From: a phage
Strand: one strand, 5' to 3'
Assembly: GCA_020619395.1 (NCBI GenBank)
Contig: GCA_020619395.1_4860.1
DNA length: 64,000 nt
The number at the start of each line of letters is the position of its first letter. Positions within the stretch are counted from its first letter, which is position 1. The notes under the pieces were generated by a model. That model had not been told where the DNA came from and made no database searches. It saw only the letters and a list, made by a program, of their open reading frames with translations. Positions 1 to 64,000 of the stretch are shown here, piece after piece. The translations under genes were made by a program, and so were the position numbers.

Positions 1-50
1 AAAAAAAAAAAATAAATACCTACCCTCGCTAAACGGGCGAGGGTAGTGTC

Positions 51-668
51 TTAAACAAACACACGATAACGAAAACCGTTAAGCTTCGTGATAGTCACTT
101 CTTCTAACAGCTTACGCCCCCAGAAACCAGCCAAGTCGTATTCCAGACCAGGCAGCGTTGTCTTGGTTAAGTCTTGGCCGATATGGTACGGTAGCGTAAT
201 ACGTGTGCGTGATTCGTAAACAAACGATTCACATTCATAGACGAGGATGTATCGATCGGTCAGGATGTCGTACTCTACGTGGCATTGCGCGGGGTTTTCC
301 CACGCCTTACTTACAACGATGCCGCGTTCTGCACACGCCGATTCAAAACTGGCCATTGCATGTTCAGACCATACGCGCAAATCGGCCGGTTTACCTTTCG
401 ACAAATCAAACCACGTGAGATGTTCAGGTCCCAATGTGATTATATCATTTAAGCTCAATTTGCGGTAACGCACAACCACATAGTCATCTGGCTTACTCTT
501 ATTAGTCAGCAAAGCACTTACACGACCGTCCGGTTCCGGTGGACCATAACTCTCCACACGGATACGTTCTGTGGTCAGGGGCGTATAAACGGTTTCAGCA
601 TTAAAAGCATTGACTAAATCGAGCAAGGTTTGACTATGATGGTGGTTAAAGTCAATAACAAAAGACAT
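51..668 (-). CDS. hypothetical protein (205 aa)
   Basis: Intact ORF; AGGAG ribosome-binding site 5 nt upstream of ATG; terminator hairpin directly downstream at 21-45. Confidence 0.6.
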   Translation of the reverse strand: MSFVIDFNHHHSQTLLDLVNAFNAETVYTPLTTERIRVESYGPPEPDGRVSALLTNKSKPDDYVVVRYRKLSLNDIITLGPEHLTWFDLSKGKPADLRVWSEHAMASFESACAERGIVVSKAWENPAQCHVEYDILTDRYILVYECESFVYESRTRITLPYHIGQDLTKTTLPGLEYDLAGFWGRKLLEEVTITKLNGFRYRVFV

Positions 669-759
669 GCCTCGCTCCTGGTATTTGATTAAGGGGGGTC
701 ATAATACTTCACAGGAAAATAATAAACAGTATAGGGGCCGAAGCCCCTATACGCTGTGT

Positions 760-1149
760 TTAATAATCGTACAAAGGATACCGTGCGGAAATTTCTTTAC
801 CTACCCAAAAAGTTAACCGTAGGTTATTAACTCTGCAGTGTGTTCGTACTGACGGGGCAATTGTCGCTTTAACTTTCGACGAACACGTACCCGCATCTAT
901 TGGCTGGTACGTCTTGCGCTTTGTGTTAACGAGATAAAAGCCACCGCCTGGACACAGTTCAGAACGTCCGTAGTTAACCACGGCAAACTCACCATTTTCC
1001 ACCGTCACGACTGGTTCATCTTTGTCGCTGAATTTCACAGGTGCGTCAGTTTCCCACATCGGTTTATACTGCGGGAAGTCCTGAATGGTAAAGGCGTTTA
1101 CTGGCGCAGTAACGCAGACTATAAACACAGCTAATACAGCACGCATCAT
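760..1149 (-). CDS. hypothetical secreted protein with N-terminal signal peptide
   Basis: N-terminus MMRAVLAVFIVCVTAPVNAF is hydrophobic and signal-peptide-like; terminator hairpin downstream at 730-751. Confidence 0.5.
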   Translation of the reverse strand: MMRAVLAVFIVCVTAPVNAFTIQDFPQYKPMWETDAPVKFSDKDEPVVTVENGEFAVVNYGRSELCPGGGFYLVNTKRKTYQPIDAGTCSSKVKATIAPSVRTHCRVNNLRLTFWVGKEISARYPLYDY

Positions 1150-1151
1150 AT

Positions 1152-1628
1152 CTAGTCCTCTTCCAGATAGGGTAGAAGCCAGTCCATTTTCTCCAAACGG
1201 TGAATCATGTTGCGAGTGTTTGGCGATACCTGTAAGGCATCATGGAACTGTTTTTTGAAGTGATGCCAGTGATAAGAGAAAGGTTTTGTTGGATAGCCCG
1301 CTTCCTTGAGAACTTCTTCCCACTCCAACCTCTGGATAAGGTGCTCGTCGACCAAAACCTCAACTAAAGCCTTCCAGGCACTCCGACGAAAATGCCGGGA
1401 CAACCGACGTTTTAAATCGGCATAACTTTTTCTTTTACTGGACCGTATTGCTGGTGATGTCTTACTGTGATGAAAAGAACATCTCGTAAGATTCAGAATC
1501 TTAACAGGAGTGCCCCTAAGCGAACTGTCTGCAATATTCAGTTCATGCTGAGGAACAAGCTCCACACGGCGGATGACGTTTATACGGGTTCCATCCGTAT
1601 CTCGTGTTTCGTAAGCAACACGTATCAT
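1152..1628 (-). CDS. hypothetical protein (158 aa)
   Basis: ORF tightly packed between neighbours on the same strand; weak ribosome-binding site. Confidence 0.45.
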   Translation of the reverse strand: MIRVAYETRDTDGTRINVIRRVELVPQHELNIADSSLRGTPVKILNLTRCSFHHSKTSPAIRSSKRKSYADLKRRLSRHFRRSAWKALVEVLVDEHLIQRLEWEEVLKEAGYPTKPFSYHWHHFKKQFHDALQVSPNTRNMIHRLEKMDWLLPYLEED

Positions 1629-1645
1629 TATACACTCTCGCTCGT

Positions 1646-2131
1646 TTAGACGAAATGACCTTCTGCCATCGAAAGAAAAATGGGAACGCTTTCAGCGTAA
1701 TGAGTTAAAAGCTTTTCCTCCGGCGGCGTGTGTGACGAAATAACATTGTAGTTCGTCATACGAAAATACCGTTGGCCGTCAGCAGCAATATACCATCGGT
1801 CAATCTGGAAGCCTTGTTGGTGAAAGAATCCTAGCGCGGGAATGTTGGTCGGGTGAACACGACAGCTGACGTGTTTACGATCGGAGTTCTGCTGAAGATA
1901 CTTAAGCATAAATCTGCCGACACCGCCCCGGCGCGATTCTTCGGGCACAACCATATAGACCAAATGGCCAGGTTCCCATGCCATGATTCCCCGCACGATA
2001 TCATCCTCAACAAACATCGTGAGTTTAATAGGCTCCTCGCGGATACTGTTTAAGTCGCGTACCCATTCAACCAGTTCAGGATAAACATTCGCGGGAATCT
2101 TATCCTCGACCACATTAATAACAAGCATCAC
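1646..2131 (-). CDS. GNAT-family N-acetyltransferase-like protein
   Basis: Motif EESRRGGVGRFMLKYL resembles the acetyl-CoA-binding R/Q-x-x-G-x-G/A motif A of GNAT enzymes; size (161 aa) fits. Confidence 0.5.
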   Translation of the reverse strand: MMLVINVVEDKIPANVYPELVEWVRDLNSIREEPIKLTMFVEDDIVRGIMAWEPGHLVYMVVPEESRRGGVGRFMLKYLQQNSDRKHVSCRVHPTNIPALGFFHQQGFQIDRWYIAADGQRYFRMTNYNVISSHTPPEEKLLTHYAESVPIFLSMAEGHFV

Positions 2132-2766
2132 TTCTCTCCACTAAGCAGGTATCTGGCTTCTGCCAATGACAGGGACGGTTTTAACAGCATGTGTAGCGGC
2201 AGGATTGTTGAACGGTGAAACTGTGCCGGTGTTTTTGCCAGGTGTTCCAGATAGCGATTGACCGACATTTCTTGCCAATCGATAGTAGGACGAACCCAAC
2301 TTATCTGTAACCATTTCCCCAATGAGACGTCACGCTTACCGCGTGGCATAATTATACTTAACTTGTACCCGTGGTCAAACTGACGCGGTGGATGACCCGG
2401 TTCCCAAGGAACCTCGGGACCTAACGCATCTGCAAGAAACCCTTCTTTAATTAACACATTTCTGATGGTAGCGAATATCCGTCCTCGTTGCGCGGTGATC
2501 TCTTTGACATGCGCCATGGCATTTAGTTTACGTTTGGTAATTGCAGCGGAAAGCGCGCTGACAAACTGCCCTTCAACATACGGGGCGTTTAAGCAGCTAC
2601 GAAACGGCACTACGTAAAACGCCTCCCACAATACTTCTTCGACTGCCGCCAATAACAGCGCTTCTTTCTCAGCTGCAGTAAAATCCACAGACAGCATTTT
2701 GGTAAACGAACCTAATATAGCGCTAAACGGTAGTAGTACAGACCGTTGACGAAATTGTAATTGCAT
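2128..2766 (-). CDS. hypothetical protein (212 aa)
   Basis: ORF with 4-nt overlap to the downstream gene (translational coupling). Confidence 0.5.
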   Translation of the reverse strand: MQLQFRQRSVLLPFSAILGSFTKMLSVDFTAAEKEALLLAAVEEVLWEAFYVVPFRSCLNAPYVEGQFVSALSAAITKRKLNAMAHVKEITAQRGRIFATIRNVLIKEGFLADALGPEVPWEPGHPPRQFDHGYKLSIIMPRGKRDVSLGKWLQISWVRPTIDWQEMSVNRYLEHLAKTPAQFHRSTILPLHMLLKPSLSLAEARYLLSGEK

Positions 2767-2862
2767 TTTTATATTCCTTTTGGGCCGTGCTTACACAGTA
2801 ATTTACGTAGACGTAATAAAAAAAATAAGAAGCCTCTTCTCCAGGAGGAGAAGAGGGCTTAA

Positions 2863-3435
2863 TTACTCTTTAGGTGCGGTAGTCTGTTGCTTCGCGTTGC
2901 TCTTATTCAGCTTGTATTCAACAACCTTGGCACCAATGGCCATCGAATTGTAAGCAAGCGTCTTAATCGGCCATGTAAAGAACACGGCCTGAGCAAACAA
3001 AGGTAAGAGCGCCACAATCAGCACATCCGTTAACTCCTGTGGATAATGCAGGTGCGTGTCCCAGGCCATCGCGCCAGTAATCACCACAGTGGTCAGCACC
3101 AACAAAACGATAAGGACTTTCTGCAGACCTTTCAAATTTGGCCACAGGGTCAATAGCGTTTCTTTGGCGAGCTTTTCATCCATGCTTTCTACGGCGGCTT
3201 TTGCTTGCGATTCAAACGTTTTCGCCATGTTCCCCACCTGCTCAAGAATGAGGGGGCGTAAAGAAGTAAGAATCACGTTAGCAGGTTTAGTGACATCAAT
3301 TTCAACATCACTTCCCAAAGCGGTCTGGGCGGCTGTTTTTAGTCGGTTACTCTCTTCCAGGCTTAATTTATTGGTGCCCGCCTGGATAAGAACATCCAAC
3401 ACATCCGTCGAGGCTTCTTGCAAAGACTGCGACAT
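2863..3435 (-). CDS. hypothetical membrane protein
   Basis: GGAGG ribosome-binding site upstream of ATG; hydrophobic segments (LIVLLVLTTVVITGAMAW, LIVALLPLFAQAVFF); terminator at 2829-2859. Confidence 0.5.
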   Translation of the reverse strand: MSQSLQEASTDVLDVLIQAGTNKLSLEESNRLKTAAQTALGSDVEIDVTKPANVILTSLRPLILEQVGNMAKTFESQAKAAVESMDEKLAKETLLTLWPNLKGLQKVLIVLLVLTTVVITGAMAWDTHLHYPQELTDVLIVALLPLFAQAVFFTWPIKTLAYNSMAIGAKVVEYKLNKSNAKQQTTAPKE

Positions 3436-3437
3436 CG

Positions 3438-4088
3438 CTATTTCCTCCGGCGTCTTCCTTTCTGCTTACCGGCCTTAGCTTTAGGAACTTTAACCTTGGG
3501 CGGAAGAAGACTATTTAGGTTTAATAAGTTGACCCTGACGAAGATATTACCCACCGCCACGGCATCGATACTGTGTTCATCCAATACCGATAAGTCGCAC
3601 CGGGTATGGTTCGCGTAGAGTTTGGTCACCGCTTGTTGCATATGCGATTTATCTGTACCCTTTGCTTCCACACCAACGTACGACTTCACAATAATAGGAT
3701 TAAACCCATGGAGATATTTTTCGGGAAACACGTCCCAAAGCGTTCGCCGCAACATCAGTTGCAATTCCACCCCAGATTCGTACGCTGAGAGCTTAGCTCT
3801 TCGCATGAACGGAGTTTCGGTAGCGACAAAAGTCGGCCTTGCCAGTTTTAAAAACTCACGAAAGCGTTCTTCTAATTCTACCAAACGCGCATCGCGTTTC
3901 CCTACGCACTCACCAAAAGAGCCATTGTGCGTAGGGTCCGCAACATGAGCCGTGCCCGCCCAGACAACTTCACCTTGAGGTTGGCCAAATTCCCAGTCGA
4001 TAACCGCCATCCCAAGATGGGCAGTACCGGGGTCAACAGCCGCAATCCTCACCATACTGTCGGGTAACCTCGGCTCAGGAATCAGCAT
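3438..4088 (-). CDS. RuvC-like Holliday junction resolvase
   Basis: IAAVDPGTAHLGMAV matches RuvC N-terminal ILGIDPGSRVTGYGV; FVATETPFM matches catalytic Glu region YFAIEQVFM; KSHMQQAV matches KSQVQHMV; DEHSIDAVAVG matches C-terminal acidic motif. True start may be the internal Met near 4055. Confidence 0.8.
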   Translation of the reverse strand: MLIPEPRLPDSMVRIAAVDPGTAHLGMAVIDWEFGQPQGEVVWAGTAHVADPTHNGSFGECVGKRDARLVELEERFREFLKLARPTFVATETPFMRRAKLSAYESGVELQLMLRRTLWDVFPEKYLHGFNPIIVKSYVGVEAKGTDKSHMQQAVTKLYANHTRCDLSVLDEHSIDAVAVGNIFVRVNLLNLNSLLPPKVKVPKAKAGKQKGRRRRK

Positions 4089-4975
4089 CAGTTAGCTGTC
4101 CCTAAGAACCACGGTGCCGGCTGGCCGATACGGATGGTCAGTGACAGACGATCGTTGGTCTGTGCCAGGTTAGTGAACAGGGAGATGTAGTACAACGCCT
4201 GCACACCGATAGCTTCGTCGTAGCTGAACTGTGAACCGGTAGCCGACTCACCCGTTTCAGGGGTATCAACGCCAGAGCACAGCGCAATTTCAGAGATAAT
4301 CGAACTGCGTGGCGTACCACGTAGAATCGCCGTCACGTTCATGTATTCCTGAACATCAAACTCAGTCCATGGAATCACCAGGTCTGCGCCCGATTCAACA
4401 TAACGACCGTCGGGGATCTCTACAGTGCCGTCATCGTCGTAATCGTAGTCTGGGAGTTCTTTCGGTACCGGGTTCAGTTCCGCATCGGTATAGACGAAAT
4501 CTTTGACGGTTTCAACACCGTTTTCGCGAGTGATATCCAGGTCAGTGGTCTTCACTGCGCGCATGTCGATACGTTTCAGATAATACGCCCAGTAATCCCG
4601 CGCGCCGATAGTTTCACGAGTACGGAAAGCGTACTGTTTACGTTGCTCATCAGACAAGTCATTATCCAACGTACGCAGTACCAATGGAACGCGCGAGAAC
4701 ATCCCTGACGCAATCGGGGATTTCGCGACGGGAACAACGTCTGCCACAACATCAGACTGATCAACGATGTGACCACGGTTACCCACGCACATGTATCCTA
4801 AATGCGGACGTGTAGCGCCATCGGGAACTTTCGAGGTCATGAGTTTATAAAACTCGTTCATCGTGGATTTCTGTGGGTACTGCACGTCAGCACCTGTCAA
4901 TAACGCGGTCGTAAGTCGCATCGCGTTAAGAGTCACTGTTGACAGTTTACCATCGTAAACTTTGGTGTTAGCCAT
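4088..4975 (-). CDS. hypothetical protein (295 aa)
   Basis: AGGAGA ribosome-binding site upstream of ATG; ORF intact. Confidence 0.55.
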   Translation of the reverse strand: MANTKVYDGKLSTVTLNAMRLTTALLTGADVQYPQKSTMNEFYKLMTSKVPDGATRPHLGYMCVGNRGHIVDQSDVVADVVPVAKSPIASGMFSRVPLVLRTLDNDLSDEQRKQYAFRTRETIGARDYWAYYLKRIDMRAVKTTDLDITRENGVETVKDFVYTDAELNPVPKELPDYDYDDDGTVEIPDGRYVESGADLVIPWTEFDVQEYMNVTAILRGTPRSSIISEIALCSGVDTPETGESATGSQFSYDEAIGVQALYYISLFTNLAQTNDRLSLTIRIGQPAPWFLGTAN

Positions 4976-5495
4976 TTAAAAATTCTCCTGGGCGAAACCC
5001 GTCGAGTGCCCGTTTAGTTACCAGCTGCGCCAGCTTACGGGGAGTTGGGTCAACAAAAGTAATCGCAATCGTGCCTTTGAAAGATAGATGGTGCGGGATT
5101 AAGCGCGCCTCATACGATTCCATTTCTGGGGTAATCGGTTCAACCATGATATCGTAGGTGTCAAGCTGGAGACCCAGCTCATCGACAATATACGGAACTA
5201 ATTCATGGCTCCATTCTGCCGCACCCTTCGGGACTTCAACCGTTACGTCTTTAAGTAACTTGTTTAAGTCCGCACGAGTCAGGTAAAACTCTTGAGTGCC
5301 GTGTACCCCATTTACAAAGCGCGCCGCAACTTTAGACTCCACACCTTTAGCGCGTCGCTCTGCTTGGGTTAGCGGCCACACCCCACGTGGGTTAAACTCG
5401 TAGTTATTTTCACTATACGATAACTTAAAAACGTAATTGATTCTCTCAACCAGAATCTGTTTCGGGGTTTTTGATAAATCTATACGGTATCCCAT
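4968..5495 (-). CDS. hypothetical protein (175 aa)
   Basis: ORF overlapping downstream gene by 8 nt. Confidence 0.5.
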   Translation of the reverse strand: MGYRIDLSKTPKQILVERINYVFKLSYSENNYEFNPRGVWPLTQAERRAKGVESKVAARFVNGVHGTQEFYLTRADLNKLLKDVTVEVPKGAAEWSHELVPYIVDELGLQLDTYDIMVEPITPEMESYEARLIPHHLSFKGTIAITFVDPTPRKLAQLVTKRALDGFRPGEFLNG

Positions 5496-5502
5496 AAGTC
5501 TC

Positions 5503-7686
5503 TCACTTTGGTAATTGGTCTAGCCGGAAGCCATCCATGTCACGGTCGGCCACGCGCTCGGCAAGCGTCCACTCCTCAAATGACGTCCGCACACGGATAA
5601 CATCAATAGGCGGCTGTACCATATCGATCACAACATCCTGCTCGACCTTCACGCGGATACCAGGGTAGACATTCATCCGCAACTTAATACGTTGCGGGAT
5701 TGCCATTTCCTTTATCACGGGAGCGACAGGGATGGGCTTATCCGTCGTCATGAATGAACTACGGCTCACACGCTGCACGTCTGTCAGAGGGTAAATGATA
5801 TTTGTTGTATCGGCAGCCTCTGCGAGAATATCATCCAGAATCGGGATGACTGGGTCGGTGACATCGTAGGTGTCAGAACCCATACGTGCGGCAAAATGGA
5901 CAGTGTACGACGAGAGTTTCGTCATTAACCGCACCATCGCGCGTTGTATTTCAGCTTGTGAGACAGACGCACGTGTTTCCAGATTAGTGGCCACGTTTAA
6001 AGCGTCGGTGGCGATGTCCTGCCAGGTTTCCGCGGAGACTAACTCGTAATCAAAACCAAACGTTTTGAAGAACTCGTCGTAATCGCGGTAAGGTAGGTCA
6101 AGATCGCACTTATAGTCACGGTAATGGTAGGTAAACAGCATTGTGCCAGCAGCACGGTCGGCTAGCTTGTGTCGATTATACGAGTAACGGTAACGACGAC
6201 GCTTCTGCACCATGATTTCGCTGATTTCATCGTACAACTCATCTGCAGACATCAAATTACCGATAACTTCATGATGCGTGTCCGTGTAATAGTTAATCAA
6301 CGCATTAAAACGGCCGGGCCATGAGCTTGGCAGATGCTGCTCCATCTCATCAAAACCAACCCAGCGTTTGATTAGTACACCAAACACGTTCCACACCGGG
6401 ATTTTATCCAGTGCTACACCCGAATAACCTTTGAAGCTCGCATACAAGAACAGTGCCAGCAGCTCTTTTGAAGTGAGCTTTAGCGTATCCCCGTTCGTTG
6501 GGTTAAGAATTTCGTGGTAAATGTTGTACTGTCCACGTGCCACGATATGCATCCACTCGTTGAACAAGCCATGCATAAATTCCCAACGTTCGATGGCCTC
6601 TGGGTCAATCGCCGTTACCTCAACTAACTTCGTTGGCAGGTTCGGATACTGCGTCAAGCTCAAACGCCGATCGAGGTCTTCCTGATAGTCAGGTTCGTGC
6701 ACTGGGTTATTGTACGCCAGATTGATTTCTTTCTGGATGATGTCAGTTGTGCTAACAATGTCCAGGTCACGGCCCGAGTCACGTTCAGTATAGTTAAGCG
6801 ATGACTGGTAGCCGATCGGGAGTGGTGTCAGGTCATCGTCACTGCCCGTCGTCGGGTCGTGAATCTGCTGGGCGACCTTATATCCAACAGCAGGCATACC
6901 CCAACCCGTCAGCAGGGTGTCAATCATCCAGGTAAAGATTTCTTCCTTACCAGAGTTACGTTCCCAGTAACGGATGTTGCGATACAGTGTGAATTTCTGC
7001 TTGAGGGTCAGGTACGGCATGAACTCGTGCAGTTCTTGGTGCGAAGCCAAGAACTCGGTCACGTAGTAGGAGTGCGTTTCGGTCGTAAACTGTAACCGTT
7101 TGCGGATGTACATGATAAGCCCCGGCCACACCGGGTACTGCTGCATGTAAAAGGCCAGTACGAAACAGTCGTTGTGAACTTTCCAGCCATCGGCCATGAA
7201 CCGCACATGTGCTGCACGAATAAAGTTCTCAATATGTGTAATTAACGACGTCTCCTGCGGTTCAACTAAAGCAGGATCGTAATACAAAATTGAGCAGTCA
7301 TCGACACGTATCGCGTATGCAATATCAATCGGATTGAAAGTACCGCGAATGTATACTGCGTAGTCCGGATACTCGGCGATTAAGTCGTCGATATACTCCG
7401 GGTTAGAACGATATACGTTTGAGGTCTTTTTATGACGGGAGAGGTTCTGCGTCGTTAACTCTATCTGCTCTTGCGTGTCGAGTGACGTAATGTATATCGG
7501 CTTGTCGATTGCATGTCGTTTACCTGCTAAGTGTAGGTAATACCGCCACGTCTCACGGTTCTCGGAAACGAAACCGCCGTTTTTGGTTATTGCCAGGTTC
7601 ATCTGTTGTGCGATGCTCTCTGATTTGACAATCAGGGATTTCGCTAACTGGATAGCCTGGTCACGAAAAATGTTAAATCTCTGCAT
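5503..7686 (-). CDS. hypothetical large protein (about 727 aa)
   Basis: Track ORF begins with TTG at 7698; first ATG is at 7684-7686 (protein MQRFNIF...). Start lies 11 nt from the divergent plus-strand gene start. Confidence 0.6.
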   Translation of the reverse strand: MQRFNIFRDQAIQLAKSLIVKSESIAQQMNLAITKNGGFVSENRETWRYYLHLAGKRHAIDKPIYITSLDTQEQIELTTQNLSRHKKTSNVYRSNPEYIDDLIAEYPDYAVYIRGTFNPIDIAYAIRVDDCSILYYDPALVEPQETSLITHIENFIRAAHVRFMADGWKVHNDCFVLAFYMQQYPVWPGLIMYIRKRLQFTTETHSYYVTEFLASHQELHEFMPYLTLKQKFTLYRNIRYWERNSGKEEIFTWMIDTLLTGWGMPAVGYKVAQQIHDPTTGSDDDLTPLPIGYQSSLNYTERDSGRDLDIVSTTDIIQKEINLAYNNPVHEPDYQEDLDRRLSLTQYPNLPTKLVEVTAIDPEAIERWEFMHGLFNEWMHIVARGQYNIYHEILNPTNGDTLKLTSKELLALFLYASFKGYSGVALDKIPVWNVFGVLIKRWVGFDEMEQHLPSSWPGRFNALINYYTDTHHEVIGNLMSADELYDEISEIMVQKRRRYRYSYNRHKLADRAAGTMLFTYHYRDYKCDLDLPYRDYDEFFKTFGFDYELVSAETWQDIATDALNVATNLETRASVSQAEIQRAMVRLMTKLSSYTVHFAARMGSDTYDVTDPVIPILDDILAEAADTTNIIYPLTDVQRVSRSSFMTTDKPIPVAPVIKEMAIPQRIKLRMNVYPGIRVKVEQDVVIDMVQPPIDVIRVRTSFEEWTLAERVADRDMDGFRLDQLPK

Positions 7687-7697
7687 CGGAGACCCCA

Positions 7698-10442
7698 ATG
7701 GAAGATATTAGTAAATTAACGGGCGACCCCGCGGTAGCTGCCATACTGCGTAAGTCCACGAGCCCGTCGGCTCAGCAGCAACGCGGTAAGCGTGAAGATG
7801 GCGGCGTTACACCAACCCGTACAGAACTCACGGGCATTGCGAGTAGCCGCATTCGCACCGTTAAAAATGCCGAACGTATCTTTGATGCGCTCCCTGAGTT
7901 AGAGGTCATTGTTACCATCGCGACCTCCTCGCTCCTGTCCACAAAAGATTTGATTAACACCACGCTGATTTACGACAACGTGGCTGATATCCCGATCGAC
8001 CTGCGTCAACAGTTGTTAGAACCCGTGCGTGAATTCCATGACCACACGCGCCAGTTACCCAACAAACTGTATCAGTGGATTTACGATGCACTGAAATCCA
8101 AAGGCGCGAGCCCGGTGTTGCTGATTTCAGATACCGGATTCGATGAACTCTTCGGCTTAAAGCCGTCTGTTGCAACCGAATCGTTGCGCCGTAGCCAATC
8201 TGACTTCTTTGAACGTCAGTTGGGTATCCTGGGCAAGATTGGCGGTGAAAACAAACCGAAGGTTGGTGTAGAAAGTATTCTGGGTCGTGCACGTGGCGCT
8301 GACAAGCCCACCAAGCCACAAACCATTAAACTTAACTTTGCAGCAGCCCCTAACAGTCCGTTTAAAGCAGACGGTATGTTAGCTTCCCTGGATATCGTTA
8401 TCACCGACAACCCGCGTATTACCCTGCTACCAGAGGCTTATCGCCGTGTGGCACAGGAGAATGCTCGCACCGGCCTGTTCGGTCAGTTAGAGCAGTACGC
8501 ATATGAACAACCTTCTACGCCGACAGGTGCGTCAGAGTATAACGCTGACCAGTTCACAGACAGCGAACAAGAGAAGGCAAAACTCGGTTTAATCAACATC
8601 GGCGACCTCAACGAAGCGTACCAGAAAACGCCTGAGCAAAAGCTTTACGGCGAAGTACCGAAGATGAGTTTCTCCGATGCCAACAAAATCGAATACACGG
8701 AACGATTACTGCCAGCAGAGTCCACACTCCCACTCGTTATCGGTGACGATGTTCGTAACCCCATAGGTTATCTGGCCATCGTTGACGAAATGGGTAACTT
8801 CATTAACTCGCGTTCCACACTTTACGGGGATGCGAACTTCATGAACTACCTGAACAACGACGGTATGGTAGATTCGACAATCAACCGTGCGAATCTGGGG
8901 ATGGGCAACACAACCCGAATCACGCCAGACATTGCTAACCGTTTAACAGCGCGTTATGGTGAGATTGCTGAAGACCAGCTGACAAAAGCGTTGGGTGAGG
9001 CGTTGGGTGGTGCTGAGATTAGCATGACGGTAACCGAAACGTTCAGCCGTATCATGCTGGCGCGCCATCTGGCAAAACGTCATACGCAGGTTATTTATAT
9101 TCCTGCGGAAAACCTTTGCTATTTTGCCACGGACTTTGATGAAGATGGTATCGGTGTATCTATTACCGAACGCTCGTTCGTTATCTCTACTGTCCGTATG
9201 GCGCTGTTGTTCGCTACCATGAACTCTGCGGTGTTGAACTCTGCACGTCACATGCAGTACGACATTGAGTTGGCACCAGATGACATGAACGGTCAGAAAA
9301 CAATTGACCAGCTGAAAACAGACATCATGAACTCCTATAACCGACGTCAACCGATGTGGGGGGACATGAACGACACCTGGGCAATGACGACAAACGCAGG
9401 TATTGCGTTTAACGTTATTGGTAACGACTACTACGGTAGTACCAAAGTGTCTGTGTCGGACACTACGCCGGATTATAAATACCCGGATAAGGATTTCGAC
9501 GAAGGTCTGTTACGTCGCACTTGTCACATCGCAGGTGTTGACCCTGACCTGGTAATGACCCCCGAGAACATCGAGTTTGCTTCACAGATCTTCTCTAAAT
9601 CGTTACTGGTCACCCAGCAGGTTGTTAAGAAGCAAGAGATTCTCTCTAAGCCACTGACACGTTACGTAGTTAATGGGATGTTGGCCTCTCCGTCGTTGCA
9701 ATCAGCGATGATTAAAATCATTGCAGAGTACATCAATGCTAACGGCAATGGGATGACTACTGACCAGATTACGAAAAAGGTCTCTGAGTATCTGGCTGCG
9801 TTTATCAACGGTATGAAAGTAACCTTACCACCACCCGACACATCGGCAGCAGCTTCGCAGATGGAGCTGTTCGATAAACGTACGGAGTTCTTTGAGAAGC
9901 TGGCTGATCTGGTTGTAACGGATGACATTGCTGCGCAACTCCAGCAAGAAGGCATCTCGATGGACCCGAACGATCTGAAGACGATGATCAAGTCCTTCTA
10001 TACGCGCAACTGGCTGCGTAAACAAGGTATTGAAACCGACTTCTTCGATCTGGTTTACGACGATGATTCTCGTCAGGACAACATCACCATGATGACTGAT
10101 GAAGCGATGGCTGCTTCGAAAACGCTGATTCAATTGGCGAAACGTTTCACCGGGCGACTGGAAACGTTAGCGAAGAATGCCGACCTTGATCCTAACGATG
10201 CTTCCGGCGGATTCGGTGGTGGTTTTGATGCGGGCGGTGACACCGGCGGCGGTGATGGGGATCTCGGCGGTGGGGGTGACGATGATTTAGACCTCGAACT
10301 CGATACGGATAACGGCACCGGTGGTGATAGTACAGAGGAAACTACTGAGTCGACCGAAACCACGGAAACAACTACCGAGGGAACGGAAGGCACAGAAGGC
10401 GGTGAAGGAACTACCGACGACAACCCAGACAACGTCCTCTAA
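7698..10442 (+). CDS. hypothetical large protein with Gly/Asp/Thr-rich low-complexity C-terminus
   Basis: 914-aa ORF, GGAGAC ribosome-binding site upstream; C-terminal 80 aa are GGxGG/acidic/TE-rich; bidirectional terminator follows. Confidence 0.6.
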   Translation: MEDISKLTGDPAVAAILRKSTSPSAQQQRGKREDGGVTPTRTELTGIASSRIRTVKNAERIFDALPELEVIVTIATSSLLSTKDLINTTLIYDNVADIPIDLRQQLLEPVREFHDHTRQLPNKLYQWIYDALKSKGASPVLLISDTGFDELFGLKPSVATESLRRSQSDFFERQLGILGKIGGENKPKVGVESILGRARGADKPTKPQTIKLNFAAAPNSPFKADGMLASLDIVITDNPRITLLPEAYRRVAQENARTGLFGQLEQYAYEQPSTPTGASEYNADQFTDSEQEKAKLGLINIGDLNEAYQKTPEQKLYGEVPKMSFSDANKIEYTERLLPAESTLPLVIGDDVRNPIGYLAIVDEMGNFINSRSTLYGDANFMNYLNNDGMVDSTINRANLGMGNTTRITPDIANRLTARYGEIAEDQLTKALGEALGGAEISMTVTETFSRIMLARHLAKRHTQVIYIPAENLCYFATDFDEDGIGVSITERSFVISTVRMALLFATMNSAVLNSARHMQYDIELAPDDMNGQKTIDQLKTDIMNSYNRRQPMWGDMNDTWAMTTNAGIAFNVIGNDYYGSTKVSVSDTTPDYKYPDKDFDEGLLRRTCHIAGVDPDLVMTPENIEFASQIFSKSLLVTQQVVKKQEILSKPLTRYVVNGMLASPSLQSAMIKIIAEYINANGNGMTTDQITKKVSEYLAAFINGMKVTLPPPDTSAAASQMELFDKRTEFFEKLADLVVTDDIAAQLQQEGISMDPNDLKTMIKSFYTRNWLRKQGIETDFFDLVYDDDSRQDNITMMTDEAMAASKTLIQLAKRFTGRLETLAKNADLDPNDASGGFGGGFDAGGDTGGGDGDLGGGGDDDLDLELDTDNGTGGDSTEETTESTETTETTTEGTEGTEGGEGTTDDNPDNVL

Positions 10443-10468
10443 ACAAAAAAAGAAAAAGAAATAAGGTT

Positions 10469-10492
10469 TACCTCTCCCTTCGGGGAGAGGTA
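10469..10492. terminator. bidirectional rho-independent terminator
   Basis: Hairpin tacctctccc-ttcg-gggagaggta flanked by an A-run upstream and a T-run downstream, between convergent genes. Confidence 0.7.
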
Positions 10493-10505
10493 CCTTTTCT
10501 TTTTT

Positions 10506-10808
10506 TTAATCTTCTGTAGCAGCTTTAGGTTTATTAACCAATTCGTCGAGCATGATACCAATCGCCAGAGGGTCGTTCTGGAAAGGTTCTAGCTTTTCCA
10601 ATACCTTTGTATCCTTTGCTGCTTTTAACGCCTTCAGGAGGCCTTTACGGGCGTTATAGAAGATTTGCCAGCGACGTCCATGACTGATCGCAGTTTTGGC
10701 TTTGTGGAAGTCGGCTAAGAAAGCTTCAGTCGCTTTGTTTTCAGGTAACTCAAAGCGAAAACGCACACTACGCTCAAAATCCATATTGACAACAATGAAC
10801 TTTACCAT
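10506..10808 (-). CDS. hypothetical small protein (100 aa)
   Basis: ORF between terminator and next small gene. Confidence 0.45.
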   Translation of the reverse strand: MVKFIVVNMDFERSVRFRFELPENKATEAFLADFHKAKTAISHGRRWQIFYNARKGLLKALKAAKDTKVLEKLEPFQNDPLAIGIMLDELVNKPKAATED

Positions 10809-10842
10809 GCTCGAACCTCATTATAGAGCTACTCTATAATAA

Positions 10843-11109
10843 TTACACCAGCGTAATGTGGTACTTATCAATGTCAGGGAATCGCTCTTTGATCATCCCG
10901 CAGAACATACCCAACACCGGATCAACTTTTGCAGCCTTCTCCATCTCAGGAAAAACACTACGCAGCGGCACGCCAGGGTTCTGCCCTGCCGTTTTCTTAA
11001 GCTCTTCTTTATACTTTGCCAACAGAGATTTAACCCCAGCTGTCTTCGGGAAGCCGCACCCCGCGACCCCATCGTTTTCAAAATAGATTACTGCTTCAAC
11101 ACTAGACAT
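10843..11109 (-). CDS. hypothetical small protein (88 aa)
   Basis: Perfect AAGGAG ribosome-binding site upstream of the ATG at 11109 (internal Met of the longer track ORF). Confidence 0.5.
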   Translation of the reverse strand: MSSVEAVIYFENDGVAGCGFPKTAGVKSLLAKYKEELKKTAGQNPGVPLRSVFPEMEKAAKVDPVLGMFCGMIKERFPDIDKYHITLV

Positions 11110-11149
11110 TTTAATACTCCTTTTCACGATAGAATAAAAAATAATAATA

Positions 11150-11167
11150 GGAGACCCGAAGGTCTCC
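11150..11167 (-). terminator. rho-independent terminator
   Basis: Hairpin ggagacc-cgaa-ggtctcc directly after the stop of 11175..12845, T-run on minus strand. Confidence 0.6.
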
Positions 11168-11174
11168 GTATTAC

Positions 11175-12845
11175 TTAGTACAACACTGGTGCAGTTTTCT
11201 CACCATTGCTCAGAAGCAAGTAAGTGTGCTGCGGCAGCTGCATCAATACAATTGCATGTGGCACGTTTTCCTGCACTGCTTCGTAGATAGACACAACCGG
11301 GTCTGCGGTATTGCCCAGAGACGCTACCGTAACTACGTCATGTTTATCAACAGAATGGTACATGCCTGGAATCACGATGGTGAACTGGCTCTGAATCAGA
11401 TTAACCACCTTGCCAGAATCGCTCAGCTTGATAGTCAGTTTGCGCAGAGAGTTCGCCACCATCAGGAACAGGTCACGGAACCAGTCTTCATATTCACTTA
11501 CGCCGTTGTCGCCAGCGGTTGCAGTGAACAGATCTTTTACGAAGAAGTCGATATCGCTGATTTTCCGTTCGAAATCGATAGCTTTGAACTTCGGCACATC
11601 TTTACCACGCTTAGTGCCCAGCGACAGCGCGTTGTGTACCAGGAAAGTGATATTCGCCAGGTACGCATTAGCAAAGCGAGAAATTTCACTGATAACCACT
11701 TCTGCTTCGCTGCTGTTCGCAATCGCATAGTCGTGCAGTTCTTTCGTGTTCTTACGCAGCTCATCGATCGTACGTTTCACCTTAGCCATGATAGTTTCAA
11801 CATCTTCTACCAACGCCAAGTTGTCGAGATCGGATTTCAGTGCGTCGTGCTTAGCAACAAATTGCTTCATGCGTTCGCACATATCAGTGTTAACACCGAC
11901 CAGATACGCGCGATAACTATCCCGTGCACGCACAATCAGGTCAGCCCCGTCGTAGAAAACAACCTCTTCATTACCGTTAAAGATATCTTGCAACGGTGTA
12001 GCCCAATCACGCGTTTCCGCGTAAACAGATTGCTTAATGCGACTGTTAGCTTCCTTCGCTGGGATCGACATTTTAAGCTCGGGGGTTTTCAGCTCGTGAA
12101 GTGCGTAGTCTTCCATCAAATCAATCTCCTGCAGAATGTTGTTAATTGGGCCATTGGTAGTGTCCTTCTCGGTTTCTTCTGTTGCGCCGAGTGGGGAAAG
12201 CACTGGGTTATTAACTGTAGCATTAGACACCGGCATTGGTTGTACAGGCACCGGTGCTGGTTCAGGCTGGGGCTGTTGTGCTGGGGCTACTTGCGCCGGT
12301 TGTGGGTTCAGAATAGGATCACTGACCAGGTTAAGACCTGCACCGCCAGCAATCACGGTTAGTGCCGCATCTGTGTTACCAATCTTAACACCACCGGATG
12401 GCGCAGAAGACATAGTCAAGCCGTCAGTAACACGCACACCGCCAGAACTGTTACCGCCCAGTAACCCGCCTGCGTTGCTACCACCACCTAAACCACCACT
12501 GCCACCCAAACCGCCGGACTGCTGAGAACGAATTTCGGCAAGAATCTTACCGACTTGTTCCCAAGCATTAACCAGTTTGGTGTGACGATCGTCGTTATAC
12601 GCGTCGCCTGCGTTATGCACTTGCTGATAGGCAGCTGCTTTATACGCATCGACTGCATATGCGATAACCTGTGCTTCACTACCCCCTTTGGATGCTGCCC
12701 ATGCCGCAACATACGTCGCAATCTTTAACGCCTGATCTGGCGGAATGCTACGACTACGCATCACGTTATTCAACTGCGACAGTACCGCGTCCTGATCGAG
12801 GTGTTTAACGATGACGTTTTTGATTTGTTCAACAGTAATGCTCAT
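11175..12845 (-). CDS. hypothetical protein with internal Gly-rich and Pro/Gln-rich linkers
   Basis: AAGGAG ribosome-binding site; internal GGLGGSGGLGGGSNAGGLLGG and PQPAQVAPAQQPQPEPAPVPVQP low-complexity segments. Confidence 0.55.
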   Translation of the reverse strand: MSITVEQIKNVIVKHLDQDAVLSQLNNVMRSRSIPPDQALKIATYVAAWAASKGGSEAQVIAYAVDAYKAAAYQQVHNAGDAYNDDRHTKLVNAWEQVGKILAEIRSQQSGGLGGSGGLGGGSNAGGLLGGNSSGGVRVTDGLTMSSAPSGGVKIGNTDAALTVIAGGAGLNLVSDPILNPQPAQVAPAQQPQPEPAPVPVQPMPVSNATVNNPVLSPLGATEETEKDTTNGPINNILQEIDLMEDYALHELKTPELKMSIPAKEANSRIKQSVYAETRDWATPLQDIFNGNEEVVFYDGADLIVRARDSYRAYLVGVNTDMCERMKQFVAKHDALKSDLDNLALVEDVETIMAKVKRTIDELRKNTKELHDYAIANSSEAEVVISEISRFANAYLANITFLVHNALSLGTKRGKDVPKFKAIDFERKISDIDFFVKDLFTATAGDNGVSEYEDWFRDLFLMVANSLRKLTIKLSDSGKVVNLIQSQFTIVIPGMYHSVDKHDVVTVASLGNTADPVVSIYEAVQENVPHAIVLMQLPQHTYLLLSNGEKTAPVLY

Positions 12846-12876
12846 TGTAAATAATACTCCTTAAGAGATGTAATAA

Positions 12877-14655
12877 TTAGCGGCCGATTTTAGCAATGTC
12901 TTCTTCGGTCGGTCTGATGTACGGGTCCAGTTTAGGATTCCGCATCATTACCAAACTTGGGTTGGTCTTCATGTACGGGTTGAGGATGTTCGCCTTAAAC
13001 GGTGCCGACTTAGGAATATAATAGACGTTACCACATTCCAGATGCGACGCGGATGCGTGCTTAGTACGGTCGTTCAAGTTAACGGTCTTGCCTCCTTTCT
13101 TCGAACGCTTAGCATCGGTTTCGGTTTGACCGATGGCGTGCGTAGACACTGCCAATACCATTGATTCTGTAGAGGCATTGAAGAAACTGATACCGCCGTT
13201 GCTCGTAATGGTGCGCATCACCAGATTGAGCACGATCTGTTTGTTCAGTGCGTCTCGAATAGACTTTGCCGCTGTCTCTGGAGTCCGATGTTCCAACTGC
13301 CCCAGCTTCCAACGTATTTTCGAGATCGTTGTGGTAAAGCCACGTTGGCCCAACAGTAAGTAATCGGTTACCGTGAGACGTTTTCCGTACATAGACGGAA
13401 TATCATCTTGTTTGGTAAGACGAGTACGCACCATCAGCTGCGTGGTGTACCAGAGGAAATCAAACATATCCAAATCATCAGGGATGGACGGATCGTTTGC
13501 CATCAGCTCACCACGGAAGGTGCTGTTGACATAGCGTTCACATTCCTGGAAGTGGCTGTCCATACTGCGACTCAGTTCGATATCCGAAGGCTTCAGTCCG
13601 CGAATACTGCGGCCCAACACTTCACGCCAAGACGCTGCAGAGTTGAGGTTTGCAATATCTTCGTCCATTGCCATTTCATTAATCTGTGTAAACAGCCCCG
13701 GCAGTGTTGGTGCACGACCGTTCTTACTGTTCTGTTTACCTGCGTAATAGTGCGCCGCTTTGAAGAATGCGGCAGTCGCTACCAGCAACAGATGTTCGTT
13801 TTGATCCCAACGCCCTGCATCGGTGTTAGGCATATCTTCACGTTTAACCAACAGCACGTACTGGATGGTCTTCGCGAGTTGTGGCTCACCAGATTGAATC
13901 ACCACATACTTCGTTAAGTCCACATCACGTACTTTAATCGCTGGCCAAATCGTCACATCAACGCCCGCATAACGCTTCACGGCTTGTTTAAAGCCATAAC
14001 GCCCAAAGAGCCAATACATCAGTGGCTTCTCATCTGTGTCGTGTCCAATCTGTCCAGTGGAGACAAACAGATTCGATGTACCTGGCAAGAACAGCTGCTC
14101 AGGGCGACCATTCACCAGAATCTTCGTTGGTTTCTTACAGAACTTGATAGACACCTTGCGAGTGAAGTCAAAGTTAATAAAGATACCACCGTGCTCACGA
14201 CATATACCAGGTTGATGGATTACAGGTGCTACGTGGTACGTTGTACCATAGTAGTTCATTAAGCCGCCACGACGAATAAACGGCAGGCTCATTGGTCGTT
14301 GCACCGGGCGAGGATCGCCTGGAACTCGGAACGAGGCCATTACCATATACGTGTCAGTGGATGAGATGTTAATAATTGACCGGCCACGATTGTTTCGTGA
14401 ATTGTTATCCGACTTCGATAACTTAAAGATAAAAGCTTCAAACGGGGACATCTGACGGCAGCCTAACACCGTTAACCCTTCTGGTAATTTCGGGTTATCG
14501 ATTTCATCATACGTCAACTCACGACGTAGAATGGTTGCCACACGATCATGTATCCCGTCTTTAGCTTGTGTGTACCCAACTCCTTCTGCAATTGCACGAT
14601 TAAAAGGCACTATTTCGCCTGCCTCTTTAATCTTCCTAATCGCATCTTTAAACAC
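12877..14655 (-). CDS. multisubunit RNA polymerase beta-subunit homolog, N-terminal half (split rpoB-like)
   Basis: YGTTYHVAPVIHQPGI...FINFDF parallels E. coli RpoB NGTERVIVSQLHRSPGV...WLDFEFD; HASASHLECGNVYYIPKSAPFKANIL parallels [22 protein letters not shown]; protein ends where bacterial beta continues. GTG start with GGGAGG ribosome-binding site. Confidence 0.7.
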   Translation of the reverse strand: MFKDAIRKIKEAGEIVPFNRAIAEGVGYTQAKDGIHDRVATILRRELTYDEIDNPKLPEGLTVLGCRQMSPFEAFIFKLSKSDNNSRNNRGRSIINISSTDTYMVMASFRVPGDPRPVQRPMSLPFIRRGGLMNYYGTTYHVAPVIHQPGICREHGGIFINFDFTRKVSIKFCKKPTKILVNGRPEQLFLPGTSNLFVSTGQIGHDTDEKPLMYWLFGRYGFKQAVKRYAGVDVTIWPAIKVRDVDLTKYVVIQSGEPQLAKTIQYVLLVKREDMPNTDAGRWDQNEHLLLVATAAFFKAAHYYAGKQNSKNGRAPTLPGLFTQINEMAMDEDIANLNSAASWREVLGRSIRGLKPSDIELSRSMDSHFQECERYVNSTFRGELMANDPSIPDDLDMFDFLWYTTQLMVRTRLTKQDDIPSMYGKRLTVTDYLLLGQRGFTTTISKIRWKLGQLEHRTPETAAKSIRDALNKQIVLNLVMRTITSNGGISFFNASTESMVLAVSTHAIGQTETDAKRSKKGGKTVNLNDRTKHASASHLECGNVYYIPKSAPFKANILNPYMKTNPSLVMMRNPKLDPYIRPTEEDIAKIGR

Positions 14656-14666
14656 ACCGGCCTCCC

Positions 14667-15671
14667 TCAGAGAATCATCCCAACGAGTGCTACCCCTGCA
14701 GCCAAATACGCGGGAATGGATTTCAAGAACTCCGAGCTATCTTTTCGCTGATAAGCTCGGGACTCGTATTGGTCTTTACGAACATCGGAACGCAACTTAA
14801 GCTCATTCGTCTGGATTGTGTTAAGGGTGTTAATCCTCTCCTTCTCTAGCGCCAGATTATTAAGTTGTGTACGATAATCGAGGTCTTGCCGATTCTTTTT
14901 CTCATCGAGATCTTGCAACTTGGCCTGATACGTGGCTTCCAGCTTCGCACGAACATCTCGCAACTCTGGAATGTTATCGAGCCACCGATAACGCCTCGCT
15001 TCATCTTCAGATGCAAACGCCCGGAACGGGGACATCGGGTCATCGAAAGAGTACATTATCATCTTACCCCCTTCGACGCACTCCGCACCACCGATTACCA
15101 TGTAAATACCCTCGTCGTAATATTTCGATCGAATCGGTTCGACTTCCAACATCGTTGTATAGAACCTCAGCCACTTTAAAGGTGCTGGGTCTTCGTACTT
15201 CTGTACAACTACCACGCCCAAGGCAAATTCTTTACGATCCCCTCCTGGCTTACCAATAACCTCAGAATCGAGTTTTACTGGTTGAGTAGAGAAAGCCATT
15301 CCTAGCTTCTTCAACACCACCAAGTCGCCTCGCATTAACGCACCGATATCATCAACTACATACATCAGCGTTGTTTCGCCGTTCGTAGTTAATTCCTTAC
15401 ATATCTGCGCATACTGCTTTGGCGAATGTGCGTCGCGCAAACCAGATAGGTTCGCACCGTTCGCAAACACCGTATAGGTCACGTAAATAACAATCCCAAA
15501 TTCCGCCGCTGTGGTGGACGACGGGGCTAAAACAAAATGCCCGCCACTGAGTTCAGTGACGTATATGGGAAACCCGGTATTATTTTCGTACGTGATAGTC
15601 TTCGACACGGCACCACGGTGCATGGGCCGCTGGGTTAGCGTTGGCTGAACGTCTAAATCATAACGGTTCAT
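14667..15671 (-). CDS. hypothetical protein with C-terminal hydrophobic anchor
   Basis: Track ORF starts with TTG at 15695; first ATG at 15669-15671; C-terminus IPAYLAAGVALVGMIL is hydrophobic. Confidence 0.5.
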   Translation of the reverse strand: MNRYDLDVQPTLTQRPMHRGAVSKTITYENNTGFPIYVTELSGGHFVLAPSSTTAAEFGIVIYVTYTVFANGANLSGLRDAHSPKQYAQICKELTTNGETTLMYVVDDIGALMRGDLVVLKKLGMAFSTQPVKLDSEVIGKPGGDRKEFALGVVVVQKYEDPAPLKWLRFYTTMLEVEPIRSKYYDEGIYMVIGGAECVEGGKMIMYSFDDPMSPFRAFASEDEARRYRWLDNIPELRDVRAKLEATYQAKLQDLDEKKNRQDLDYRTQLNNLALEKERINTLNTIQTNELKLRSDVRKDQYESRAYQRKDSSEFLKSIPAYLAAGVALVGMIL

Positions 15672-15704
15672 TGAGCATCCCAGTAATAATACCAAAAGAA
15701 TTAT

Positions 15705-15730
15705 TCACGTAGATAATATCTATCTCAGAT
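15705..15730 (-). promoter_or_regulatory. conserved 26-nt AT-rich promoter-like motif (copy C)
   Basis: tcacgtagataatatctatctcagat, about 34 nt upstream of the minus-strand start; one of six copies of the same motif. Confidence 0.5.
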
Positions 15731-15776
15731 TACTTTGGGCACGGGTTCATACCCAGTGCCCGTAACGTAAAAAACT

Positions 15777-16475
15777 TTAGGGTATTAGGCGTTGGGCTAT
15801 TTCGCGGAGTTGGTCGCGGGTTAAATCAGCCAACTTCTGGTCGCCGAAGCCCAACTTCAGACCCAGCTCGTATCCAGCTTGCGGATACGTGTTCGTGTTT
15901 GCTACTGAGAGGAGTGCATCGGCTATCTTTACCATCGTTAACTCGAGAGACGCATACGGGGCGGGGATCGGCTGATTCACGATTTGGTAATTATAACGCA
16001 CTGCGGCGTTATCGTAGTCAAACTCCATCCTTCTGCCGAGAACGTTAAACGACTCCGCAGAATAACTACCAAGTGGGTGATTGGCTTTTTCCCACAAATC
16101 TTTCCGTTCAGTAAACCCAGTCGCGAAGTTCTGACGTATGGTGTCGAATATTTGCGTTGCCTGGCTAGGGTGTATATCTTTCAGCTCATTGTAGTCGTAG
16201 TCGGCGATGGAATATAGAGTGAACACAACACCGTTTATATTTAACTGCGGATAATCCATCCGCAAACTGTCATCACCTTGTAAATGAAGTTCCCACATCC
16301 TTACCCACTGCAATATCGCGCTTACCGCATCGTGACTGAGATAAAAATTAGTAGGTTCTTCAGGATTTTCACGGAAGAGAACGGAGCATTCCGAAACAAA
16401 AAAGCCGGCTGCCATAAATCCTCTGCCGTCGAACATAGGCGCAACTAATCTTGATTTTTCTAAATTGATTACCAT
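15777..16475 (-). CDS. hypothetical protein (232 aa)
   Basis: AAGGAG ribosome-binding site upstream of ATG at 16475. Confidence 0.55.
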   Translation of the reverse strand: MVINLEKSRLVAPMFDGRGFMAAGFFVSECSVLFRENPEEPTNFYLSHDAVSAILQWVRMWELHLQGDDSLRMDYPQLNINGVVFTLYSIADYDYNELKDIHPSQATQIFDTIRQNFATGFTERKDLWEKANHPLGSYSAESFNVLGRRMEFDYDNAAVRYNYQIVNQPIPAPYASLELTMVKIADALLSVANTNTYPQAGYELGLKLGFGDQKLADLTRDQLREIAQRLIP

Positions 16476-16511
16476 TACTGTCTCCTTAAGTTAAAACCGA
16501 ACGACTCTCTC

Positions 16512-16538
16512 CCTAAGATAATATCTATCTATAAAATT
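16512..16538 (-). promoter_or_regulatory. conserved AT-rich promoter-like motif (copy D)
   Basis: tccctaagataatatctatctataaaat, about 37 nt upstream of ATG 16475 and just downstream of the terminator of the preceding operon. Confidence 0.5.
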
Positions 16539-16555
16539 TTAGAAAAAAAGAAAAA

Positions 16556-16579
16556 GCTTACTCCCCGAAGGGAGTAAGC
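16556..16579 (-). terminator. rho-independent terminator
   Basis: gcttactccc-cgaa-gggagtaagc hairpin with flanking A/T runs after the stop of 16611..18911. Confidence 0.7.
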
Positions 16580-16610
16580 TAATCTTAGGCAACGTAATCC
16601 TTACGGATTA

Positions 16611-18911
16611 TTAGCCGCCAGCGCCTTCACCGCCAGTACCTGGCTGGGTAGCACCGCCGCCAACATCACCAGCATTACCGCCGTCAGTACCATTAGTACC
16701 GTTGGAAGTAGTAGTGACGTTGAACGCCAGTTTCTCTTCCACGAACTTGGTGATACCTTTAATCCAGATCAGACCAGTGATCGGGCAGTGGCAGATGTGC
16801 GCGTTACGAGGCTGTACTGCCAGCTCTTTGCTGGTAGCGCCGTTACGCTGGATGTTGATGTTGGTTACCATGATCGGAGACCAGAAGTGGTTACCCCAGT
16901 TCAGAACACAGTAAGAACCATCATCAGCGGTTGGAACTTTCAGAACCCACTGCAGGCGACGAGTCCAGCTGCCGTCAGCTTCGTTCTTCACACGCCAGCG
17001 GTCATCGTTGGTGGTGATAACTTCGTACTCGTAGCGATCGCCCAGCAGACGCTGGTCGCCCTGAACCAGCAGCAGCATTGCAGCAGTCGGTTCGTCAGTT
17101 GCGATAACAACTTTCGGCAGCGCGTTCGGGTCCGCAGTCAGCAGGCGCAGAGCCGGCATGAAGCGAGAGTCCTGAATAGCACGAGTTACCTGGTCACCGA
17201 TACGCTGTACCAGACCCTGACGGGCGTTGATGAGCGCATCTTTGGTATCCAGAGACTGGATCACTTTGTCCACTTCGTAGTCGCTTTCGCTGTACCACGG
17301 AGCAACCCAGTGACGGCCCAGGCCGCGGATAGCAGGTTTGTCCCACGGAGTGATCATGGACGCAGCTGCGTTCTTAACCGCTTCGGTGTAAGACAGAGTC
17401 TGAGTAATAGCCAGCATTTCGTTACGGATGTTAACCGCAGAAACGAGGTCGTCCAGACGTTCGGTGTCGTCGTATTCAACGCCAACCGGAGATTTGGTCA
17501 TGATTGGAGAACCGTACTGCAGTTTGTAGTTCTCTTGTTCCCAAATCGGGTCGAGCAGAAGGCCCTGGGTTCTCCGGTTCTCGTTGGTACGAGTACCGTC
17601 GAAGCGCCAGCCCAGCAGCTCCAGTTTCAGGTTGTCGATGATGACTTTGCCGGTGCCGCTTTCGATATCAACAGCAGTACCAGTTGCGTCGTACAGACCT
17701 TCGATTTCCAGAGACGGTGCAGTCACGTCAACACGACCAGAGAACTGACCGTTGGTGAACAGAGACATGCTGATGTTCATGGAATAACGAATGGTGTAGT
17801 CGTTCTGTGCCAGAGCGGCCAGTGCCGGGATTTCAGCACCTTTCCAGTCCAGAGACTTGGCGTTCAGGGAGAACACGGTGCGACGGAACTGCAGGACCAG
17901 CTCACGGCCGTCACCTTCAGGAGGACGCTGGAAGGTAGCGAACTGCATGTCGCGTACGTTCAGTTTGATCAGTGCGCCATCTTTCGCTTCTTCGGTCGGC
18001 TTACGCACAGACAGCAGCAGGCTACCCAGCGCTGCACCCGGTGCGATTTCGTCGGTTTCGTCGTAACCTTCCTGCACGATACCCGGATGGGCAGACAGCT
18101 GGAACAGGTTCAGACGACGCTCAGAGAAGCTCAGGTAGTTGGTCGGATACGCCGGCACACGACCCAGCTGAACGTTTTCGTTTTCGATGATGTCTTCGGA
18201 TACGAAGAACTTCGCGTTCTCACCGGTTTCCATCACGTAAGGAACGATACGGATAGCATCGTCCTGCAGGACTTTGTGGTTAGACAGCGCGTTATGCAGC
18301 GGCTGACGGTTGTCTTCAACCACGTCTTTGGTCAGCAGGGCGTTCAGGATACCACGAGTTACAGTAGTAACTTTGGTACGAACGGTGATGCCGACGTCGT
18401 TGGTGTCCACAGTGATGGTCGGGAACAGGGTTTCTGCAAACTTGGATTGAGTTTCCAGAGCACGCACGTTCAGCGTCCAGGTCAGACCCAGGTTTTTGTC
18501 CAGGTCTTTGTTGGTGTAGTATTCGGTTGCGACCAGCGGAGTTTTACCGTAGTCAGCAGCCAGAGATGCTGCACCGGAAATAGCGATCGGCATGTAGCTG
18601 GCATATTCCGGCTTCGCGCTCTCAGCAGCAACACGGGTCATGAAGTCATCTTCGTGACCGGCAGCAGCCAGAATCATCGCAGAAGCAACCTGAGCAGCGT
18701 GGCTCATGGTTTTGCCAGGGTTTACAGCTTCGTAGTGCTGCTGAGCAGTGTCACGCAGGTTGGTGAAGCCGGCAGCATTTTTACGTACAGATTCGCCAAC
18801 GGCTACGGTTTGCCATACGTCATTAGCGGAAGAGCCTGCCTTGGCAGCAGCGACCAGAGCATTGCCCTGCTGAACCAGCTGGTCCAGACTAGCGATACGG
18901 GTATCTTTCAT
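16611..18911 (-). CDS. abundant structural protein, putative major capsid protein (766 aa)
   Basis: Size matches the roughly 750-aa major capsid proteins of phiKZ-like phages; strongly biased high-expression-like codon usage; strong terminator. Product call is by size and context only. Confidence 0.4.
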   Translation of the reverse strand: MKDTRIASLDQLVQQGNALVAAAKAGSSANDVWQTVAVGESVRKNAAGFTNLRDTAQQHYEAVNPGKTMSHAAQVASAMILAAAGHEDDFMTRVAAESAKPEYASYMPIAISGAASLAADYGKTPLVATEYYTNKDLDKNLGLTWTLNVRALETQSKFAETLFPTITVDTNDVGITVRTKVTTVTRGILNALLTKDVVEDNRQPLHNALSNHKVLQDDAIRIVPYVMETGENAKFFVSEDIIENENVQLGRVPAYPTNYLSFSERRLNLFQLSAHPGIVQEGYDETDEIAPGAALGSLLLSVRKPTEEAKDGALIKLNVRDMQFATFQRPPEGDGRELVLQFRRTVFSLNAKSLDWKGAEIPALAALAQNDYTIRYSMNISMSLFTNGQFSGRVDVTAPSLEIEGLYDATGTAVDIESGTGKVIIDNLKLELLGWRFDGTRTNENRRTQGLLLDPIWEQENYKLQYGSPIMTKSPVGVEYDDTERLDDLVSAVNIRNEMLAITQTLSYTEAVKNAAASMITPWDKPAIRGLGRHWVAPWYSESDYEVDKVIQSLDTKDALINARQGLVQRIGDQVTRAIQDSRFMPALRLLTADPNALPKVVIATDEPTAAMLLLVQGDQRLLGDRYEYEVITTNDDRWRVKNEADGSWTRRLQWVLKVPTADDGSYCVLNWGNHFWSPIMVTNINIQRNGATSKELAVQPRNAHICHCPITGLIWIKGITKFVEEKLAFNVTTTSNGTNGTDGGNAGDVGGGATQPGTGGEGAGG

Positions 18912-18923
18912 TTCAAGTTTACC

Positions 18924-19448
18924 TTATTTAGATAAATGACATGCGTACAACTGCGTCAGCACTTCGTGCGCAGCAAACTGCGTCGACGTACTGAACGTAT
19001 CATCCACGACACGAGTCTTGGGACGCATATATTTAAAAAGTTCTGCGCAGAACATCTTTTTCGCAGCGTGGTCTTCACTTAAAGAAAAACCCGGTCCGGA
19101 TTTAGCTTCTGCAAAAGACGCCACAACAACATCGCCACGTTGTGAGAACACCCAACGTAAACGACCGTCGAATGATTCCCCATATAAATCAGCAAGGGTT
19201 TCATTCGTACCTTTCTCAACCAGGTTTAAGACCTGGTCATAATAAAGAGTCGGAAGTGCAGGTGGTGCCATAATCGATTTATAAATCGAAATAGGGTCAC
19301 TCACTGGCAGTATGATGGAACTAAAGCCCGACGAGCAGTCATATAACCAGTTAAAGAAGCTTGCTTGGAGTTCCTCCAACTTTTTAACGCCAGCCCCTTT
19401 ATCTATGTTAGATTGAACTTCCCACGGTGGACTAAAACGAATTTGCAT
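18924..19448 (-). CDS. hypothetical protein
   Basis: Track ORF extends to 19502 and overlaps the divergent plus gene; first ATG (MQIRFSPPWEV...) is at 19448. Confidence 0.45.
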   Translation of the reverse strand: MQIRFSPPWEVQSNIDKGAGVKKLEELQASFFNWLYDCSSGFSSIILPVSDPISIYKSIMAPPALPTLYYDQVLNLVEKGTNETLADLYGESFDGRLRWVFSQRGDVVVASFAEAKSGPGFSLSEDHAAKKMFCAELFKYMRPKTRVVDDTFSTSTQFAAHEVLTQLYACHLSK

Positions 19449-19462
19449 TTTAAGGATGCTCC

Positions 19463-21025
19463 ATGAATAGTAAAATGATGTTGATAACCGCCTTAGCCGC
19501 ACTGTATACAGAATCTATGCTGACGGACCCTAGCAAGGATCATGATGTCATAAGAAAAGTTCTGATGCAGATCAAGCTTCCGGAATATGCGGAAGATGGC
19601 GAAGAGCGCTTTGCACTCATCGAGATCAAGGACATTATCACATCTATCATAGACGGCGGCATGGAATACGACCACGCGAGCGTTATGAAGCGCTTGAAGC
19701 TGGCCACCACTCAAGTACGTCCTCTATACGATACGATTACCAAATTCCTCGAAGACGATTTGCCCGAGGAAGAAGACAAACGTACCGAGCATCTTAATCG
19801 ACAACTGTCTCAATATTATTTCCAATTACGTCAATGTTTACAGAGCGTCGAACTCAAAACAAAAATGGGTCGCGCGTTCGGAGCATTGAATGGAACTGAG
19901 ACACGTGTTGATCTGAACACCGCAGTGCTCGAACTCAAAGAGGCGCTATCTACGTTCGGTGAACGCTCTCATAATAAGATTCCATCACTGGTTGGTGAGC
20001 TGGTTACGGATAATCGTGCTCCGTTTGTTAAAGTGTTCGACTCGATTAACAAGAAAGCAGCAGGTAATGGTTTGCAGACGGGCTGGAAAGCCATTAACCA
20101 AATGCTCGGTTGTAACAAAGGGATTACCGAAGAACTGTGGCTAATGCCGGCGTTACCTTTTAACTGTAAGTCTTTGTTCAGTCTCTTACTGAGCTTGTCG
20201 ATTCCTATCTTCAACACGCCTGAGAAAGTAATGGCGGATGTGAAGGGCACACTGCAACCAATTATTCTTGACTTGAGTTTAGAAAACGAACTCGACGTTA
20301 ACTTAGCTTACGGCTATCAAGCACTGTACGGTCATTTTGAAGGACAAGTTCCACAGATGACCATTGCCCAAGATGCGACCGCTGAAGAGAAGTTAGCACA
20401 CACAACAGCAATGTCTGATTACCTCTGTGGTAAGATTCGCGCAAACGGTTGGGACTACGTTTTCCAAAAGCACACCAACTCCGATTTTAAAGTGCACTAC
20501 ATCAACGACCTTATTCTCGACTTACGTCGTCGCGGTTATCATGTTGTTGGCATTCGCGCAGACTACTTAGGCACAATCAGCAAAGCAGGACACGGCAACG
20601 GTATTGCCGGGAGTGATATCAAAGAAATTTATCGTATTGCTCGTAACATCCAAGTGGTACGCAACCGTGGGTTCTTAATTGCCCCACACCAGATTTCCCC
20701 AGAAGGTAAGCGCTTAAAAGCGTTAGACCCGGTAGGTTTCTGTAAGAACTTACCTGGTCGTGGTCTTTACGATAGTTGTTCGAGCCTTGATAACGAGGCC
20801 GATGGTGAAATGTATTTTAACAAGCGTGTGGTCAACGGCCATAGCTTCTTAGAAGTTCAACGCGGTAAGCACCGCACCATTATCGATACTAAAGAATCTT
20901 ATCACTACACAGTGATACCTTTCCAGGATGTTGGCATCCTGCCTTGGGATTGTGATAAAGAAGAAACCGTAACAGCGTCGTCTATCAACTTCTTCACCGG
21001 TGGAATGGGTGATGATTTGTTCTAA
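19463..21025 (+). CDS. hypothetical protein (520 aa)
   Basis: AAGGA ribosome-binding site; followed by plus-strand terminator hairpin ggggagc-ttag-gctcccc. Confidence 0.55.
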   Translation: MNSKMMLITALAALYTESMLTDPSKDHDVIRKVLMQIKLPEYAEDGEERFALIEIKDIITSIIDGGMEYDHASVMKRLKLATTQVRPLYDTITKFLEDDLPEEEDKRTEHLNRQLSQYYFQLRQCLQSVELKTKMGRAFGALNGTETRVDLNTAVLELKEALSTFGERSHNKIPSLVGELVTDNRAPFVKVFDSINKKAAGNGLQTGWKAINQMLGCNKGITEELWLMPALPFNCKSLFSLLLSLSIPIFNTPEKVMADVKGTLQPIILDLSLENELDVNLAYGYQALYGHFEGQVPQMTIAQDATAEEKLAHTTAMSDYLCGKIRANGWDYVFQKHTNSDFKVHYINDLILDLRRRGYHVVGIRADYLGTISKAGHGNGIAGSDIKEIYRIARNIQVVRNRGFLIAPHQISPEGKRLKALDPVGFCKNLPGRGLYDSCSSLDNEADGEMYFNKRVVNGHSFLEVQRGKHRTIIDTKESYHYTVIPFQDVGILPWDCDKEETVTASSINFFTGGMGDDLF

Positions 21026-21033
21026 CGAACACT

Positions 21034-21051
21034 GGGGAGCTTAGGCTCCCC
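21034..21051 (+). terminator. rho-independent terminator
   Basis: Hairpin ggggagcttaggctcccc immediately after the stop of 19463..21025. Confidence 0.55.
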
Positions 21052-21157
21052 TACGGGCAGTTTATGCGTCCTGCCAAGATCAAAAAAAATACGACGAACT
21101 ATTTATATGCATGGAATTACCCGAGTGCTGGAACACTCGGGTAAGAGTTATTTCATG

Positions 21158-21304
21158 TTAACTTTTGTTTAGTAGTATTTCACCTCCTAAACCCTTGATA
21201 CGACGAACAGTGTTCTGCTTGGGCGCAGTCAACTGTTGTACACGTTGGTTGAATTGGGTTTGCTTAACGTAATGGTTAAGTATTTGCGAACGTAGTTGTT
21301 CCAT
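21158..21304 (-). CDS. small protein, IKGLGG-motif paralog 1 (48 aa)
   Basis: MEQLRSQILNHYVKQTQFNQRVQQLTAPKQNTVRRIKGLGGEILLNKS; GGAGG ribosome-binding site 6 nt upstream; own terminator hairpin (21120-21141); paralog of the next gene. Confidence 0.55.
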   Translation of the reverse strand: MEQLRSQILNHYVKQTQFNQRVQQLTAPKQNTVRRIKGLGGEILLNKS

Positions 21305-21416
21305 GTAGTGCCTCCTTAGGCAGGTTGTTAATATATCGCTGCGCTGTGGTGGTACACAATGCACCGATATACTGTCACGGGAGTTAAAAGGGGTGCTCGA
21401 ACACCCCTGGTTAGTG

Positions 21417-21563
21417 TTACTTCTTATTGAAGATGATGTCACCTCCTAGTCCTTTAATGGTACGGGTGGAAGTCTGCGTTGGGCGGCTAACCTCTTGCAG
21501 ACGTTGTTGAAAAGCGACTTGTTTCAGCTGTTGCTGACGCAGTTGTTGCATAAAGGTATTCAT
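21417..21563 (-). CDS. small protein, IKGLGG-motif paralog 2 (48 aa)
   Basis: MNTFMQQLRQQQLKQVAFQQRLQEVSRPTQTSTRTIKGLGGDIIFNKK; below the 60-aa track cutoff; GAGG ribosome-binding site; own terminator (21390-21407). Confidence 0.55.
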   Translation of the reverse strand: MNTFMQQLRQQQLKQVAFQQRLQEVSRPTQTSTRTIKGLGGDIIFNKK

Positions 21564-21676
21564 GTTAACCTCTAAGTGGATGTGAATAAGCTCTCTCCTT
21601 CGGGAGAGAGCGCCTTTTATTTTCTTTTCGGAAAATAAATATAAAACCCTCTTACCCGAAGGTAAGAGGGGTACTA

Positions 21677-22537
21677 CTACGGTTTATAATCAACTTCGTT
21701 GATCTTGCCGCAAGCCGGACAAGCAATGTTCATTGTCTGCGAAGTATAGCGATGGGTTCTCGGTACTGTAGCGACATGGTTGCGGTTACAGCCGGAACAC
21801 GTCCAGCCAACCACTGGTGCCTTCGATTGTTTCTGGGCAGGTGTGTCTTCTTTTAACAATGCGACTACCGCGTGAAATTTACGAAGCTCTGCGTTAACAT
21901 GCGCTTCCCAGTCGGCGTCCAAACGCGCCGTGAACCAACGTTGAATCTTCTGGCCAAGTCCGTCTTGATTTTCTTCTTCATGGGACATCACAAACTTGAG
22001 ATTTGCACGACCCCATTGCACGACGTTCTCTACTTTAATCCCGTCTACGGTGTCGCTGATTGGCGTATAGTTAAAAGTTGGATAGGTGAGATAACAAGCT
22101 TCAGCTGTTGCAAAGACAGTATTGCCTTCAAACAGTGCCATGGCCTCATCGCCCTTAGCATCCTTCTGTGCGGCTTCCAATCGTGGGCAATGGAAACCTT
22201 CAAGTTGCTGGATTTTGGTCGTTAGCGCATTGATACCCTGTAGCACGGCAATGCGCTTTTTGCTGTCTGTGATCGTCGCCATTACCTTGCACAACGCGCG
22301 CGAGATAGCGCTATACATTGACGTTTTGCGGTTTTCATCGAGGAAACGCTCTTGCTGCTCCAGGTCGTAAGAAGACAGGCCGTAGCTCTGCCCTTCGACC
22401 AACACGACATAAGTACGACGTTTGTCGCGGTCCAGCTGGACAATGGCCGCATCGGTTAACGGATCGCTAGCCAATACTTCGTGGTTGGGAGGTAGGGGGA
22501 AATCCGAACTTTTGATAAAATCAGTAATGCTGTACAT
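21677..22537 (-). CDS. hypothetical protein with C-terminal zinc-ribbon-like Cys pairs
   Basis: AAGGAC ribosome-binding site; C-terminus contains CSGC...(19 aa)...CPAC. Confidence 0.5.
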   Translation of the reverse strand: MYSITDFIKSSDFPLPPNHEVLASDPLTDAAIVQLDRDKRRTYVVLVEGQSYGLSSYDLEQQERFLDENRKTSMYSAISRALCKVMATITDSKKRIAVLQGINALTTKIQQLEGFHCPRLEAAQKDAKGDEAMALFEGNTVFATAEACYLTYPTFNYTPISDTVDGIKVENVVQWGRANLKFVMSHEEENQDGLGQKIQRWFTARLDADWEAHVNAELRKFHAVVALLKEDTPAQKQSKAPVVGWTCSGCNRNHVATVPRTHRYTSQTMNIACPACGKINEVDYKP

Positions 22538-22540
22538 TTT

Positions 22541-22963
22541 TTAGTCCTTAAGAGAGTTAATAAAGTCATCTAAACTAATATCACGGAATGGGAAGTAAAC
22601 ACCTTCAAGCGGAATCGTGTAGTGTTCACTAATGGCACGTTGCCAATCCAGAACAGTTGCAGGGTAGTTCACAACCTCAAAGTTAGGATGCGTGATTGGC
22701 GGAATTGCGTTGTAAACATAGCCGTTAATATTTTTCGATGGGAACGCTGCACGGAACTTCGGCTCCATGTAGAACATTTCTTCTTTTACTTCCTGGCCTT
22801 CCCAGAAACGATAGCCACCCTTACCGTCAGGAATATAAATCGCCTTGTCACGGGGTATAGGGGAATCCTTGGATAGCGGAACAAATCGCCCGTACTGGTC
22901 AAGAACCATCCAGTCAGTGTCATTCTTTAAATACTTTTGGAGCTTCTCATTAATCATTTTCAT
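22541..22963 (-). CDS. hypothetical protein
   Basis: Start set at internal ATG 22963, which has an AAGGAA ribosome-binding site; the track ORF start at 23038 would run through the terminator hairpin 22982-23003. Confidence 0.45.
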   Translation of the reverse strand: MKMINEKLQKYLKNDTDWMVLDQYGRFVPLSKDSPIPRDKAIYIPDGKGGYRFWEGQEVKEEMFYMEPKFRAAFPSKNINGYVYNAIPPITHPNFEVVNYPATVLDWQRAISEHYTIPLEGVYFPFRDISLDDFINSLKD

Positions 22964-23015
22964 GTTCCTTAGGCAAAAAATAATACCACCCGTAGGTGGT
23001 ATTAAATTATCTATA

Positions 23016-23204
23016 CTACTTCTTCCCGAGTTCCCCACGGAACTTCGCCAGCTCTTCTTTCCAGTCCGGCTTCGGTAGTGCGCTTTTCGGCCCCACGATA
23101 AACGTACGTTCTGAGGTTTGCGGATTCACCTCTACTGTTTCGTTATCTTCCACTTCGCGAAGCACGATTCCGTTTTTACCATCGTAATTAACTAAAACGC
23201 CCAT
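23016..23204 (-). CDS. hypothetical small protein (62 aa)
   Basis: AGGAG ribosome-binding site upstream of ATG 23204. Confidence 0.45.
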   Translation of the reverse strand: MGVLVNYDGKNGIVLREVEDNETVEVNPQTSERTFIVGPKSALPKPDWKEELAKFRGELGKK

Positions 23205-23386
23205 TAGTAAATCTCCTGCTGCATTGGAAACACATTACCTGTCGGTGAGACGAGTAAGACTTGCGCGGTAACGTGAACAATTTCTTCTTCGTCCTGATGA
23301 CGAACACCGTTAGTGAGATTATCCCACTCACGTTTAACACGAGGGTGAGATAAGAACTCGGCAAACTGCGTATCAGAAAAGTCCAT
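23204..23386 (-). CDS. hypothetical small protein (60 aa)
   Basis: ATG at 23386 overlaps the stop of the upstream small ORF in a TAATG arrangement; track ORF uses a GTG at 23404. Confidence 0.4.
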   Translation of the reverse strand: MDFSDTQFAEFLSHPRVKREWDNLTNGVRHQDEEEIVHVTAQVLLVSPTGNVFPMQQEIY

Positions 23387-23529
23387 TAGCCGCGACCTGT
23401 ACACATGGCAACAGAGTTACCGTTATCGATGCACTTGTTGTAATCTTGAGTTACAGTGATAGACAGTACCGCGAAAGCAACAACAGCAACGATTGCGAAG
23501 ATGGCACGTTTATGGTTACGAGTTAACAT
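23386..23529 (-). CDS. small single-pass membrane peptide (47 aa)
   Basis: Not in ORF track. MLTRNHKRAIFAIVAVVAFAVLSITVTQDYNKCIDNGNSVAMCTGRG; AAGGAG ribosome-binding site 7 nt upstream; first gene after promoter-like motif A. Confidence 0.4.
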   Translation of the reverse strand: MLTRNHKRAIFAIVAVVAFAVLSITVTQDYNKCIDNGNSVAMCTGRG

Positions 23530-23580
23530 GGTAATACTCCTTTAGCTTAATAGTCGATTGAGTTGATAGATTGTCTTCTA

Positions 23581-23606
23581 TCACCTAGGTAATATATATC
23601 TGAAAT
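23581..23606 (-). promoter_or_regulatory. conserved AT-rich promoter-like motif (copy A)
   Basis: tcacctaggtaatatatatctgaaat; identical 26-mer also at 32085-32110; about 52 nt upstream of ATG 23529. Confidence 0.55.
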
Positions 23607-23636
23607 TATTTTTATTCAGAGTACACCCTCTATAAC

Positions 23637-23727
23637 GCTCTCAAACGCGTTTTGAGAGCTTTTATCACTTTAGAGGGTCGTTCTACCGTTAGAGTGGCTT
23701 TAGAAGGTTGTGTGTGCGTTTAGAGGG
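23637..23727. repeat. intergenic array: 9-bp inverted repeat plus four helically phased direct repeats TTAGAG(G/A/T)G
   Basis: Palindrome gctctcaaa-cgcgt-tttgagagc (23637-23659); direct copies at 23669, 23689, 23699, 23719 (spacing 20/10/20 bp). Confidence 0.5.
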
Positions 23728-23741
23728 CTAAAATAAAGAGA

Positions 23742-23764
23742 CCTGGTCTCACAAGGAGACCAGG
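23742..23764 (-). terminator. rho-independent terminator
   Basis: cctggtctc-acaag-gagaccagg hairpin after the stop of 23772..24569, T-rich tail on minus strand. Confidence 0.6.
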
Positions 23765-23771
23765 CACACTT

Positions 23772-24569
23772 TTACATCAAATCCAGGCTCTGAGAGACCG
23801 CAACTTCCGGTTCACTGATGCCGCTGGTCACTGACAATGTAAAGCGACGATCGTTAATCACTTCAACTGCCTCGCTCGCACGCAGTGAATACTTATCGGC
23901 GATTGGCAGTACACTGTTATCGTTCTGTGGCGGCAGAATCTGTGCCGGGAACGGAATGTACGAGTTGAAAGTGATATACGGACCGACTTGCATCATCGGG
24001 AACACTTCGTTCACGTTATTCGACATCCCTTCATCCGAAGAGATAACGGAGTGACGCAGACAGGCACGCAAGCCAACGGTGTACTCCGGATCGCGCGATT
24101 CGCCGATCAGTGCGAAACGGAACACGTTGAAATCGTAGTCGTCTGCAGCGAAGTGTTCTGGCAGGATACGCTGTACGTATTCAGGGTAAGTGGTCACGTC
24201 ACCCGGAATAACATTCACGGCGAGTTTCTGTGCCAGGAAATACGCATTCGCGAAACCGTACTGCCCCGCCAGCGCAGCTGATATCGGTGCAGTGGTTACG
24301 CAGTGCAGGAACAAGTGATAACCCAGCCCGCCTTTATCTTCGATTGCCAGGTCCTTCTTACTCTGCACACCGTCAGCAGTATAAATAACTGCCACTGTTT
24401 TATCCAACGTCGATGCCATGACAAAATCCAACTGCACCTCACCGCTTTGCGGCAGTACCTTAACCAGGCGATCCCAGAGCTTGGTCGGTTTGGTGAAGTT
24501 AGCGGCTTCGTACGCATCAATGTCGAGAACAGTTTGGCCGGTCATGCGAAAGGTGTGAATCGCTTTCAT
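23772..24569 (-). CDS. hypothetical protein (265 aa)
   Basis: ORF, last gene of an operon before the terminator. Confidence 0.55.
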   Translation of the reverse strand: MKAIHTFRMTGQTVLDIDAYEAANFTKPTKLWDRLVKVLPQSGEVQLDFVMASTLDKTVAVIYTADGVQSKKDLAIEDKGGLGYHLFLHCVTTAPISAALAGQYGFANAYFLAQKLAVNVIPGDVTTYPEYVQRILPEHFAADDYDFNVFRFALIGESRDPEYTVGLRACLRHSVISSDEGMSNNVNEVFPMMQVGPYITFNSYIPFPAQILPPQNDNSVLPIADKYSLRASEAVEVINDRRFTLSVTSGISEPEVAVSQSLDLM

Positions 24570-24612
24570 TGCAATATTTTCCTTAAGGTTACTTACGGGT
24601 CATACTAGATGA

Positions 24613-25926
24613 CTAAGCTGTAAATTTTTCATCTTTGAGCCAAAGACTCAGTTGTGATTGGGTGTTATAGCGTCCTGATGCCATCGTTTGACCGTCGACA
24701 GCAGACTGGAACACTTCACCCACCAACGTGCCGTAGCGGGTATAGACCCCATACTCGTTGGCAAAAACGTATTTTACCGGCATACCGGGATATAGGATGC
24801 CGTGCGTTGAACGGTTCCAGGTTGTTTGCACAATCGTACCCAGACTCATCTCCAGTTTAGACCGCTGTGGTTTATCGGTATCGCTAAAGTGCTTATCAGG
24901 ATCGATTGGTGCGTTAACCACACCACCTGGATACGCAGCAGGGTCAGCCTGTGCCACAAATTTATCAGGTGTAGTCATACTGATGTCGCCAGGCGTAAAT
25001 GAACTACTACGCCCATCCAACACACGTACAGACCCTACCCGGTAACCCGTACCCTGGTTAAGCGCGGCCTGGTCACGGTATTCCAAACTACTGGTGTCGC
25101 CGCCACAAATCAGATAGATAACATTACCCGCGATATCGGTGGTGCGGTCAATGTGAGCAGCCTGTTCACGAGGCAGATTATAGATGACCAGTTTAGGCTT
25201 CGTTGTGTTATTAAACTTCAACGAGTCCCAAGGTCGATACAGATACCATCGTTGTAGGTATTGGAAGACCCCAATACCTTTGCTGTAAACACCGTAATGG
25301 TTCTGCAGATAATCAAACACGCTTAAGAAGTCTTCGGAGTCTGGTATAACGATGTCCCGATATGCCTGCTGTTCTTCTTCATCGTATTCAATCCCTTTCA
25401 ACTGCCCCTCTGCAGCCACCCCTTCCGGCAACGTATCCGCCAGTATCGAGCGTGCCACTGTTAACCCATCTGTTTCGTGGTAGATGCCGCCCACTTGACG
25501 ATTACGCAGGAACCACATCGACTCATCCATCAGCTCCAATGTTACCAAAGCGATAGATTTCTCATCAGACTGACTCAAGAACATCGTCGGTGTTTCCGCG
25601 TTGTGGTCGCGGTTATTTATCACGATGCCGCGGTAGTTAAAGACCCCCGCGATTTTCTGTCCACGACGCAATAACAGCTTTACCTTCAAATCCCCTTCTG
25701 CGGACGACGTGATCATTCGCATGTGGCTGTAGGGTATAGCCAAGGTGAGATGTGTCAATAAACAGATATCACGCGTAAAGTGACCGGTGTGAATGATAGA
25801 CAGCATCTTCAACACCGTCACTGGGGCACCGTGTACCGTGAGGAATATCCCGTAGTCGATAGCCGGTAACCCCCGAGCATTAGCGATGTGACCGTTCGCC
25901 ATCTGTTGTAACCGACCAAACGACAT
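24613..25926 (-). CDS. hypothetical protein (437 aa)
   Basis: ORF in a coupled gene series 24613-29300. Confidence 0.55.
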   Translation of the reverse strand: MSFGRLQQMANGHIANARGLPAIDYGIFLTVHGAPVTVLKMLSIIHTGHFTRDICLLTHLTLAIPYSHMRMITSSAEGDLKVKLLLRRGQKIAGVFNYRGIVINNRDHNAETPTMFLSQSDEKSIALVTLELMDESMWFLRNRQVGGIYHETDGLTVARSILADTLPEGVAAEGQLKGIEYDEEEQQAYRDIVIPDSEDFLSVFDYLQNHYGVYSKGIGVFQYLQRWYLYRPWDSLKFNNTTKPKLVIYNLPREQAAHIDRTTDIAGNVIYLICGGDTSSLEYRDQAALNQGTGYRVGSVRVLDGRSSSFTPGDISMTTPDKFVAQADPAAYPGGVVNAPIDPDKHFSDTDKPQRSKLEMSLGTIVQTTWNRSTHGILYPGMPVKYVFANEYGVYTRYGTLVGEVFQSAVDGQTMASGRYNTQSQLSLWLKDEKFTA

Positions 25927-26465
25927 TAGCGACCTCCTCGGGCTCTATAAGCGTACTCAATACGTTTCATAATCGTATCATTAAAACGGTGGAGTTTAGA
26001 CTCCAGGCGGACCTGCCCAAATAACGACTGAACACAGTCCGCCATCGTTGCCGTGGGTTTCTTGAAATACCCGTAGCGGTTAGCCACAGGAAACAGTTTC
26101 GAAGCCAGCACATTGAACTGACGCAACCCTTCGATAGGGACTTCCCGGTAAATCAGCGTCGGGTTCTCCAGATAGTTCAGCCAGTCCGCAAGGTGTTCCA
26201 TAATCCACCCGTACACTTTAATCCCGTCATGCGGGTCGTGTACATCTAACGCACCACCGGTCGCTAAATACTCAGCAGCTTCTGAGGGGTGCAGATAGAT
26301 AGGCTTCATGTTCAGTAACAACGCTTGTCGTTTCTTCGGGTCTTCTGGCAAGAACAATCCGTGTTCCTGACTGGCGTAGGTTGTGATGGTTGCGTATTCC
26401 GGTACCCGGAAGAACACCCACGCTTTAAACAGCATAAATGCTGCACTGCGCTTCTTCTCCGACAT
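25926..26465 (-). CDS. hypothetical protein (179 aa)
   Basis: Start/stop overlap with neighbours. Confidence 0.5.
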   Translation of the reverse strand: MSEKKRSAAFMLFKAWVFFRVPEYATITTYASQEHGLFLPEDPKKRQALLLNMKPIYLHPSEAAEYLATGGALDVHDPHDGIKVYGWIMEHLADWLNYLENPTLIYREVPIEGLRQFNVLASKLFPVANRYGYFKKPTATMADCVQSLFGQVRLESKLHRFNDTIMKRIEYAYRARGGR

Positions 26466-26467
26466 TA

Positions 26468-27823
26468 CTACCTCGCGTATTTCAAAATCACGTAGACCAT
26501 CGGGACGTAATAGAACTGACTGTCCTTCGGTAAAGCCAGCACCAATTCTGCTAAACGCGCAGCCACTTCACTAGGTACCGGTTGTTTGTTCAGATACAGG
26601 TACAAACAATGCTCCAGAACCGAGCTGTACGAGCCGCTATAGAACGTTTCGCTTAACAGGTAGGGTTTATACGTCAACGGCAGAAAAGCCACCATATCCT
26701 CGCCTGCGTTGCCCTGATACTCAGGGAACATAACCGGTTCGAATGCTTCGAACTCTGGCCACTCCCCATCGTACGTTGCCAACTGACGAATCTGTGATGT
26801 AAAGAAGCGCGTTGAACTGAACTGTGACCACGCGATGGTGTTGCGGGTCTGCATCGTTCTGAAAGTGCGCGGGTTAACTGCGCTGCATTCTTTCTCGACG
26901 TACGGTAGTAGTCCTGGCTGTTGATTTAACAACACCGTGAACAGCGTTTCGATATCTTGCACAGGTTTCGGCGGGTGTGGGTAAATACGGATATCTTTAC
27001 CAACGGTTCGAAGACCGATAGCCTTCACAAACATCGCCAAGAAGACGTCGTAGTAGCCACCTGCCTTTAACCCGTCAAGTTTCCAGTCACGTGGATAGGC
27101 GAGGGTTTCTAAACTGGTATCGTAGAAACGGCGAACAAACGTCGTCTCAATGTCCTTAATGCGGTCTCCCAGCTCCAGGAACGTACGATACTCGTTGGGG
27201 GTCAGTAAGGTATCACCACCGGTCCACGCGCGCTCACGGACGTAATGGAGCGTTCTCACAGTGCACAGACGAATCGTCTCTGCAATCTGCGGTGTAATCT
27301 CGTACAACATCGTGTAACGTATCTGGTACGTTGCAATTTTGTTGTTCGACATTCGGGTAACGGCAGTGATGTTAAACAGTCCGTGTCGATGGTCGCCTAT
27401 CGGCGCAACAAAGAAGTCACCCTCGTTCGGTGTAATCGATGCTACCAGGGTCGACGTCCCGGTCAGTTCGAAAGTCTTACGTTGTTCGTCCTGCGTACGG
27501 TCGAGCGGTGCGTTAACACGTAATGACAGATTAACAATCTTAAGCAGCTGTTGCGTAGGGCTGTCATTCTGAGTATCGAACATCGTCTTCGGATCGTTGC
27601 GACCCGACAACGCGTGATAAAAATCAACCGGCCATTCAGAACCTTCGTTGTATTGCAGGAGATACTGTTTCGGAATCCTGTCGAAGTCCGTTACCGTGGT
27701 GCGGGTTGGAATCGTTACCAAGTTGCTGGCTTCTTTCACCCCGTCCTGCGGTTTATTGATAATCGGAATTTCAGGTTCAACAGGAACGAATTTGGTATCA
27801 CCCCTCTTGTTCGCCTTGAGCAT
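26468..27823 (-). CDS. hypothetical protein (451 aa)
   Basis: ORF; overlaps upstream gene end. Confidence 0.55.
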   Translation of the reverse strand: MLKANKRGDTKFVPVEPEIPIINKPQDGVKEASNLVTIPTRTTVTDFDRIPKQYLLQYNEGSEWPVDFYHALSGRNDPKTMFDTQNDSPTQQLLKIVNLSLRVNAPLDRTQDEQRKTFELTGTSTLVASITPNEGDFFVAPIGDHRHGLFNITAVTRMSNNKIATYQIRYTMLYEITPQIAETIRLCTVRTLHYVRERAWTGGDTLLTPNEYRTFLELGDRIKDIETTFVRRFYDTSLETLAYPRDWKLDGLKAGGYYDVFLAMFVKAIGLRTVGKDIRIYPHPPKPVQDIETLFTVLLNQQPGLLPYVEKECSAVNPRTFRTMQTRNTIAWSQFSSTRFFTSQIRQLATYDGEWPEFEAFEPVMFPEYQGNAGEDMVAFLPLTYKPYLLSETFYSGSYSSVLEHCLYLYLNKQPVPSEVAARLAELVLALPKDSQFYYVPMVYVILKYAR

Positions 27824-29300
27824 TATCGGCTCCTCTGATGGCTATAATCGTGGTATTAAATTGCGTCAACAGGACACGGCGATAGAACTTCGTGATTTCG
27901 TCAATCACACTTGGTGGTAACACAGGTTTATCCCACCACCAATCCGGGCAATCCCAATCTGGGAATAACCACTCAATAAGCACTTTTGCCGCTTTTGGAT
28001 AAAGATGCAGTGGCCATAAGTCCAGATTACGCCAGTCGTGTATTGCCGACTCTGTTAAGTAGTACGCTTTCTCGACATGAACTTCACGGTTACGTAGCGA
28101 GAAGACGCCGTTCTCCCAATGATAGAAACGCGGTTCAATAATTTGACCGTTCTCGAACAATTCCATACGGATAATGCCCGTCTGACCTGTCGGGTCTATC
28201 GTGCGACAATGTTCGATATAAGGAACCACGTCGGCATTCCAGACATACGGTAAATCATCGATACTACAAACCTCAGGGTCGATCATGTTTTCTTCACCGA
28301 ATGCTACATCGGTGCCGAACACATGCAGAAGCTTTGCTTTTAGCGGCGAGTGTGTACGTTCAAACTGTTCTGTCGGTGACAGCAGATACGGTAGGCGTAA
28401 GAACTGGCGAGATTCATTAATCCACCAAGTACCGTCAAGGTTCTTTTGCTGTTGGTGACGTTGCACGCCCTCTTCATTACTCACAAACGGTGGGTCTATC
28501 TCAGGCCACCATTCATCAGGCAACGGTGTCTGGTTGATGATGTACGGGTAGGTAATCACCACCTCTTCGGGTCGCTGATATGAGAAGCGTATAACGAAGC
28601 TGGTCTCGTAATGGTTTTCGTCGTTATCCCAGGTAGGAGAGATAACATCGTAAACCGTCTCGATACGGGTTGGTGCGTAGCGTACCGCTAAGACATTCTG
28701 ACCACCGGCGACATTACCTGTGGTGAAAACGTCTGGTGTGAAGTGCGCCTTTAGATAATCTTTAAAGTCGTCGTACTTCGGCACACGTGTCCCTGCGGCG
28801 ATATAGCATTCGTTCAATAGCTTAAGCGCAGGTTTTGGAATCAAGTAATACGCTTCGGATTCCGTCATGGTCGAATAGCGACCCATGTCGATAAGTGAAT
28901 CCAGGCGGTTCGCCCAACGTAACAATTCGTCGCGTGATGGGCCGACACGCCGGAGCGTGATGGTCACGTTATACATTACGCGGACAGGAGCAGCGCGTAC
29001 TTGGTCTTCGGGATTATGGAAGAATGGAATCTCTGCCGCTAACCCAACTTGACGGTTAATGCGTGCGCGTTCATCACGTTCTTCTTCCACTTCGACGTAG
29101 ACACGGTTCGGTGCTGAATAGTCCACCGGTGTCTCATCGCCGAGCGTAGAGCCTGGCTGATGGGCGGTGTTGAAGCTATCCGTGAAAACAACACTGGCAC
29201 GTTCAATACCAGATTCGTTTAGCACACGTTCTACGACGCCGTCGACCACAGCTTTGCGCATGGTCTTGTCCAACGACGGAATTTCAAAATACTGTTGCAT
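27798..29300 (-). CDS. hypothetical protein (500 aa)
   Basis: ORF; Trp-rich C-terminal region. Confidence 0.55.
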   Translation of the reverse strand: MQQYFEIPSLDKTMRKAVVDGVVERVLNESGIERASVVFTDSFNTAHQPGSTLGDETPVDYSAPNRVYVEVEEERDERARINRQVGLAAEIPFFHNPEDQVRAAPVRVMYNVTITLRRVGPSRDELLRWANRLDSLIDMGRYSTMTESEAYYLIPKPALKLLNECYIAAGTRVPKYDDFKDYLKAHFTPDVFTTGNVAGGQNVLAVRYAPTRIETVYDVISPTWDNDENHYETSFVIRFSYQRPEEVVITYPYIINQTPLPDEWWPEIDPPFVSNEEGVQRHQQQKNLDGTWWINESRQFLRLPYLLSPTEQFERTHSPLKAKLLHVFGTDVAFGEENMIDPEVCSIDDLPYVWNADVVPYIEHCRTIDPTGQTGIIRMELFENGQIIEPRFYHWENGVFSLRNREVHVEKAYYLTESAIHDWRNLDLWPLHLYPKAAKVLIEWLFPDWDCPDWWWDKPVLPPSVIDEITKFYRRVLLTQFNTTIIAIRGADNAQGEQEG

Positions 29301-29352
29301 TAGCTGTCCCTCGTTGTAGTCATATCACTGGCCTAAAACGCAAAAAAAAAGA

Positions 29353-29372
29353 AAGGGAGCCGAAACTCCCTT
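29353..29372 (-). terminator. rho-independent terminator
   Basis: A-run + aagggag-ccgaaa-ctccctt hairpin after the stop of 29379..29708. Confidence 0.5.
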
Positions 29373-29378
29373 CGTGTT

Positions 29379-29708
29379 TTAGTGGGCCAGCCAAGCTAGC
29401 TGCCACTTCTTACATTTTATTCCGCTGTGTCCAACCGGATTGCGGATAATGTCCATCGTTTTCCCGACAACGAATTCAATCATCTTGTCTGATAGCATTT
29501 TACCCATCGCGATAGAGAGGGCCGTAACCTGATCAGGGTCATCGATGTACGCATAGACCGGCTCATTACTGCCGAAGATAAGATAGAAGGAACCCTCGCA
29601 GGCCACGATTGAGGTCAGTGGCACGATGCACCCGGTATACACTCTCGCCAGTTCAGCCGCTTTTGGGGTTACTTCCATTACGTAACCCTTAACAGATTTC
29701 TTTTCCAC
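29379..29708 (-). CDS. hypothetical protein (109 aa)
   Basis: ORF 1 nt downstream of the dihydrofolate reductase gene. Confidence 0.45.
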   Translation of the reverse strand: MEKKSVKGYVMEVTPKAAELARVYTGCIVPLTSIVACEGSFYLIFGSNEPVYAYIDDPDQVTALSIAMGKMLSDKMIEFVVGKTMDIIRNPVGHSGIKCKKWQLAWLAH

Positions 29709-29709
29709 T

Positions 29710-30261
29710 TTAAACTCCAGCGATACGGTTTAAAATTTGATACGTCCAACGGTGCGTGTGTTTCTGGCCGTCGGGTAAATGGGTCATGGTGTAGTCGACT
29801 TGAAAAACATCTCTGTCGATTTCTGGGAAGAAAGCATCGGCACCTTCAACAGCGATGTCAATACGCGATAGATAGATACGATCCACTCGAGCGAGGGTTT
29901 GTTGATAAACTGATGCGCCACCAATAATCATCACCTCTTGCTCTTTCCCGGTATCTTTCTCAATACGTTCCAGAGCTTTGATAGCTAAGTCAATACTCGT
30001 GTGATACGTCACCAAACGCATGTCCGTGTGTTCTTCCCGGCCACTAATATAAGCTTCTGGGTTACGAGTAACGATTAAGTTACCGCGGTTAGGCAAAGGA
30101 CGACAACCTAACGATTCCCAGGTCTTACTACCCATGATAACGTTCTTCCCTGTGGTAATTGCCTTAAAGTTAGCCAGGTCGGCAGGCAGACGCCACGGCA
30201 GTTCATTGTTTTTACCGATGGCATTGTTGCGGTCCATCGCGACGATAATAGAGAGTTTCAC
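29710..30261 (-). CDS. folA: dihydrofolate reductase
   Basis: IVAMDRNNAIGKNNELPWRLPADLANFKAITTGKNVIMGSKTWESLG..RPLPNRGNLIVTRN and MIIGGASVYQ align to E. coli FolA ([66 protein letters not shown]). Confidence 0.9.
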   Translation of the reverse strand: MKLSIIVAMDRNNAIGKNNELPWRLPADLANFKAITTGKNVIMGSKTWESLGCRPLPNRGNLIVTRNPEAYISGREEHTDMRLVTYHTSIDLAIKALERIEKDTGKEQEVMIIGGASVYQQTLARVDRIYLSRIDIAVEGADAFFPEIDRDVFQVDYTMTHLPDGQKHTHRWTYQILNRIAGV

Positions 30262-30629
30262 GGTTTGCTCCTACGGGCTTTAGATAATTCTTTCATTGCG
30301 TGGCGTAAATGGCGACTAAATTCAAGACGGCTATACGAGAATGTCACCGGATAGTCCAGAATCACCGACAGTGATACCGTTCTGGCATCCACATCGACCA
30401 ACAGACTGTTCGTACAGCAACCTGCAAACATCCCACCACCAACCAACGGCCTCTTAAGCCTAATAGTTAGCGTGCCAAGCCATTCCCTGTCGCCGAGCAG
30501 CAACAAGGCCTCTGCCAGGTCTTCTTCAACTATCGCTAGACAGTATTCGTCATCTCGTACACGGAGGCGAATCTGCGGTTCTACGTTTGTGGTTTCTGGC
30601 ATCATCTCAAATTTAAATTTATCGGTCAT
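30258..30629 (-). CDS. hypothetical protein (123 aa)
   Basis: ORF overlapping the dihydrofolate reductase start by 4 nt. Confidence 0.45.
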   Translation of the reverse strand: MTDKFKFEMMPETTNVEPQIRLRVRDDEYCLAIVEEDLAEALLLLGDREWLGTLTIRLKRPLVGGGMFAGCCTNSLLVDVDARTVSLSVILDYPVTFSYSRLEFSRHLRHAMKELSKARRSKP

Positions 30630-30676
30630 CTCACAATCCCAAAAAAGAAGGTGGCTTGTTAGGCCACCTTATTAAA

Positions 30677-31222
30677 TCATTGAACCATACGCTGCGCGTC
30701 GTAAGACGGTGCGAGGTTCACAACACGACCATGTAGAGTTTGCTCTGCTTCGTCTAACAGGTCATCGCGTACGAGCGTCTGGCGAATGTAAAGCGTTGCC
30801 CGTATCCCCTCAGCGCTGTAAGGCGCGGTGACCATTTTGGTCTGGTAACCTTCAATCGTCACCGGAACACGCTCGCCATTACGACGAACAAAATGCTCCA
30901 GCTTACCGTAATCGTGACTGCAGACTTTAGACATGTCAGACAATCCCGCATCGATTAAGTATTTCCAAAGACTGACGATGCCTTCTGAGCAATGTTTGTT
31001 AAGTTCACCTTCGACGACAAACTCGTACCCACCGTACGTTAGAATGTGCGTGCCTGCTGAACGACGGTCACATTCTAAAATGAACACGCCCAGACCAATC
31101 ATAACCGGACGTGGGATTGTCATGACACTGGTACTAAATTGCAGCGTAGTAACCTCATCCCAAAGGGGCGATGATTTGTCGTTGCTTACACTAATAACAT
31201 CTTTGAGATTGACACGTTTCAT
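30677..31222 (-). CDS. hypothetical protein (181 aa)
   Basis: ORF; promoter-like motif F lies upstream. Confidence 0.5.
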   Translation of the reverse strand: MKRVNLKDVISVSNDKSSPLWDEVTTLQFSTSVMTIPRPVMIGLGVFILECDRRSAGTHILTYGGYEFVVEGELNKHCSEGIVSLWKYLIDAGLSDMSKVCSHDYGKLEHFVRRNGERVPVTIEGYQTKMVTAPYSAEGIRATLYIRQTLVRDDLLDEAEQTLHGRVVNLAPSYDAQRMVQ

Positions 31223-31263
31223 TATAAATACTCCTTACGATTAATGGTCGATTACATACGGTT

Positions 31264-31288
31264 TCAGGCTAACGTAATATTTACGCTG
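31264..31288 (-). promoter_or_regulatory. AT-rich promoter-like motif (copy F, degenerate)
   Basis: tcaggctaacgtaatatttacgctg; minus-strand core TAAATATTAC; about 42 nt upstream of ATG 31222. Confidence 0.35.
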
Positions 31289-32042
31289 CTGGTTCTTCAG
31301 CGGTTTTCACTTCAACTGGTTTCATCAACGAGTTCGCACAGTCGAAGATAGCATCCAGGAAACCACGGAACGGCTTCATGGCTTCACGCTGGGCGTTCTG
31401 ACGTTCTTCTTCAATTGCGTCTTCTTGCGCCTGAATTTCTTCAGCAGTCAGCTCCGGGTGTTCCATCATGCTTTCTGCCAGGGTCATCACTTTCGGCTGC
31501 GCATTCAGAATCGGAATACGGCGGATGACCTTGGTGATATTCCCGAGCTTCATGCCACCCAGCATGGTATCGAACAACGTACCGAAATCTTGCAGTGGGT
31601 CTTCGCTGATTTCCAGTACCGCCGGAGTCGCAACCAGACCAAAGGCAATGACCAATTCAACAGCAGTGTCAGTGACGTGCGCAGCGAACGGAGTGTCTTC
31701 CATCTGCAGGTAATTGTTACCATTATAGGTCACCGGAATGAATTTGATTTCTTCCCCTTTCTTCAGGCGCAGTGTATCGACTGCGGCTTTGTACTGAACT
31801 TCGTACAGTTCCGGTTTAACACCGTCAACGTTATCCAGTGTAAAGAGCAGGTCGCCAACCGCCATACGGCGCGGTAGTTTGCGTTTGTTGATTTCGCGCA
31901 GCCAGACTTGTAAGCCGGTGAATTGAATTGGGGACAGTCTAATTTTAAAGCCGTTGGTTGCTTGCAGGATAGCACCGTCGTCTTCGCTACGTTCGATAGA
32001 GCCATTAGCCAGAGTGAGCAGATTGATAGTTTTCATTTTCAT
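31281..32042 (-). CDS. hypothetical protein (253 aa)
   Basis: ORF; first gene after promoter-like motif B. Confidence 0.5.
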   Translation of the reverse strand: MKMKTINLLTLANGSIERSEDDGAILQATNGFKIRLSPIQFTGLQVWLREINKRKLPRRMAVGDLLFTLDNVDGVKPELYEVQYKAAVDTLRLKKGEEIKFIPVTYNGNNYLQMEDTPFAAHVTDTAVELVIAFGLVATPAVLEISEDPLQDFGTLFDTMLGGMKLGNITKVIRRIPILNAQPKVMTLAESMMEHPELTAEEIQAQEDAIEEERQNAQREAMKPFRGFLDAIFDCANSLMKPVEVKTAEEPAA

Positions 32043-32084
32043 ATTCCTTAAGTGATGGTCGGTTAAAAGATTACCAATGCAATC

Positions 32085-32110
32085 TCACCTAGGTAATATA
32101 TATCTGAAAT
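32085..32110 (-). promoter_or_regulatory. conserved AT-rich promoter-like motif (copy B)
   Basis: tcacctaggtaatatatatctgaaat, identical to copy A; between terminator 32144-32167 and ATG 32042. Confidence 0.55.
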
Positions 32111-32143
32111 CTTTTCTAATCTGAGACAAAAAAAGAAAGGGTA

Positions 32144-32167
32144 AATCCCCCACCGAAGTGGGGGATT
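32144..32167 (-). terminator. rho-independent terminator
   Basis: aatcccccac-cgaa-gtgggggatt hairpin with A/T-runs after the stop of 32179..33438. Confidence 0.7.
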
Positions 32168-32178
32168 CGCCAGTCTAA

Positions 32179-33438
32179 TTACTTAGACTTTTCATACGCA
32201 CCGATACCGGCGCTGATGTAGCCGTTAACGCCGGCGATCAGGTTTTTCTGGCCGGTTGCAACGCAACGTTCGGTCCAGGAGATGTACTGGTTCGCAACGG
32301 TGATTGCACGACGTGCAACACGGACGTTGGAAGTCAGTTCAGCGTTGTCGTCGATCTTCACGCCGTCGATACGTTTCAGCAGCGCCTCAATAGCCCGCTC
32401 GTACGATTCTTGAGCCTGGTTATTTTTGTGGTACGCTTTCACGTTCTCTTCGACTGCTTTACCCAGCTGGTTGAAGAACGCAACCAGAGAAGACAGCGTC
32501 TGAGCAGACGGAGTAGAAACAGATTTTTCTACGCTGCCTTCAGCATCGATAACGGTGAAGGAAGCTTCCAGGTCATCCCCGTTCACTTTCACGTCAGCTT
32601 TACCGATCTGGTTACCCAGCAGTTGAACTTCGCCCGCTTTGCCTGCAGTGGCTTTGTTAACCGCTGCTGCGAAGCCGCTGTTCAGTTTGCCGCCTTCAAC
32701 TGAGCTGACCATGCGGGTTGCATCTTTGACCACTGCTTCCTGCTCGCCGTAGATGCTGCCGATAGTAGACAGAACACCTTTCAGTGCATTGATGTCGTCA
32801 CCAACAAACTTACCACCGGTGGTCAGGTTCTTAATGAACCCACCGCTAATGGTGTCTTTCTTCTGCTTGCCCAGGCCACGCAGAGCCGCGTCATATTTCT
32901 TAGCGCGTGCCTGAATGGATTTACCCTGGTTGCTGAACTTGAGCCAGCGATCTTTGATTTTACGGCCTTGTTCTTTCAGCCAGTCGAAGATACGCTGCAG
33001 GAACGCTTTGATGTCGTCCCACAGTGATTCGCGAGCAACCTGACGGCGTTTACGTGCGCCGTAAGATTCCTGCGCAACGCTTACGCGGTGATCGAATGCC
33101 CAACGCTTACGGATAGATTCCTGCGCAACGTCCAGCTGCTCAGCAGCTTCGTCAGGCATATCTTCTTCCACTTCCATTGGCTCTTCGCCATCTTCGCCTT
33201 CGCCGTCAGCGGCGGCTTCAGCAGCATCAACTGCATCCAGCTGTGCATCAGTTTCGTCACCGTCTTCTGCCAGCACGTCTGCTTCTGCGTCCAGCTGGTC
33301 GATCGGTTTGGTGTCATGCTCGATGTCAGCCAGAGTACCTTCCACGGACTCAGCCGGCAGCTCGATGCCATCTGGAACGACAGTGCCTGCGCCTTCGACA
33401 GATTCACGAGCGAGTTTACTTTTTACAAAGTTAGCCAT
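32179..33438 (-). CDS. acidic paralog A (419 aa), possible virion/internal head protein
   Basis: Shares N-terminus MANFVKSKLARESVE, internal VAQESIRKRWA and C-terminus GAGIGAYEKSK with the adjacent gene; highly acidic N-terminal third; biased codon usage. Confidence 0.6.
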   Translation of the reverse strand: MANFVKSKLARESVEGAGTVVPDGIELPAESVEGTLADIEHDTKPIDQLDAEADVLAEDGDETDAQLDAVDAAEAAADGEGEDGEEPMEVEEDMPDEAAEQLDVAQESIRKRWAFDHRVSVAQESYGARKRRQVARESLWDDIKAFLQRIFDWLKEQGRKIKDRWLKFSNQGKSIQARAKKYDAALRGLGKQKKDTISGGFIKNLTTGGKFVGDDINALKGVLSTIGSIYGEQEAVVKDATRMVSSVEGGKLNSGFAAAVNKATAGKAGEVQLLGNQIGKADVKVNGDDLEASFTVIDAEGSVEKSVSTPSAQTLSSLVAFFNQLGKAVEENVKAYHKNNQAQESYERAIEALLKRIDGVKIDDNAELTSNVRVARRAITVANQYISWTERCVATGQKNLIAGVNGYISAGIGAYEKSK

Positions 33439-33454
33439 CTTTTTCTATCCTCTA

Positions 33455-33475
33455 GGCGGTACGCCGTGTACCGCC
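33455..33475 (-). promoter_or_regulatory. inter-paralog stem-loop (possible attenuator or RNA processing site)
   Basis: ggcggtac-gccgt-gtaccgcc hairpin between the paralogs with no T-run, followed by GAGGA ribosome-binding site of the downstream paralog. Confidence 0.3.
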
Positions 33476-33515
33476 ATTAATGATTTGTCAACTGACGTTC
33501 AGTACGTAAAGCGGA

Positions 33516-34793
33516 TTAAGCTTTAGACTTTTCGTACGCGCCAATACCAGCGCCGATGTAGCCGTTCAGGCCGCTAATAACAGTGTTACCAACGTGAGCC
33601 ACAGCACGGTTCAGAGTCTGGTAGTTACGCACAGCCTGGTCAGCTGCAGTACGTGCATTACGCAGCGCTTCCCACTCACCTTCGTCGTTGGATTTTTTCA
33701 GAGCGGCAGCAGCTTTGGCAGCAGCCTCTTCCAGTTTCTCAACGTCAGCGTCGTAGCTGCGGAAGTCTTGCAGGACTTTCTCGAAACCTTTACCGATAAC
33801 GTCCAGGGCAGACGCAGCAGATGCCAGTGCAGAAATAGCCGGAGTAGCGATTTCTTTCGTTTCAGAAACGTCACCCGTCGACAGGAAGGCCACTGCGGTG
33901 AATTCCTGGCCGCCTGCCAGAGTTTTGCTGCCGGTCTGTACATAGGCGTTGCCTGGCAGTGCCAGAACTTTCTGACCGCCTTCGCCGTCTTCGAATTGCG
34001 GCAGTGCGCGCAGTTTCTTCGCAGCGGTACCAAACAGGGCAACGTCAACAGCGCCTTTAGCAGCGGTTGCGGTACCGTCTGAAGTTTTGGTGATCGCTAC
34101 AGCAGAGTCAGCCGCCTGAGAGGACAGCTTGTTGATGGCATCTTTCGCTTTACCGCCGGTCAGCTCTTTCGCGATAGCGATAGAGTTGGCCACATCGAAT
34201 TCACCTTCGATAGACAGTTTGCTAATAAAGCCACCAGAAATGTTTTCTTTCTTCTGTTTGCCGAGCTTACGCAGCATCTCCTGGTAAGCTTTCGCACGTT
34301 TCTGCGCGGACTTACCAACGTTGATGTACTTCAGTTTCAGCTCTTTCGCTTTCGCGATAACTGCTTTACACAGTTCAACGAAGCGTTCGAACAGATCTTT
34401 CAGGGTTTCTTTCCAGCCTTCCTGAGCTGCTTTGGTCATGCCACGGCCACGGCGATAAGATTCGCGCGCCAGTTTGGTACGATCGATAGCCCAACGTTTA
34501 CGGATAGATTCCTGCGCCACTTCGGTGTGAGCGATGGCTTCTTCAGGCATCTCTTCACCGTTTTCGATTTTTTCGTCAGCAGCGTCGATAGCAGCTTCGG
34601 TACGCTCGGTATCAGCAGCCAGAGTTTCCTGGTCGCCATCGAGCTGTTCCAGCTGACCGTCGATAGACGCAACTTCTGCCAGCTGGACGTCGATGTTCTC
34701 TTCTGCCGGTTCAACGTTGCTCAGACCGTCGATTACGTCGCCGGTAGCTTCAACGGACTCGCGGGCGAGTTTACTTTTTACAAAGTTTGCCAT
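33516..34793 (-). CDS. acidic paralog B (425 aa), possible virion/internal head protein
   Basis: Paralog of 32179..33438 (same N- and C-terminal peptides, about 85% nucleotide identity at the ends). Confidence 0.6.
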   Translation of the reverse strand: MANFVKSKLARESVEATGDVIDGLSNVEPAEENIDVQLAEVASIDGQLEQLDGDQETLAADTERTEAAIDAADEKIENGEEMPEEAIAHTEVAQESIRKRWAIDRTKLARESYRRGRGMTKAAQEGWKETLKDLFERFVELCKAVIAKAKELKLKYINVGKSAQKRAKAYQEMLRKLGKQKKENISGGFISKLSIEGEFDVANSIAIAKELTGGKAKDAINKLSSQAADSAVAITKTSDGTATAAKGAVDVALFGTAAKKLRALPQFEDGEGGQKVLALPGNAYVQTGSKTLAGGQEFTAVAFLSTGDVSETKEIATPAISALASAASALDVIGKGFEKVLQDFRSYDADVEKLEEAAAKAAAALKKSNDEGEWEALRNARTAADQAVRNYQTLNRAVAHVGNTVISGLNGYIGAGIGAYEKSKA

Positions 34794-34849
34794 TTGTTTC
34801 GGTTCCTTTGGTTATAACCCAATTACACGCCCCTAGATAAGGGGCCCCC

Positions 34850-35407
34850 TTAGGGACGTGCGATTTTTAAAAACACTGCTAACGACGAGATCATATCGGA
34901 TAACCCGTTCGGACGTGTCAACCAACGTGCCAGCAGTTCGTGGTCTGCATAAGATAATAGACGCCGGTCAGGCGTGTACGTCTGATGCGCAGTTCCCATA
35001 CGGCGAACTTGCCCACTACGACCGTAAGCCGCAGCAAGAAGTCGTGAGCCCAGGGAACCGGTTCGCTCTACTTGCTTAGTAGAGTGGATATCGTTCATGT
35101 ACGATACCAGAAGAACGGACCACTGTCCTGTTGACACTGTACGGCGTTTACCGTCAAGTATGAACGATGCAGATTCGTTATAAAACGTATTAAACGTAAA
35201 ACCGACCTGCGGATATTCGTCATATAATACTTGTTGGACAGAGTCAGCGCCCATCATGCGGAAATACGGCAGCACAACGGCTGCAGCTTCCAGGGTTTCA
35301 TGTATCAGTTCGTCGTCATGAACCAGCACGGGGTTTTGGGTCAGTTTCGCCATGTAGTTTTTAATCAACTTCTCGGCGAGGTTAAAATTCTGGTCATTGT
35401 CAAACAT
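34850..35407 (-). CDS. hypothetical protein (185 aa)
   Basis: AGGAG ribosome-binding site upstream. Confidence 0.5.
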   Translation of the reverse strand: MFDNDQNFNLAEKLIKNYMAKLTQNPVLVHDDELIHETLEAAAVVLPYFRMMGADSVQQVLYDEYPQVGFTFNTFYNESASFILDGKRRTVSTGQWSVLLVSYMNDIHSTKQVERTGSLGSRLLAAAYGRSGQVRRMGTAHQTYTPDRRLLSYADHELLARWLTRPNGLSDMISSLAVFLKIARP

Positions 35408-35430
35408 GAGACTCTCCTGATAATACGGCC

Positions 35431-36363
35431 TTAAACCAGACCGTATTTTTTCTCCAGACGTTCACGTTTGTACTTGAGTTCCATCAAGCGCTTTTCGTGT
35501 GCTTCGATGAGTTTCTCAATGTGCACGTCCCCTTCACCGGCAGCCTGTTGTTTCTTGTACAACAGAATACGCAGCTCAGTCGCTTTCGCGGCTTCCACGC
35601 ACTCGTCATAACGATCCATTTGCCATTCTGCAATATTCAGACGCACGCGGTAGACAATTGACAGCGGGAACGGAACGGAGGACATACCCAGTGGATCAGT
35701 GGTGTTCGAACCGAACTGCTGAACCAATTGGCTATATGTCTCTTCGTCAAACACCGCTTCAGGTATCTCAGCGTAGTCTGCTTTCAGTTTGGTAATGGGG
35801 GTTGCCAGGACGCGCACCGCAATACAGAAAGACGTCTTACGGGTTTGCAGATACTGAAGGTCTTTCGGACCGATTCCCTTCACTGCAATGTTCGAGTCTT
35901 GTACAGCGGCAATCTCTTCGGCCGTGATGTAGTTAATCAGGGTGCTAGCGTAACCGACGAAGAATTCGATCATATCCAGCAACTGCAACACGGTTTGTTT
36001 GTTGAACGTTAGAGATGAAGTCACCAACGTCTTCCCGATGTCGCGGTCGATACACTGCTCCAGGAAAGGTCGCAGCGCCTGTACGTTCTGCATAGACGCG
36101 ATGACGTACTCCAGCATACTTGCGTTACGTAACCCTTTAACTTCCAAACCGGAGCTATGCAGGTACTTAACGATTTCAGTAGAAAGGTCTGCAACAGGCT
36201 TCGCTTTAAATGGCTTACCCTGGACACTTCCCACCAGTTCCTGGAGGTTCTGGAACTGTGGCTCTAACGCAGCAATCGAGTCGCAGTTAGATGACAGTTG
36301 GTTTTTTAAGTTCGTGGCTTCGAAGCTCGGCAGCAACATCGCCAACATATTCGGAATCGGCAT
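35431..36363 (-). CDS. hypothetical protein (about 310 aa)
   Basis: Start moved to internal ATG 36363 (MPIPNMLAML...), which sits just downstream of the stop of 36374..37492. Confidence 0.5.
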   Translation of the reverse strand: MPIPNMLAMLLPSFEATNLKNQLSSNCDSIAALEPQFQNLQELVGSVQGKPFKAKPVADLSTEIVKYLHSSGLEVKGLRNASMLEYVIASMQNVQALRPFLEQCIDRDIGKTLVTSSLTFNKQTVLQLLDMIEFFVGYASTLINYITAEEIAAVQDSNIAVKGIGPKDLQYLQTRKTSFCIAVRVLATPITKLKADYAEIPEAVFDEETYSQLVQQFGSNTTDPLGMSSVPFPLSIVYRVRLNIAEWQMDRYDECVEAAKATELRILLYKKQQAAGEGDVHIEKLIEAHEKRLMELKYKRERLEKKYGLV

Positions 36364-36373
36364 TCTTTTCCCC

Positions 36374-37492
36374 TTACAGTACCGGATTCGCGCCGACGCG
36401 ATAGGCATCGATGATTTTGTTTACATCGCCGCTACCGGACTTCGCCTTGCTAAAGTCTGATTTGTCGAGTTCTTGAGACCCGGTCTGACCACGCGTATAA
36501 ATGGTTACACGGTTCCAGGTCTGGTCGACAACCACGTAGTAAACAGTCAGGGTGTCTTTGAACACACGCTGGCGGATATTGTAATCATCGAAGTCACCGC
36601 CCAGCTGAGCAGTCAGATCGTCGATAGTTTCTTGAGAAACCACCATAACCGAAGACGCGTTGTTGATGGATGGGCTCAGCGTCAGCAGGCCAGACAGCCA
36701 GTTGGCGTTTTTCTTTTCCATCATCTTACGGTAATAACCGGACTTATCACGGAAGCGGTTCTTACGGTATTCTTCAATGAGGTCATTACACAGCGCGATA
36801 TCTTTCGCGTAGCTGAGAGAACCGACCTTCGCACGCAGCACACGTTCCCAGAAGGTTTTGGTTTGATCGCTGAACGCAATGAGCGTTTTCATTTCGTCGG
36901 TCGGCAGAGACTTCACATCAAGACGCAGACGCATCGGCAGCTCGACTTTATTACCGTCACGTTCGAAGGTAACAGAGAACACTTTACCGTTGGACAGACC
37001 TTCTTGATCATGCAGGAGCTTCAGCGTGTTGTTCGGCAGCACAGAACCTGCGGACGATTCAGTCGCTACTTTGTTATCGGATTTCTGGCGACGGGATTCA
37101 CCGACCGCAAGCCCGATTTTATCGTATGACGGCAGCGTGTGACGGGAGGACTCGCCGATTGCGAAAGACGCTAAGCGAGAACCCGAACGTGCAGCCGCAT
37201 CGAGGGCATTACGACGGGTGCTAACCTGGTCAAGCGTACCAAGGATATCAACCTCAGGAACACCCACCAGAATTGAGATGGCGGTAAGTTGGTTGCCCGC
37301 GAGCAGGATTTGGATTTTCTCCAGAATACCTGGCAGGTAATCTAAGCCCAACAGACTTTGTTCAACCAGCGTGGTGTGCTCGTTGTACAGCACAGAGTTG
37401 AATTCTTCCGTCGATTCCGCCCGCTGGCGAAGCAGCATGGGAAACTTAGAAAGAAAGGAGACGAGCGATGTCTCAAATGTTTTTTCTGCCAT
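36374..37492 (-). CDS. hypothetical protein (372 aa)
   Basis: ORF; start 22 nt from the divergent plus-strand start at 37515. Confidence 0.55.
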   Translation of the reverse strand: MAEKTFETSLVSFLSKFPMLLRQRAESTEEFNSVLYNEHTTLVEQSLLGLDYLPGILEKIQILLAGNQLTAISILVGVPEVDILGTLDQVSTRRNALDAAARSGSRLASFAIGESSRHTLPSYDKIGLAVGESRRQKSDNKVATESSAGSVLPNNTLKLLHDQEGLSNGKVFSVTFERDGNKVELPMRLRLDVKSLPTDEMKTLIAFSDQTKTFWERVLRAKVGSLSYAKDIALCNDLIEEYRKNRFRDKSGYYRKMMEKKNANWLSGLLTLSPSINNASSVMVVSQETIDDLTAQLGGDFDDYNIRQRVFKDTLTVYYVVVDQTWNRVTIYTRGQTGSQELDKSDFSKAKSGSGDVNKIIDAYRVGANPVL

Positions 37493-37514
37493 TTTTAACT
37501 AAACTCCGGAGTTA

Positions 37515-38777
37515 ATGATGAGTAACGAGACCGATAAGAACGATCCGGGGTATGACCCGAATACCGACTACGACAATTCGTATCAAAACCCGAATAATAT
37601 CGATGCAGTACCATCGGTCGCCGACTACTTTGACCGTCGACTGTCCGATGCGAAACCCACCACGGCGTACAACGTTAATGATGAGTTATCGGGTTGGAAT
37701 GACCGTATCCGTCTTACGTTAGGTTTGGGTCTGGCTGCGCAGCGTGTGACCAACCCCTACATGGGGTTCAACCATATGATGGCGTCGAACCCGACGCCTG
37801 TTAACCGTGAGTACGGTGGCCTAACCTTCATTACCCGCCCTGACTTCAACTTGTGCTTTGACAACATTGCCAACTCGCGCAAGATGTCGAACATGGCTTC
37901 TCAGCCGAAATCGTCACTCGACTATTCCATTCTGGCAGCGTTAGACCCAGATTTTGAATTGGGGTTCTCTGATTCACCGATGGAAGATGGGCGAAGAAAG
38001 AACCGTTTGGGCACGCCATTCATGAAGGACATTATGTTTGACAATCTTCAGGCATTCATACCATTGCTGAGTACGCAGATGCTGAGCCTCTCGGGGATGC
38101 CTGACCAGTCTGTCGATAACTGGATGTCTGAAGAAGGTTTAATGCGCGAACAGTGGGGTATGGTTGACTCCACACATGAAATCAATAACCAGTACAGTAT
38201 GTCGATGTCGCTGAACAACCCATACGGCAACCCTATCATGCGAATGATGGGCGTGTGGCTGGAGTATATGTCCGGCATTAAGATGGGTAAGTTCAAACCG
38301 AAGATGCGTAACTCCATCCAACGCCGCATTGACTACCAGTCGAGGATGTACGGGTTTAAATACGACGCGCTCGGAAACATCACTCGTTTCTGGACAGCGT
38401 GTGTTTGTTGGCCGATGAACGATAACGCCGGTCAAATGGCGAATGTCGATAACACCAAGCCTCAATTAAATGACGACACCACAATTAACCTCAACTGGCA
38501 ATGTATCGGGGCGCGCTTCGATGACCCATTGTACATGGAGATGTTCAACTTGACGGTGTCTATGTTTAACCCGGATATGATGCCGCAACCAGGGAGTGTT
38601 GCAGCGGGTAACTTTATCCCGATTGCTGAAGACCAGCTTGTGCCGATTGCACCACAGCTACTACCGCTGTTCAACTACTACGGCTATCCGCACATCGACT
38701 CCCTGCGTCGTAAACTGACCTGGTATGTTTATCAGGCAGATTACCAATTCATCCTTAAACGAGCGGGCTTACTGTAA
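37515..38777 (+). CDS. hypothetical protein (420 aa)
   Basis: GGAG ribosome-binding site; stop overlaps the start of the next plus gene. Confidence 0.55.
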   Translation: MMSNETDKNDPGYDPNTDYDNSYQNPNNIDAVPSVADYFDRRLSDAKPTTAYNVNDELSGWNDRIRLTLGLGLAAQRVTNPYMGFNHMMASNPTPVNREYGGLTFITRPDFNLCFDNIANSRKMSNMASQPKSSLDYSILAALDPDFELGFSDSPMEDGRRKNRLGTPFMKDIMFDNLQAFIPLLSTQMLSLSGMPDQSVDNWMSEEGLMREQWGMVDSTHEINNQYSMSMSLNNPYGNPIMRMMGVWLEYMSGIKMGKFKPKMRNSIQRRIDYQSRMYGFKYDALGNITRFWTACVCWPMNDNAGQMANVDNTKPQLNDDTTINLNWQCIGARFDDPLYMEMFNLTVSMFNPDMMPQPGSVAAGNFIPIAEDQLVPIAPQLLPLFNYYGYPHIDSLRRKLTWYVYQADYQFILKRAGLL

Positions 38778-41737
38778 TGACTACGAAAACGTACGACGCA
38801 TTATCGAAAGACTTGCTGCTGATGGCACATAACCCATCGGCAATGCAGTCATTAATGCTGAACCAGCTCCAAGACGTGCAGGACGCCGACGGGCAAATCC
38901 TGCTACGTGACCCGACCGACCCGGTGGTCTACATGACCGAGGTCGGAATTACGATGGGCCACACTATTATCCAGGGCGATCGGGACACCATTCCGAAAAT
39001 GTTCCCCTCTATGGCACAAACTCACGATGATCTGTTCCGCCACATGTCTGACGTGGATTATGTCGATGTTTTTGCCCAGCCATCACAAGCGACCTTACTG
39101 TTGCTTCTAGATGTCGACTCTCTATTAGCGAAGGCGATGCCGTTAAACGTGGCAGGTATTCGTAAAGTCGTGATTCCACGGGATACCGTCTTTACTGTTT
39201 CAGGTTACAACTTTGCCATTCAGTATCCCATCGAAATTCGAGTGCTGCCGTATGGTACCGTTGATAATCCAGCCTTCCAGGTCTTGTGGATTACCGAAAC
39301 CCAGTCACCGATATCGCCCGTAACCACTAACGCGTTGGACTGGGAACTGACAAGTGTTCCTAGCACACCGTCGCAGATACTGGCTATCCGTATTCCGGTG
39401 ATGCAGTACAGTGTAAAGGACGAGAACGATACGTTGTTGGGGCAGAACACGTTTGTGATGACGCGCACGTTCACCAACAAGTTCTTCTACGCACGGGTGT
39501 GGAATAAACCGTCCAATTCAAACACCTGGACAGAAATCCACCACACGCACAGTCGTGACGTTTACGATCCAAACACGCCTACGGCGCTGATTCAAGTCGT
39601 TAACCAGTCCATTCGTTGTACGATACCGTCTATCTACATGGCGAAGAACCTGGTAAGTGGTGAAATCCGCATGGACGTATATACGACCATCGGGCCACTC
39701 GACCTCGACGTTTCTGCATTCCCGGCGGACGAGTACACCTTCTCATTGCGCGACTTGAACGGTGAATACGATGCGGGATACATCAACCCGTTAAAATCAT
39801 TCTCCATCAAAATGCTGGTTGCGGAAGAAGGCAGTTACGCCACCGGGGGCCGTACACAACTTTCGTTTGATGAGTTGCGTGACCGTGTGGTAAACAATGC
39901 AGTGGGGATTCGCAAACTGCCAGTAACAGAGAAGCAGTTAGAAGCCACGGTATCGGATTACGGCCTGACCTTGTCTAAGCCAAACGACTACGTAACTGGG
40001 CGTACTTACTTCCTGACTGCGCCGATGCCGGAGTCCACGTTATCTAAAGTGAGTTCCCCTATCGGGACCATCACCGCCCCGCTGTACTTTAGCTGGGATG
40101 AACTGGTGAAACTGCCGACGGTCCGTATTAACGGCAACCGTTTGACGATTGAGCCAGATACACTGTATCGCTTTACGGATACCAGTCTGCAAATCGATGC
40201 GGAGATGACCATCCTTGCGAAGACCATGCGTAAAGAAGATTTGGTTAACGCGGGTAACACTAACCGTTACCTGTTCACGCCGTTCCATTACGTGGTGGAC
40301 ATTAACAACAAATCTTGCGATGTTCGTATTTACCAACTCGATAAACCGCAGTTGAACTCAAAACGTTTCGTTAGCACCAACGTGACAACGGAGCTGAGTG
40401 TTGTCACTGCAGATTATCAGATTGAGAAAACGGCCGAAGGTTATATCCTGCGCACTGTGACTAAATCAGAACCGCCATACCAGGCGTTAAGTGATGACCA
40501 AGTCTTTGCGCAGATTTCCTTCTCGCCACGCAACGCAGACGGTAAGTTGGCGTACATCAACGGCACCTTAGTGGGTCGTCAAGGTTCGGAGCGTGTATGG
40601 GAATTCTTGTTGAAAACCAATCTCGATGTTGACCGTAACGATGAGTTGATTATCAACAACACCCGAATCACCACCGAAGTGGATGTGGACACACCTGCAC
40701 CGTTGTTAACCGAGTATAACGTGTTCTACGGCTGTACGGGTTACTACCCCGGTAATTACGAACGCGCTGAAATGGATACAATGATTGTACCGCCTGCGCG
40801 CGATGGTATTGGGATTACACATGAGATTTTCAAAATCGAGCTGGGTAAAGCCATGTCCTATTACTGGCGAAAAGCACGTGCAGTAACGGACAGCATCAAC
40901 TACGAATACTACCAGGAGGACGTTCTGGCGTATTGGGAAAAGGATGTTATTAAAACCAAAGACGATGGCGTAACACCTGAGTACACGTACGACCCTGATG
41001 CTGTTCCACCGTTGCAAATCACGTACCTGCATCGTAAAGGCGATCCGAAGATAGACCCGAAGACCGGTGAACAAGAAATCGCTCACCACATTGGGGAACA
41101 AATCTTCGACGGGAACGGTCAGCCTATTATTGCGAAGCCGCGCAGTATTAAGTTCCGTAGTGAAATGGCTGTATTCGATGCCCGTTATAAGTTCGCAACC
41201 TCGAAAGCGGTTAAAGCGTACCTTGATAGCGTGATTGACAATATCATCAACTACGTTACGGTGGTACTACCGAATCTGAAACCGCTGCTGTTGGAGCAAA
41301 CTGAAGGCTTCTTTGTTCCTATCACCACGATGGGTTATATCGATGTACGTACCGAAGACGGAGTTGTGTCACCGTTGCCTGCTGAAAACCAGTTCACTGT
41401 CAAATATTACCTCACGGCAGCGAACCGAGCAAACAGCGAGCTTCTGGCACAAATCCGGAAACGGACTTCGCAAGTCATTAACGACTATCTGTCAACACAT
41501 CTGACCGTTTCAGCAACCGAGATCGGTAATGCGTTACGCAATACGCTTAACGATGCCATTATCGGTGTTGAACTCGACGACATGGGGCCAGATAAAGACC
41601 TGCGACTGTTCACTGTCATTACCGAAGCAGCGCGAGCTACAATTGGTAAGAAACTCGATATTGAAGCCAACGGCGACATCGGTTTGAAAGATGACATCGT
41701 ACTGTCGTACAACCGTCACGATACCGAAAAAGAATAA
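38777..41737 (+). CDS. hypothetical large protein (986 aa), likely structural
   Basis: Long ORF translationally coupled to 37515..38777; followed by bidirectional terminator. Confidence 0.55.
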   Translation: MTTKTYDALSKDLLLMAHNPSAMQSLMLNQLQDVQDADGQILLRDPTDPVVYMTEVGITMGHTIIQGDRDTIPKMFPSMAQTHDDLFRHMSDVDYVDVFAQPSQATLLLLLDVDSLLAKAMPLNVAGIRKVVIPRDTVFTVSGYNFAIQYPIEIRVLPYGTVDNPAFQVLWITETQSPISPVTTNALDWELTSVPSTPSQILAIRIPVMQYSVKDENDTLLGQNTFVMTRTFTNKFFYARVWNKPSNSNTWTEIHHTHSRDVYDPNTPTALIQVVNQSIRCTIPSIYMAKNLVSGEIRMDVYTTIGPLDLDVSAFPADEYTFSLRDLNGEYDAGYINPLKSFSIKMLVAEEGSYATGGRTQLSFDELRDRVVNNAVGIRKLPVTEKQLEATVSDYGLTLSKPNDYVTGRTYFLTAPMPESTLSKVSSPIGTITAPLYFSWDELVKLPTVRINGNRLTIEPDTLYRFTDTSLQIDAEMTILAKTMRKEDLVNAGNTNRYLFTPFHYVVDINNKSCDVRIYQLDKPQLNSKRFVSTNVTTELSVVTADYQIEKTAEGYILRTVTKSEPPYQALSDDQVFAQISFSPRNADGKLAYINGTLVGRQGSERVWEFLLKTNLDVDRNDELIINNTRITTEVDVDTPAPLLTEYNVFYGCTGYYPGNYERAEMDTMIVPPARDGIGITHEIFKIELGKAMSYYWRKARAVTDSINYEYYQEDVLAYWEKDVIKTKDDGVTPEYTYDPDAVPPLQITYLHRKGDPKIDPKTGEQEIAHHIGEQIFDGNGQPIIAKPRSIKFRSEMAVFDARYKFATSKAVKAYLDSVIDNIINYVTVVLPNLKPLLLEQTEGFFVPITTMGYIDVRTEDGVVSPLPAENQFTVKYYLTAANRANSELLAQIRKRTSQVINDYLSTHLTVSATEIGNALRNTLNDAIIGVELDDMGPDKDLRLFTVITEAARATIGKKLDIEANGDIGLKDDIVLSYNRHDTEKE

Positions 41738-41744
41738 AAAGCAC

Positions 41745-41769
41745 TACCCTCTCCCGAAGGAGAGGGTAG
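41745..41769. terminator. bidirectional rho-independent terminator
   Basis: ctaccctctcc-cgaa-ggagagggtag hairpin with A-run/T-run flanks between convergent genes. Confidence 0.7.
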
Positions 41770-41778
41770 CCTTTTATT

Positions 41779-43512
41779 TTATTCGCCGTCAAGCATGTTT
41801 TTGCGATTATTACCTTTCACCAACGGGTTACGTTTGGCCAGGTTCAGTATCGTCTGCAGTGTAGCGGCAGCACCGCAACAACGACGCACCAACGACAGGT
41901 TACGACGCAAGCCGACGAAGAGGTCTTCATCACCGTCTGGGGAGAATAACACCATCGAGAGTTCACGACCGTCGGTGCGCAGACCAGAAGGTTGATTAAG
42001 CTCGTTCATAATGACTTCGCTAATCAGGTTAACGTATTCAGCGTTATCCTTGGTTGCTTTCTGGAACTGCTCCAACACTTTAATCGTGTTATTAACCGCC
42101 TTATCCAGTGCACTGTAACGGTTCAGGTTAGTCGCGGCGGTGTCGTTGGTAAAACCTTGTTTACCTAGCGTTACCACCACGGCCAGCAGCTCACGTTCGT
42201 CACCAACCGATAACGTGCCCGCTTGGCGCATTTGCTCTAAGCACTCGCGTCCCAAGAACGCCGATGCTTGTGCATTAACCAACACTTTACCAGGCACGAA
42301 GTCCACACCATCGTCATGACCCACTAAACCACGAACTTTGTTTTCTGGGATAACGACCAAAGGTGCAGTAGCGTATTCGAATCCTTTGCGGGAAACGTCG
42401 CTGATGATGAAGTTCATCGTGGTGTTCAGCTGCGCTAACGCCTGACCGAAAATAAGCGCGGTGTCGTGTGCTGCTTTGTTAACTTGCTTACCGTTGTGCG
42501 TGGTGGTTGAACCTTGCTGATTCTTAAAACCTTCGGCGACGCTTGGGTCAATCATCGCTTTAAAGGCACTCTGGAGCGAGCCAAAGTAACCGATAAGTTC
42601 GCTGGCAACATTCGACATCTGTTGGAAGTTCAACAGGTTCGGAATACGCACACCGGCTTCACGCGCAGACTTCGGCAATGCCTGCCAGGCTTTCTTACCC
42701 ACCTCAATCGGATAGATACCGTAAGTTACGTTGTGTTGTAACAGGGTATCTAACAGGTCGTGAATAACCTGCTGGCTCGATTGGCGTTTCTTAGTGTAAC
42801 CTTTGAACAATTCAGTGAACGGCGAACGACCCAGCGCGCTGCTCAAGTCATTCAGATACTCTTCCGCGTTCATGTTCGTAAACACTTCGTCGGCCATCGC
42901 GATAGCCAAGTTCAGGTTTTCCAGGTCACGACCTTTCAGACCCTTAGAGGCTTCGATGTATGCATCTTTCACTGCGCTGATTTTCAGCTGACCGATGATA
43001 GTGTTTTCGGTCTGGGAGAAACTCTCTGCTTTTTCGCCGACTTTCTCAGCGTAACCTTCGCCGTCGAATTCGCCATTACCAGCAAACCCGTTACCGTTGC
43101 TGATAATCCAACCGATGATTTTGATAATCGCGGTCATGATTAACACAACCAATCCCACTTTACCTGCATTTGCCCAGGATTCGAGCGCAACAATAGTCTC
43201 TTTCTGGTGCGTGCGGGTATAGTTAGAGGTCAGGATTTTGCGGACAGCTTCGGGAATTGTGCCTGGGCGAGAAGATTCAACAGCGACAGCGACATCTTTC
43301 GATAGGCCAGCGCGTCGCACCTCATCAAGAATCGCGTCGATTTGCAGAATCAGTCGAGAGCCGTAGATTAAGTCGGCTTCGTTGCGTTGCATGTACAGAT
43401 TGAGCTGGTTGACAGAATCAATACGCTCGGCCATACGTGAACGCAGGACTTCACCGATCTCCCCCAAACGCCATTTGGGGTGGGTGGCGTTACCTGTCAT
43501 TTCCATGCTCAT
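41779..43512 (-). CDS. hypothetical protein (577 aa) with one hydrophobic segment
   Basis: ORF; segment GKVGLVVLIMTAIIKIIGWII is transmembrane-like. Confidence 0.55.
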   Translation of the reverse strand: MSMEMTGNATHPKWRLGEIGEVLRSRMAERIDSVNQLNLYMQRNEADLIYGSRLILQIDAILDEVRRAGLSKDVAVAVESSRPGTIPEAVRKILTSNYTRTHQKETIVALESWANAGKVGLVVLIMTAIIKIIGWIISNGNGFAGNGEFDGEGYAEKVGEKAESFSQTENTIIGQLKISAVKDAYIEASKGLKGRDLENLNLAIAMADEVFTNMNAEEYLNDLSSALGRSPFTELFKGYTKKRQSSQQVIHDLLDTLLQHNVTYGIYPIEVGKKAWQALPKSAREAGVRIPNLLNFQQMSNVASELIGYFGSLQSAFKAMIDPSVAEGFKNQQGSTTTHNGKQVNKAAHDTALIFGQALAQLNTTMNFIISDVSRKGFEYATAPLVVIPENKVRGLVGHDDGVDFVPGKVLVNAQASAFLGRECLEQMRQAGTLSVGDERELLAVVVTLGKQGFTNDTAATNLNRYSALDKAVNNTIKVLEQFQKATKDNAEYVNLISEVIMNELNQPSGLRTDGRELSMVLFSPDGDEDLFVGLRRNLSLVRRCCGAAATLQTILNLAKRNPLVKGNNRKNMLDGE

Positions 43513-43952
43513 GAAATCTGCCCTTTCAGTTCTGCCATGTAGAAACCAACCACTTCCATAAAGCGGCTAATCCACAGACCGACGGTTTCCCAGATATCTT
43601 CCCCGAGTGCCTGGTTGAAAATCTCACGAACTGAGAAACTTTCCAGAGCTTTAGCGCCGCCATACACGTTGCAGTAACGATTGCAGTACAGACCCACGGT
43701 CATGTCCTCAATCACGCCTAAATCAACACAGTACAGCTCGTTAACGTCAGAGACGATGTTACGCATTACCGGACGTAAAAACGTCCCAGCGGCCTCTGCA
43801 GCGCCATATTGGCCATTGTCAGCCAATACCGCGTTATACGCCAGTGAGAAAGCAACCAGACCGGTCAAAGCACGCTGGGCGTGTACACCTTTCCCTTCGT
43901 TGGTACGTTTGAAATCCAGTACCAGGTTATTTAAAGAAACTTTATGCGTCAT
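43509..43952 (-). CDS. hypothetical protein (147 aa)
   Basis: ORF overlapping downstream gene by 4 nt. Confidence 0.5.
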   Translation of the reverse strand: MTHKVSLNNLVLDFKRTNEGKGVHAQRALTGLVAFSLAYNAVLADNGQYGAAEAAGTFLRPVMRNIVSDVNELYCVDLGVIEDMTVGLYCNRYCNVYGGAKALESFSVREIFNQALGEDIWETVGLWISRFMEVVGFYMAELKGQIS

Positions 43953-43967
43953 GTTAAGTACCCTTAC

Positions 43968-44405
43968 TTAAGAAACGGTAAGACCGGCTTCTTTGATGTG
44001 GTTGTGAATCGTGTCGAAGTAGACTTCTTCGTAGTCTGTCACGCCACGTGTGTAATATTCGGGGGAACCTTCGTAGGCTTGCTGCCAGGGTTCGGAGCAT
44101 TTACTAGGATCAATCCGATACAGATGCAAGCTGTCCTGCATCGAAATATTGTTCCAGTAACCGTTCGATTTCAACAATAGCTCGTTGCCGCGCTGTTGTA
44201 CGCGTACGGAAGCGATAGGCTGCCCCGGTGCCGATGAACGATTAGTTCGACAGGCATACTCGATGCCCGCTTTAACCGCCTCTGCGCGCGTCGCATACGC
44301 TTCGAGGGTCGGTGTGTCAGTTCCAATACGGTCACCGTATAAGTCACGGTCAATCTGACTGGCTGACAGCACCTTCCAGTGGTACGGCAGCATCACCCAC
44401 AACAC
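43968..44405 (-). CDS. hypothetical protein (about 141-145 aa)
   Basis: GTG at 44405 or ATG at 44393; no clear ribosome-binding site. Confidence 0.4.
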   Translation of the reverse strand: MLWVMLPYHWKVLSASQIDRDLYGDRIGTDTPTLEAYATRAEAVKAGIEYACRTNRSSAPGQPIASVRVQQRGNELLLKSNGYWNNISMQDSLHLYRIDPSKCSEPWQQAYEGSPEYYTRGVTDYEEVYFDTIHNHIKEAGLTVS

Positions 44406-44431
44406 GCGAGGTGATGTGGACGAAGATTCCC

Positions 44432-45781
44432 CTACGACTTTACCGTGGCGAGCTTCGCAGAAGCCACACGCAGGTCATTAGAAAGATAACGCTCCATCGT
44501 ACGCTGATAATCCACACCAGCGCGCTCACGGCGACCGCCAGGGGTCAGCGTTTTCATGATGAAGCTAAAGACGTTGTCTTTGTCTTTCACGGTTTTCAGT
44601 AATTCGTCGATAGACGCAATGCCCTGCAGAATACGTTTACGATGTTCGTTCGCTTCTTTCGTGGTGCTACCTTTTAAGGTGTTCAGCTCTTCCACTAAGT
44701 TACGACGCATCGTCTCAAAACGTTCCTGCGGCGGATCGTAGATGGTGTTGCGTGGGTCGTTCACAATCAGACCGAACGCCACCGAGATAGTCGTGAAGAA
44801 CAGGCCAACTGGATTAGTCGAAGCCACAATCAGCAGCGAAACGTTAAGCATTTCCAGCATCAGATGCACACCGTAGTTCATGTACGACGCGTTCCGGCAG
44901 AGATAGAATTGGGACGTTTCGATTTTGTACAGGGCTGACGCCAGGTACGGGGCTGCACCAAAACGAGCTGCGAAGTCATCTGCAGCACGTTCCCAGGTAC
45001 GGTTAGCGAACCCTTCCGAACCGGTAACAAACGGACGCTCAAGCAGAATGTCCGTCACCAGATGCATGTAGATGTTCTCTTTAGACATCTCTTTGCAGAT
45101 AGTTTCCGGCTGATTCACTTTGGTGTTCAGCATACGTTCAACGTCTTTTACGACTTTCAAACGCACTGTCGGGTCTTCGGTTTGCATCATGCGGTTCGCT
45201 GCAGCATCCGCAATCAGGTTCGTTACCACCGTACGCATCAAGGTACGGAAATAGTAATAGACGTGGCCGACTTCATGTAGAATAATCGCCGCGACTTCTA
45301 AATCCGTTAAGTCGATACTGGTCAGTAGTTTCGGGGTCAGCCAAAGTGGGGACGGCACCTTGCTGAGTTCGCCTGAAAGCTTCGCATTTTTATCGTCGAA
45401 CTCGCCGTTCAGTTCGTTCTCTTTTAAGAACTTACTGTAGACATCCAGGTCGGTGTTACCCTGCACCATTTTGCGTTGCAGGTCGGCGATAATTGGGTTG
45501 TTCGCGTCGAGCTTCGGTGGCTCCACACCCGCAAACACAACGTCCGCCACACCTAAGTCGGACCCGTTACGAGGCAGGACTGTAATACCGTTGTTGTCAA
45601 AGACCCAGGCAGCAATACCAGAACTCTGATAACCCGCTGGCGAGAAATCGCCCGCATCACGGAACTTACGTACCACTTCCGCCAAAGAGGCGAGTTTCTT
45701 TTTATCTTGGAATCCGATGGACTCCGAGGCCACGGCTTTCGCGTCGGCCAACGAGGTTATGTGCTTTTGCCAGTGTCCCAT
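44432..45781 (-). CDS. putative membrane-associated Zn metalloprotease (HExxH)
   Basis: LHEVGH (HExxH) followed by hydrophobic stretches (LLIVASTNPVGLFFTTISVAFGLIV), reminiscent of M48/HtpX-like peptidases. Confidence 0.4.
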   Translation of the reverse strand: MGHWQKHITSLADAKAVASESIGFQDKKKLASLAEVVRKFRDAGDFSPAGYQSSGIAAWVFDNNGITVLPRNGSDLGVADVVFAGVEPPKLDANNPIIADLQRKMVQGNTDLDVYSKFLKENELNGEFDDKNAKLSGELSKVPSPLWLTPKLLTSIDLTDLEVAAIILHEVGHVYYYFRTLMRTVVTNLIADAAANRMMQTEDPTVRLKVVKDVERMLNTKVNQPETICKEMSKENIYMHLVTDILLERPFVTGSEGFANRTWERAADDFAARFGAAPYLASALYKIETSQFYLCRNASYMNYGVHLMLEMLNVSLLIVASTNPVGLFFTTISVAFGLIVNDPRNTIYDPPQERFETMRRNLVEELNTLKGSTTKEANEHRKRILQGIASIDELLKTVKDKDNVFSFIMKTLTPGGRRERAGVDYQRTMERYLSNDLRVASAKLATVKS

Positions 45782-45851
45782 TTAGACGTTCCTTTTAGAA
45801 AATACGTTACCCACAAATCAGTATAGCAGACACCATATTTGAGAGTAGACC

Positions 45852-47636
45852 ATGGAAATCAATACCTATTACGCACCCGAGGATGTCATCGCTAAAGAGT
45901 GCAAGCACGTCGCTTATGCGACGGACGAAGAAAAAGAAAATGACTTTGTCCTCATCAAAGAGGTCATCCATACTAAGGATGGCAGGCTTATCCCGCGCTT
46001 GGTAATGCGTGAGAATTTAAAGCGTCCGGTGTACGTTACCCGTGAAGAATATCGTAACCACCAGGAGAAAAAAGAGTTCGAAGAAAAAGGAAAATGTCAA
46101 GAACTCTGGACCACCGATGCACAAATGGCGAAGACGTTGCAGATGGGTTTAGGTGCACGTTTCCCTGACCCGAAAAAGAACCTGCGTCGTGTCTGTACTA
46201 GCCCGTACGTTTATTGGGCCGACTTACCGATTACCAGCTGGATTAAACAGAAATACTTAAAGCGCTGGCCGAACAATATCAGTCCTAACCGTCTTTGCGT
46301 ATACGACGTGGAGACTAACGAAATGGACGGCACGAAGGAACCGTGGATCGTGTCATTTATCTTAGACGACGAAATCCATTTCTTTGGTGCTAAGAACTAC
46401 ATGGACCGCATCGGTAAAAACGCGGAAGAAGTCATTCTCAAAAAAGCGCAGGAACTCTTAAGCAAAATCGAATTCGATGAGAAAGACAAAAAGACTGGCG
46501 AAAAGGTGACAAAGACCAAAGACATTATCAGTGGTTATAAAATCTTCACCTATACCTGCGCTACGGCAGGGCAGTGCATCGTCAGGATGTTCGAAGAGAT
46601 TCATCCGCGTCTTCCTGATTTGCTGGTCGCATGGAACCACCAGTTCGATATTTCACGCATGTTGGAAACCTTGCAGAAAGAAGGTATCGATCCACTGGGC
46701 GTCTTTAACCATCCGGATGTGCCGGAGAAATACCGTCGTCTGTGGTTTAAAGAAGACCAGGCGAACAAAAAGACGGAATCCAAGTCACTCACCAAAGCAC
46801 CGTCACAACAGTGGCACGTACTCTACTGTACTGCGTCTTTCTACTGTGTGGATGCCATGGTGTTATTCCGTTCGTTGCGTGTCCACGAAGGGCAACGTCC
46901 TTCGTACAAGTTATCTGCCATACTGTACACCGAACTCGGTTTACACAAACTCGACATTCCTGGACTGCCGTATGAAGATAACCTGCAATGGCACATAAAA
47001 GCACAACGGGACTACCCTGCCGAATATGCCGTATACAACATGATGGATAACTTGTTAATCGTGTTGTTGGATAAGAAGACGAACGACTTGTCTTCGGCAA
47101 TATCCATTCTGGCAGGTTTCTCGATGTACGATATCTTCCCGTCGCTACCAAAACGTATCTGCGTGGCCTTTACCTATTATCTGTATGACAAAGGATACGT
47201 CATCGGTTCCGTAGGGTCTGCAATGCGTAACGATTACGATGAAGAAGTTATCGGTACGGACGGTTGGATTGTTACCCTGACAGCATGTATGAATGCTGAG
47301 AACGGTCTGAACAACATTCTGGAGGAGATTGACGAATATTACTCTGCGTTCCGTGGACAAACTGCGGATGCGGACTTAACCCAGGCCTACCCTTCGGCCA
47401 CAAACATGATGAACCAGTCTCGTGAGACCACACTCATCGAACTACTGTCCATCAATGGGGTTAGTGAAGAGATTCGACGTCGCACGGGCGTCAACTTAAC
47501 TGCTGGGCGAGTTAATGCCATGGAAATAGCGACAGACTTCTTCTGCTTACCGGACAAAGACACTGTCCTGTCCACGTTCTTACGTAAGCAAGGGGAAGTA
47601 GTGACAGAGCCTATGGAGTACATCTGCGGGTTCTAA
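45852..47636 (+). CDS. family-B DNA polymerase fragment: 3'-5' exonuclease domain plus palm motif A
   Basis: Exo I YDVETNE; Exo II WNHQFD; Exo III YNMMD; motif A DLTQAYPSA (D-x-x-x-x-Y-P-S); ORF ends before motifs B/C (K-x3-NS-x-YG, DTD). Confidence 0.75.
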   Translation: MEINTYYAPEDVIAKECKHVAYATDEEKENDFVLIKEVIHTKDGRLIPRLVMRENLKRPVYVTREEYRNHQEKKEFEEKGKCQELWTTDAQMAKTLQMGLGARFPDPKKNLRRVCTSPYVYWADLPITSWIKQKYLKRWPNNISPNRLCVYDVETNEMDGTKEPWIVSFILDDEIHFFGAKNYMDRIGKNAEEVILKKAQELLSKIEFDEKDKKTGEKVTKTKDIISGYKIFTYTCATAGQCIVRMFEEIHPRLPDLLVAWNHQFDISRMLETLQKEGIDPLGVFNHPDVPEKYRRLWFKEDQANKKTESKSLTKAPSQQWHVLYCTASFYCVDAMVLFRSLRVHEGQRPSYKLSAILYTELGLHKLDIPGLPYEDNLQWHIKAQRDYPAEYAVYNMMDNLLIVLLDKKTNDLSSAISILAGFSMYDIFPSLPKRICVAFTYYLYDKGYVIGSVGSAMRNDYDEEVIGTDGWIVTLTACMNAENGLNNILEEIDEYYSAFRGQTADADLTQAYPSATNMMNQSRETTLIELLSINGVSEEIRRRTGVNLTAGRVNAMEIATDFFCLPDKDTVLSTFLRKQGEVVTEPMEYICGF

Positions 47637-47653
47637 AACAAAAAAAAGAAAGG

Positions 47654-47678
47654 CCTCTCTACCCTAGGGTAGAGAGGT
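47654..47678. terminator. bidirectional rho-independent terminator
   Basis: cctctctaccc-tag-ggtagagagg hairpin with A-run/T-run flanks between convergent genes. Confidence 0.7.
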
Positions 47679-47686
47679 ACTTTTAT

Positions 47687-48187
47687 TTAACCGCCAAAGG
47701 CGTGCATAACCAGCGAACGCAGGTCCGGGTCGTTCAGGCGACGAGCCAGACGGTCAACATCGTTGGTATCACGGAAACGGCCTTTATCGGCGCAACGTGC
47801 GTAACGAATCAGCATGTTAATAAAGATAACGAAGACTTCACGCTCGTCACGATTCGGGAAGTTCTCACTGATACGGTTATTAGCAGCCGGTGCGTAGAAA
47901 ATACCGTTACGGTGCTTATTAGCCGCTTCTACAAAGGCGTAGAAACCGTCCAGGAAGGCCTGACCGCGCAGTTTAAACAGCTCACGGAAAGAGTGATGCA
48001 GCTTATTATACGCATCTTTCTCAGCCTGGGTACCAGATGCTTTACGTGGGCCGGCATTGTTACCTGCTTCATCGAGCATCGTGGTGATCAGTTTAACACG
48101 ATATTGGTCGTCGTTGCTGTAAGAAGCGCTATCACGGACCACGCCTTCTGTACGCGGGTCAAGGGTAGTAGTGTCTTTCTTAGTCAT
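47687..48187 (-). CDS. hypothetical protein (about 166 aa)
   Basis: Start set to ATG 48187 with AAGGA ribosome-binding site; track start 48262 would overlap the upstream gene by 62 nt. Confidence 0.5.
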   Translation of the reverse strand: MTKKDTTTLDPRTEGVVRDSASYSNDDQYRVKLITTMLDEAGNNAGPRKASGTQAEKDAYNKLHHSFRELFKLRGQAFLDGFYAFVEAANKHRNGIFYAPAANNRISENFPNRDEREVFVIFINMLIRYARCADKGRFRDTNDVDRLARRLNDPDLRSLVMHAFGG

Positions 48188-48200
48188 GAGGAAACAATCC

Positions 48201-49499
48201 TTAGGTGATGTGGAATTTAGGGATGTACTCTTTAACCACGGTTTCGCGACCGTGCATCGCACCCATTGCAGTGGTCATAACGTTCGAGAAGCCGGAAGAG
48301 ATATCCGCAGCGATTGCCCGTGGCTCTTCTGCTTTGTGTGCAGAGGCGCACGCCGCACAACAGTCTACGTGACCTTGCTGACATAAGATGGGTCGGCGGA
48401 GTCGAACAACTTTACCAAATTGTGTTTTCAAATACTCTTCGGTGAGTTGGGTAACTTTACCGTTAATCATCGCGTTCATGCCAACATAACGCTTGTAGTT
48501 ATACTGGTTAATTACAAGTGCATGTGTCAGTTTTGTCCCGCAATCACCAGGTACGATTTTGTGGTTCTGGAAGATCATCTGGATGATACGTACTTGCTCC
48601 CCGCCCTTGGCAGTTTCTGCACCACGCATGAAGGAACCTTCTCGCGTATCATTGAACTTCTCTACCAGATACTTCATCCCGGTCTGATCAACTTCCATCA
48701 GACTCGTTGGGATTAAGGTAAAATCTGCACCTTCTTTAAAAGCGGTCTGAATACCATACATCAGCATCAGCTTACGGCGACGCATACGCGCTTTAGGAGA
48801 GCTGTAGAACTCAACGGACTGGTCGCCACTCAACCACTCTTTATCAAGTTCGTCGAGAGCTTTTTCAATCATAACGATAACCGCAGGGTTATCCAGTTCG
48901 TCTTTGTGCTTCAACAGCAACGCATCTCGTACCTTATACGCGTCAGGATGCGTTGTAAGGCTTCTAATAGTTCCTGTTGGGGCAATCCCACGACACAACG
49001 GAGCAAGCTCGTGTAGACCCCCTACAAAGCGTCCTATCATGTACGGTCGAATCGCGTCTTCGTTGTCTGGATCGGTGTCATCATATTCCACACAACGCTC
49101 ATACATCTCTTTACGGTAGGCTAGCGGGTCACGAGACTCTGCCAGATACGGGAGACGGGTACCGAAAGCGTAGTAGATAGCAATCCAGTTAAAGACATAG
49201 CGACCCACGGTAGTCGGAATGGGACCAGCTAAACCTGGGTACATCTCAGGACGCAATTCAAACTGCTCTTCCGGCACGAACAGCTCTTCATCTTTTTTGC
49301 ACCCTTCAATCGGCACCCACTTGGTTTCTTCGTTTTCCCAGTAGTGGGGTAAGCCGTCAATATAGTTCAGGTCGTATTGCTCAGGCGGCTCACCTTTTTC
49401 ATTAAAGATAGCCACGTTGAAAACCGCAATACGCCACACCAGTCTACGCCAAGCTTCTGCTTTACACGCAGCAACCAGATAATCAATCTTGTTCATCAT
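48201..49499 (-). CDS. hypothetical protein (432 aa) with C-terminal Cys cluster
   Basis: ORF; C-terminal CQQGHVDCCAACASAH. Confidence 0.5.
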   Translation of the reverse strand: MMNKIDYLVAACKAEAWRRLVWRIAVFNVAIFNEKGEPPEQYDLNYIDGLPHYWENEETKWVPIEGCKKDEELFVPEEQFELRPEMYPGLAGPIPTTVGRYVFNWIAIYYAFGTRLPYLAESRDPLAYRKEMYERCVEYDDTDPDNEDAIRPYMIGRFVGGLHELAPLCRGIAPTGTIRSLTTHPDAYKVRDALLLKHKDELDNPAVIVMIEKALDELDKEWLSGDQSVEFYSSPKARMRRRKLMLMYGIQTAFKEGADFTLIPTSLMEVDQTGMKYLVEKFNDTREGSFMRGAETAKGGEQVRIIQMIFQNHKIVPGDCGTKLTHALVINQYNYKRYVGMNAMINGKVTQLTEEYLKTQFGKVVRLRRPILCQQGHVDCCAACASAHKAEEPRAIAADISSGFSNVMTTAMGAMHGRETVVKEYIPKFHIT

Positions 49500-50367
49500 C
49501 TACCTCCGCGTCCCCACTAGCGTATATGACTTTCAACGCTTCCAATCCTTTCCGCAAGATTTCTCCAGGCGGGACGTTGTCGACGTTCAACAAGGCAAGG
49601 TTCTTTTCTAAGTCACCGTAAGCCCCGTCAAACTCCGCATGAGGAATAATCGATAAACCTACCGCATACATCGTCAGCAAATCAATTTCGCTAATGTCTT
49701 CTACGCGAAACTCTAACGACTGCTGCACTACCGTTAAGTCTGGCTCAGCAGGCAGATTCATAAAGACAAACGCTGACGGGTTCTCAGGGAACAACCGCAA
49801 GTAAGTGACGATACGCTCTTGGCGCACATCATCGCTGTTTCGTTTCTGGCTTTCCAACGACTCTGCTGCTAAGAAGTTTTCCATCACGGTAAGCACGCGT
49901 GGGCTGACAACAGTAATCAGGTCTTCAAAGTGCAGGTTTTCGTCACCGTAAACATAACGACACATGTTCTCCAGGATATACTCTGGTGTCTCACCAGAGG
50001 AGACGATCCCGTAAAGAGCGTCGCTGTCTTCGAACTCTTCGAAGGCTTCCAACACACCGTGAAGGATACGTACGGTTTCTTTCGGTTTCTGGAAGACGAT
50101 TTGTGGATTAAGTCCGATACCGAGGCGGTTGCCTAATCCAACCGCTACCTTCACGATAATGGATTCCAGACGAACAGTTTCGTCCGCAGGGTCAGACAAC
50201 GGGTTGCTATAAACATCGGATAACGCCACATCGTAACCGTAATCCATACCGAGCGTCACTAAATCTAGCATCGGTGCTGCACGACCTTCGTGACGGTTGA
50301 CTGTCAATACAGCCGCATAGTCGGTATAAATATCAATCATGGCTCTGTTCCATAGTGAAAAGGGCAT
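49483..50367 (-). CDS. hypothetical acidic protein (294 aa)
   Basis: ORF; start uncertain (no clear ribosome-binding site). Confidence 0.45.
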   Translation of the reverse strand: MPFSLWNRAMIDIYTDYAAVLTVNRHEGRAAPMLDLVTLGMDYGYDVALSDVYSNPLSDPADETVRLESIIVKVAVGLGNRLGIGLNPQIVFQKPKETVRILHGVLEAFEEFEDSDALYGIVSSGETPEYILENMCRYVYGDENLHFEDLITVVSPRVLTVMENFLAAESLESQKRNSDDVRQERIVTYLRLFPENPSAFVFMNLPAEPDLTVVQQSLEFRVEDISEIDLLTMYAVGLSIIPHAEFDGAYGDLEKNLALLNVDNVPPGEILRKGLEALKVIYASGDAEVDDEQD

Positions 50368-50395
50368 TCATACCAAGGCGAATAAAAAAAGAAAA

Positions 50396-50411
50396 CGGGG
50401 CCGAAGCCCCG
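50396..50411 (-). terminator. rho-independent terminator
   Basis: A-run + cggggc-cgaa-gccccg hairpin downstream of the stop of 50420..50791. Confidence 0.6.
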
Positions 50412-50419
50412 AATTTCTA

Positions 50420-50791
50420 TTAATGTCCCGTCAGATCTTTCTCCAGCTCTTTTAGCGCACGTTCACCTGCCACCTGTTCGCCGGCTTTGGCGATAATCGC
50501 TTTGCGACGACGGATGTTGTCGAGCATCAGGAGTATCTGCCAGCGGGGGCGGTCGAGGAACTCGTCTATCGACATCCGGTAGTTTTCACCGACCTCTTCA
50601 CGTAAGTAAGTGGCGTACCAGATATCGTAAAGACTACCGTATACCGGGTTTTCAAAATCCGACAACCCTACCTGATGGTCGCCGGTATTAAGAGCCAGTG
50701 TACGGTCATACGCTTCCAGAAGCTCGTTATGGGCTTCCTGATACGTAATAGGACGTGTGCTACGCTGCTTGAAGAGAGAGGTGGTATCCAT
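50420..50791 (-). CDS. hypothetical protein (123 aa)
   Basis: ORF but no recognisable ribosome-binding site; frame stays open upstream of the ATG. Confidence 0.35.
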   Translation of the reverse strand: MDTTSLFKQRSTRPITYQEAHNELLEAYDRTLALNTGDHQVGLSDFENPVYGSLYDIWYATYLREEVGENYRMSIDEFLDRPRWQILLMLDNIRRRKAIIAKAGEQVAGERALKELEKDLTGH

Positions 50792-50835
50792 CTTGAGCGT
50801 TGTAATGATTTGCTCGGACGGAACGTCTTCCTGGT

Positions 50836-52806
50836 CTAGCCAATATCGGCGTATTGATCCAGCAAGAATTTCTGAATCTCGGACACCACTCGAGAGAGCA
50901 CGAAAAAAACCCTGTCCGGTGAGATGGTAACAATACCACGATACAGACCGTCTTTCTCGCCGTGTGTTTTACCGCACGCCGGGCAGCGTTTACCCATGTA
51001 ACCGAATACCGCTAAACGTGTACGTTCGTTGTATTCAGCAATTGCGTTTTCAAACTGGCCAACGTAGATACGGTCGGAAGACAGCTCTTCTAGCATCTCA
51101 ACGATTTTCGCTGTGTCGGTTTCAGTTTGTGGGATAACCTGCATTTCACCGTTTACTTCACGTTGCTCGTTAACAGTGATAGATTTCACCATGTGAGCAT
51201 AGCGCGTTAAGCGACGGGCTTCCGCAGTTAAACGCATATGGGATTCACGTTCACGCTCGGTAGCAAATTCAGACAGCGCTGCCGTAGTTGACGCGTTAAC
51301 GTCTTCAATCCACTTCTCAGTGGAGTCAAAGAAGCTACCCAGGGTAGAACGGCCAAATTCAACACGCACGTCGTGGTATTCAAATACCGAGGATGGGTCA
51401 ACCTGATGCGCCGCGATATATTCGCGCTGTTCAGCAATAGAAATCACAGGACGCTCAGTACCGCGTTGACGTGCCCACAGTTGTTTCTGCAGGTCGCTAA
51501 ACAGACCGGAACCGAAACGGATACAACGCGCGATATTCAGCTTCACATCTTCCTGCTGAGTACAACCGTCCTCACCGCACATCAGCGTCCATGGAATACC
51601 AGACGGCCATTTCGCTTGCAGCGGACCCAGAATTACCAGCCAGTAGTCAGCCAGATCAATGGTATCCAACAGCACAGTACGCAGATCGTTACCCGCGCAG
51701 TCGATGGTTGCTTCAGTAACAAACTGAAGTGCGAATTCAACCATGTGACGCATGTACACACCAGAAGACGACGACAGCATCAAACCGTAGGTCTGCATAC
51801 CGATGGTCGCAGTTTCCAGTGTGAGGCGCATGTCGAAGTCACAAAGGTCACGTTCATGCGGTGCGCGGAAGCCCACGTAGATACCTGTGGCCGGCAACCA
51901 AACCATATTCGGAATACCCGACTTACGTACACGGCGCAAAGCAGCCAGCGCGCCAGTGTGCATATTGTCACGCGGTGCAATAGCACCAGATGCCTTACCG
52001 TCCGGCAACATCACACGCTGTTCCCAAGCGGTGTCGCCACGGTCCAGTGCACCCGCGAATGCTGGTACGCCGTCCTGTAGACGTGGCGGGGTCATGTTCA
52101 AAGCACGATAGATGTCGTCGTATACCTGTTGCTGTTCAGGGCTTTCGAATAGCAGCCGGCCGTCTTTCGGTGAACGTTTAATATTACCGAGGAACTTTTG
52201 CAGGGAGTCTGCAATGATGTTAGGGTCTTGTTTCAGACCAATCAACATCTTCGACTGTGTCAGAATACGATCAGCTTCGTCTTCACCCATTTCGGCAGTT
52301 TCAGCTAAATGGGTATTACCGAAGTTAATCTCACGCACCTGTTGTTGTTCCGGAACCTTCGGTGCTGCATCTTCCATTTCTTTTACAGCCGGCTGGGCCG
52401 GTGCAACCGCTTCCGGAGCTTTTGGCTGCGGAGCAGGTTCTACCGCAGGCGCTTTCTCTACTACCGGTTCCGGGGCACGATGTAGGTGCTCCTGCACCTG
52501 TTCAGCAAAAGTCTGAGGTGCCGGTGGTACAGGCGCAGCAGGTTCAGGCAACGCCTCTTCTACAAACGTCGGACGCTCAAGCTTAGGCTCAGGACGATGA
52601 TAGTGTTGGTGATAAACTTCTTCTGCACGGGCAAAAGAAAAATCGGGATTGGCTTGTTTAATAGCCATGATGATTGCATCCGAGGTCGCGTCATCAGGCA
52701 CGGTCGGAAGAATCATCTCTTGTTGGGTAGCAGCCGCCACAGGGGCTGGCTGGTCGGGATTAGGGCGACGGGCATTACCCGGACGCTGATCTTGGATCTC
52801 AGACAT
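50836..52806 (-). CDS. hypothetical protein (656 aa) with Pro/Ala-rich N-terminal region
   Basis: GAGGAAG ribosome-binding site; residues about 70-160 are PEP/APE-rich low complexity; C-terminal C-P-A-C-G Cys pair. Confidence 0.55.
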   Translation of the reverse strand: MSEIQDQRPGNARRPNPDQPAPVAAATQQEMILPTVPDDATSDAIIMAIKQANPDFSFARAEEVYHQHYHRPEPKLERPTFVEEALPEPAAPVPPAPQTFAEQVQEHLHRAPEPVVEKAPAVEPAPQPKAPEAVAPAQPAVKEMEDAAPKVPEQQQVREINFGNTHLAETAEMGEDEADRILTQSKMLIGLKQDPNIIADSLQKFLGNIKRSPKDGRLLFESPEQQQVYDDIYRALNMTPPRLQDGVPAFAGALDRGDTAWEQRVMLPDGKASGAIAPRDNMHTGALAALRRVRKSGIPNMVWLPATGIYVGFRAPHERDLCDFDMRLTLETATIGMQTYGLMLSSSSGVYMRHMVEFALQFVTEATIDCAGNDLRTVLLDTIDLADYWLVILGPLQAKWPSGIPWTLMCGEDGCTQQEDVKLNIARCIRFGSGLFSDLQKQLWARQRGTERPVISIAEQREYIAAHQVDPSSVFEYHDVRVEFGRSTLGSFFDSTEKWIEDVNASTTAALSEFATERERESHMRLTAEARRLTRYAHMVKSITVNEQREVNGEMQVIPQTETDTAKIVEMLEELSSDRIYVGQFENAIAEYNERTRLAVFGYMGKRCPACGKTHGEKDGLYRGIVTISPDRVFFVLSRVVSEIQKFLLDQYADIG

Positions 52807-53419
52807 TAGCCGCTTCCTCGGTTTCTACTACAACGTCGTTGTGATCGACGATGGCGTTTTTAGGGAGTTCTTTCGAATTATTAGCCAAAGCTTCGGCCAA
52901 CAGAACTTCGGCTTGTTCCACGGTATGACCGTTATTCAGCGCCTGCTTCACGAACTTCACTTTCGCGTTATACGTGGAGAAGATTTCGATACTGGTGCCC
53001 TGAATATCCATCGCAAGCATGTTTGCCCGCTGGTCAATCAGGGACAGTTCGGTGTGGTCGACGTGGAACTGGTCTTTGATTTCTTTCCACGTTTTGCTGT
53101 TATCGTTCAGCATGTCAAACACCGGCACAGCCTTAGCATCTGCCTCAACAATCAGTTTACCGAACAGCTCTTTGCCCTGTTGGCACATGCCAAGGAAAGC
53201 CGCCTGTGCTTCATCCAGCGCTTTCAATGTGAAAGCTTTCAGCTCTTCGTGCGCAATGGCTTCAGTTACTTCACGCTCCCGATCAATTTTGCCTGACAGG
53301 AATTCGGTACTTTCGATAAACACAGCTTGTTTTTTCAACACAGACTGCATCATCGCCTTGACGAAATCGCGTGCGTCTTTACGTGGGTTATAAGCGGGTT
53401 TCTTTTTGCGACGACTCAT
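52799..53419 (-). CDS. hypothetical protein (about 206 aa) with basic N-terminus
   Basis: ATG at 53419 preceded by AAAGGA ribosome-binding site (MSRRKKKPAYNPRK...). Confidence 0.5.
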   Translation of the reverse strand: MSRRKKKPAYNPRKDARDFVKAMMQSVLKKQAVFIESTEFLSGKIDREREVTEAIAHEELKAFTLKALDEAQAAFLGMCQQGKELFGKLIVEADAKAVPVFDMLNDNSKTWKEIKDQFHVDHTELSLIDQRANMLAMDIQGTSIEIFSTYNAKVKFVKQALNNGHTVEQAEVLLAEALANNSKELPKNAIVDHNDVVVETEEAANV

Positions 53420-53479
53420 CGTAATAATCCTTTTGCAATTAGGGGTTGGGTGTATACACAATATACACCCAAAACGTGA

Positions 53480-53863
53480 TTAACTTGCATCGTGTGGAAC
53501 AGTCACCCAATCGTGCCATTTTTCAGAGTAAAGACGATAAGCCATCTTTGGATTCTGATCGACGCTGCCGGCCGGGTTCTCATTCCACAACACGTACGTA
53601 TATAACTCGTACGACGAAGTGTTACGGATACTTGACGTGCGGGTGACGTAGTACGTCAACCCGCGTTGGTTAAGGAACAGGCCGCTGTAATGTTCAGTGA
53701 CCATGTAGTAGTGAAACGCCTGGTTGATAGTGGCGTCGGTGCAGAGTTTCTTAGCGACGTCTTCTACGCCGGGATACGCCTTTAGAATGTTTTCGAGAAA
53801 ACTTGCTAAAGTCATTCCGATGTAGGGTGGCAGCGGCTCTGCTGGACGCGGCGGAGTGAGCAT
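53480..53863 (-). CDS. hypothetical protein (possibly spurious or shorter)
   Basis: Track ORF overlaps the 3' end of the helicase gene by 113 nt; true extent uncertain. Confidence 0.3.
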   Translation of the reverse strand: MLTPPRPAEPLPPYIGMTLASFLENILKAYPGVEDVAKKLCTDATINQAFHYYMVTEHYSGLFLNQRGLTYYVTRTSSIRNTSSYELYTYVLWNENPAGSVDQNPKMAYRLYSEKWHDWVTVPHDAS

Positions 53864-56495
53864 GTGATTTCCTTACAACGTAGGGGGATGTCGCGATACG
53901 GAACGACAATACGACATCCTTGAGTGATTTCTGGCGGGCATTCAGGTAATTGCAATGCTTCGGTACGTTATACGCATGGAATAACCACACCGTTGGGTCT
54001 ATTTCACCCCACTCGTTGTGGAGAATCTTACGTGGACGACCGGCCATCTGTTCGTTCAGTTGCTGGTCTTCTACCGGGGTTGAGATGTACATGTGCACCA
54101 ACCCAGGTTTATCGACCGCAGTCCCCGCTTTCCCCGGTGTGGAGATAGAGAAGTCTGCTTGGATAAAGTCGTCATACGAATCGCCTGCATTATATTTCGC
54201 CACCATGAGTGGATGGAATACAGGGTCACGCGATAACTTATCTTTCACATACTCGGTAAAGAACTCACACATTGCAACCGTAGCAAATAGCAGCAAACAC
54301 TTCTGGCCGGGTTGATACCGTTTAAGGAACGATTTCTCAACCACATCCCAGATCATGTTCGCGTATTCTAAATGCAAGTTCTCTTTAATCAGCTTCCCTT
54401 CGAAGAGTTTGTGGTTATACGGCGTCATCTTCGACGCCCACCACGCGAACTTCTTATCATCCAGTCGATAGTACAACGCTTTCACGTCAACCACCGGAAT
54501 GATTGGAATACTGATTCGGTACTCCATTGGGAAGCGTTCTAAATACCGCTCCGCGATAAAGGCTTTACTGCTACCCGGTTTAAGAGTTGCAGACATCTCT
54601 ATCGATGCCGGCGGGTTCAACATTATACCAGCCATGTAAACGAGGTGAAAATGCTCGTGCACCTCATCCATCGCCACCAGACCCACACCCAGAACATCAT
54701 AAAACGTATCCAGGTCCACAGGGTTAGTCGCAGCAGTGTTAATGTACTCCTTCAGGAAACGCTGTAGAGAGACCGTGGGGAGGATTATTACCTTAATACC
54801 GCGTCTATCTAGCTCTCCCGACTTACCCATCTCCAGCGCGTCGTAAATCGCCTGTACGCCTGTACAAACTAACACCTCGTCACGAAGTATACGAAGTCCT
54901 GTTTCATCATCACAGACGTCAAACAGCCATTTGGGAACGTATGACGGACGGTGAATCAATGCGGTACGGGTTCCCCGTTTAACCATCGACTTCATACAGG
55001 TCTTGGTGTTGTGCGTAACGATCCACTTGTCCACCACAAACAACGCATCGTCGTTCTCGACACGAATACACGTGGCAAGATCACGACCAATGGGTTCGAT
55101 AGACTTAACACGGAGTTTCAGTATATCGGTGTATTGTCCGTTATCACGACACAGTTCTTTCTTCCTTGGAAGATGGAACAGTTTCGATGGTGTTTTGTGG
55201 CGGATGGAGACGTTATAAGCCAAACGACCTTCACGACGTTCGCCGTTGTGTGTGAAGAACGGACGTTTCTCGCGTAGTGTTGCAATCCCTCCTAAAGACC
55301 GCACAAGTTCCTGAACACCTAAAGCCAATTCTTTACTGGTGGAACAGAAAGAAGGCGTACCACCATCCTTATCCACAGTACCGTCAGTATCCATCAAGCC
55401 ACGCAACAACTCCCACCGTTGTTCGATGGACGTTTCGAAGTAATCTCCAGGTATGAACTTTTCCCAAGACCTGCAGCCAATTAACCCTAACCGCTCAAGC
55501 TCTCTGCGGACAAGGTTAACACCGCCGGGACAAGAGATGCACTTCGTTATCCCATCGCTGTACGATGAATCATGGATTGCATGTCCAGCGGGCATGACCT
55601 CAGCAACACGGTCACGAATCTCCACATCGCCTTTGGTGTATAAAACACCAGGCATCGATAGGGAGCCATCACCCAAGAGGATACCGAGTAAATACGGATG
55701 AATGACAAAATCCTTAGCTGGCTTTTCCTCTGGTTCTGGTAATGGGATGTATACCCGTGGATTAGGCATCGAAATTAAACGTTTCATCTCTAGGGTATCA
55801 CGTACACCCCAGCGACGATTCTCGGTGGTATTAACGTAGTAGCTTTGCCACAAGTGCTCGCCACATACGTCAACACTCCTACCATCCCAAAACGTCACCT
55901 GATACAGGTCAACCACACCCTGTGGGAACACTCCAGAGACCATTGCTGGTTTTCCGTCACGCCCCGTAACGTAATCACCTAGCTGTATATCCTCAATGTT
56001 CTTCCAACCACCCGGTACACGCACACGCGTACCATGCGCGAGAGCTTTTCCTCTTCCTGTTTGTATCGCGAAAACCGTTTGTGAGCGCGATGGATCTGTT
56101 GCGGCGGCTACGACTTCATTCTGATAATAGAAACGCGACTCTGGGTCTGTCTCTTCCATCTTGAATCCGTAATTATCAAACGTGCACTTATAAGGTGTTC
56201 CTCGTACAGGACGGTGCTCTGTTAGCTTGTACTGAAAAGCGTATTCAATTGCTGCTCGTTGGAGGATATGTTTAATCTTCTCAGCGAACACTTTATGGAA
56301 AATGAACGTCCTTAAAGACGGAATGTGGGCGTAGTACGCGTCACCGCGTTCCGTGGTTATTCGTCCATGTTGCTTGCCCATCTTTGGGGCGTGCATATTC
56401 TCTTCGGCCCACGCGAGTATGGCCCTTTCAGCCTGGCGGATAGGGACTTCAACCCGTACCCCCATACTCGTGTAAGTCATTTGAATTTCTACCAT
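53751..56495 (-). CDS. SF2 DExH-box helicase interrupted by an intein
   Basis: Extein motifs: Walker A AIQTGRGK|T (split by the intein), Walker B LVAMDEVHE, motif III SAT, motif VI QMAGRPRK; basic RRRRRR C-terminus. Start set at ATG 56495 because the longer track ORF runs through terminator 56520-56538. Confidence 0.8.
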   Translation of the reverse strand: MVEIQMTYTSMGVRVEVPIRQAERAILAWAEENMHAPKMGKQHGRITTERGDAYYAHIPSLRTFIFHKVFAEKIKHILQRAAIEYAFQYKLTEHRPVRGTPYKCTFDNYGFKMEETDPESRFYYQNEVVAAATDPSRSQTVFAIQTGRGKALAHGTRVRVPGGWKNIEDIQLGDYVTGRDGKPAMVSGVFPQGVVDLYQVTFWDGRSVDVCGEHLWQSYYVNTTENRRWGVRDTLEMKRLISMPNPRVYIPLPEPEEKPAKDFVIHPYLLGILLGDGSLSMPGVLYTKGDVEIRDRVAEVMPAGHAIHDSSYSDGITKCISCPGGVNLVRRELERLGLIGCRSWEKFIPGDYFETSIEQRWELLRGLMDTDGTVDKDGGTPSFCSTSKELALGVQELVRSLGGIATLREKRPFFTHNGERREGRLAYNVSIRHKTPSKLFHLPRKKELCRDNGQYTDILKLRVKSIEPIGRDLATCIRVENDDALFVVDKWIVTHNTKTCMKSMVKRGTRTALIHRPSYVPKWLFDVCDDETGLRILRDEVLVCTGVQAIYDALEMGKSGELDRRGIKVIILPTVSLQRFLKEYINTAATNPVDLDTFYDVLGVGLVAMDEVHEHFHLVYMAGIMLNPPASIEMSATLKPGSSKAFIAERYLERFPMEYRISIPIIPVVDVKALYYRLDDKKFAWWASKMTPYNHKLFEGKLIKENLHLEYANMIWDVVEKSFLKRYQPGQKCLLLFATVAMCEFFTEYVKDKLSRDPVFHPLMVAKYNAGDSYDDFIQADFSISTPGKAGTAVDKPGLVHMYISTPVEDQQLNEQMAGRPRKILHNEWGEIDPTVWLFHAYNVPKHCNYLNARQKSLKDVVLSFRIATSPYVVRKSHAHSAASSRAAATLHRNDFSKFSRKHSKGVSRRRRRR
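55008..56045 (-). mobile_element. class-3 (WCT-type) intein with LAGLIDADG homing-endonuclease domain, 346 aa
   Basis: Block A ALAHGTRVRV...QLGDYV (Ala at position 1); block B GEHLW; LAGLIDADG motifs LLGILLGDGS and LLRGLMDTDGTVD; block F ATCIRVENDD; block G WIVTHN followed by +1 Thr. Confidence 0.8.
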
Positions 56496-56519
56496 GCTGC
56501 CCCTCTTCGCACAAAAAAA

Positions 56520-56538
56520 GAGGGGCGCAAGGCCCCTC
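56520..56538 (-). terminator. rho-independent terminator / attenuator between beta-prime fragment and helicase
   Basis: gaggggc-gcaag-gcccctc hairpin preceded by an A-run (T-run on minus strand) just after the stop of 56542..58647. Confidence 0.55.
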
Positions 56539-56541
56539 GGT

Positions 56542-58647
56542 TTACAACTCAATTACCACAGCGGCTCCTAGGTCATCGTACAACGATGCCGGGATTTTGT
56601 ACTCGGTATAAAAACCAACGCGATCGATATTCCCCTGCTGTCCTTCAAACAACAACATCGGAATTGCCGAGCGCAAACTAATGAGCGTGTTGTGATCGAC
56701 AAACCGTTTCCCGGTGGCATTAGTAGAATCCTCACTGTCAAATCCTACTGCCGGGAACGGATTGGTTGGTGACTCTACACGAGATATCGCCAACATAATC
56801 GCAATGTGCGTCATCGGTATACCGCTCAGCTTACGCTGGATGTACTTAAACGTATCCATCAACGCATAAGTACACTGTTTCTCTGTAGCACCACCCATTT
56901 CAACCAACGTTACCGGTTTCACACGACCTTGTTTCTTGTTCAACTTCACAGTCGAGGCTGTGTTGATGATTTCCACAATGTCTTCGTTCTTATCGGCTGC
57001 GATTGAACGTAGCTTGGTTTCTAACCCTGCCACGAATTCTGCCATCGATTCAGAACGGTTGGTGTAGACCAGTACCGGGTGTTTCGGGTTCCATCCTTTC
57101 AAAGGAATCTGAACCGTCTTCTTCTCGATACGAATGTTCGCACGTTGTTTCAAGAAGTAATGCAAGAACGGTTTAGAGAAGTTCCCACAAACACCCATTC
57201 GCACATCGATAGAATCTGCAGCGATGATTTGCCCATCTTCTAAACGACGCTGGAATGTCAAGTCGGTGATTTCCGGCAATGCTGTTTCATCGATTGCATC
57301 GAGATCTTCATGATACGCAATCTGGCTCAGCTCCGAATAAACTTTGTCGGTAACGACCAACTCGTATTCTGACCAATTACCACGCTGTGGTTTTGGTAGC
57401 AAGCACAACCCTTTCAGAGAGTTATGTTTGTATTCGGTCATGTACTCACGCATTCTCGGCGTGAGTACCAGGTTGAGCAGATAACGCAAGAAGTCAAGGT
57501 GCTTGGTAGAGAGAATTCCCTGTGTACCCTTTTCCGAGATGGACGTGGACGCCAGGTGACCTGGTGACGTACCTTCAGAGAGGTTATAAATCAAATCCCC
57601 CATACAGGTCGCACAGATGGACTGATTCGCCATCTCTTTACAGGTCATGGCACTACGGAAGACCAGCGGTTTGCCAACCAGGTCTGCGTATCCGCCTTTC
57701 TCAAATCTCAACCACGGACCATTATCACCTTCTAAACGATAACGCATCCCCACCATCGCTTTATAGGCACGCTCATCCAGCTGCGTATCCTTAAACGTGT
57801 AGCGGTGTGCGTGAGTTGTACCGCAGTCGTCGTACGTGAAATACATCAGTACGTTTGCTGCCAACTGCAGTTTACGTGAGGCGTATTCTGCTTCGGCAAT
57901 CTTGTCAGTGTTGTACAAGTGGGAACGTGAAGTTGCACCGGATTCTTTCAAACGCGAAATAACCGAGTGCATTCCGGTAAAGAAGCCTTCCCACACCTGA
58001 TTGGTGTATACACGTGAGTCAATTTCTGACGTTTTACCACGCACGAAGGCTTGCAGTACCTGGTTCATCTTCACAGTACCGTCCAGTACCGACATCACGA
58101 CCGGGTTATACCGTAGCGCAGGGTCTTTGAAGATTTTCTCGATAAGCTTGTACGCTTCTTCAACCATATCCCGACCATCTTCATCGTAGCCAGTAGGATA
58201 TTGCACTTCCCACTGACGGATGAGTTCGAAGTTCGGATGGTCGTAGATCTCCATCATCGTATCAAAGTCGATTGTCGTACAATAGGACAGCAAGTTCTTC
58301 ACTGTCATGTTGAACGCATCGGCGTAGACATGTTGACTCAGGATATAACGCGTTTCAGCAAGGTCGACGCCTGCTTTACGGGCCAGTACCGCTGCTTCCG
58401 ACATAAAGTCCAGATGCAGGTCATCTGTTGCTACCTGACCTGGACGATACGCCATGGTCGATGGAGTGGGCACCTGCGGATACAGACGCGACACACCCCA
58501 ATACGGCCAGCTGAGTTTGATGTGGCGACTAGACATTTCCAACGACTTACCATCGTCGAATGTCACGTAATAACGCCCGCGTAGTTTCCACACCTGATCA
58601 GAGTTAAGCATACGCAAATCACGTACGTGTACAGAACGACCCGCCAT
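56542..58647 (-). CDS. multisubunit RNA polymerase beta-prime homolog, C-terminal part
   Basis: LMYFTYDDCGTTHA parallels E. coli RpoC LVVTEDDCGTHEG; FRSAMTCKEMANQSICATCMG...ASTSISEKGTQ parallels VRSVVSCDTDFGVCAHCYG...AAQSIGEPGTQ (trigger-loop region). Confidence 0.7.
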   Translation of the reverse strand: MAGRSVHVRDLRMLNSDQVWKLRGRYYVTFDDGKSLEMSSRHIKLSWPYWGVSRLYPQVPTPSTMAYRPGQVATDDLHLDFMSEAAVLARKAGVDLAETRYILSQHVYADAFNMTVKNLLSYCTTIDFDTMMEIYDHPNFELIRQWEVQYPTGYDEDGRDMVEEAYKLIEKIFKDPALRYNPVVMSVLDGTVKMNQVLQAFVRGKTSEIDSRVYTNQVWEGFFTGMHSVISRLKESGATSRSHLYNTDKIAEAEYASRKLQLAANVLMYFTYDDCGTTHAHRYTFKDTQLDERAYKAMVGMRYRLEGDNGPWLRFEKGGYADLVGKPLVFRSAMTCKEMANQSICATCMGDLIYNLSEGTSPGHLASTSISEKGTQGILSTKHLDFLRYLLNLVLTPRMREYMTEYKHNSLKGLCLLPKPQRGNWSEYELVVTDKVYSELSQIAYHEDLDAIDETALPEITDLTFQRRLEDGQIIAADSIDVRMGVCGNFSKPFLHYFLKQRANIRIEKKTVQIPLKGWNPKHPVLVYTNRSESMAEFVAGLETKLRSIAADKNEDIVEIINTASTVKLNKKQGRVKPVTLVEMGGATEKQCTYALMDTFKYIQRKLSGIPMTHIAIMLAISRVESPTNPFPAVGFDSEDSTNATGKRFVDHNTLISLRSAIPMLLFEGQQGNIDRVGFYTEYKIPASLYDDLGAAVVIEL

Positions 58648-60884
58648 TATTTATCCTCCCGAATTGGACGCACTAATTCAAAACCTTCACAGCGATGGAT
58701 GTTACGTATCATCCTGTCAATCTGCGAATCTCCCATTGGCAGTTTCTTACGATCGACCAGCACCCCCGGATTGGTTGGTGTTGGCGAGTTATACAGCCCC
58801 GTTACGATCGCACGGTGTACCGCAGGGTTATTAGCGCGGTCATGAGTTTCGGGGAAGTTGCCCGGACCAAAGCCGTCGGTAAGACGCTGCTCGGAAGGAC
58901 CACCCCACTTCAACCCTTTCAGGTTAATCGGATATGAACCACGTCCTTGGTTGGATGCATCAATACAACCCAAATAGTTCGTGTACATCGACGAGATACT
59001 GGAGAACTCACGACCGGTTTTATCCAGGCGCAGAGTCTCTACCATGCCGACGTAGAACTGGTTCTTCGTCCACTCTTTCTCACCCTGATAGTTAGTAATC
59101 AGTAGCTTAGACTTGCGTGGTGCATACTCGCCTAGAGCACGGCAGATTTCTACCTGGGTGGCATTCAATTCGTGGGGAAGCCAGATACGAATCGTGAAGT
59201 CGTAAATCTCTTTAAAGAGTTCCAGACGTGACTCAGTATCTGGGTGACTGGCATTGAGATAGAATGTCCAGCGTGGGTTATAGCGATCGATATAGTCCAT
59301 CAGGATTTCCCAGGCTTCATCAACCTGGTTGGCAGCAAGTAATGGTTTCAACCGCATCTTCAACTGCTCGGATGCAGCAGACCAATACATGTGGAACAGC
59401 GCAGCATAAGTCGAACGACGAATTACGGCGTTCATGGAACGAATGACATGCACACGTTCTCCGAACTCGTTAATCGGCATTTCTTCATCAGGCCGCACTG
59501 CACCCACGATACCTTTTGTACCTGAACGGTCGGTGATTTTCGATGAGACGGTAACTGGGATTGGATAACGTACCACGATGCGTATCGTGTAACTACCAAT
59601 TGGGTCCCAGAGACCACGCTGAACCGGCTGCGCCAGTTTGTTTAACACGTTCTTATCAGCAGAACGGTTATACTCGCCTTTGCGCATGGCTTCATCGTAT
59701 TCACGACCAATCTCTTCACGGAAGTCGTTATAGACTTCATACGTCTCAGAACAGAACGCCTTGTCAAGAATCTCAAACGCTTTCGGTGACCAGACAATAT
59801 TCTTGTCCTTGGACATCGCAAAATAGAACCGCACGATATCATTGTAAAAACGTTTCAAAGCGTTCGCGTAGTGATCTAACTCGCGTTTGTTCTCTTCGGT
59901 ACATGCGATATTGTTAACACCACGATCGCATTTGGTTTCGTCCCGCCATACCTGAATATCAACGACACGAGAACCAGTACGTTCCATCTTTTCAAAGTCG
60001 CCAGCCTGACGCGCTTTGTAATGCTCAGGGTCAGCATCAACATACTCACAACGGTCGAAGTGCGGAGAGATATGTTGTGTTTCACCTACGTGCGAGTCAA
60101 TGGCTGCCCATAGCTTATCGAAACGGCGCGCGGCAATAACCAACCCATCATCACGAATTGCCTGTCCTTTATTGGGCAGGTACTGTGGTCGACGAACGCC
60201 ATCAATACCCGTTGTCCCATACGTATCAAGCAGGTACTCGTCGTCGCGCAAGGTAAAGTCGATTGCACGCAAACCATAAGCGTGCATCGCTTTCGCTGCA
60301 GTTTCGGAGATGGTGTACGAGTCCTCGATAATGTCCGGGTGCGACATTGTCACAGTGTGCAGGTTGACCCCATCGACAAACTCACCGTCTTTCTGTGCCG
60401 GCAGTACGGTAAGCATTTCATCTTTTTCCAGGTGCTGCGTCTGCCCGCGCAGCAACGCCTGAAGTTTCCCAGTAGCCTCTTTCTTAGACGAGAAAATGTT
60501 ATCGTGGTTGGTGTAATACTTAATATCGATTACATCAATCATCACTTTGCGCTGGTTGGTTAAATCTGCGCGCGTGAAGAAGATAACATGCTGGAGCGGT
60601 TCGTGATCCCCTTCACGACCATAGCGTGCAAAAACAGCTGCACGAGTAACACCTTCTTTGGTTGTGTAACTGCACACGGTACCACTGTCTTCCACGATAT
60701 CGTTAAAACAATAATCGTGGTAGTTCACATCAGCGCCGGTAAAATGGATAGTCGGATCTGGATTGTCCAGTGGTACCGCCGACTTCATATGTCCACCCAC
60801 CATTGAGGCACGTGCCCCAGATACGCCAGTGATATTCACCTCACGGTCAGCAACGCTTGACATGAGTTCGACTGGTGTTTTCAT
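58647..60884 (-). CDS. multisubunit RNA polymerase beta homolog, C-terminal half
   Basis: DIIEDSYTISE parallels YNFEDSILVSE; SRVVDIQVWRDE parallels GTVIDVQVFTRD; ITDRSGTKGIVGAVRPDEEMP parallels [26 protein letters not shown] parallels VPSRMN. Confidence 0.8.
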   Translation of the reverse strand: MKTPVELMSSVADREVNITGVSGARASMVGGHMKSAVPLDNPDPTIHFTGADVNYHDYCFNDIVEDSGTVCSYTTKEGVTRAAVFARYGREGDHEPLQHVIFFTRADLTNQRKVMIDVIDIKYYTNHDNIFSSKKEATGKLQALLRGQTQHLEKDEMLTVLPAQKDGEFVDGVNLHTVTMSHPDIIEDSYTISETAAKAMHAYGLRAIDFTLRDDEYLLDTYGTTGIDGVRRPQYLPNKGQAIRDDGLVIAARRFDKLWAAIDSHVGETQHISPHFDRCEYVDADPEHYKARQAGDFEKMERTGSRVVDIQVWRDETKCDRGVNNIACTEENKRELDHYANALKRFYNDIVRFYFAMSKDKNIVWSPKAFEILDKAFCSETYEVYNDFREEIGREYDEAMRKGEYNRSADKNVLNKLAQPVQRGLWDPIGSYTIRIVVRYPIPVTVSSKITDRSGTKGIVGAVRPDEEMPINEFGERVHVIRSMNAVIRRSTYAALFHMYWSAASEQLKMRLKPLLAANQVDEAWEILMDYIDRYNPRWTFYLNASHPDTESRLELFKEIYDFTIRIWLPHELNATQVEICRALGEYAPRKSKLLITNYQGEKEWTKNQFYVGMVETLRLDKTGREFSSISSMYTNYLGCIDASNQGRGSYPINLKGLKWGGPSEQRLTDGFGPGNFPETHDRANNPAVHRAIVTGLYNSPTPTNPGVLVDRKKLPMGDSQIDRMIRNIHRCEGFELVRPIREDK

Positions 60885-60907
60885 TCGTAAATGCTCCTTT
60901 TGGTTAC

Positions 60908-60935
60908 CTCGGTAAGATAATATCTATCTGTTTTA
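60908..60935 (-). promoter_or_regulatory. conserved AT-rich promoter-like motif (copy E)
   Basis: tcggtaagataatatctatctgttttat about 24 nt upstream of the beta-fragment start; sits in a divergent intergenic region. Confidence 0.5.
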
Positions 60936-60950
60936 TTTTAAGGAGAGACG

Positions 60951-61274
60951 ATGCTAGATAAATTTGCTACCTTATCCGAAATAATACCTTCGCCTGATTC
61001 GACCAAGTATAAGGTGTTGCATGACTATACAGACTTCCTTCGCAAACACCCAGATACTACAGAAGAAGTTGTTGACCCAAAATATGCCTACCCAGAGGTA
61101 CACAGTTTCTACGCGTACTGTCGTCTCAAACAGTACGATAATAGTATTATTTATCCGATGATGTTAATGAACGGAATTTCTACTCCGTTTGATTTCACGC
61201 CAGAGATAAGAACCTTATTGGTTCCTAGTGTCGGCGTGGTAAGTAACATCTTATCGACTATCGTAGAATCTTGA
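60951..61274 (+). CDS. hypothetical protein (107 aa)
   Basis: Perfect AAGGAG ribosome-binding site; followed by bidirectional terminator. Confidence 0.5.
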   Translation: MLDKFATLSEIIPSPDSTKYKVLHDYTDFLRKHPDTTEEVVDPKYAYPEVHSFYAYCRLKQYDNSIIYPMMLMNGISTPFDFTPEIRTLLVPSVGVVSNILSTIVES

Positions 61275-61280
61275 AAAAAA

Positions 61281-61301
61281 GAAGGGACGCCCAGTCCCTT
61301 C
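61281..61301. terminator. bidirectional rho-independent terminator
   Basis: gaagggac-gccca-gtcccttc hairpin with A-run/T-run flanks. Confidence 0.65.
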
Positions 61302-61311
61302 TTTCTAACGC

Positions 61312-62679
61312 TTAACGTAAATTAGCTGATGAGAATGGTAGGTTGCCTAAACTGCTGCTACTTCCGCCACCTAAACCACCCAGACCACCTAACACGTCAC
61401 TACTCCCTCCTAAGAGGTTGGTGCTACCGCCGCCCAACTGCGTGCTACCCCCCAAGAGATTATTACTACTTCCCAGCAAACCAGAACCCAGACCACTTTC
61501 TTTCGTCACCGCATTACCACGCAGCGCCTCACCGAGAGACAGTTCTTTAATTGTCCCTTTCGGTAAATGGCCGTTGTTCTCACGCAGCGCTTCCTGAATC
61601 TTCGGTGCTAACGCATTGAAGCTATTAGCTGAAGACGCCTGTTGCGCTTTCTTCGCACGGAAATAGTTTACCGGATCGTTGAGATCAAGATTTTCCTGCG
61701 GAGCTTGTTGAGAAGCTAAAGCAACGACCGGCTTTGTGCCGGCAGGTGTACGCCCGATACGGAAATCCGTTGCGGTGGTGTCTGTTGCCTGATCGGTGCG
61801 TGGGCCGGTATTATACGGCAGAGTTTGGATAACGTTATCATAAACGCTCATGTTATCCAGTTGGCCAATCCATTCTTCTTCTAACGGACGCAGTGGAGTG
61901 TGGTCACGCAGACCACGAACCACTTGATTGTAGTTGGTCACGTATTGTGCCCAACCGCGTGCCAAAGAACCGAAGTACGGACGCGGATCGTTAGAACCAG
62001 TAACCGAAGGATACCAACCAAACACTGCAGTTAGCAGGTTAAAGATAATGACCTTATCCTGCTTACGCTGGAGCTTGGCACCGAAGAATGTTGCCGTACC
62101 ATCCAGTGACTCTTCTTCAAACATGTGTTTGTAGTTCGCCACACGGATATATTTGATACCTTCAATGGTCATATCGCTGGAGATGAAGATACTGGTGATC
62201 TTTGTCTTTTTATCTTCTTCCAGCAACCCGTAAACGTAGTTCTTCACTGCGTGCCAGCTCTGAACCAGTTTCTTATCCATCGTTGGATCTTTCAGGTCAG
62301 CACAAACCACATCGCTTAAAAACTTCTTGTACGCTGCCAGACGGATATTTTTTCCTTCGGCTGCTGTTTCCAAAATCGCATCGATTAGCTCGAAGCTTTT
62401 CAGGAAGAGGTTCGCGTTGATGGCTTTCTTCAGGAAACGAATCGTTCCAGATTCGCCAGCCAGCACCGATTCACACAGCGGGTGGAACGCATGACATTCA
62501 CTACCTTCGTCATCTTCCAACCCACGCTTAATCATCGCTGCAGTTGGAAGCACCAAGCGGCGCTTCACTTTGTTGTAGGTGAACATTGCCGGATGACCAT
62601 CATCGATAGTCAGCATGTCACCTTCGAATCCGTATCCGAGCGAGGTCAGAAACGAACGGTAGAATTCAATCAATTTCAT
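61312..62679 (-). CDS. hypothetical protein with Gly/Ser/Leu-rich C-terminal tail
   Basis: C-terminal 60 aa are LGSGLLGSSNNLLGGSTQLGGGSTNLLGGSSDVLGGLGGLGGG. Confidence 0.55.
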   Translation of the reverse strand: MKLIEFYRSFLTSLGYGFEGDMLTIDDGHPAMFTYNKVKRRLVLPTAAMIKRGLEDDEGSECHAFHPLCESVLAGESGTIRFLKKAINANLFLKSFELIDAILETAAEGKNIRLAAYKKFLSDVVCADLKDPTMDKKLVQSWHAVKNYVYGLLEEDKKTKITSIFISSDMTIEGIKYIRVANYKHMFEEESLDGTATFFGAKLQRKQDKVIIFNLLTAVFGWYPSVTGSNDPRPYFGSLARGWAQYVTNYNQVVRGLRDHTPLRPLEEEWIGQLDNMSVYDNVIQTLPYNTGPRTDQATDTTATDFRIGRTPAGTKPVVALASQQAPQENLDLNDPVNYFRAKKAQQASSANSFNALAPKIQEALRENNGHLPKGTIKELSLGEALRGNAVTKESGLGSGLLGSSNNLLGGSTQLGGGSTNLLGGSSDVLGGLGGLGGGSSSSLGNLPFSSANLR

Positions 62680-62691
62680 GGTTAATAATCC

Positions 62692-63999
62692 TTAATCAAT
62701 GAGACCGTTGCCGAGTCCGTTTCCGCCTATACCGCCTAAGCCACCACCCAGGTCAAGACCTCCAAGAGGATCTAAGCCACCTGTGTTAGTTGGAATGTTA
62801 GATAGCATTCGACCCCGGCCTTGGCCTTTCTCGAATTCTGTATAACCTTCTTCCACGGCTTTCAACAGCGTTGCGGTGTTCTGTGCCAGCTCACCAACGT
62901 ATTTGAGATCGGTGGTGTTGCCGGTATGGAGACGGAATTGCATAAACGACGCGTAGGTGTAATATTCCAGCGGTTCGTCGTCGACACGGATTTCAATACG
63001 AGTAACGGTCCCCAACAATGCGGTGACCAGCATGTGGCAGCGAATATGGTTATGTTTAGTAACCTGAACCATCGCTTCTTTCATGTTCTGCAAGAAACGA
63101 CGACCTAACGCAGCAGGTAACTGATGGTGCGTGATGCTGCTGACTGAGTTAGGAATAACTTCCAGCGTAGGCTCTATCATGATATCTGTGTTGCGGTTAT
63201 CAAAGACAAAGCTCACTTCACCAATCAGGTTACGTGACATAATCGGCCCGATAGACATAGCCAGATCATACGCAACTAGACTACCCTGCGTGGAGAAGCC
63301 ATTACGTCCAATCCAGTGGTCGGTTTGGTTAACCAGCCCTGCACCCAACCCACGGCGACTTGCCAGCGCCAGCGATTCACGGATACATTCATCCAACCGC
63401 ATTGGGTTGACAATCGCATTACGCAAATCAGCCAAACGGAACGTCGCCTTACTGGTTGCTTTCCAGCCGCCAGATACATCAGACATCCCGTTCTGGAGTG
63501 CTTGACGCATCGCAGCAATCAGTTCGTGGTTGCTGTAGTTACGGATAACACCACGTTGCTTCAATTCAGATTCAACGCCGATGGAGTTATTACCTGCAAA
63601 GAAGCTTTCCACGCTACCGAGTTCGGTATCTACCCCAGAGCTTGCCAGATACGCATTACTGATGGCAGATACGTAGTTTTCTGGACGCTGGAGTTGGGAT
63701 ACCATCAACTGTGGTGCAGAGCTACTGGTTGCGGATAGCACAGAGTCGCTCGTTGGGACGAACTTCTCACCGCTATTCATTTCAATACGTTTTACCATAT
63801 CCGCCGCTTTCGCGATCGAAATGATATCTACCGTACTTTCCGTTTGACCTTCAACAGACAGCGCTTTCGATAAAACGTAGTTATCCAGTAGACGGAATGA
63901 GTCTGGGTTCAATGTTTTGCCGCCCAGGGCATCGTGTGTATACGTTGCCTGTAAGCCGTAGATGTCGTTAATGTACAACACCATATCGTCAGGCAGCAA
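62692..63999 (-). CDS. hypothetical protein with Gly-rich C-terminal tail; 5' end uncertain or truncated by window
   Basis: C-terminus GGLDPLGGLDLGGGLGGIGGNGLGNGLID; track start is a TTG 1 nt from the window edge, so the gene probably continues beyond 64000 or starts at ATG 63984. Confidence 0.5.
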   Translation of the reverse strand: MLPDDMVLYINDIYGLQATYTHDALGGKTLNPDSFRLLDNYVLSKALSVEGQTESTVDIISIAKAADMVKRIEMNSGEKFVPTSDSVLSATSSSAPQLMVSQLQRPENYVSAISNAYLASSGVDTELGSVESFFAGNNSIGVESELKQRGVIRNYSNHELIAAMRQALQNGMSDVSGGWKATSKATFRLADLRNAIVNPMRLDECIRESLALASRRGLGAGLVNQTDHWIGRNGFSTQGSLVAYDLAMSIGPIMSRNLIGEVSFVFDNRNTDIMIEPTLEVIPNSVSSITHHQLPAALGRRFLQNMKEAMVQVTKHNHIRCHMLVTALLGTVTRIEIRVDDEPLEYYTYASFMQFRLHTGNTTDLKYVGELAQNTATLLKAVEEGYTEFEKGQGRGRMLSNIPTNTGGLDPLGGLDLGGGLGGIGGNGLGNGLID

Positions 64000-64000
64000 G

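Follow-up and report, generated by a model that had tools for sequence, protein, structure and literature searches.

The window (the whole stretch of 64 kb that was analyzed) belongs to an SPN3US-like jumbo phage (Salmonella). The repeat array lies between the gp65 and gp66 homologues in a non-coding gap of 242 bp (23530–23771), which bears out the 240-bp intergenic, non-coding region described in an earlier note on this DNA. The local genes are all encoded on the (–) strand; hence, in the direction of transcription, the array is situated 3′ of a terminator and 5′ of a promoter, and the order given in the earlier note, with the array downstream of the promoter and upstream of the terminator, is reversed on the coding strand. 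Read in this direction, the intergenic region starts with the stop codon of the gp65 homologue and continues with the terminator, the repeat array, a palindrome, and the putative early promoter, termed "motif A." The gp66 homologue heads a run of small early genes. The coordinates of all features are collected in Table 1.

The terminator stem (23765–23741) consists of 10 bp, six of which are G–C pairs, and is followed by CTCTTTATTT, as is characteristic of intrinsic terminators. The hairpin is also present in the centroid fold, and with A-rich and T-rich flanks on both sides it is potentially bidirectional. The 26-mer of motif A occurs in a second, identical copy at 32085–32110, which is not accompanied by an array. 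It contains the core TATATATTAC, which is found six times in SPN3US, in each case upstream of an operon and preceding a leader, a Shine–Dalgarno sequence, and small genes. Early promoters of the phiKZ type are described as a highly conserved AT-rich motif of ~10 nt that is repeated before presumed early operons (PMC7598289), and motif A, judged by its sequence, is such a putative promoter of the virion RNA polymerase. The putative leader in the window comprises a conserved box (AATCGACTATTA, 23548–23559) and the Shine–Dalgarno sequence AAGGAG (23538–23543), both on the (–) strand.

Table 1. Features of the intergenic region between the gp65 and gp66 homologues and its flanking genes, in the order of the coding strand.
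Feature	Position	Strand	Description
gp65 homologue	23772..24569	(–)	Upstream gene; 265 aa; PHROG 8163, a family without assigned function
Intrinsic-terminator-like hairpin	23731..23765	(–)	Hairpin GCCTGGTCTCCTTGTGAGACCAGGT, then T-run CTCTTTATTT
Array copy (fourth of the earlier note)	23717..23729	(+)	GCGTTTAGAGGGC; invariant in six close relatives
Array copy (third of the earlier note)	23699..23707	(+)	TTTAGAAGG; invariant in six close relatives
Array copy (second of the earlier note)	23688..23696	(+)	GTTAGAGTG; weakest copy; four variable columns in six close relatives
Array copy (first of the earlier note)	23669..23677	(+)	TTTAGAGGG; invariant in six close relatives
Triple-repeat module	23622..23667	(–)	Core of the finding; ~40 bp; profile matches
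Perfect 9-bp palindrome	23637..23659		GCTCTCAAA / TTTGAGAGC; 5-nt loop; equals module units 1 and 2
Motif A, AT-rich putative early promoter	23581..23606	(–)	ATTTCAGATATATATTACCTAGGTGA; motif of the phiKZ-type virion RNA polymerase kind
Putative 5′ leader of early transcript	23538..23559	(–)	Conserved box and Shine–Dalgarno sequence
gp66 homologue	23386..23529	(–)	Downstream gene; 47 aa; hydrophobic; PHROG 8574

On the (+) strand, four TTAGAG-like words start at 23670 (TTAGAGGG), 23689 (TTAGAGTG), 23700 (TTAGAAGG), and 23720 (TTAGAGGG). The four copies of TTAGAG(G/A/T)G that had been claimed are, thus, present as related words, of which three match this pattern and the third, TTAGAAGG, does not. 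Because of these start positions, the offsets are 0, 19, 30, and 50 bp instead of 0, 20, 30, and 50 bp. The phasing is approximate: copies 2, 3, and 4 keep phase with one another, as had been proposed for the entire array, whereas copy 1 is ~2 bp off, and by our own estimate three spacings would deviate by at most 2.5 bp from a multiple of 10.5 by chance with a probability of about 0.1. One further copy, the fifth, is oriented oppositely (TATAGAGGG, 23626–23634, (–) strand) and had been overlooked; altogether, seven related units are found within ~100 bp. Read along the coding strand, the fourth copy comes first past the terminator; it is the best of the extra copies and equals the unit-3 consensus of the module described below, and together with the following TAAAATAAAG and the hairpin it parallels the arrangement of unit 3 and terminator at 137.5 kb of SPN3US.

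The perfect 9-bp inverted repeat is present as reported, with its arms at 23637–23645 and 23651–23659, and these arms are indeed akin to the direct repeats, all being members of the same unit family. The palindrome arises from unit 1 having drifted to complement unit 2. On the (+) strand, it is followed by TTTTAT, which lends it a terminator-like look. It is not kept as a hairpin, since the arms change without compensation in MET_P1_082_240, SPFM2, and SPFM16; nor is a perfect 9-bp hairpin unusual in the window, which contains 61 short inverted pairs with a 9-nt seed.

Neither the 8-mer (4 matches versus 4.0 expected) nor the 9-mer with one mismatch (8 versus 9.3) is enriched in the window, and the degenerate unit pattern occurs 138 times in the 240-kb SPN3US genome, with 148 expected. 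The clustering of the units, in contrast, is non-random: clusters of at least three units within 60 bp are formed at only two loci of the SPN3US genome, versus 0.23 per shuffled genome. The array word does not recur in the rest of the genome, save for one further locus. A background frequency of the 8-mer had been named beforehand as a sign against a binding locus and is what is found for the word itself; positional conservation is nevertheless strong, and the element is, therefore, real. Among the six close relatives, 7/63 unit columns and 7/39 spacer columns are variable, a difference that is not significant (p = 0.38; p = 0.09 without the variable copy). The extra copies are inverted unit-3-like elements; they occupy the 70 bp that separate the module from the terminator and are restricted to this lineage.

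The module consists of an A-tract and three head-to-tail units of 10–11 bp with the consensus AAAA-CGCTTAGAA-n-GCGTTACAGA-GCGTTTTAGAGG. In the window, the A-tract is located at 23663–23660, unit 1 (GCTCTCAAAA) at 23659–23650, unit 2 (GCGTTTGAGA) at 23648–23639, and unit 3 (GCGTTATAGAGGG) at 23638–23626, all on the (–) strand; the entire copy reads AAAAGCTCTCAAAACGCGTTTGAGAGCGTTATAGAGGG (23663–23626), with unit 1 being the most diverged. The module family is defined in this analysis. An alignment of 35 copies is free of gaps and shows the invariant positions G24, C25, G26, A31, G32, G34, C35, G36, and T37; hence, GCGT recurs at a spacing of 10 bp. In unit 2, variation is tolerated at fixed positions, where AC, TT, AT, or TG are found. 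By its A-tract, its three units, and the invariant GCG..AG.GCGT, the window copy is a member of this family, and like the family it is located in non-coding DNA of an Enterobacterales mobile element.

A sequence-only profile of the other elements, from which the window was left out (model R1), yields a single match in the 64-kb window (36.2 bits, E about 1e-9; the module interval of Table 1) and only two matches in the whole SPN3US genome. With a weight matrix derived solely from the 18 non-jumbo copies, the site in the window reaches 44.1 bits, compared with 8.1 bits for the next best site and 14.8 bits for the best of 20 shuffles. The conserved entity is the three-unit module and neither the palindrome, the phasing, nor the four-copy array.

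The conservation check suggested in the earlier note gives a divided answer: the four-copy array with its perfect palindrome is confined to Seoulvirus, but in Seoulvirus, Erskinevirus, Machinavirus, and Wellingtonvirus the module is kept 3′ of the gp65 homologue. Across these four genera, gp65 is only 47–58% identical and the flanking intergenic DNA is unalignable. The module is, thus, under strong purifying selection across genera, as would apply to a cis-acting, probably protein-binding element. In Derbicusvirus, the module is absent and the terminator abuts the promoter. The second copy in SPN3US lies between gp158 and gp159 and is syntenic in phiEaH2, beside the same terminator hairpin; herein, the module aims directly into the terminator 10 nt away. 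In jumbo phages, the module usually follows a terminator, and both orientations relative to the adjacent terminator occur.

The end of the module is positioned 29 nt upstream of TATATATTAC in the window and 25–37 nt upstream in relatives; in four relatives, a whole gene (400 bp) is inserted between module and promoter. The gene abutting the module in some relatives encodes a stand-alone Nlig-Ia domain protein and starts 10 nt past the module. It is patchily present or absent in three genera, exactly between the module and the early promoter. No early-promoter motif precedes the Nlig-Ia gene in SPAsTU, pEa_SNUABM_29, and pSal-SNUABM-04, where the module is the sole conserved upstream sequence. 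In SPFM16, a replaced downstream segment begins just past the module.

Beyond the jumbo phages, the module is found in T5-like terminal repeats and in Felix O1-like and rV5-like phages. Matches are carried by 517 GenBank phage records (304 of the 517 at a coverage of at least 80%), by 36 loci in IMG/VR, about 30 of which contain all three units, and by ~1,490 plasmids, mostly of 30–50 kb; E. coli genomic islands also carry it. The one plasmid that was examined is IncX-type with a pir replicon and contains two module copies between the pir iterons and a Phd/RelE operon, ~400 bp from the iterons. In the T5-like left terminal repeat that was examined, a near-consensus module is located in a non-coding repeat region and is followed by DnaA-box-like 9-mers. 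At other loci, a gene starts 23 nt past the module (L050) or iteron-like arrays of CGACTATC lie near it (L033); one locus (L035) gives no match by megablast against GenBank phages, and its element may be plasmid-like. All inspected copies outside the window are unannotated or intergenic. As the flanks are unrelated between families, no transfer of a block exceeding the module can be seen. A strongly conserved module, thus, exists in two syntenic copies per jumbo genome and is spread across unrelated elements.

When one genome per bacterial species was scanned, the two-unit core had 44 matches in 596 Gb, versus roughly 70 expected by our own calculation; the single Enterobacterales match that was inspected (Rahnella) is situated in a region with the appearance of prophage early control. 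A general layout of terminator, module, and promoter appeared convincing by eye and was dropped after a uniform scan of 21 non-jumbo loci, in which neither sigma-70-like promoters downstream (6 loci versus 4–5 in controls) nor terminators upstream (3 loci versus 1–4 in controls) are enriched and no common positional logic of the module emerges. Full-text literature searches with module sub-strings and with IncX/T5 descriptions retrieved no mention of it.

Tentatively, and with somewhat less than even confidence, we take the element in the window to be the SPN3US-lineage version of a conserved cis-acting module that would act as a docking array for a sequence-specific protein on duplex DNA. Its recurrence in unrelated phages, IncX plasmids, and enterobacterial islands makes a site of protein docking probable. 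In the window, the module lies between the gp65 terminator and the putative early promoter (virion RNA polymerase) that precedes the gp66 operon. The three head-to-tail units with their one-turn spacing and the invariant GCGT and AG would form the docking surface on double-stranded DNA, where about three protomers may assemble side by side on one DNA face. The partner might, as a weaker suggestion, be a host (Enterobacterales) factor or machine as opposed to a phage protein because the mobile elements bearing the module share no obvious protein. Candidate outcomes are a transcription-unit boundary or roadblock, an accessory site at regulatory or replication hubs, and a signal on incoming DNA. 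The multi-site protein-binding locus of the earlier note is, hence, retained in part: the conservation fits a cis-acting, probably protein-binding element, but the conserved entity is the module on the opposite strand.

A more far-reaching version, possible but rather doubtful in our assessment, is that the module represents a cis signal, so far undescribed and nearly universal in the mobile DNA of enterobacteria, that would recruit, titrate, or evade one host machine, for example, an immune sensor or a factor involved in priming, topology, or entry. This would explain its retention in mobile elements yet absence from core chromosomes. The occurrence of the two-unit core at about the chance rate in chromosomes weakens the host-transcription-factor version. 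Furthermore, SPN3US-like phages are members of the group that forms a nucleus and relies on polymerases of its own for transcription (PMC7598289), which makes access of a host protein to replicating phage DNA doubtful. A cognate regulator encoded next to the module was considered and rejected: the abutting gene in relatives encodes the Nlig-Ia protein, which is not DNA-binding, and the neighbors in the window are without domains. The module unit matches no DNA-binding consensus known to us; we know of no convincing match among the sites of Fis, IHF, CRP, LexA, DnaA, Ter, dif/cer, MetJ, PhoP, CpxR, ArcA, RcsB, and SlyA, H-NS nucleation sites, sigma-70/E/54 promoters, the type I-F CRISPR repeat handle, and type I/III restriction sites.

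Several known systems resemble the module in part. OmpR/PhoB-family winged-helix response regulators bind head-to-tail direct-repeat arrays such as the OmpR sites of ompF and ompC. The module likewise consists of three contiguous units of 10–11 bp in the same orientation at a spacing of one helical turn, and some units contain GTTACA or GTTTTA, which may be similar to OmpR half-sites. However, no consensus known to us fits the GCGTTnnAGAG of the module, and no comparable sites appear in the scan of one genome per bacterial species. With iterons (R6K pi, lambda O) and parC of R1, the module shares tandem repeats in non-coding DNA, and the lambda O iterons presumably contain CCCTCAAAACG, which resembles CCCTCTAAAACG of the module. 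It differs in comprising only three units of 10–11 bp, with no initiator or Par genes nearby in the phage and no skew signal, and in recurring in replicons with unrelated initiators. Like the promoter-early stem-loop (PeSL) mobile regulatory cassettes of T4-type phages, it is a short conserved non-coding sequence at early-cassette boundaries beside a presence/absence polymorphism, here of Nlig-Ia. PeSL, however, combine a promoter and a hairpin within one phage family, whereas the module does not qualify as a promoter, is not conserved as a hairpin, and is found across phage families as well as in plasmids. The accessible part of Davison's account of the injection-stop-signal region in the T5 left terminal repeat (bioRxiv 10.1101/866236) lists palindromes, repeats, and DnaA boxes and does not describe the three-unit module, of which a near-consensus copy lies in the corresponding repeat region of the T5-like repeat mentioned above. 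Identity with the T5 nick site was rejected, as the module does not fit the major-nick consensus R/GCGCRGG (PMC3517423).

The alternative put forward in the earlier note, in which a phage-encoded protein binds the four phased TTAGAGNG copies and the palindrome as an operator, iteron-like origin, or partition site, seems unlikely to us. The seven related units, the invariance of all array copies other than 23688–23696 among the six close relatives, the roughly helical spacings of 19, 11, and 20 bp, and the origin-like neighbors of the module elsewhere (pir iterons in the IncX-type plasmid, CGACTATC arrays, DnaA boxes in T5-like terminal repeats) would all suit such a locus. However, four copies with a perfect palindrome are absent outside Seoulvirus, one copy is variable, and the word recurs at one further locus only. 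An operator would overlap the core of the adjacent promoter or keep a fixed distance to it, whereas this distance varies (25–37 nt) and a gene is interposed in four relatives. An iteron-type origin would comprise several 17–22-bp direct repeats beside its own initiator gene and an AT-rich unwinding element; the units measure 9–13 bp (10–11 bp in the module), no initiator gene is adjacent, and the GC skew at 65 kb of SPN3US follows gene strand only, with no inflection at the array locus. A partition site, which would adjoin genes of the parA/parB or parM/parR type, is disfavored as well: no Par or regulator gene adjoins the array, and the products of the flanking genes gp65 to gp70 are without Pfam matches and belong to PHROG families without assigned function. 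The presence of the module in plasmids and unrelated phages, moreover, argues against a phage-specific protein.

It is likewise improbable that the module is a recombination linker or mobile regulatory cassette that mediates gene-cassette exchange between co-infecting elements and persists and spreads thereby, as has been proposed for the PeSL cassettes of T4-type phages. Near-identical sequences of 35–40 bp in unrelated mobile elements and not in core chromosomes are what such a linker would leave behind, and the patchy Nlig-Ia gene and the replaced segment of SPFM16, both bordering on the module, point in the same direction. Nevertheless, a length of 35–40 bp is small for homologous exchange to be efficient, the families have unrelated flanks, and the three-unit structure, the invariant positions, and the tolerance at fixed positions resemble a recognition code and not mere identity.

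A signal at the RNA level, namely a candidate Rho-loading or boxA-like tract just after the terminator, is decidedly unlikely. It would draw on the coding strand, where the lineage-specific copies read as CCCUCUAAA-type, C-rich and G-poor blocks and where C outweighs G with regularly spaced YC blocks at 23727–23650 on the (–) strand. The reverse complement of module unit 2, CGCUCUGUAAC, resembles boxA (CGCUCUUUAAC) and, as CGCTCTGTAAC, is one base off the boxA core. The boxA-like strand is, however, antisense to the neighboring genes wherever their direction is clear (jumbo, T5-like, rV5-like, and one island), contrary to a NusB/NusE site on the sense strand of an operon leader; a nut-like site is further contradicted by the wrong orientation in most loci and the lack of a boxB-like hairpin. 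In jumbo phages, the module usually comes after the terminator and is found in both orientations relative to it. The region folds better than shuffled sequences, but through the terminator and the palindrome alone, and as the latter is not conserved, a structured RNA or hairpin was rejected; there are no compensatory changes, and Rfam, searched up to E = 10 for the window region, retrieves nothing relevant there and nothing at four further loci. Transcription is carried out by the phage's own polymerases (PMC7598289), and coupling to Nus or Rho is, thus, not expected.

A promoter for the non-virion RNA polymerase or the host sigma-70 enzyme, driving gp66 or the Nlig-Ia gene of relatives, is very unlikely; it would account for the module being the sole conserved sequence before Nlig-Ia in the three phages without the early-promoter motif and for the L050 gene start 23 nt past it, but with only two copies per 240-kb genome the module is not a general promoter, no acceptable –35/–10 pair is found in 23300–24000, the module at the second locus runs into a terminator 10 nt away, and tandem units are not a promoter-like architecture. 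That the repeats are functionless, as duplications in decay or as what is left of the leader of a lost gene, might fit the lineage-specific extra copies, the degenerating copy at 23688–23696, and an upstream region orphaned by loss of the Nlig-Ia gene, but is most improbable and already disfavored by conservation, as the module is kept in four genera with diverged surrounding intergenic sequence, is also kept at the second syntenic locus, and recurs in unrelated elements.

Should the module be no more than a recombination linker, it would remain a record of sequences having been exchanged between virulent phages and plasmids. If it is a docking site, as we tentatively prefer, one short DNA word would be common to elements with different replication, transcription, and packaging systems, among them a group of phages whose DNA is presumed to be shielded from the proteins of the host. 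Knowledge of the partner could then reveal a common host dependency, or a common host sensor, of Enterobacterales plasmids and phages. The module could also serve to annotate hundreds of intergenic regions that are blank at present, such as the T5 terminal repeat and an origin-proximal region of IncX-type plasmids. In SPN3US-type phages, it singles out gp65/66 and gp158/159 as two conserved control points in non-coding DNA that are open to genetics.

The array lies among genes that are all on the minus strand, which corresponds to the plus strand of Salmonella phage SPN3US. The surrounding 2 kb are 98-99% identical to SPN3US and about 30 close relatives, which belong to the genus Seoulvirus of 240-kb jumbo phages. 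Minus-strand order is terminator, array, promoter and therefore the reverse of the earlier note, which had placed the array downstream of a promoter and upstream of a terminator. The promoter, motif A, fits the published account of early promoters in RNA-polymerase-encoding jumbo phages, in which about 10 AT-rich, conserved nucleotides are centred near -10 (PMC7598289). Its core TATATATTAC occurs six times in SPN3US, every time upstream of an operon. At the second identical copy of the 26-mer in the window, the terminator directly precedes the promoter and no array is present.

The perfect 9-bp inverted repeat described for this gap was recovered with a 5-nt loop; such a hairpin is unexceptional for 64 kb of sequence. 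Four plus-strand copies of the reported TTAGAG(G/A/T)G word were also found, but the third lies outside that consensus. From their start positions, the offsets are 0, 19, 30, and 50 bp rather than 0, 20, 30, and 50. The proposed one-face helical phasing is approximate, with copies 2 to 4 in phase and copy 1 about 2 bp off. A further, oppositely oriented copy, TATAGAGGG, had been overlooked. The repeat words occur at background frequency only, both in the window (4 against 4.0 expected for the reported word, 8 against 9.3 for a related one) and in the whole SPN3US genome (138 degenerate units against 148). Clusters of at least three units within 60 bp are found at two places only in 240 kb, compared with 0.23 per shuffled genome.

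Coordinates of the array, its neighbours, and related features (window positions unless another locus is named)
Feature	Position	Strand	Remarks
gp65 homologue	23772-24569	-	Flanks gap; its stop codon comes first in coding-strand order
Intergenic gap	23530-23771		242 bp; between gp65 and gp66 homologues
Terminator hairpin and T-run	23765-23731	-	Next after gp65 stop in coding-strand order
Four extra copies	Starts 23670 TTAGAGGG; 23689 TTAGAGTG; 23700 TTAGAAGG; 23720 TTAGAGGG	+	Coding strand CCYTCTAAA; between terminator and palindrome
Three-unit block	23663-23626	-	AAAA-GCTCTCAAAA-C-GCGTTTGAGA-GCGTTATAGAGGG
Palindrome arms	23637-23645; 23651-23659		Then TATAGAGGG (23626-23634) and an AT-rich stretch before the 26-mer
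Motif A 26-mer, ATTTCAGATATATATTACCTAGGTGA	23606-23581	-	Then leader, Shine-Dalgarno, gp66 start
Motif A, second copy	32085-32110		
gp66 homologue	23386-23529	-	47 aa; flanks gap
gp70 homologue	21677-22537	-	286 aa; PHROG 10180, function not assigned
AATCGAC(T/C)ATTA box	23548-23559; weaker 32053-32064	-	SPN3US: near 94.29, 114.04, 223.33 kb
Nlig-Ia gene (comparison loci)	L004 1597-2001; L014 2149-2544; L019 2134-2538; L016 2108-2503		Equivalent to between window 23622 and 23606

The region downstream of gp65 homologues was compared in 15 relatives from five genera. Outside Seoulvirus, gp65 identity is only 47-58%. The intergenic DNA cannot be aligned except for one block of three head-to-tail 10-11-bp units on the coding strand (GCGCTTAGAGA-GCGTCTGAGG-GCGTTATAGAGGG in ChrisDB), which is retained in Seoulvirus, Erskinevirus, Machinavirus, Wellingtonvirus, and one IMG/VR contig. 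In Derbicusvirus (Phobos, CR5, EarlPhillipIV), the terminator directly abuts the early promoter without the module. Units 1 and 2 of this block make up the palindrome, and unit 3 is the overlooked inverted copy. Neither the four direct copies nor the perfect palindrome occurs outside the SPN3US lineage. In a comparison of six close relatives, copies 1, 2, and 4 and unit 3 show no variation, and copy 3 has four variable columns; variable columns number 7/63 in units versus 7/39 in spacers (p = 0.38; p = 0.09 omitting copy 3). Uncompensated changes break the palindrome in its left arm in MET_P1_082_240 and in its right arm in SPFM2 and SPFM16.

Between module and promoter, SPAsTU, pEa_SNUABM_29, pSal-SNUABM-04, and pEa_SNUABM_11 carry a stand-alone gene of about 134 aa with an Nlig-Ia domain (PF22745, the NAD+-binding N-terminal domain of DNA ligase). 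The gene is patchy in three genera, with members that have it and members that lack it; it always occupies exactly this slot, its start codon about 10 nt past the module. In SPFM2, a tandem repeat of 27 bp duplicates the early-promoter core (AGATATATATTACCTAGGTGATAGAAG; equivalent of 23575-23605) and so creates two tandem promoters. SPFM16 has a divergent early promoter and leader (TTTATAGATAGATATTATCTTAGGGAGAGAG...; equivalent of 23530-23610) and a different downstream gene, the replaced segment starting about 20 nt beyond the module. Leaders of transcripts from the early-promoter motif contain a conserved AATCGAC(T/C)ATTA box 8-12 nt upstream of the Shine-Dalgarno sequence. Erwinia relatives share this box (TTCGACCATTA, GCCGACTATCA), which also precedes some internal genes that have no promoter of their own; it is a possible signal for the translation or RNA processing of early mRNAs. 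The gp70 homologue matches no Pfam family, and a zinc-ribbon-like CxxC...CxxC motif (GWTCSGCNRNH...NIACPACGKINE) forms its end.

The sole other unit cluster in SPN3US lies outside the window between the convergent gp158 and gp159, as CGCTTTTAGAGAG-CGTTACAGAG-CGTTTTAGAGGG with a bidirectional terminator 10 nt away. This locus is syntenic in phiEaH2, where a recognisable module adjoins the same hairpin. The window copy closest to the terminator, GCGTTTAGAGGGC-TAAAATAAAG-hairpin (+), mirrors the arrangement unit 3-TAAATAAAG-hairpin found there. A possible degenerate third copy scores 16.1 bits at SPN3US 240158-240197 (-), against 14.8 for the best shuffle; this copy and a GTGCGTTTTAGAGGGGG word at about 240060 (locus L011) both sit in the long non-coding stretch at the deposited genome end, outside the window.

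BLAST with the gp158/gp159 locus gave short, strong matches in unrelated phages. The three-unit module is present in a T5-like left terminal repeat (ACGCGTTAGAATGCGTTACAGAGCGTTTTAGAGC), in Felix O1-like FO1a, and in the rV5-like Cronobacter phage EspYZU15. Thirty-five copies align without gaps, and GCG, AG, and GCGT positions are invariant in a 26-sequence alignment. A model of sequence alone, built without the window, hits the 64 kb of the window once, at 23622-23667 (36.2 bits; E about 1e-9), and the SPN3US genome twice. A weight matrix from the 18 non-jumbo copies alone scores 44.1 bits at 23625-23664, compared with 8.1 for the runner-up site in the window and 14.8 for the best of 20 shuffles.

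The 42-nt consensus was used to query GenBank phages, plasmids, and E. coli. It matches 517 phage records (304 at >=80% coverage), mostly T5-like but also 137-149-kb myophages, Pectobacterium phage Arno18, and 356-366-kb Erwinia jumbo phages; about 1,490 plasmids, mostly of 30-50 kb; and 1,236 of 5,426 complete E. coli genomes, at 1,458 plasmid and 841 chromosomal places. Both inspected chromosomal copies are embedded in genomic islands, within long non-coding stretches. An IMG/VR pattern scan found 36 loci, of which about 30 carry the complete three-unit module in non-coding DNA. Applied to 185,579 bacterial species with one genome each, the same scan gave 44 matches scattered over unrelated phyla, about what chance predicts (roughly 70 in our own calculation); the one inspected (Rahnella) lies in an apparent prophage early-control region. 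Therefore, the module appears to belong to mobile elements, mostly those with Enterobacterales hosts, and not to core chromosomes.

In the T5-like left terminal repeat, a LexA-box-like palindrome and DnaA-box-like 9-mers follow the module; they lie in its non-coding repeat region, where Davison locates the T5 injection-stop-signal region (bioRxiv 10.1101/866236). In three T5-like terminal repeats (L024, L043, L044), the near-perfect palindrome (TACTGTATAAATATACAGTA) follows within about 20-30 nt; in L024 (saus176N, 1497-1700), 9-mers with at most one mismatch from the DnaA box come next, and L043 has two module-palindrome pairs about 190 bp apart. The single plasmid inspected, of IncX type with a pir replicon, has two copies between the pir iterons and a Phd/RelE operon. 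In this plasmid (p504237_36; L027 2800-2870 and 2997-3230), they lie about 400 bp from the iterons and just past a stretch (CGCTTCCTCGCTCAC...GGCTGCGGCGAGCGGT) that resembles sequence downstream of the pMB1/ColE1 origin. A replicon-associated oriT has been placed in this general area of IncX plasmids (PMC3402527). In a 5.5-kb IMG/VR contig (3300025605_000263, L033), dense iteron-like CGACTATC(A/G)A(A/G)CGACTAT arrays flank the module on both sides, which suggests an origin-like region in a small element.

The module is short, non-coding, and strongly constrained, with three units in the same orientation at one-turn spacing. With two copies per genome, it is not a general promoter; nor is it a conserved hairpin, and it has no Rfam match. 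Its distance to the adjacent promoter is not fixed (25 to 37 nt to the core). From the constraint, the three-unit architecture, and these exclusions, we infer a docking array on duplex DNA for a sequence-specific protein. The foremost rival is the phage-specific operator, iteron, or partition locus of the earlier note. A recombination linker or mobile cassette ranks second and is suggested by the patchy Nlig-Ia gene and the SPFM16 replacement beginning just past the module. An RNA-level rut-like or boxA-like signal comes third and a promoter for another polymerase fourth. Functionless remnants come last; the conservation is hard to square with lack of function.

The elements that carry the module have no evident protein in common, so the docking array is a candidate for recognition by a host factor or machine. 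Two points weaken this idea: comparable chromosomal sites are lacking, and in this phage group the DNA is expected to be shielded and to be transcribed by phage enzymes (PMC7598289). Outside jumbo phages, a uniform test showed that the module is not generally associated with promoters downstream or terminators upstream. Binding might set up a boundary or roadblock, provide an accessory site at a hub of replication or regulation, or act as a signal on incoming DNA; the extra copies specific to this lineage would supply further, lower-affinity sites in the opposite orientation.

Tandem-repeat cis elements are familiar as a kind. Full-text searches for module sub-strings and the T5 and IncX papers yielded no description of the module, and the consulted parts of Davison's T5 repeat catalogue, which list palindromes and DnaA boxes, were found to make no mention of the three-unit structure (bioRxiv 10.1101/866236). 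The family, and its spread over plasmids, islands, and no fewer than five unrelated phage groups, appear undescribed. Ordinary on its own, the window array points to a conserved element, the partner of which is open to direct experimental search.

Follow-up and report, generated by a model that had tools for sequence, protein, structure and literature searches.

The closest described counterparts of the gene pair are gp53 and gp54 of Salmonella phage SPN3US, which constitute "paralog family A" among the high-abundance E proteins studied by the Thomas and Weintraub laboratories. Mass spectrometry of SPN3US heads indicated more than 600 copies each of gp53 and gp54, and the two proteins are approximately equimolar in virions, with spectral-count/mass values of 21.0 and 20.2 (PMC5694885). 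In protease-deficient capsids, gp53/gp54 are seen as a T=1 inner shell (PMC7552025). The prohead protease of SPN3US, gp245 (MEROPS S80), cuts at A-x-E; in vitro cleavage of gp53 has been obtained with the recombinant enzyme, and protease mutants keep the propeptides intact (PMC7411985). The identity of the first 15 residues, the 34% paralogy, the A-x-E sites, and the targeting analogy have all been published for SPN3US (PMC5694885, PMC10052503, PMC7411985, PMC7552025), with Ali et al. (2017) having noted both the identical 15 residues and the likeness to the capsid-targeting sequence of T4 (PMC5694885). Proteins of the PF12699 family are among the most abundant virion components of jumbo phages and are injected with the genome, and their role has been called a key unsolved mystery in a 2026 preprint on phage Goslar (bioRxiv 10.64898/2026.04.21.720040).

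The gene pair found in the window, which is the whole 64-kb stretch of DNA that was analyzed, encodes, in precursor form, the two internal head ("ejection") proteins of highest abundance in an SPN3US-like jumbo phage. The shared N terminus described in the initial annotation and the head-protease trimming proposed there are correct but not new, having been published for SPN3US, and the gene-pair finding itself adds nothing to the gp53/gp54 literature. There are two small additions, namely, the composite nature of the leader and a hairpin abutting the ribosome-binding site of gp54, neither of which was found in the searchable literature.

Identity and processing of the two precursors

The window is from an SPN3US-like Seoulvirus, with 98.7 to 99.2% DNA identity to phages of the SPN3US group, in which RefSeq annotates the counterparts of both genes as "internal head protein." The gp53 ortholog, the precursor of a PF12699 internal head/ejection protein (33516..34793, 425 aa), is 100% identical to SPN3US gp53. 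The gp54 ortholog, a paralogous precursor (32179..33438, 419 aa), is 98.3% identical to SPN3US gp54, with seven substitutions that all fall in residues 197 to 268. Both genes, and all features given below except where stated, are on the minus strand. Presence in virions, which had been proposed from the DNA, was already documented by the published mass spectrometry of SPN3US heads cited above.

Both proteins match PF12699 (phiKZ_IP) across model positions 2 to 387 of 387, with scores of 254.1 bits for gp53 (E value, 3.3e-75) and 194.5 bits for gp54 (4.5e-57) against a curated gathering threshold of 27 bits, and both match PHROG 2497, "internal head protein" (1e-150 and 1e-141). The same Pfam model is also matched by phiKZ gp95 (2.3e-56) and gp96 (1e-7). 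Gene order at the locus corresponds to that of phiKZ gp89-gp95, with gp50 of the window matching gp89 (4e-33) and gp51 matching gp90 (9e-19), and gp53 and gp54 show BLAST similarity to phiKZ gp93 (5e-4 and 2e-5, respectively) that is collinear from KLARE↓S in the window proteins and KLSLE↓S in phiKZ (the arrow marks the cleavage site). Foldseek returned 97 significant viral matches in BFVD (E < 1e-3) that included virion proteins of the phiKZ group, among them those of 201phi2-1, PhiPA3, Psa21, and Noxifer. The suggested kinship to the inner-body proteins of phiKZ is thereby borne out by the profile match over the whole model, by synteny, and by fold. When the family alignment was compared with phiKZ gp95 alone by hhalign, significance was not reached (E value, 0.12), and an HMM built from the gp53/gp54 family alignment recovered no phiKZ proteins; the evidence tying the pair to phiKZ is therefore the Pfam model, the weak gp93 BLAST match, synteny, and fold. 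Scans against Pfam and PHROG matched the pair to phiKZ-type internal head families only and gave no homology to T4 IPI, IPII, or IPIII, so that of the two likenesses drawn in the initial annotation, the one to phiKZ is a matter of homology, whereas the one to T4 is an analogy without sequence kinship. The sole return of a PDB sequence search, SNF7 (E value, 0.03, in the acidic coiled region), was treated as noise.

The two proteins are tandem paralogs that align over their full length (BLASTP, 34% identity; E value, 2e-48) and, as had been observed, start with the same 15 residues, MANFVKSKLARESVE. They also share the VAQESIRKRWA(F/I)D block about 100 aa in (VAQESIRKRWAID, residues 92 to 104 of gp53; VAQESIRKRWAFD, residues 104 to 116 of gp54). 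The VAQESIRKRWA part of this block occupies residues 92 to 102 in gp53 (34488..34520), where it holds the mapped cleavage site AQE-95↓S, and residues 104 to 114 in gp54 (33097..33129), where it holds the motif AQE-107↓S. The common ending, given initially as GAGIGAYEKSK, was broadly right, but one residue differs between ...GAGIGAYEKSKA in the 425-aa protein and ...SAGIGAYEKSK in the 419-aa protein, and there is also a terminal Ala. At the DNA level, a repeat finder recovered three islands of similarity, of 53 nt (85%), 43 nt (88%), and 51 nt (86%), and the acidic region between the conserved blocks has diverged, as described, to 28% identity. The reported abundance of [S/A/G]-x-E triplets holds for gp54, which has 19 (P = 0.002 against composition-matched shuffles), but not for gp53, whose 14 are no excess (P = 0.43). 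The motif A[RQ]ES is more specific, as its 8 sites occur, among the long open reading frames of the window, only in gp53 and gp54.

Each protein would be a precursor in three parts: a basic helix of 12 residues at the N terminus, closing with the first cleavage site, ARE↓S; a propeptide body that is strongly acidic, diverges fast, and carries conserved A-x-E↓S sites; and a mature domain of about 30 kDa that is basic and rich in helices. The acidic propeptide comprises residues 1 to 125 of gp53 (34419..34793; conserved A-x-E at 12, 95, 111, and 125) and residues 1 to 137 of gp54 (33028..33438; A-x-E at 12, 107, 124, and 137). The maturation cuts are AQE-125↓GWKETLK in gp53 (PMC10052503, PMC7411985) and ARE-137↓SLWDDIK in gp54 (PMC10052503), and the cleavage contexts TKAAQE↓GWKETLK and QVARE↓SLWDDIK are found in the window proteins. 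The mature domains span residues 126 to 425 of gp53 (33519..34418), with a conserved GYIGAGIGAY C terminus, and residues 138 to 419 of gp54 (32182..33027). Net charge is -15 and -26 in the propeptides of gp53 and gp54 and +7 and +9 in their mature parts. The gp245 sites mapped by mass spectrometry are ARE-12 (the first protease site), AQE-95, and AQE-125 in gp53 and AQE-124 and ARE-137 in gp54 (PMC10052503 Table 2), and these coincide with the conserved islands noticed initially and with invariant propeptide columns of the family alignment (A10/E12/S13, A93/E95/S96, A109/E111/S112, and A123/E125). The proposal, made by analogy, that the prohead protease trims the proteins at x-x-E has been confirmed experimentally for SPN3US gp53 and gp54 (PMC10052503 Table 2; PMC7411985). 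The literature shows that hundreds of copies of gp53 and of gp54 coassemble with the capsid protein into the prohead as an inner shell, after which gp245 cleaves the A-x-E sites and releases the mature domains, which are retained alongside the DNA inside the head. Judging from the phiKZ and Goslar homologs, the mature domains would then be injected into the host along with the DNA.

An AlphaFold2 model (pLDDT, 81.5 at full length and 89.7 in the mature domain) predicts four long helices and a small beta subdomain in mature gp53. It is highly improbable that the mature domains have the membrane-active fold of ClyA-type alpha-pore-forming toxins and form a conduit or a vesicle during infection. 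The top Foldseek matches in PDB were all soluble components of the ClyA family (SmhA, MakA/B/E, HblL1, and NheA), but these matches were not significant (E values of 0.25 to 2; TM scores of 0.17 to 0.24), and the mature domains contained neither a hydrophobic beta-tongue nor a transmembrane-like stretch. KD(19) peaked at 1.56 in gp53, within a helix rich in Ala and Ser, and at 0.85 in gp54. With a nonsignificant fold match and no beta-tongue, membership in the ClyA family is effectively rejected.

The leader shared by gp53 and gp54

The 15-residue leader is encoded at 34749..34793 in gp53, where the basic leader proper (residues 1 to 12) ends at ARE↓S, and at 33394..33438 in gp54. Codons 3 to 9 of gp54 are identical in DNA to those of gp53, within an exact run of 23 nt, whereas codons 10 to 14 all differ synonymously; 7 of 8 codons are identical at positions 2 to 9 in the window, compared with 1 of 6 at positions 10 to 15. 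Residues 10 to 15 constitute the protease site and are conserved in every homolog. Residues 2 to 9 vary between phages and yet are alike in both paralogs of one genome, with an identity of 0.82 between paralogs within a genome compared with 0.52 between orthologs and 0.52 between paralogs of different genomes. In all other regions of the proteins, the order is reversed, and orthologs are more similar than within-genome paralogs. At the five variable leader positions, within-genome paralogs differ at 1.44 positions, compared with 3.1 to 3.3 between genomes, and none of 20,000 shuffled pairings attained the observed within-genome similarity. In genome L006, gp53 and gp54 share an exact run of 49 nt at their 5' ends that is missing from the sister genome L007; this run is demonstrably a clear gene conversion tract, so that at least one such tract exists. 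These comparisons show that the leader is a composite of a conserved protease site (residues 10 to 15) and a segment (residues 2 to 9) that is homogenized between paralogs through concerted evolution. In the searchable literature, nothing relevant was found on whether internal head proteins undergo gene conversion or evolve in concert.

It is possible, though unlikely, that repeated gene conversion over short tracts between the tandem paralogs has made the leaders identical as a neutral effect and that residues 2 to 9, beyond forming a short helix before the protease site, serve no function that depends on their sequence. The exact DNA runs given above for the window and for L006, both starting in the ATG region, are consistent with such a process, as are the nonpreferred codons that both paralogs share in the leader (AGT for Ser, CTC for Leu, and GTA for Val), which imply shared DNA descent. 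Unlike N termini are also tolerated in some genomes: in three lineages (L004, L005, and L007/L008), the paralogs differ at 3 to 4 of the 5 variable positions, so that strict identity of the gp53 and gp54 N termini is not required. However, no conversion is seen elsewhere in the genes, even though the VAQESIRKRW and C-terminal blocks offer homology of equal or greater length. In addition, N3 and F4 are invariant, positions 5 to 9 are basic or amphipathic in all homologs, and the phiKZ paralogs likewise keep a leader of 12 to 13 residues before the first cleavage site. Selection at the mRNA level, in which the 5' stretch would be kept as an A/T-rich translation initiation region for very high expression rather than for its peptide, appears improbable. 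The identity does begin at the ATG, and codons 3 to 9 are A/T rich (AAC TTT GTA AAA AGT AAA CTC), whereas elsewhere both genes use optimal codons ending in G or C. Codons 5 to 9 vary widely across genomes, though, and are not consistently A/T rich (CAA CGT AAT CTT; ACT CGC GCC), and the ribosome-binding regions upstream of gp53 and gp54 are unrelated.

The leader is hypothesized, by analogy with T4, to be a capsid-targeting propeptide. As a composite leader under concerted evolution, it would be presented by both proteins to one shared partner during prohead assembly, and matched residues 2 to 9 are what would be expected if gp53 and gp54 share one assembly partner. The concerted evolution is relevant to how two different proteins come to be recruited to the prohead in hundreds of copies, and a targeting leader, once validated, would be useful for loading jumbo-phage heads with cargo proteins. 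A speculative extension, which we consider doubtful, is that residues 2 to 9 act as a phage-specific "address tag" whose match between gp53 and gp54 may be kept because both dock on one rapidly coevolving prohead partner. Candidate partners may include gp243, which is needed for gp53/gp54 incorporation, the protease gp245, and the inner face of the capsid protein. If this is true, foreign proteins could be directed into jumbo-phage heads by attaching the 12-residue leader with ARE↓S as a portable signal, and the loaded cargo would reach the early infection vesicle. As a related and equally tentative possibility, the cleaved acidic fragment of gp53 (residues 13 to 95) may stay on the capsid wall as a cementing fiber, by analogy with residues 14 to 84 of phiKZ gp93, which stay attached to the inside of the capsid wall (PMC11297242); a retained fragment would account for residual propeptide peptides in mass spectrometry.

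Codon usage and the hairpin upstream of gp54

The codon usage resembling that of highly expressed genes, reported initially, was confirmed: host-optimal codons make up a fraction of 0.80 and 0.77 in the pair, compared with a window mean of 0.55 (standard deviation, 0.09), which ranks the pair second and third among 55 genes, with only the major capsid protein higher. This ranking lends indirect support to a high copy number in the virion head. Together, gp53 and gp54 would be a late, very highly expressed pair with a terminator after gp54 and no T-tract terminator between the genes. The strong terminator after gp54 (32128..32168) has an 11-bp GC-rich stem, a TTCG loop, and a T-run, which are the two features of an intrinsic terminator (GC-rich hairpin and T-tract). 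Upstream of gp53, a hairpin without a T-tract (34826..34860) overlaps the stop codon of gp52, and a palindrome, GGTTATAACC (34810..34819, assigned to neither strand), is located about 16 nt before the gp53 start and is conserved in relatives. As a recurrent promoter motif, GGTTATAACC was rejected: the window contains a single perfect copy, and matches with at most one mismatch number 4, compared with 1.8 expected, so that it is no general motif. Sigma-70-like promoter matches were not enriched between 31000 and 37600 (5 versus 5.1 in shuffles), and the window contained no tRNAs.

The stem-loop without a T-tract that had been noticed between the paralogs is the hairpin GGCGGTAC-ACGGC-GTACCGCC (33455..33475), with an 8-bp stem and a 5-nt loop, and it is conserved. 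A single nucleotide separates it from the downstream Shine-Dalgarno sequence of gp54, AGAGGA (33448..33453), which is invariant in all relatives. When the comparison was anchored on this ribosome-binding site, a GC-rich hairpin of 7 to 10 bp (-13 to -20 kcal/mol) was found in 15 related genomes at 0 to 1 nt from the site, with compensatory changes. RNAalifold applied to a MAFFT alignment of the intergenic regions gave 5 pairs only, with the stem arms misregistered because loop lengths vary. No Rfam family matched at an E value of ≤1 in 31900 to 35000, and none reached its gathering score in the whole window.

The initial annotation had suggested that this stem-loop could set the relative expression of the two genes. 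Since the proteins are approximately equimolar in virions (21.0 versus 20.2; PMC5694885), a role for the hairpin as an attenuator giving unequal expression is unsupported. It is rather unlikely that the hairpin lowers gp54 relative to gp53, whether by partial termination without a T-tract or by stabilizing the 3' end of the gp53 message. Such a role would suit a GC-rich stem of 7 to 10 bp with compensatory changes across 15 genomes and no matching Rfam family, but it is at odds with the equimolar proteins, with the lack of a T-tract in all 15 genomes (0/15), which leaves none of these hairpins with the form of an intrinsic terminator, and with the fixed distance of 0 to 1 nt to AGAGGA. That fixed spacing fits a role linked to gp54 better than it fits a partial terminator. 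The hairpin may thus be tied to gp54 translation or to protection of the 5' end of the gp54 message as an insulator or stabilizer, and its conservation beside the ribosome-binding site bears on how gp53 and gp54 stay equimolar. The account given here as a whole, covering identity, expression, precursor layout, assembly, injection, and the composite leader, is very probably correct.

Comparison with known head proteins

SPN3US gp53/gp54 are the same proteins as the window pair, and gene order and intergenic signals match, with no substantive difference beyond the seven gp54 substitutions. Goslar gp58 and gp53, from a chimallivirus of Escherichia coli, are likewise high-copy PF12699 proteins in a syntenic cluster. 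[quoted passage not shown] The vertex-binding minor capsid protein gp86 of phiKZ (PDB 8y6v chain G) shares 12% identity with the pair but differs in copy number and in its fixed vertex location, and no sequence-level link to gp86 was found, including through SPN3US gp47, its positional counterpart.

The internal proteins IPI, IPII, and IPIII of T4 are similarly abundant basic proteins that are packaged with DNA and injected, and they have a short conserved leader ending in x-x-E that is removed by the prohead protease. The propeptides encoded in the window are far longer than those of T4, at 125 to 137 residues, and targeting by the leader has been demonstrated for T4, whereas for gp53/gp54 it is hypothesized by analogy.

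The phiKZ proteins gp92-gp97, gp162, and gp163 belong to PF12699 like the window pair, with a syntenic head gene cluster and a high copy number in the head. Their layout is also shared, with a leader of 12 to 13 residues ending in x-x-E ahead of a propeptide and then a helix-rich domain, and they are cleaved by a homologous prohead protease; sequence identity to gp53/gp54 is only approximately 24 to 29%. phiKZ has eight diverged paralogs with dissimilar N termini and an S/L-L-E motif, whereas the window phage has two paralogs with a homogenized N terminus and a stricter A-x-E motif.

Identity and family of the gp53-gp54 pair

The region shares 98.7 to 99.2% identity with the Salmonella jumbo phage SPN3US and closely related members of the genus Seoulvirus, and its two tandem open reading frames correspond to SPN3US gp53 (YP_009153347; 425 aa, 33516-34793, minus strand) and gp54 (YP_009153348; 419 aa, 32179-33438, minus strand), annotated as "internal head protein." The gp53 protein is 100% identical to that of SPN3US, and gp54 carries 7 substitutions, all confined to a 72-residue patch of the mature domain (residues 197 to 268; window 32635-32850) that could be locally variable or recombinant. 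The pair are paralogs as described in the initial annotation: they are 34% identical in an end-to-end alignment (E 2e-48) and share the 15-residue N terminus MANFVKSKLARESVE and a VAQESIRKRWA(I/F)D block (residues 92 to 104 in gp53 and 104 to 116 in gp54); gp53 ends in GAGIGAYEKSKA and gp54 in SAGIGAYEKSK. Three conserved islands of the pair were found independently in the DNA by a repeat finder. The stretch from the N terminus to the VAQES block is diverged and acidic, as had been noted, with the propeptides carrying net charges of -15 (gp53) and -26 (gp54) and the remainders +7 and +9. An abundance of [S/A/G]-x-E triplets, also claimed, was found in gp54 (19 versus 10.7 in composition-matched shuffles; p 0.002) but not in gp53 (14 versus 13.1; p 0.43), and the A[RQ]ES motif occurs at eight sites, confined to these two proteins among the long open reading frames of the 64-kb window. 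Codon usage is of the high-expression type proposed: the host-optimal fractions of 0.80 (gp53) and 0.77 (gp54), compared with 0.55 +/- 0.09 over 55 genes, rank second and third behind only the major capsid protein (16611-18911).

Both proteins match PHROG 2497 and cover the whole Pfam model PF12699 (phiKZ_IP) at 254 bits (gp53) and 194 bits (gp54), against a cutoff of 27 bits. The proposed homology to inner-body and internal head proteins of phiKZ is supported by matches of the same model to phiKZ gp95 (E 2e-56) and gp96 (E 1e-7), by the neighboring gp50 and gp51, which are homologous to phiKZ gp89 (E 4e-33) and gp90 (E 9e-19), and by an alignment with phiKZ gp93 that is collinear from the first cleavage site (KLARE|SVE versus KLSLE|SIE). 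Direct comparison of the profile with the single phiKZ gp95 sequence was not significant, and a sequence search of the PDB returned no significant relative. The structure is predicted with confidence (pLDDT of 81.5 for the whole protein and 89.7 for its mature domain), and a search of predicted viral structures gave 97 significant matches, virion proteins of phiKZ-group phages among them. The top Foldseek matches in the PDB were all components of ClyA-family pore-forming toxins; these were nonsignificant, and gp53 and gp54 both lack a transmembrane-like hydrophobic segment, so a ClyA-type pore former was rejected.

In several records of Salmonella phages SPFM1/5/6/8/12 (LR535901, LR535903, LR535905, LR535906, and LR535911; proteins P0052-P0058), the gp53 homolog seems to be block-scrambled, with C-terminal segments first and the N-terminal RESVEATGD last. 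Their tblastn matches are split into 2 to 4 pieces covering 10 to 44% of the query, and the scrambling is probably an assembly or annotation artifact.

Evolution of the shared leader

Within the window, the 15 leader codons of the two genes differ by six synonymous and no nonsynonymous changes, which are unevenly placed: codons 3 to 9 are identical in DNA (a 23-nt exact run), whereas every codon from 10 to 14 (ARESV) differs at its third position. The tandem pair is kept in all 24 related IMG/VR loci where the contig is long enough. Among 14 nonredundant genomes, identity at residues 16 to 90 was 0.28 between paralogs of one genome, 0.63 to 0.68 between orthologs, and 0.27 between paralogs of different genomes, and at residues 126 to 405 it was 0.25, 0.48 to 0.62, and 0.24, respectively. 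This order, expected of an ancient duplication, is inverted at residues 2 to 9 only, where the corresponding values were 0.82, 0.52, and 0.52. At the five variable leader positions, paralogs of the same genome differ by 1.44 residues compared with 3.1 to 3.3 between genomes, a match reached in 0 of 20,000 shuffled pairings, although this figure is rough because the genomes are related. At least five lineages have their own shared leader variant (VKSKL, AKTRA, AQRNL, AQRK[VI], IQQ[RK]L, MQ[KQ]RA). One conversion event is directly visible in locus L006, where 49 nt at the gp54 5' end exactly copy the 5' end of gp53; its sister locus, L007, has kept a different gp54 leader, and the gp54 differences between the two are clustered at +20 to +50. 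Deep purifying selection on the protease site thus accounts for the conservation of residues 10 to 15, whereas residues 2 to 9 undergo concerted evolution, driven in part at least by gene conversion over short tracts. The matched leader may be maintained by selection, through a common docking partner, or may be neutral. A literature search found no report of concerted evolution of the leader within the searchable library.

In one related locus (L010:4820-6115; IMG/VR UViG_3300011741_000001), an in-frame upstream ATG would add 9 residues (MSLPRGKEK) ahead of the conserved MNFAQRNLARES start of the gp54 ortholog. Conservation of the leader and ribosome-binding site suggests that translation actually begins at the downstream ATG.

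The intergenic hairpin and neighboring elements

The stem-loop reported between the paralogs is present (33455-33475, minus strand; 8 bp with a 5-nt loop) and lacks a T-tract. A GC-rich hairpin of 7 to 10 bp (-13 to -20 kcal/mol) occurs in 15 of 15 nonredundant related genomes, in each case 0 to 1 nt upstream of the invariant gp54 ribosome-binding site AGAGGA, and no T-tract follows it in any of the 15. Its stability was equalled in at most 1 of 300 shuffles, and several stem positions show compensatory changes (e.g., TA/TG/AT/GC/CG at one position). A hairpin abutting a ribosome-binding site in this way is unique in the 64-kb window, and a strong canonical terminator lies downstream of gp54. 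The hairpin matches no Rfam family; across window 1-64000, which has a coding density of ~94%, scans found neither a tRNA gene nor an Rfam family reaching gathering score. The hairpin is thus a real and conserved element, but gp53 and gp54 are approximately equimolar in virions (PMC5694885). Together with the fixed spacing to the ribosome-binding site, this makes attenuation less likely than a putative role linked to gp54 translation or mRNA stability.

The gp53 start is preceded, at a distance of ~16 nt, by a perfect palindrome, GGTTATAACC (34810-34819). All related genomes retain the palindrome ahead of their gp53 orthologs (ggttataaccaaa...), but the window has only a single perfect copy; it could serve as a regulatory site specific to this gene. 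The gene cluster has a second, stable hairpin without a T-tract (34826-34860, minus strand; ~ -23 kcal/mol for a 70-nt stretch), which overlaps the stop codon of the upstream gp52 ortholog.

Processing and fate of the propeptides

The observation in the initial annotation is confirmed and its interpretation supported, and both are already published for the same SPN3US proteins; the analysis adds modestly to this, with the leader's concerted evolution and the conserved hairpin next to the ribosome-binding site. In Ali et al. (2017, PMC5694885), the two proteins make up "paralog family A," with similarity to pfam12699 and >600 copies of each per head; that paper explicitly reports an identical 15-residue N terminus (MANFVKSKLARESVE) despite only 34% overall identity and notes that this peptide, with AXE-12 and SXE-15 motifs, recalls T4 capsid-targeting sequences. 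Trimming by the prohead protease at x-x-E sites, as predicted, has been mapped: gp245 cuts gp53 at ARE-12, AQE-95, and AQE-125 and gp54 at AQE-124 and ARE-137 (Weintraub et al. 2023, PMC10052503 Table 2), giving the mature N termini GWKETLK and SLWDDIK (PMC10052503), and both cleavage contexts were found in the window proteins. Propeptides are left intact in protease mutants, recombinant gp245 cleaves gp53 in vitro (PMC7411985), and protease-deficient capsids contain a T=1 inner shell of gp53 and gp54 (PMC7552025). Both proposed checks have therefore been carried out, N-terminal mapping by virion mass spectrometry as well as a profile search against phiKZ inner-body proteins, and they support the original reading.

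Across 28 homologs, the invariant propeptide columns (N3, F4, A10/E12/S13, A93/E95/S96 with R100/W101, A109/E111/S112, and A123/E125) are exactly the cleavage motifs; the conserved islands noted initially thus correspond to protease sites with the residues directly around them. For the gp50 ortholog (372 aa, 36374-37492, minus strand), the first A-T-E motif ends at residue 145; the site is listed as ATE-127 (PMC10052503 Table 2), but the propeptide mass given there, 15.8 kDa, better fits ~145 residues. The two numberings may differ.

The literature shows, and the sequence is consistent with this, that both precursors are produced at very high levels late in infection and incorporated into the prohead, and that gp245 cleaves them at A-x-E sites, leaving basic mature domains of ~30 kDa in the DNA-filled head. 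Until DNA packaging, the acidic body may shield the basic mature domain or may serve as a spacer during assembly. By analogy with the phiKZ and Goslar homologs, gp53 and gp54 may be injected into the host; a 2026 Goslar preprint (10.64898/2026.04.21.720040) calls the postinjection role of PF12699 proteins unsolved. [quoted passage not shown]

Follow-up and report, generated by a model that had tools for sequence, protein, structure and literature searches.

The open reading frame at 45852–47636 raises the question of how a family-B DNA polymerase (PolB) gene that ends after palm motif A can serve its phage: the rest of the polymerase could be a separate polypeptide encoded elsewhere, or the product could be an exonuclease only. 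The window, i.e. the whole analysed stretch of 64,000 nucleotides, originates from an SPN3US-like Salmonella jumbo phage (Seoulvirus). It is colinear with the SPN3US genome in reversed orientation and its right end corresponds approximately to SPN3US position 25.9 kb. The ORF starts with ATG, spans 1785 nt on the plus strand and encodes 594 amino acids. Its product was 100% identical to SPN3US gp44 (YP_009153338.1) and of the same length as the annotated SPN3US_0044; the two do not differ for this gene, and the differences between the genomes lie elsewhere, e.g. in an intein in the gp36 helicase. The DNA of the ORF was 98–99.8% identical to that of SPN3US-like Salmonella, Escherichia and Proteus jumbo phages, and a 1785-nt ORF of identical length was found in 36 records. 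The neighbouring genes in the window encode a split multisubunit RNA polymerase, a divergent DnaB-like helicase (PF20307), the major head protein and virion proteins. This gene content is typical of phiKZ-like phages. The gene and the motifs of its product are the following:

45852–47636, plus strand: gp44, assigned as the N-terminal subunit (DNAP-N type) of a split family-B DNA polymerase from the ORF, PHROG 3011, the RB69 profile match and Foldseek; it consists of an N-terminal domain, a 3'-5' exonuclease domain and a first palm segment with motif A
46299–46319, plus strand: Exo I, VYDVETN (D152, E154), both residues invariant, aligned to RB69 Exo I
46626–46655, plus strand: Exo II, VAWNHQFDIS (N262, D266), aligned to RB69 GWNVESFDIPY
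47025–47048, plus strand: Exo III, YAVYNMMD (Y395, D399), aligned to RB69 YISYNIIDV
47367–47432, plus strand: palm motif A together with the conserved stretch that follows, DADLTQAYPSATNMMNQSRETT (D506, D508, Y513, P514, N521), aligned to RB69 404–431, SFDLTSLYPSIIRQVNISPET

The earlier note, made from the DNA letters, had described a 594-aa product with three exonuclease motifs and motif A, and all four were found with invariant catalytic residues. The alignment of the gp44 family comprised 41 sequences with identities down to 22%. D152, E154, D266, Y395, D399, D506, D508, Y513 and P514 were invariant in it, as were the further columns W261, Y392 and N521, and N262 of Exo II was conserved in at least 90% of the sequences. 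The PolB pattern DxE of Exo I is represented by D152-V-E154, Nx2-3(F/Y)D of Exo II by N262-H-Q-F-D266 and Yx3D of Exo III by Y395-N-M-M-D399. Motif A reads DADLTQAYPS and is followed by NQSRET. Its D508-LTQA-Y513-P514-S515, the counterpart of the Dx2SLYPS pattern, was aligned to D411-LTSLYPS of RB69, and 10 of the 22 positions matched those of the RB69 motif.

The search of gp44 against Pfam resulted in no match, and the protein was placed solely via PHROGs, the family profile and the fold search. Residues 4–586 matched positions 1–574 of the 576 in PHROG 3011, 'DNA polymerase', with an E-value of 4e-251. The gp44 family profile matched RB69 gp43 colinearly at 92–231, 271–380 and 404–431. The AlphaFold2 model of gp44 had a mean pLDDT of 83.5; residues 1–460 were modelled confidently, most of them with a pLDDT above 90, and residues 467–594 poorly. 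When this model was compared with the PDB by Foldseek, the best 50 matches listed were all family-B polymerases, each with a probability of 1.00, and the top ones were RB69 gp43 with an E-value of 1e-12 over about 490 aligned columns. The N-terminal and exonuclease fold of PolB was thereby recognised in gp44. The motif A segment falls in the low-pLDDT region 467–594 of the single-chain model, and its assignment to a putative palm rests on the sequence alignment, not on the model. That AlphaFold could not place the motif A piece alone would fit a segment which folds against a partner.

It had also been proposed that gp44 ends before motifs B and C. A regular-expression search of the ORF detected neither a KxxxNSxYG-like motif (motif B) nor a DTDS-like motif (motif C), which bears the proposal out, and both motifs were absent from all six frames of the whole window. 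Only two DTD-type matches were present in the window, one of them broken by stop codons and the other located inside the helicase intein; both were rejected. The 594-aa product lacks the combination of motifs B and C on the same chain that is characteristic of a single-polypeptide PolB. The earlier note had suggested a search for an ORF with both motifs. Such an ORF was missing from the window and present in the reference genome SPN3US, where it corresponds to gp18; the search within the window could not succeed because its right end is about 12 kb short of the partner. Correspondingly, tblastn of SPN3US gp18 against the window gave nothing better than an E-value of 0.086.

SPN3US gp18 (JN641803, 11544–13823) has 759 amino acids. 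It matched Pfam PF20286, 'Divergent Family B DNA polymerase', with an E-value of 4.6e-284 and PHROG 2927 with an E-value of 0; PF20286 and PF00136 were the only Pfam families matched. Its alignment included 11 homologues, among them those of SPN3US, phiKZ, 201phi2-1, OBP, an EL-like phage, Goslar, RSF1 and one Bacillus phage. K157, N160, N161, S164 and G165 of motif B, D419-T420-D421 of motif C (followed by S422) and K497 and Y499 of the KxY motif were invariant in the 11 sequences. The expectation that the remaining polymerase is a separate polypeptide encoded elsewhere is supported by this. The gp18 family profile matched the motif B region of Pol zeta (1021–1099) and RB69 gp43 at 705–755; this required the family profile, as a single-sequence phmmer search of gp18 against the PDB gave no polymerase match. 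The full-length PolB profile phrog_262 (856 positions) was matched by gp44 at 91–369 and by gp18 at 576–701, without overlap. Since motifs B and C are on the separate gp18, the gp44 product is a PolB subunit and not a complete single-chain PolB.

The SPN3US genome has gp18 and gp44 on opposite strands, with about 27 kb between them. A C-subunit gene (PF20286) accompanied gp44 in the reference SPN3US genome and across phage records, and judging from the near-identical genomes an orthologue of gp18 is probably present in the window's own genome. Another candidate for the partner was the 592-aa ORF 12877–14655 on the minus strand, the SPN3US counterpart of which is called 'polymerase' in RefSeq. 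It was rejected: the ORF matched PDB 7ogp_E (molecule name PHIKZ123) with an E-value of 3e-20 and had an hhalign probability of 1% with the gp18 family. PHIKZ123 belongs to the non-virion RNA polymerase of phiKZ as one of its subunits.

Altogether, gp44 and gp18 very probably form a heterodimeric replicative polymerase of family B, with gp44 as its N-terminal subunit and gp18 as the second one. The split-polymerase interpretation of the earlier note is thereby supported. The same note had left room for an exonuclease-only enzyme. In this case gp44 would be a stand-alone proofreading exonuclease acting in trans, or loosely bound to a self-sufficient gp18, in the manner of epsilon with E. coli Pol III, and its motif A would be a relic. 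The well-folded part of the model is indeed the N-terminal and exonuclease region, and a published analysis describes the gp18-type protein (YP_009153312.1) as a divergent PolB without a fused exonuclease, with which a separately encoded exonuclease may associate (PMC7824862). On the other hand, a relic would not be expected to keep D506, D508, Y513, P514 and N521 invariant among sequences with identities as low as 22%, and the segment shares the above-mentioned 10 of 22 positions with RB69 motif A. The first 90 residues of the gp18 family contain no conserved DxxxxYPS-type motif, and the phiKZ homologues give a stable 1:1 core complex (PMC13648687). Neither the invariant motif A nor the approximately 130 residues that follow the exonuclease domain of gp44 agree with a stand-alone DEDD (DnaQ-like) exonuclease. 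As motif A is invariant, and as the 130 C-terminal residues of gp44 that bear it are the only part which AlphaFold did not place unaided, an enzyme limited to exonuclease activity is disfavoured, and we consider it very unlikely.

For the heterodimer, the break in the chain was located from the residues carried by each subunit. Past motif A, gp44 continues with the NxSxET segment up to T527 and ends with 67 residues that have no alignable counterpart. About 90 residues without a counterpart were likewise found at the start of gp18, followed by the segment which precedes the fingers helix and motif B in Pol zeta. The distribution of these segments places the break in the palm, between motif A and the fingers.

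The two halves occurred in nearly the same set of phage records. In GenBank phage records, tblastn detected the gp44 family 295 times and the gp18 family 302 times. The counts of the two were identical in phages of Pseudomonas (81), Erwinia (62), Vibrio (23), Serratia (21), Aeromonas (20), Klebsiella (16), Ralstonia (13) and Escherichia (4). The genomes matched by gp44 include those of the phiKZ species, 201phi2-1, PhiPA3, EL and the OBP group, and gp44 belongs to the phiKZ-type N-subunit family over its full length, as determined with PHROG 3011 and tblastn. In the 13 genomes with both positions listed, the distance between the gp44 and gp18 genes was 27–40 kb and the genes were never adjacent. 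Among 5.8 billion clustered proteins, all 94 clusters homologous to gp44 had lengths of 430–640 aa. A HMMER scan of 1.84 billion representatives resulted in 755 proteins with E <= 1e-30; 149 of the best 150 of these were 460–690 aa long, and the matches mostly reached the end of the profile. No gp44–gp18 fusion was detected among the 94 clusters or the best 150 of the 755 representatives. The sole length outlier, P0095 with 894 aa, was considered as a fusion and rejected, as its extra 330 residues form an acidic, helix-rich tail without polymerase motifs.

These lengths also bear on the explanation that gp44 is a truncated polymerase pseudogene or an artefact of assembly or frameshift. Several deposited SPFM genomes gave fragmented matches, e.g. 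30 pieces in SPFM9, from which it follows that sequencing errors do occur in that group. In contrast, the length and the ends of gp44 are conserved in the 94 clusters and in 149 of the best 150 representatives, the 1785-nt ORF recurs in the 36 records, the catalytic residues are invariant and a strong terminator follows the stop codon. A pseudogene or an artefact is accordingly given next to no probability.

The halves of the Nanoarchaeum PolB are joined by a split intein, and the two polypeptides of the SPN3US type could in principle also be united post-translationally by protein trans-splicing. A helicase gene within the window carries an intein, and a putative split intein has been reported for the divided PolB of Pseudomonas phage MIJ3 (PMC6892783). 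Yet no Hint or intein halves were detected by Pfam at the break point of either gp44 or gp18: gp44, with no Pfam match whatever, has no such domain, and gp18 matches polymerase families only. The end of gp44 (...EYICGF) and the start of gp18 (MDYNSPF) show no intein splice-junction motif. The phiKZ enzyme has moreover been described as a two-subunit complex (PMC13648687). Trans-splicing of the two chains is therefore regarded as extremely improbable.

The heterodimer reading is based here on the conservation of the motifs, the fold of residues 1–460, the complementarity of the two proteins as parts of PolB, their co-occurrence and the lack of fusions. According to the proposed mechanism, gp44 (594 aa) would proofread by means of an active 3'-5' exonuclease of the DEDD type, and it would also bring in the N-terminal domain and the first strand of the palm, which bears the aspartate of motif A. 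The thumb, the fingers with motif B, the KxY motif and the aspartates of motif C would be contributed by gp18 (759 aa). Each chain would be translated on its own and the two would associate without a covalent link, so that residues of both would make up the active site of the polymerase. D508 of gp44 would then act together with D419 and D421 of gp18. By analogy, the SPN3US-type pair probably assembles in the same manner as its phiKZ homologues.

The arrangement of gp44 between its neighbours was determined from the flanking DNA, where two features were located:

45782–45851, no strand assigned: divergent intergenic region of 70 nt, a candidate phage-RNAP promoter, with a ribosome binding site (RBS), a conserved TATAG block and ATACGTTAC at 45802–45810
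47653–47678, no strand assigned: bidirectional hairpin resembling an intrinsic terminator, common to gp44 and the convergent gene 47687–48262 (minus strand), from a terminator scan and RNA folding

Between 41779 and 60884, gp44 is the one large ORF that is not on the minus strand, in agreement with its description as an isolated plus-strand gene. A bidirectional terminator followed by a convergent gene had been reported downstream, and both were found. The hairpin at 47653–47678 has an 11-bp, GC-rich stem with a run of A before and a run of T after it, and it scored as terminator-like on either strand. The minimum free energy of its RNA was -23.4 kcal/mol (z = -5.9), and none of 200 shuffled sequences folded as well. 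The next gene, 47687–48262, is on the minus strand and converges with gp44.

Upstream, the neighbouring gene 44432–45781 is on the minus strand. Of the 70-nt divergent promoter region claimed earlier, the length was exact, and the promoter itself is unproven, being compatible with the conserved blocks. A Shine-Dalgarno-like GAGAG is located at 45841–45845, 6 nt ahead of the ATG of gp44. When the gap was aligned with its orthologues from four Erwinia phages, conserved blocks were present: the RBS of the divergent gene (as reverse complement), a partly conserved TTACG, TATAG and the RBS of gp44. TATAG (45822–45826) was invariant in this alignment and lies about 30 nt before the ATG. The scan of the 70-nt gap for sigma-70 promoters gave no site. 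Such phages transcribe with their own RNA polymerases, and the sigma-70 scan is for this reason uninformative. The counts of TATAG and WTACGTTRS in intergenic DNA showed a merely mild enrichment, which is no proof of a promoter, and no study of SPN3US transcription start sites or promoters was found in the literature. The conserved blocks are compatible with a candidate promoter upstream of gp44.

The placement of the two halves in separate, differently oriented transcription units may be functional rather than accidental, and such a role is considered unlikely. The conserved upstream block of gp44's own, the bidirectional terminator and the spacing of 27–40 kb in the 13 genomes would fit a functional separation. 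If it were real, the phage could set the timing or the ratio of the halves independently, free DNAP-N could serve as a separate 3'-5' exonuclease, and an active site for polymerisation would exist only once the halves meet, e.g. inside the phage nucleus.

The split polymerase to which gp44 belongs is already known as a published system and is annotated in RefSeq, where SPN3US gp44 and gp18 (YP_009153312.1) alike are labelled 'DNA polymerase'. PMC5694885 and PMC5105663 credit Cornelissen et al. 2012 with the first recognition of the split polymerase of phiKZ-like phages, in OBP. For phiKZ itself, ten years passed between the sequencing of the genome and the recognition of its 'split subunit DNA polymerase' (PMC5105663), and gp18 and gp44 were named the split subunit DNA polymerase of SPN3US in 2017 (PMC5694885). 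The present analysis adds the precise position of the break in a gp44 orthologue, after motif A and NxSxET and before the segment preceding motif B. It also adds the list of invariant catalytic residues for each chain and the absence of a fused form from very large protein collections. The case confirms that raw sequence alone is sufficient to recognise a split replicative polymerase.

In the closest known system, that of phiKZ, DNAP-N and DNAP-C form the core polymerase as a stable 1:1 complex (Basu et al. 2026 preprint, PMC13648687). Its cryo-EM structure at 2.1 Å shows homology to other polymerases of the B family, and a third subunit, which is related to clamps, has been named Rhc (PMC13648687). 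The phiKZ proteins and the SPN3US pair are of the same family, sharing about 34% identity over 95% of the length in both halves (tblastn). As in SPN3US, the two genes of phiKZ are tens of kb apart in a genome with split multisubunit RNA polymerase genes and a divergent DnaB. The SPN3US pair differs in belonging to another genus (Seoulvirus) with an enterobacterial host and in being known from sequence.

Among the single-chain enzymes, gp43 of RB69/T4 is the best structural and profile match to gp44, with Exo I–III and motif A in colinear order. It is one chain of about 900 aa, whereas the SPN3US pair consists of two chains with 1353 aa in total; long insertions are present in the C-terminal subunit of SPN3US (PMC7824862). 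The split gp43 of the T4-related phages 44RR, 25, 31, 65 and 133 is likewise a family-B replicative polymerase from two separately translated, assembling chains. In these, the chain is interrupted at the finger tip, and the two cistrons are neighbours with 2 bp to 3 kb between them (Petrov et al., as cited in PMC3061061). In contrast, the break in the SPN3US-type pair precedes the fingers, and its genes lie on opposite strands at a distance of about 27 kb. Both of its new termini carry about 65–90 residues which in our searches were unaligned to any solved PolB. The split PolB of Methanothermobacter thermautotrophicus is encoded by two genes 85 kb apart (Kelman et al. 1999, as cited in PMC3061061). 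The same source places its break about 83 residues C-terminal to Pfu 467/468, i.e. after the fingers. It resembles the SPN3US pair as a natural two-gene PolB with distant genes and a break in the palm, and differs from it in being archaeal instead of phage-encoded and in being broken after the fingers, whereas the SPN3US chain is broken N-terminal to them.

The convergent junction behind the gene of gp44, the N-terminal subunit of the split family-B DNA polymerase, was compared with three others by the hairpins they carry:

10443-10505, convergent gene junction with a GC-rich hairpin
41738-41778, convergent gene junction with a GC-rich hairpin
47637-47686, convergent gene junction with a GC-rich hairpin
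61275-61311, convergent gene junction with a GC-rich hairpin

At all four of these listed junctions the hairpin was flanked by A- and T-runs. Bidirectional sites resembling intrinsic terminators are thus the rule in this genome and not a peculiarity of gp44.

The gene upstream of gp44 is its divergent neighbour:

44432-45781, minus strand, homologue of SPN3US gp45, annotated 'virion structural protein 1'

The HEVGH motif of its product, together with a weak match to Peptidase_M48 (E 0.0026, under the Pfam cut-off), hints at a metalloprotease carried in the virion.

A repeated element was detected in the following positions:

15711-15725, minus strand, exact copy of AGATAGATATTATCT
16516-16530, minus strand, exact copy
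60915-60929, minus strand, exact copy
23587-23601, minus strand, near-copy with 2 mismatches
32091-32105, minus strand, near-copy with 2 mismatches

With up to 3 mismatches allowed, 7 matches were found versus 1.2 expected. All five copies (3 exact, 2 near) are intergenic and on the minus strand, with a minus-strand gene directly downstream of four. The element is a candidate phage promoter element; it does not occur upstream of gp44.

A long open frame lies antisense to the major head protein gene (16611-18911, minus strand):

16788-18935, plus strand, open frame of 715 codons

The frame covers nearly the entire gene of the 766-aa head protein and is probably a by-product of codon bias, although its length is unusually great.

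The homologue of SPN3US gp36, a DNA helicase (ORF 53751-56552, minus strand), contains a 345-aa insertion that is absent from SPN3US gp36:

55008-56042, minus strand, insertion in the helicase gene

The insertion interrupts the Walker A loop (QTGRGK / ALAHGTRV...IVTHN / TKT). Because it matches the Pfam families Hom_end_hint, LAGLIDADG_3 and Hom_end, it is identified as an intein with a homing endonuclease; the residue at position 1 of the intein is Ala, which is unusual. The intein was present in only 5 phage records (SPLA3, SPLA5c, EC001, Lh1B and JN03), a patchy distribution typical of a mobile element.

Two further comparisons concern polymerases. The first involves a gene whose SPN3US counterpart is named only 'polymerase' in RefSeq:

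12877-14655, minus strand, gene of a 592-aa protein

The protein matched PDB 7ogp_E, molecule name PHIKZ123, with an E value of 3e-20. As 7ogp is the non-virion RNA polymerase of phiKZ, the 592-aa protein would be an RNA polymerase subunit.

The second concerns the gp44 family. The metagenomic homologue P0095 (894 aa) has an acidic C-terminal extension of 330 residues past the usual protein end, in which no polymerase motifs were found. In Pseudomonas phage records of the phiKZ group, the gp44 homologue was matched by tblastn as 2-3 separate pieces spanning at most 2.4 kb, for example:

PhiPA3 NC_028999, 74326-76694, pieces of the gp44 homologue
KTN4, 79889-81769, pieces of the gp44 homologue

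This fragmentation suggests that the N-subunit gene of phiKZ-group phages holds insertions, or possibly an intron.
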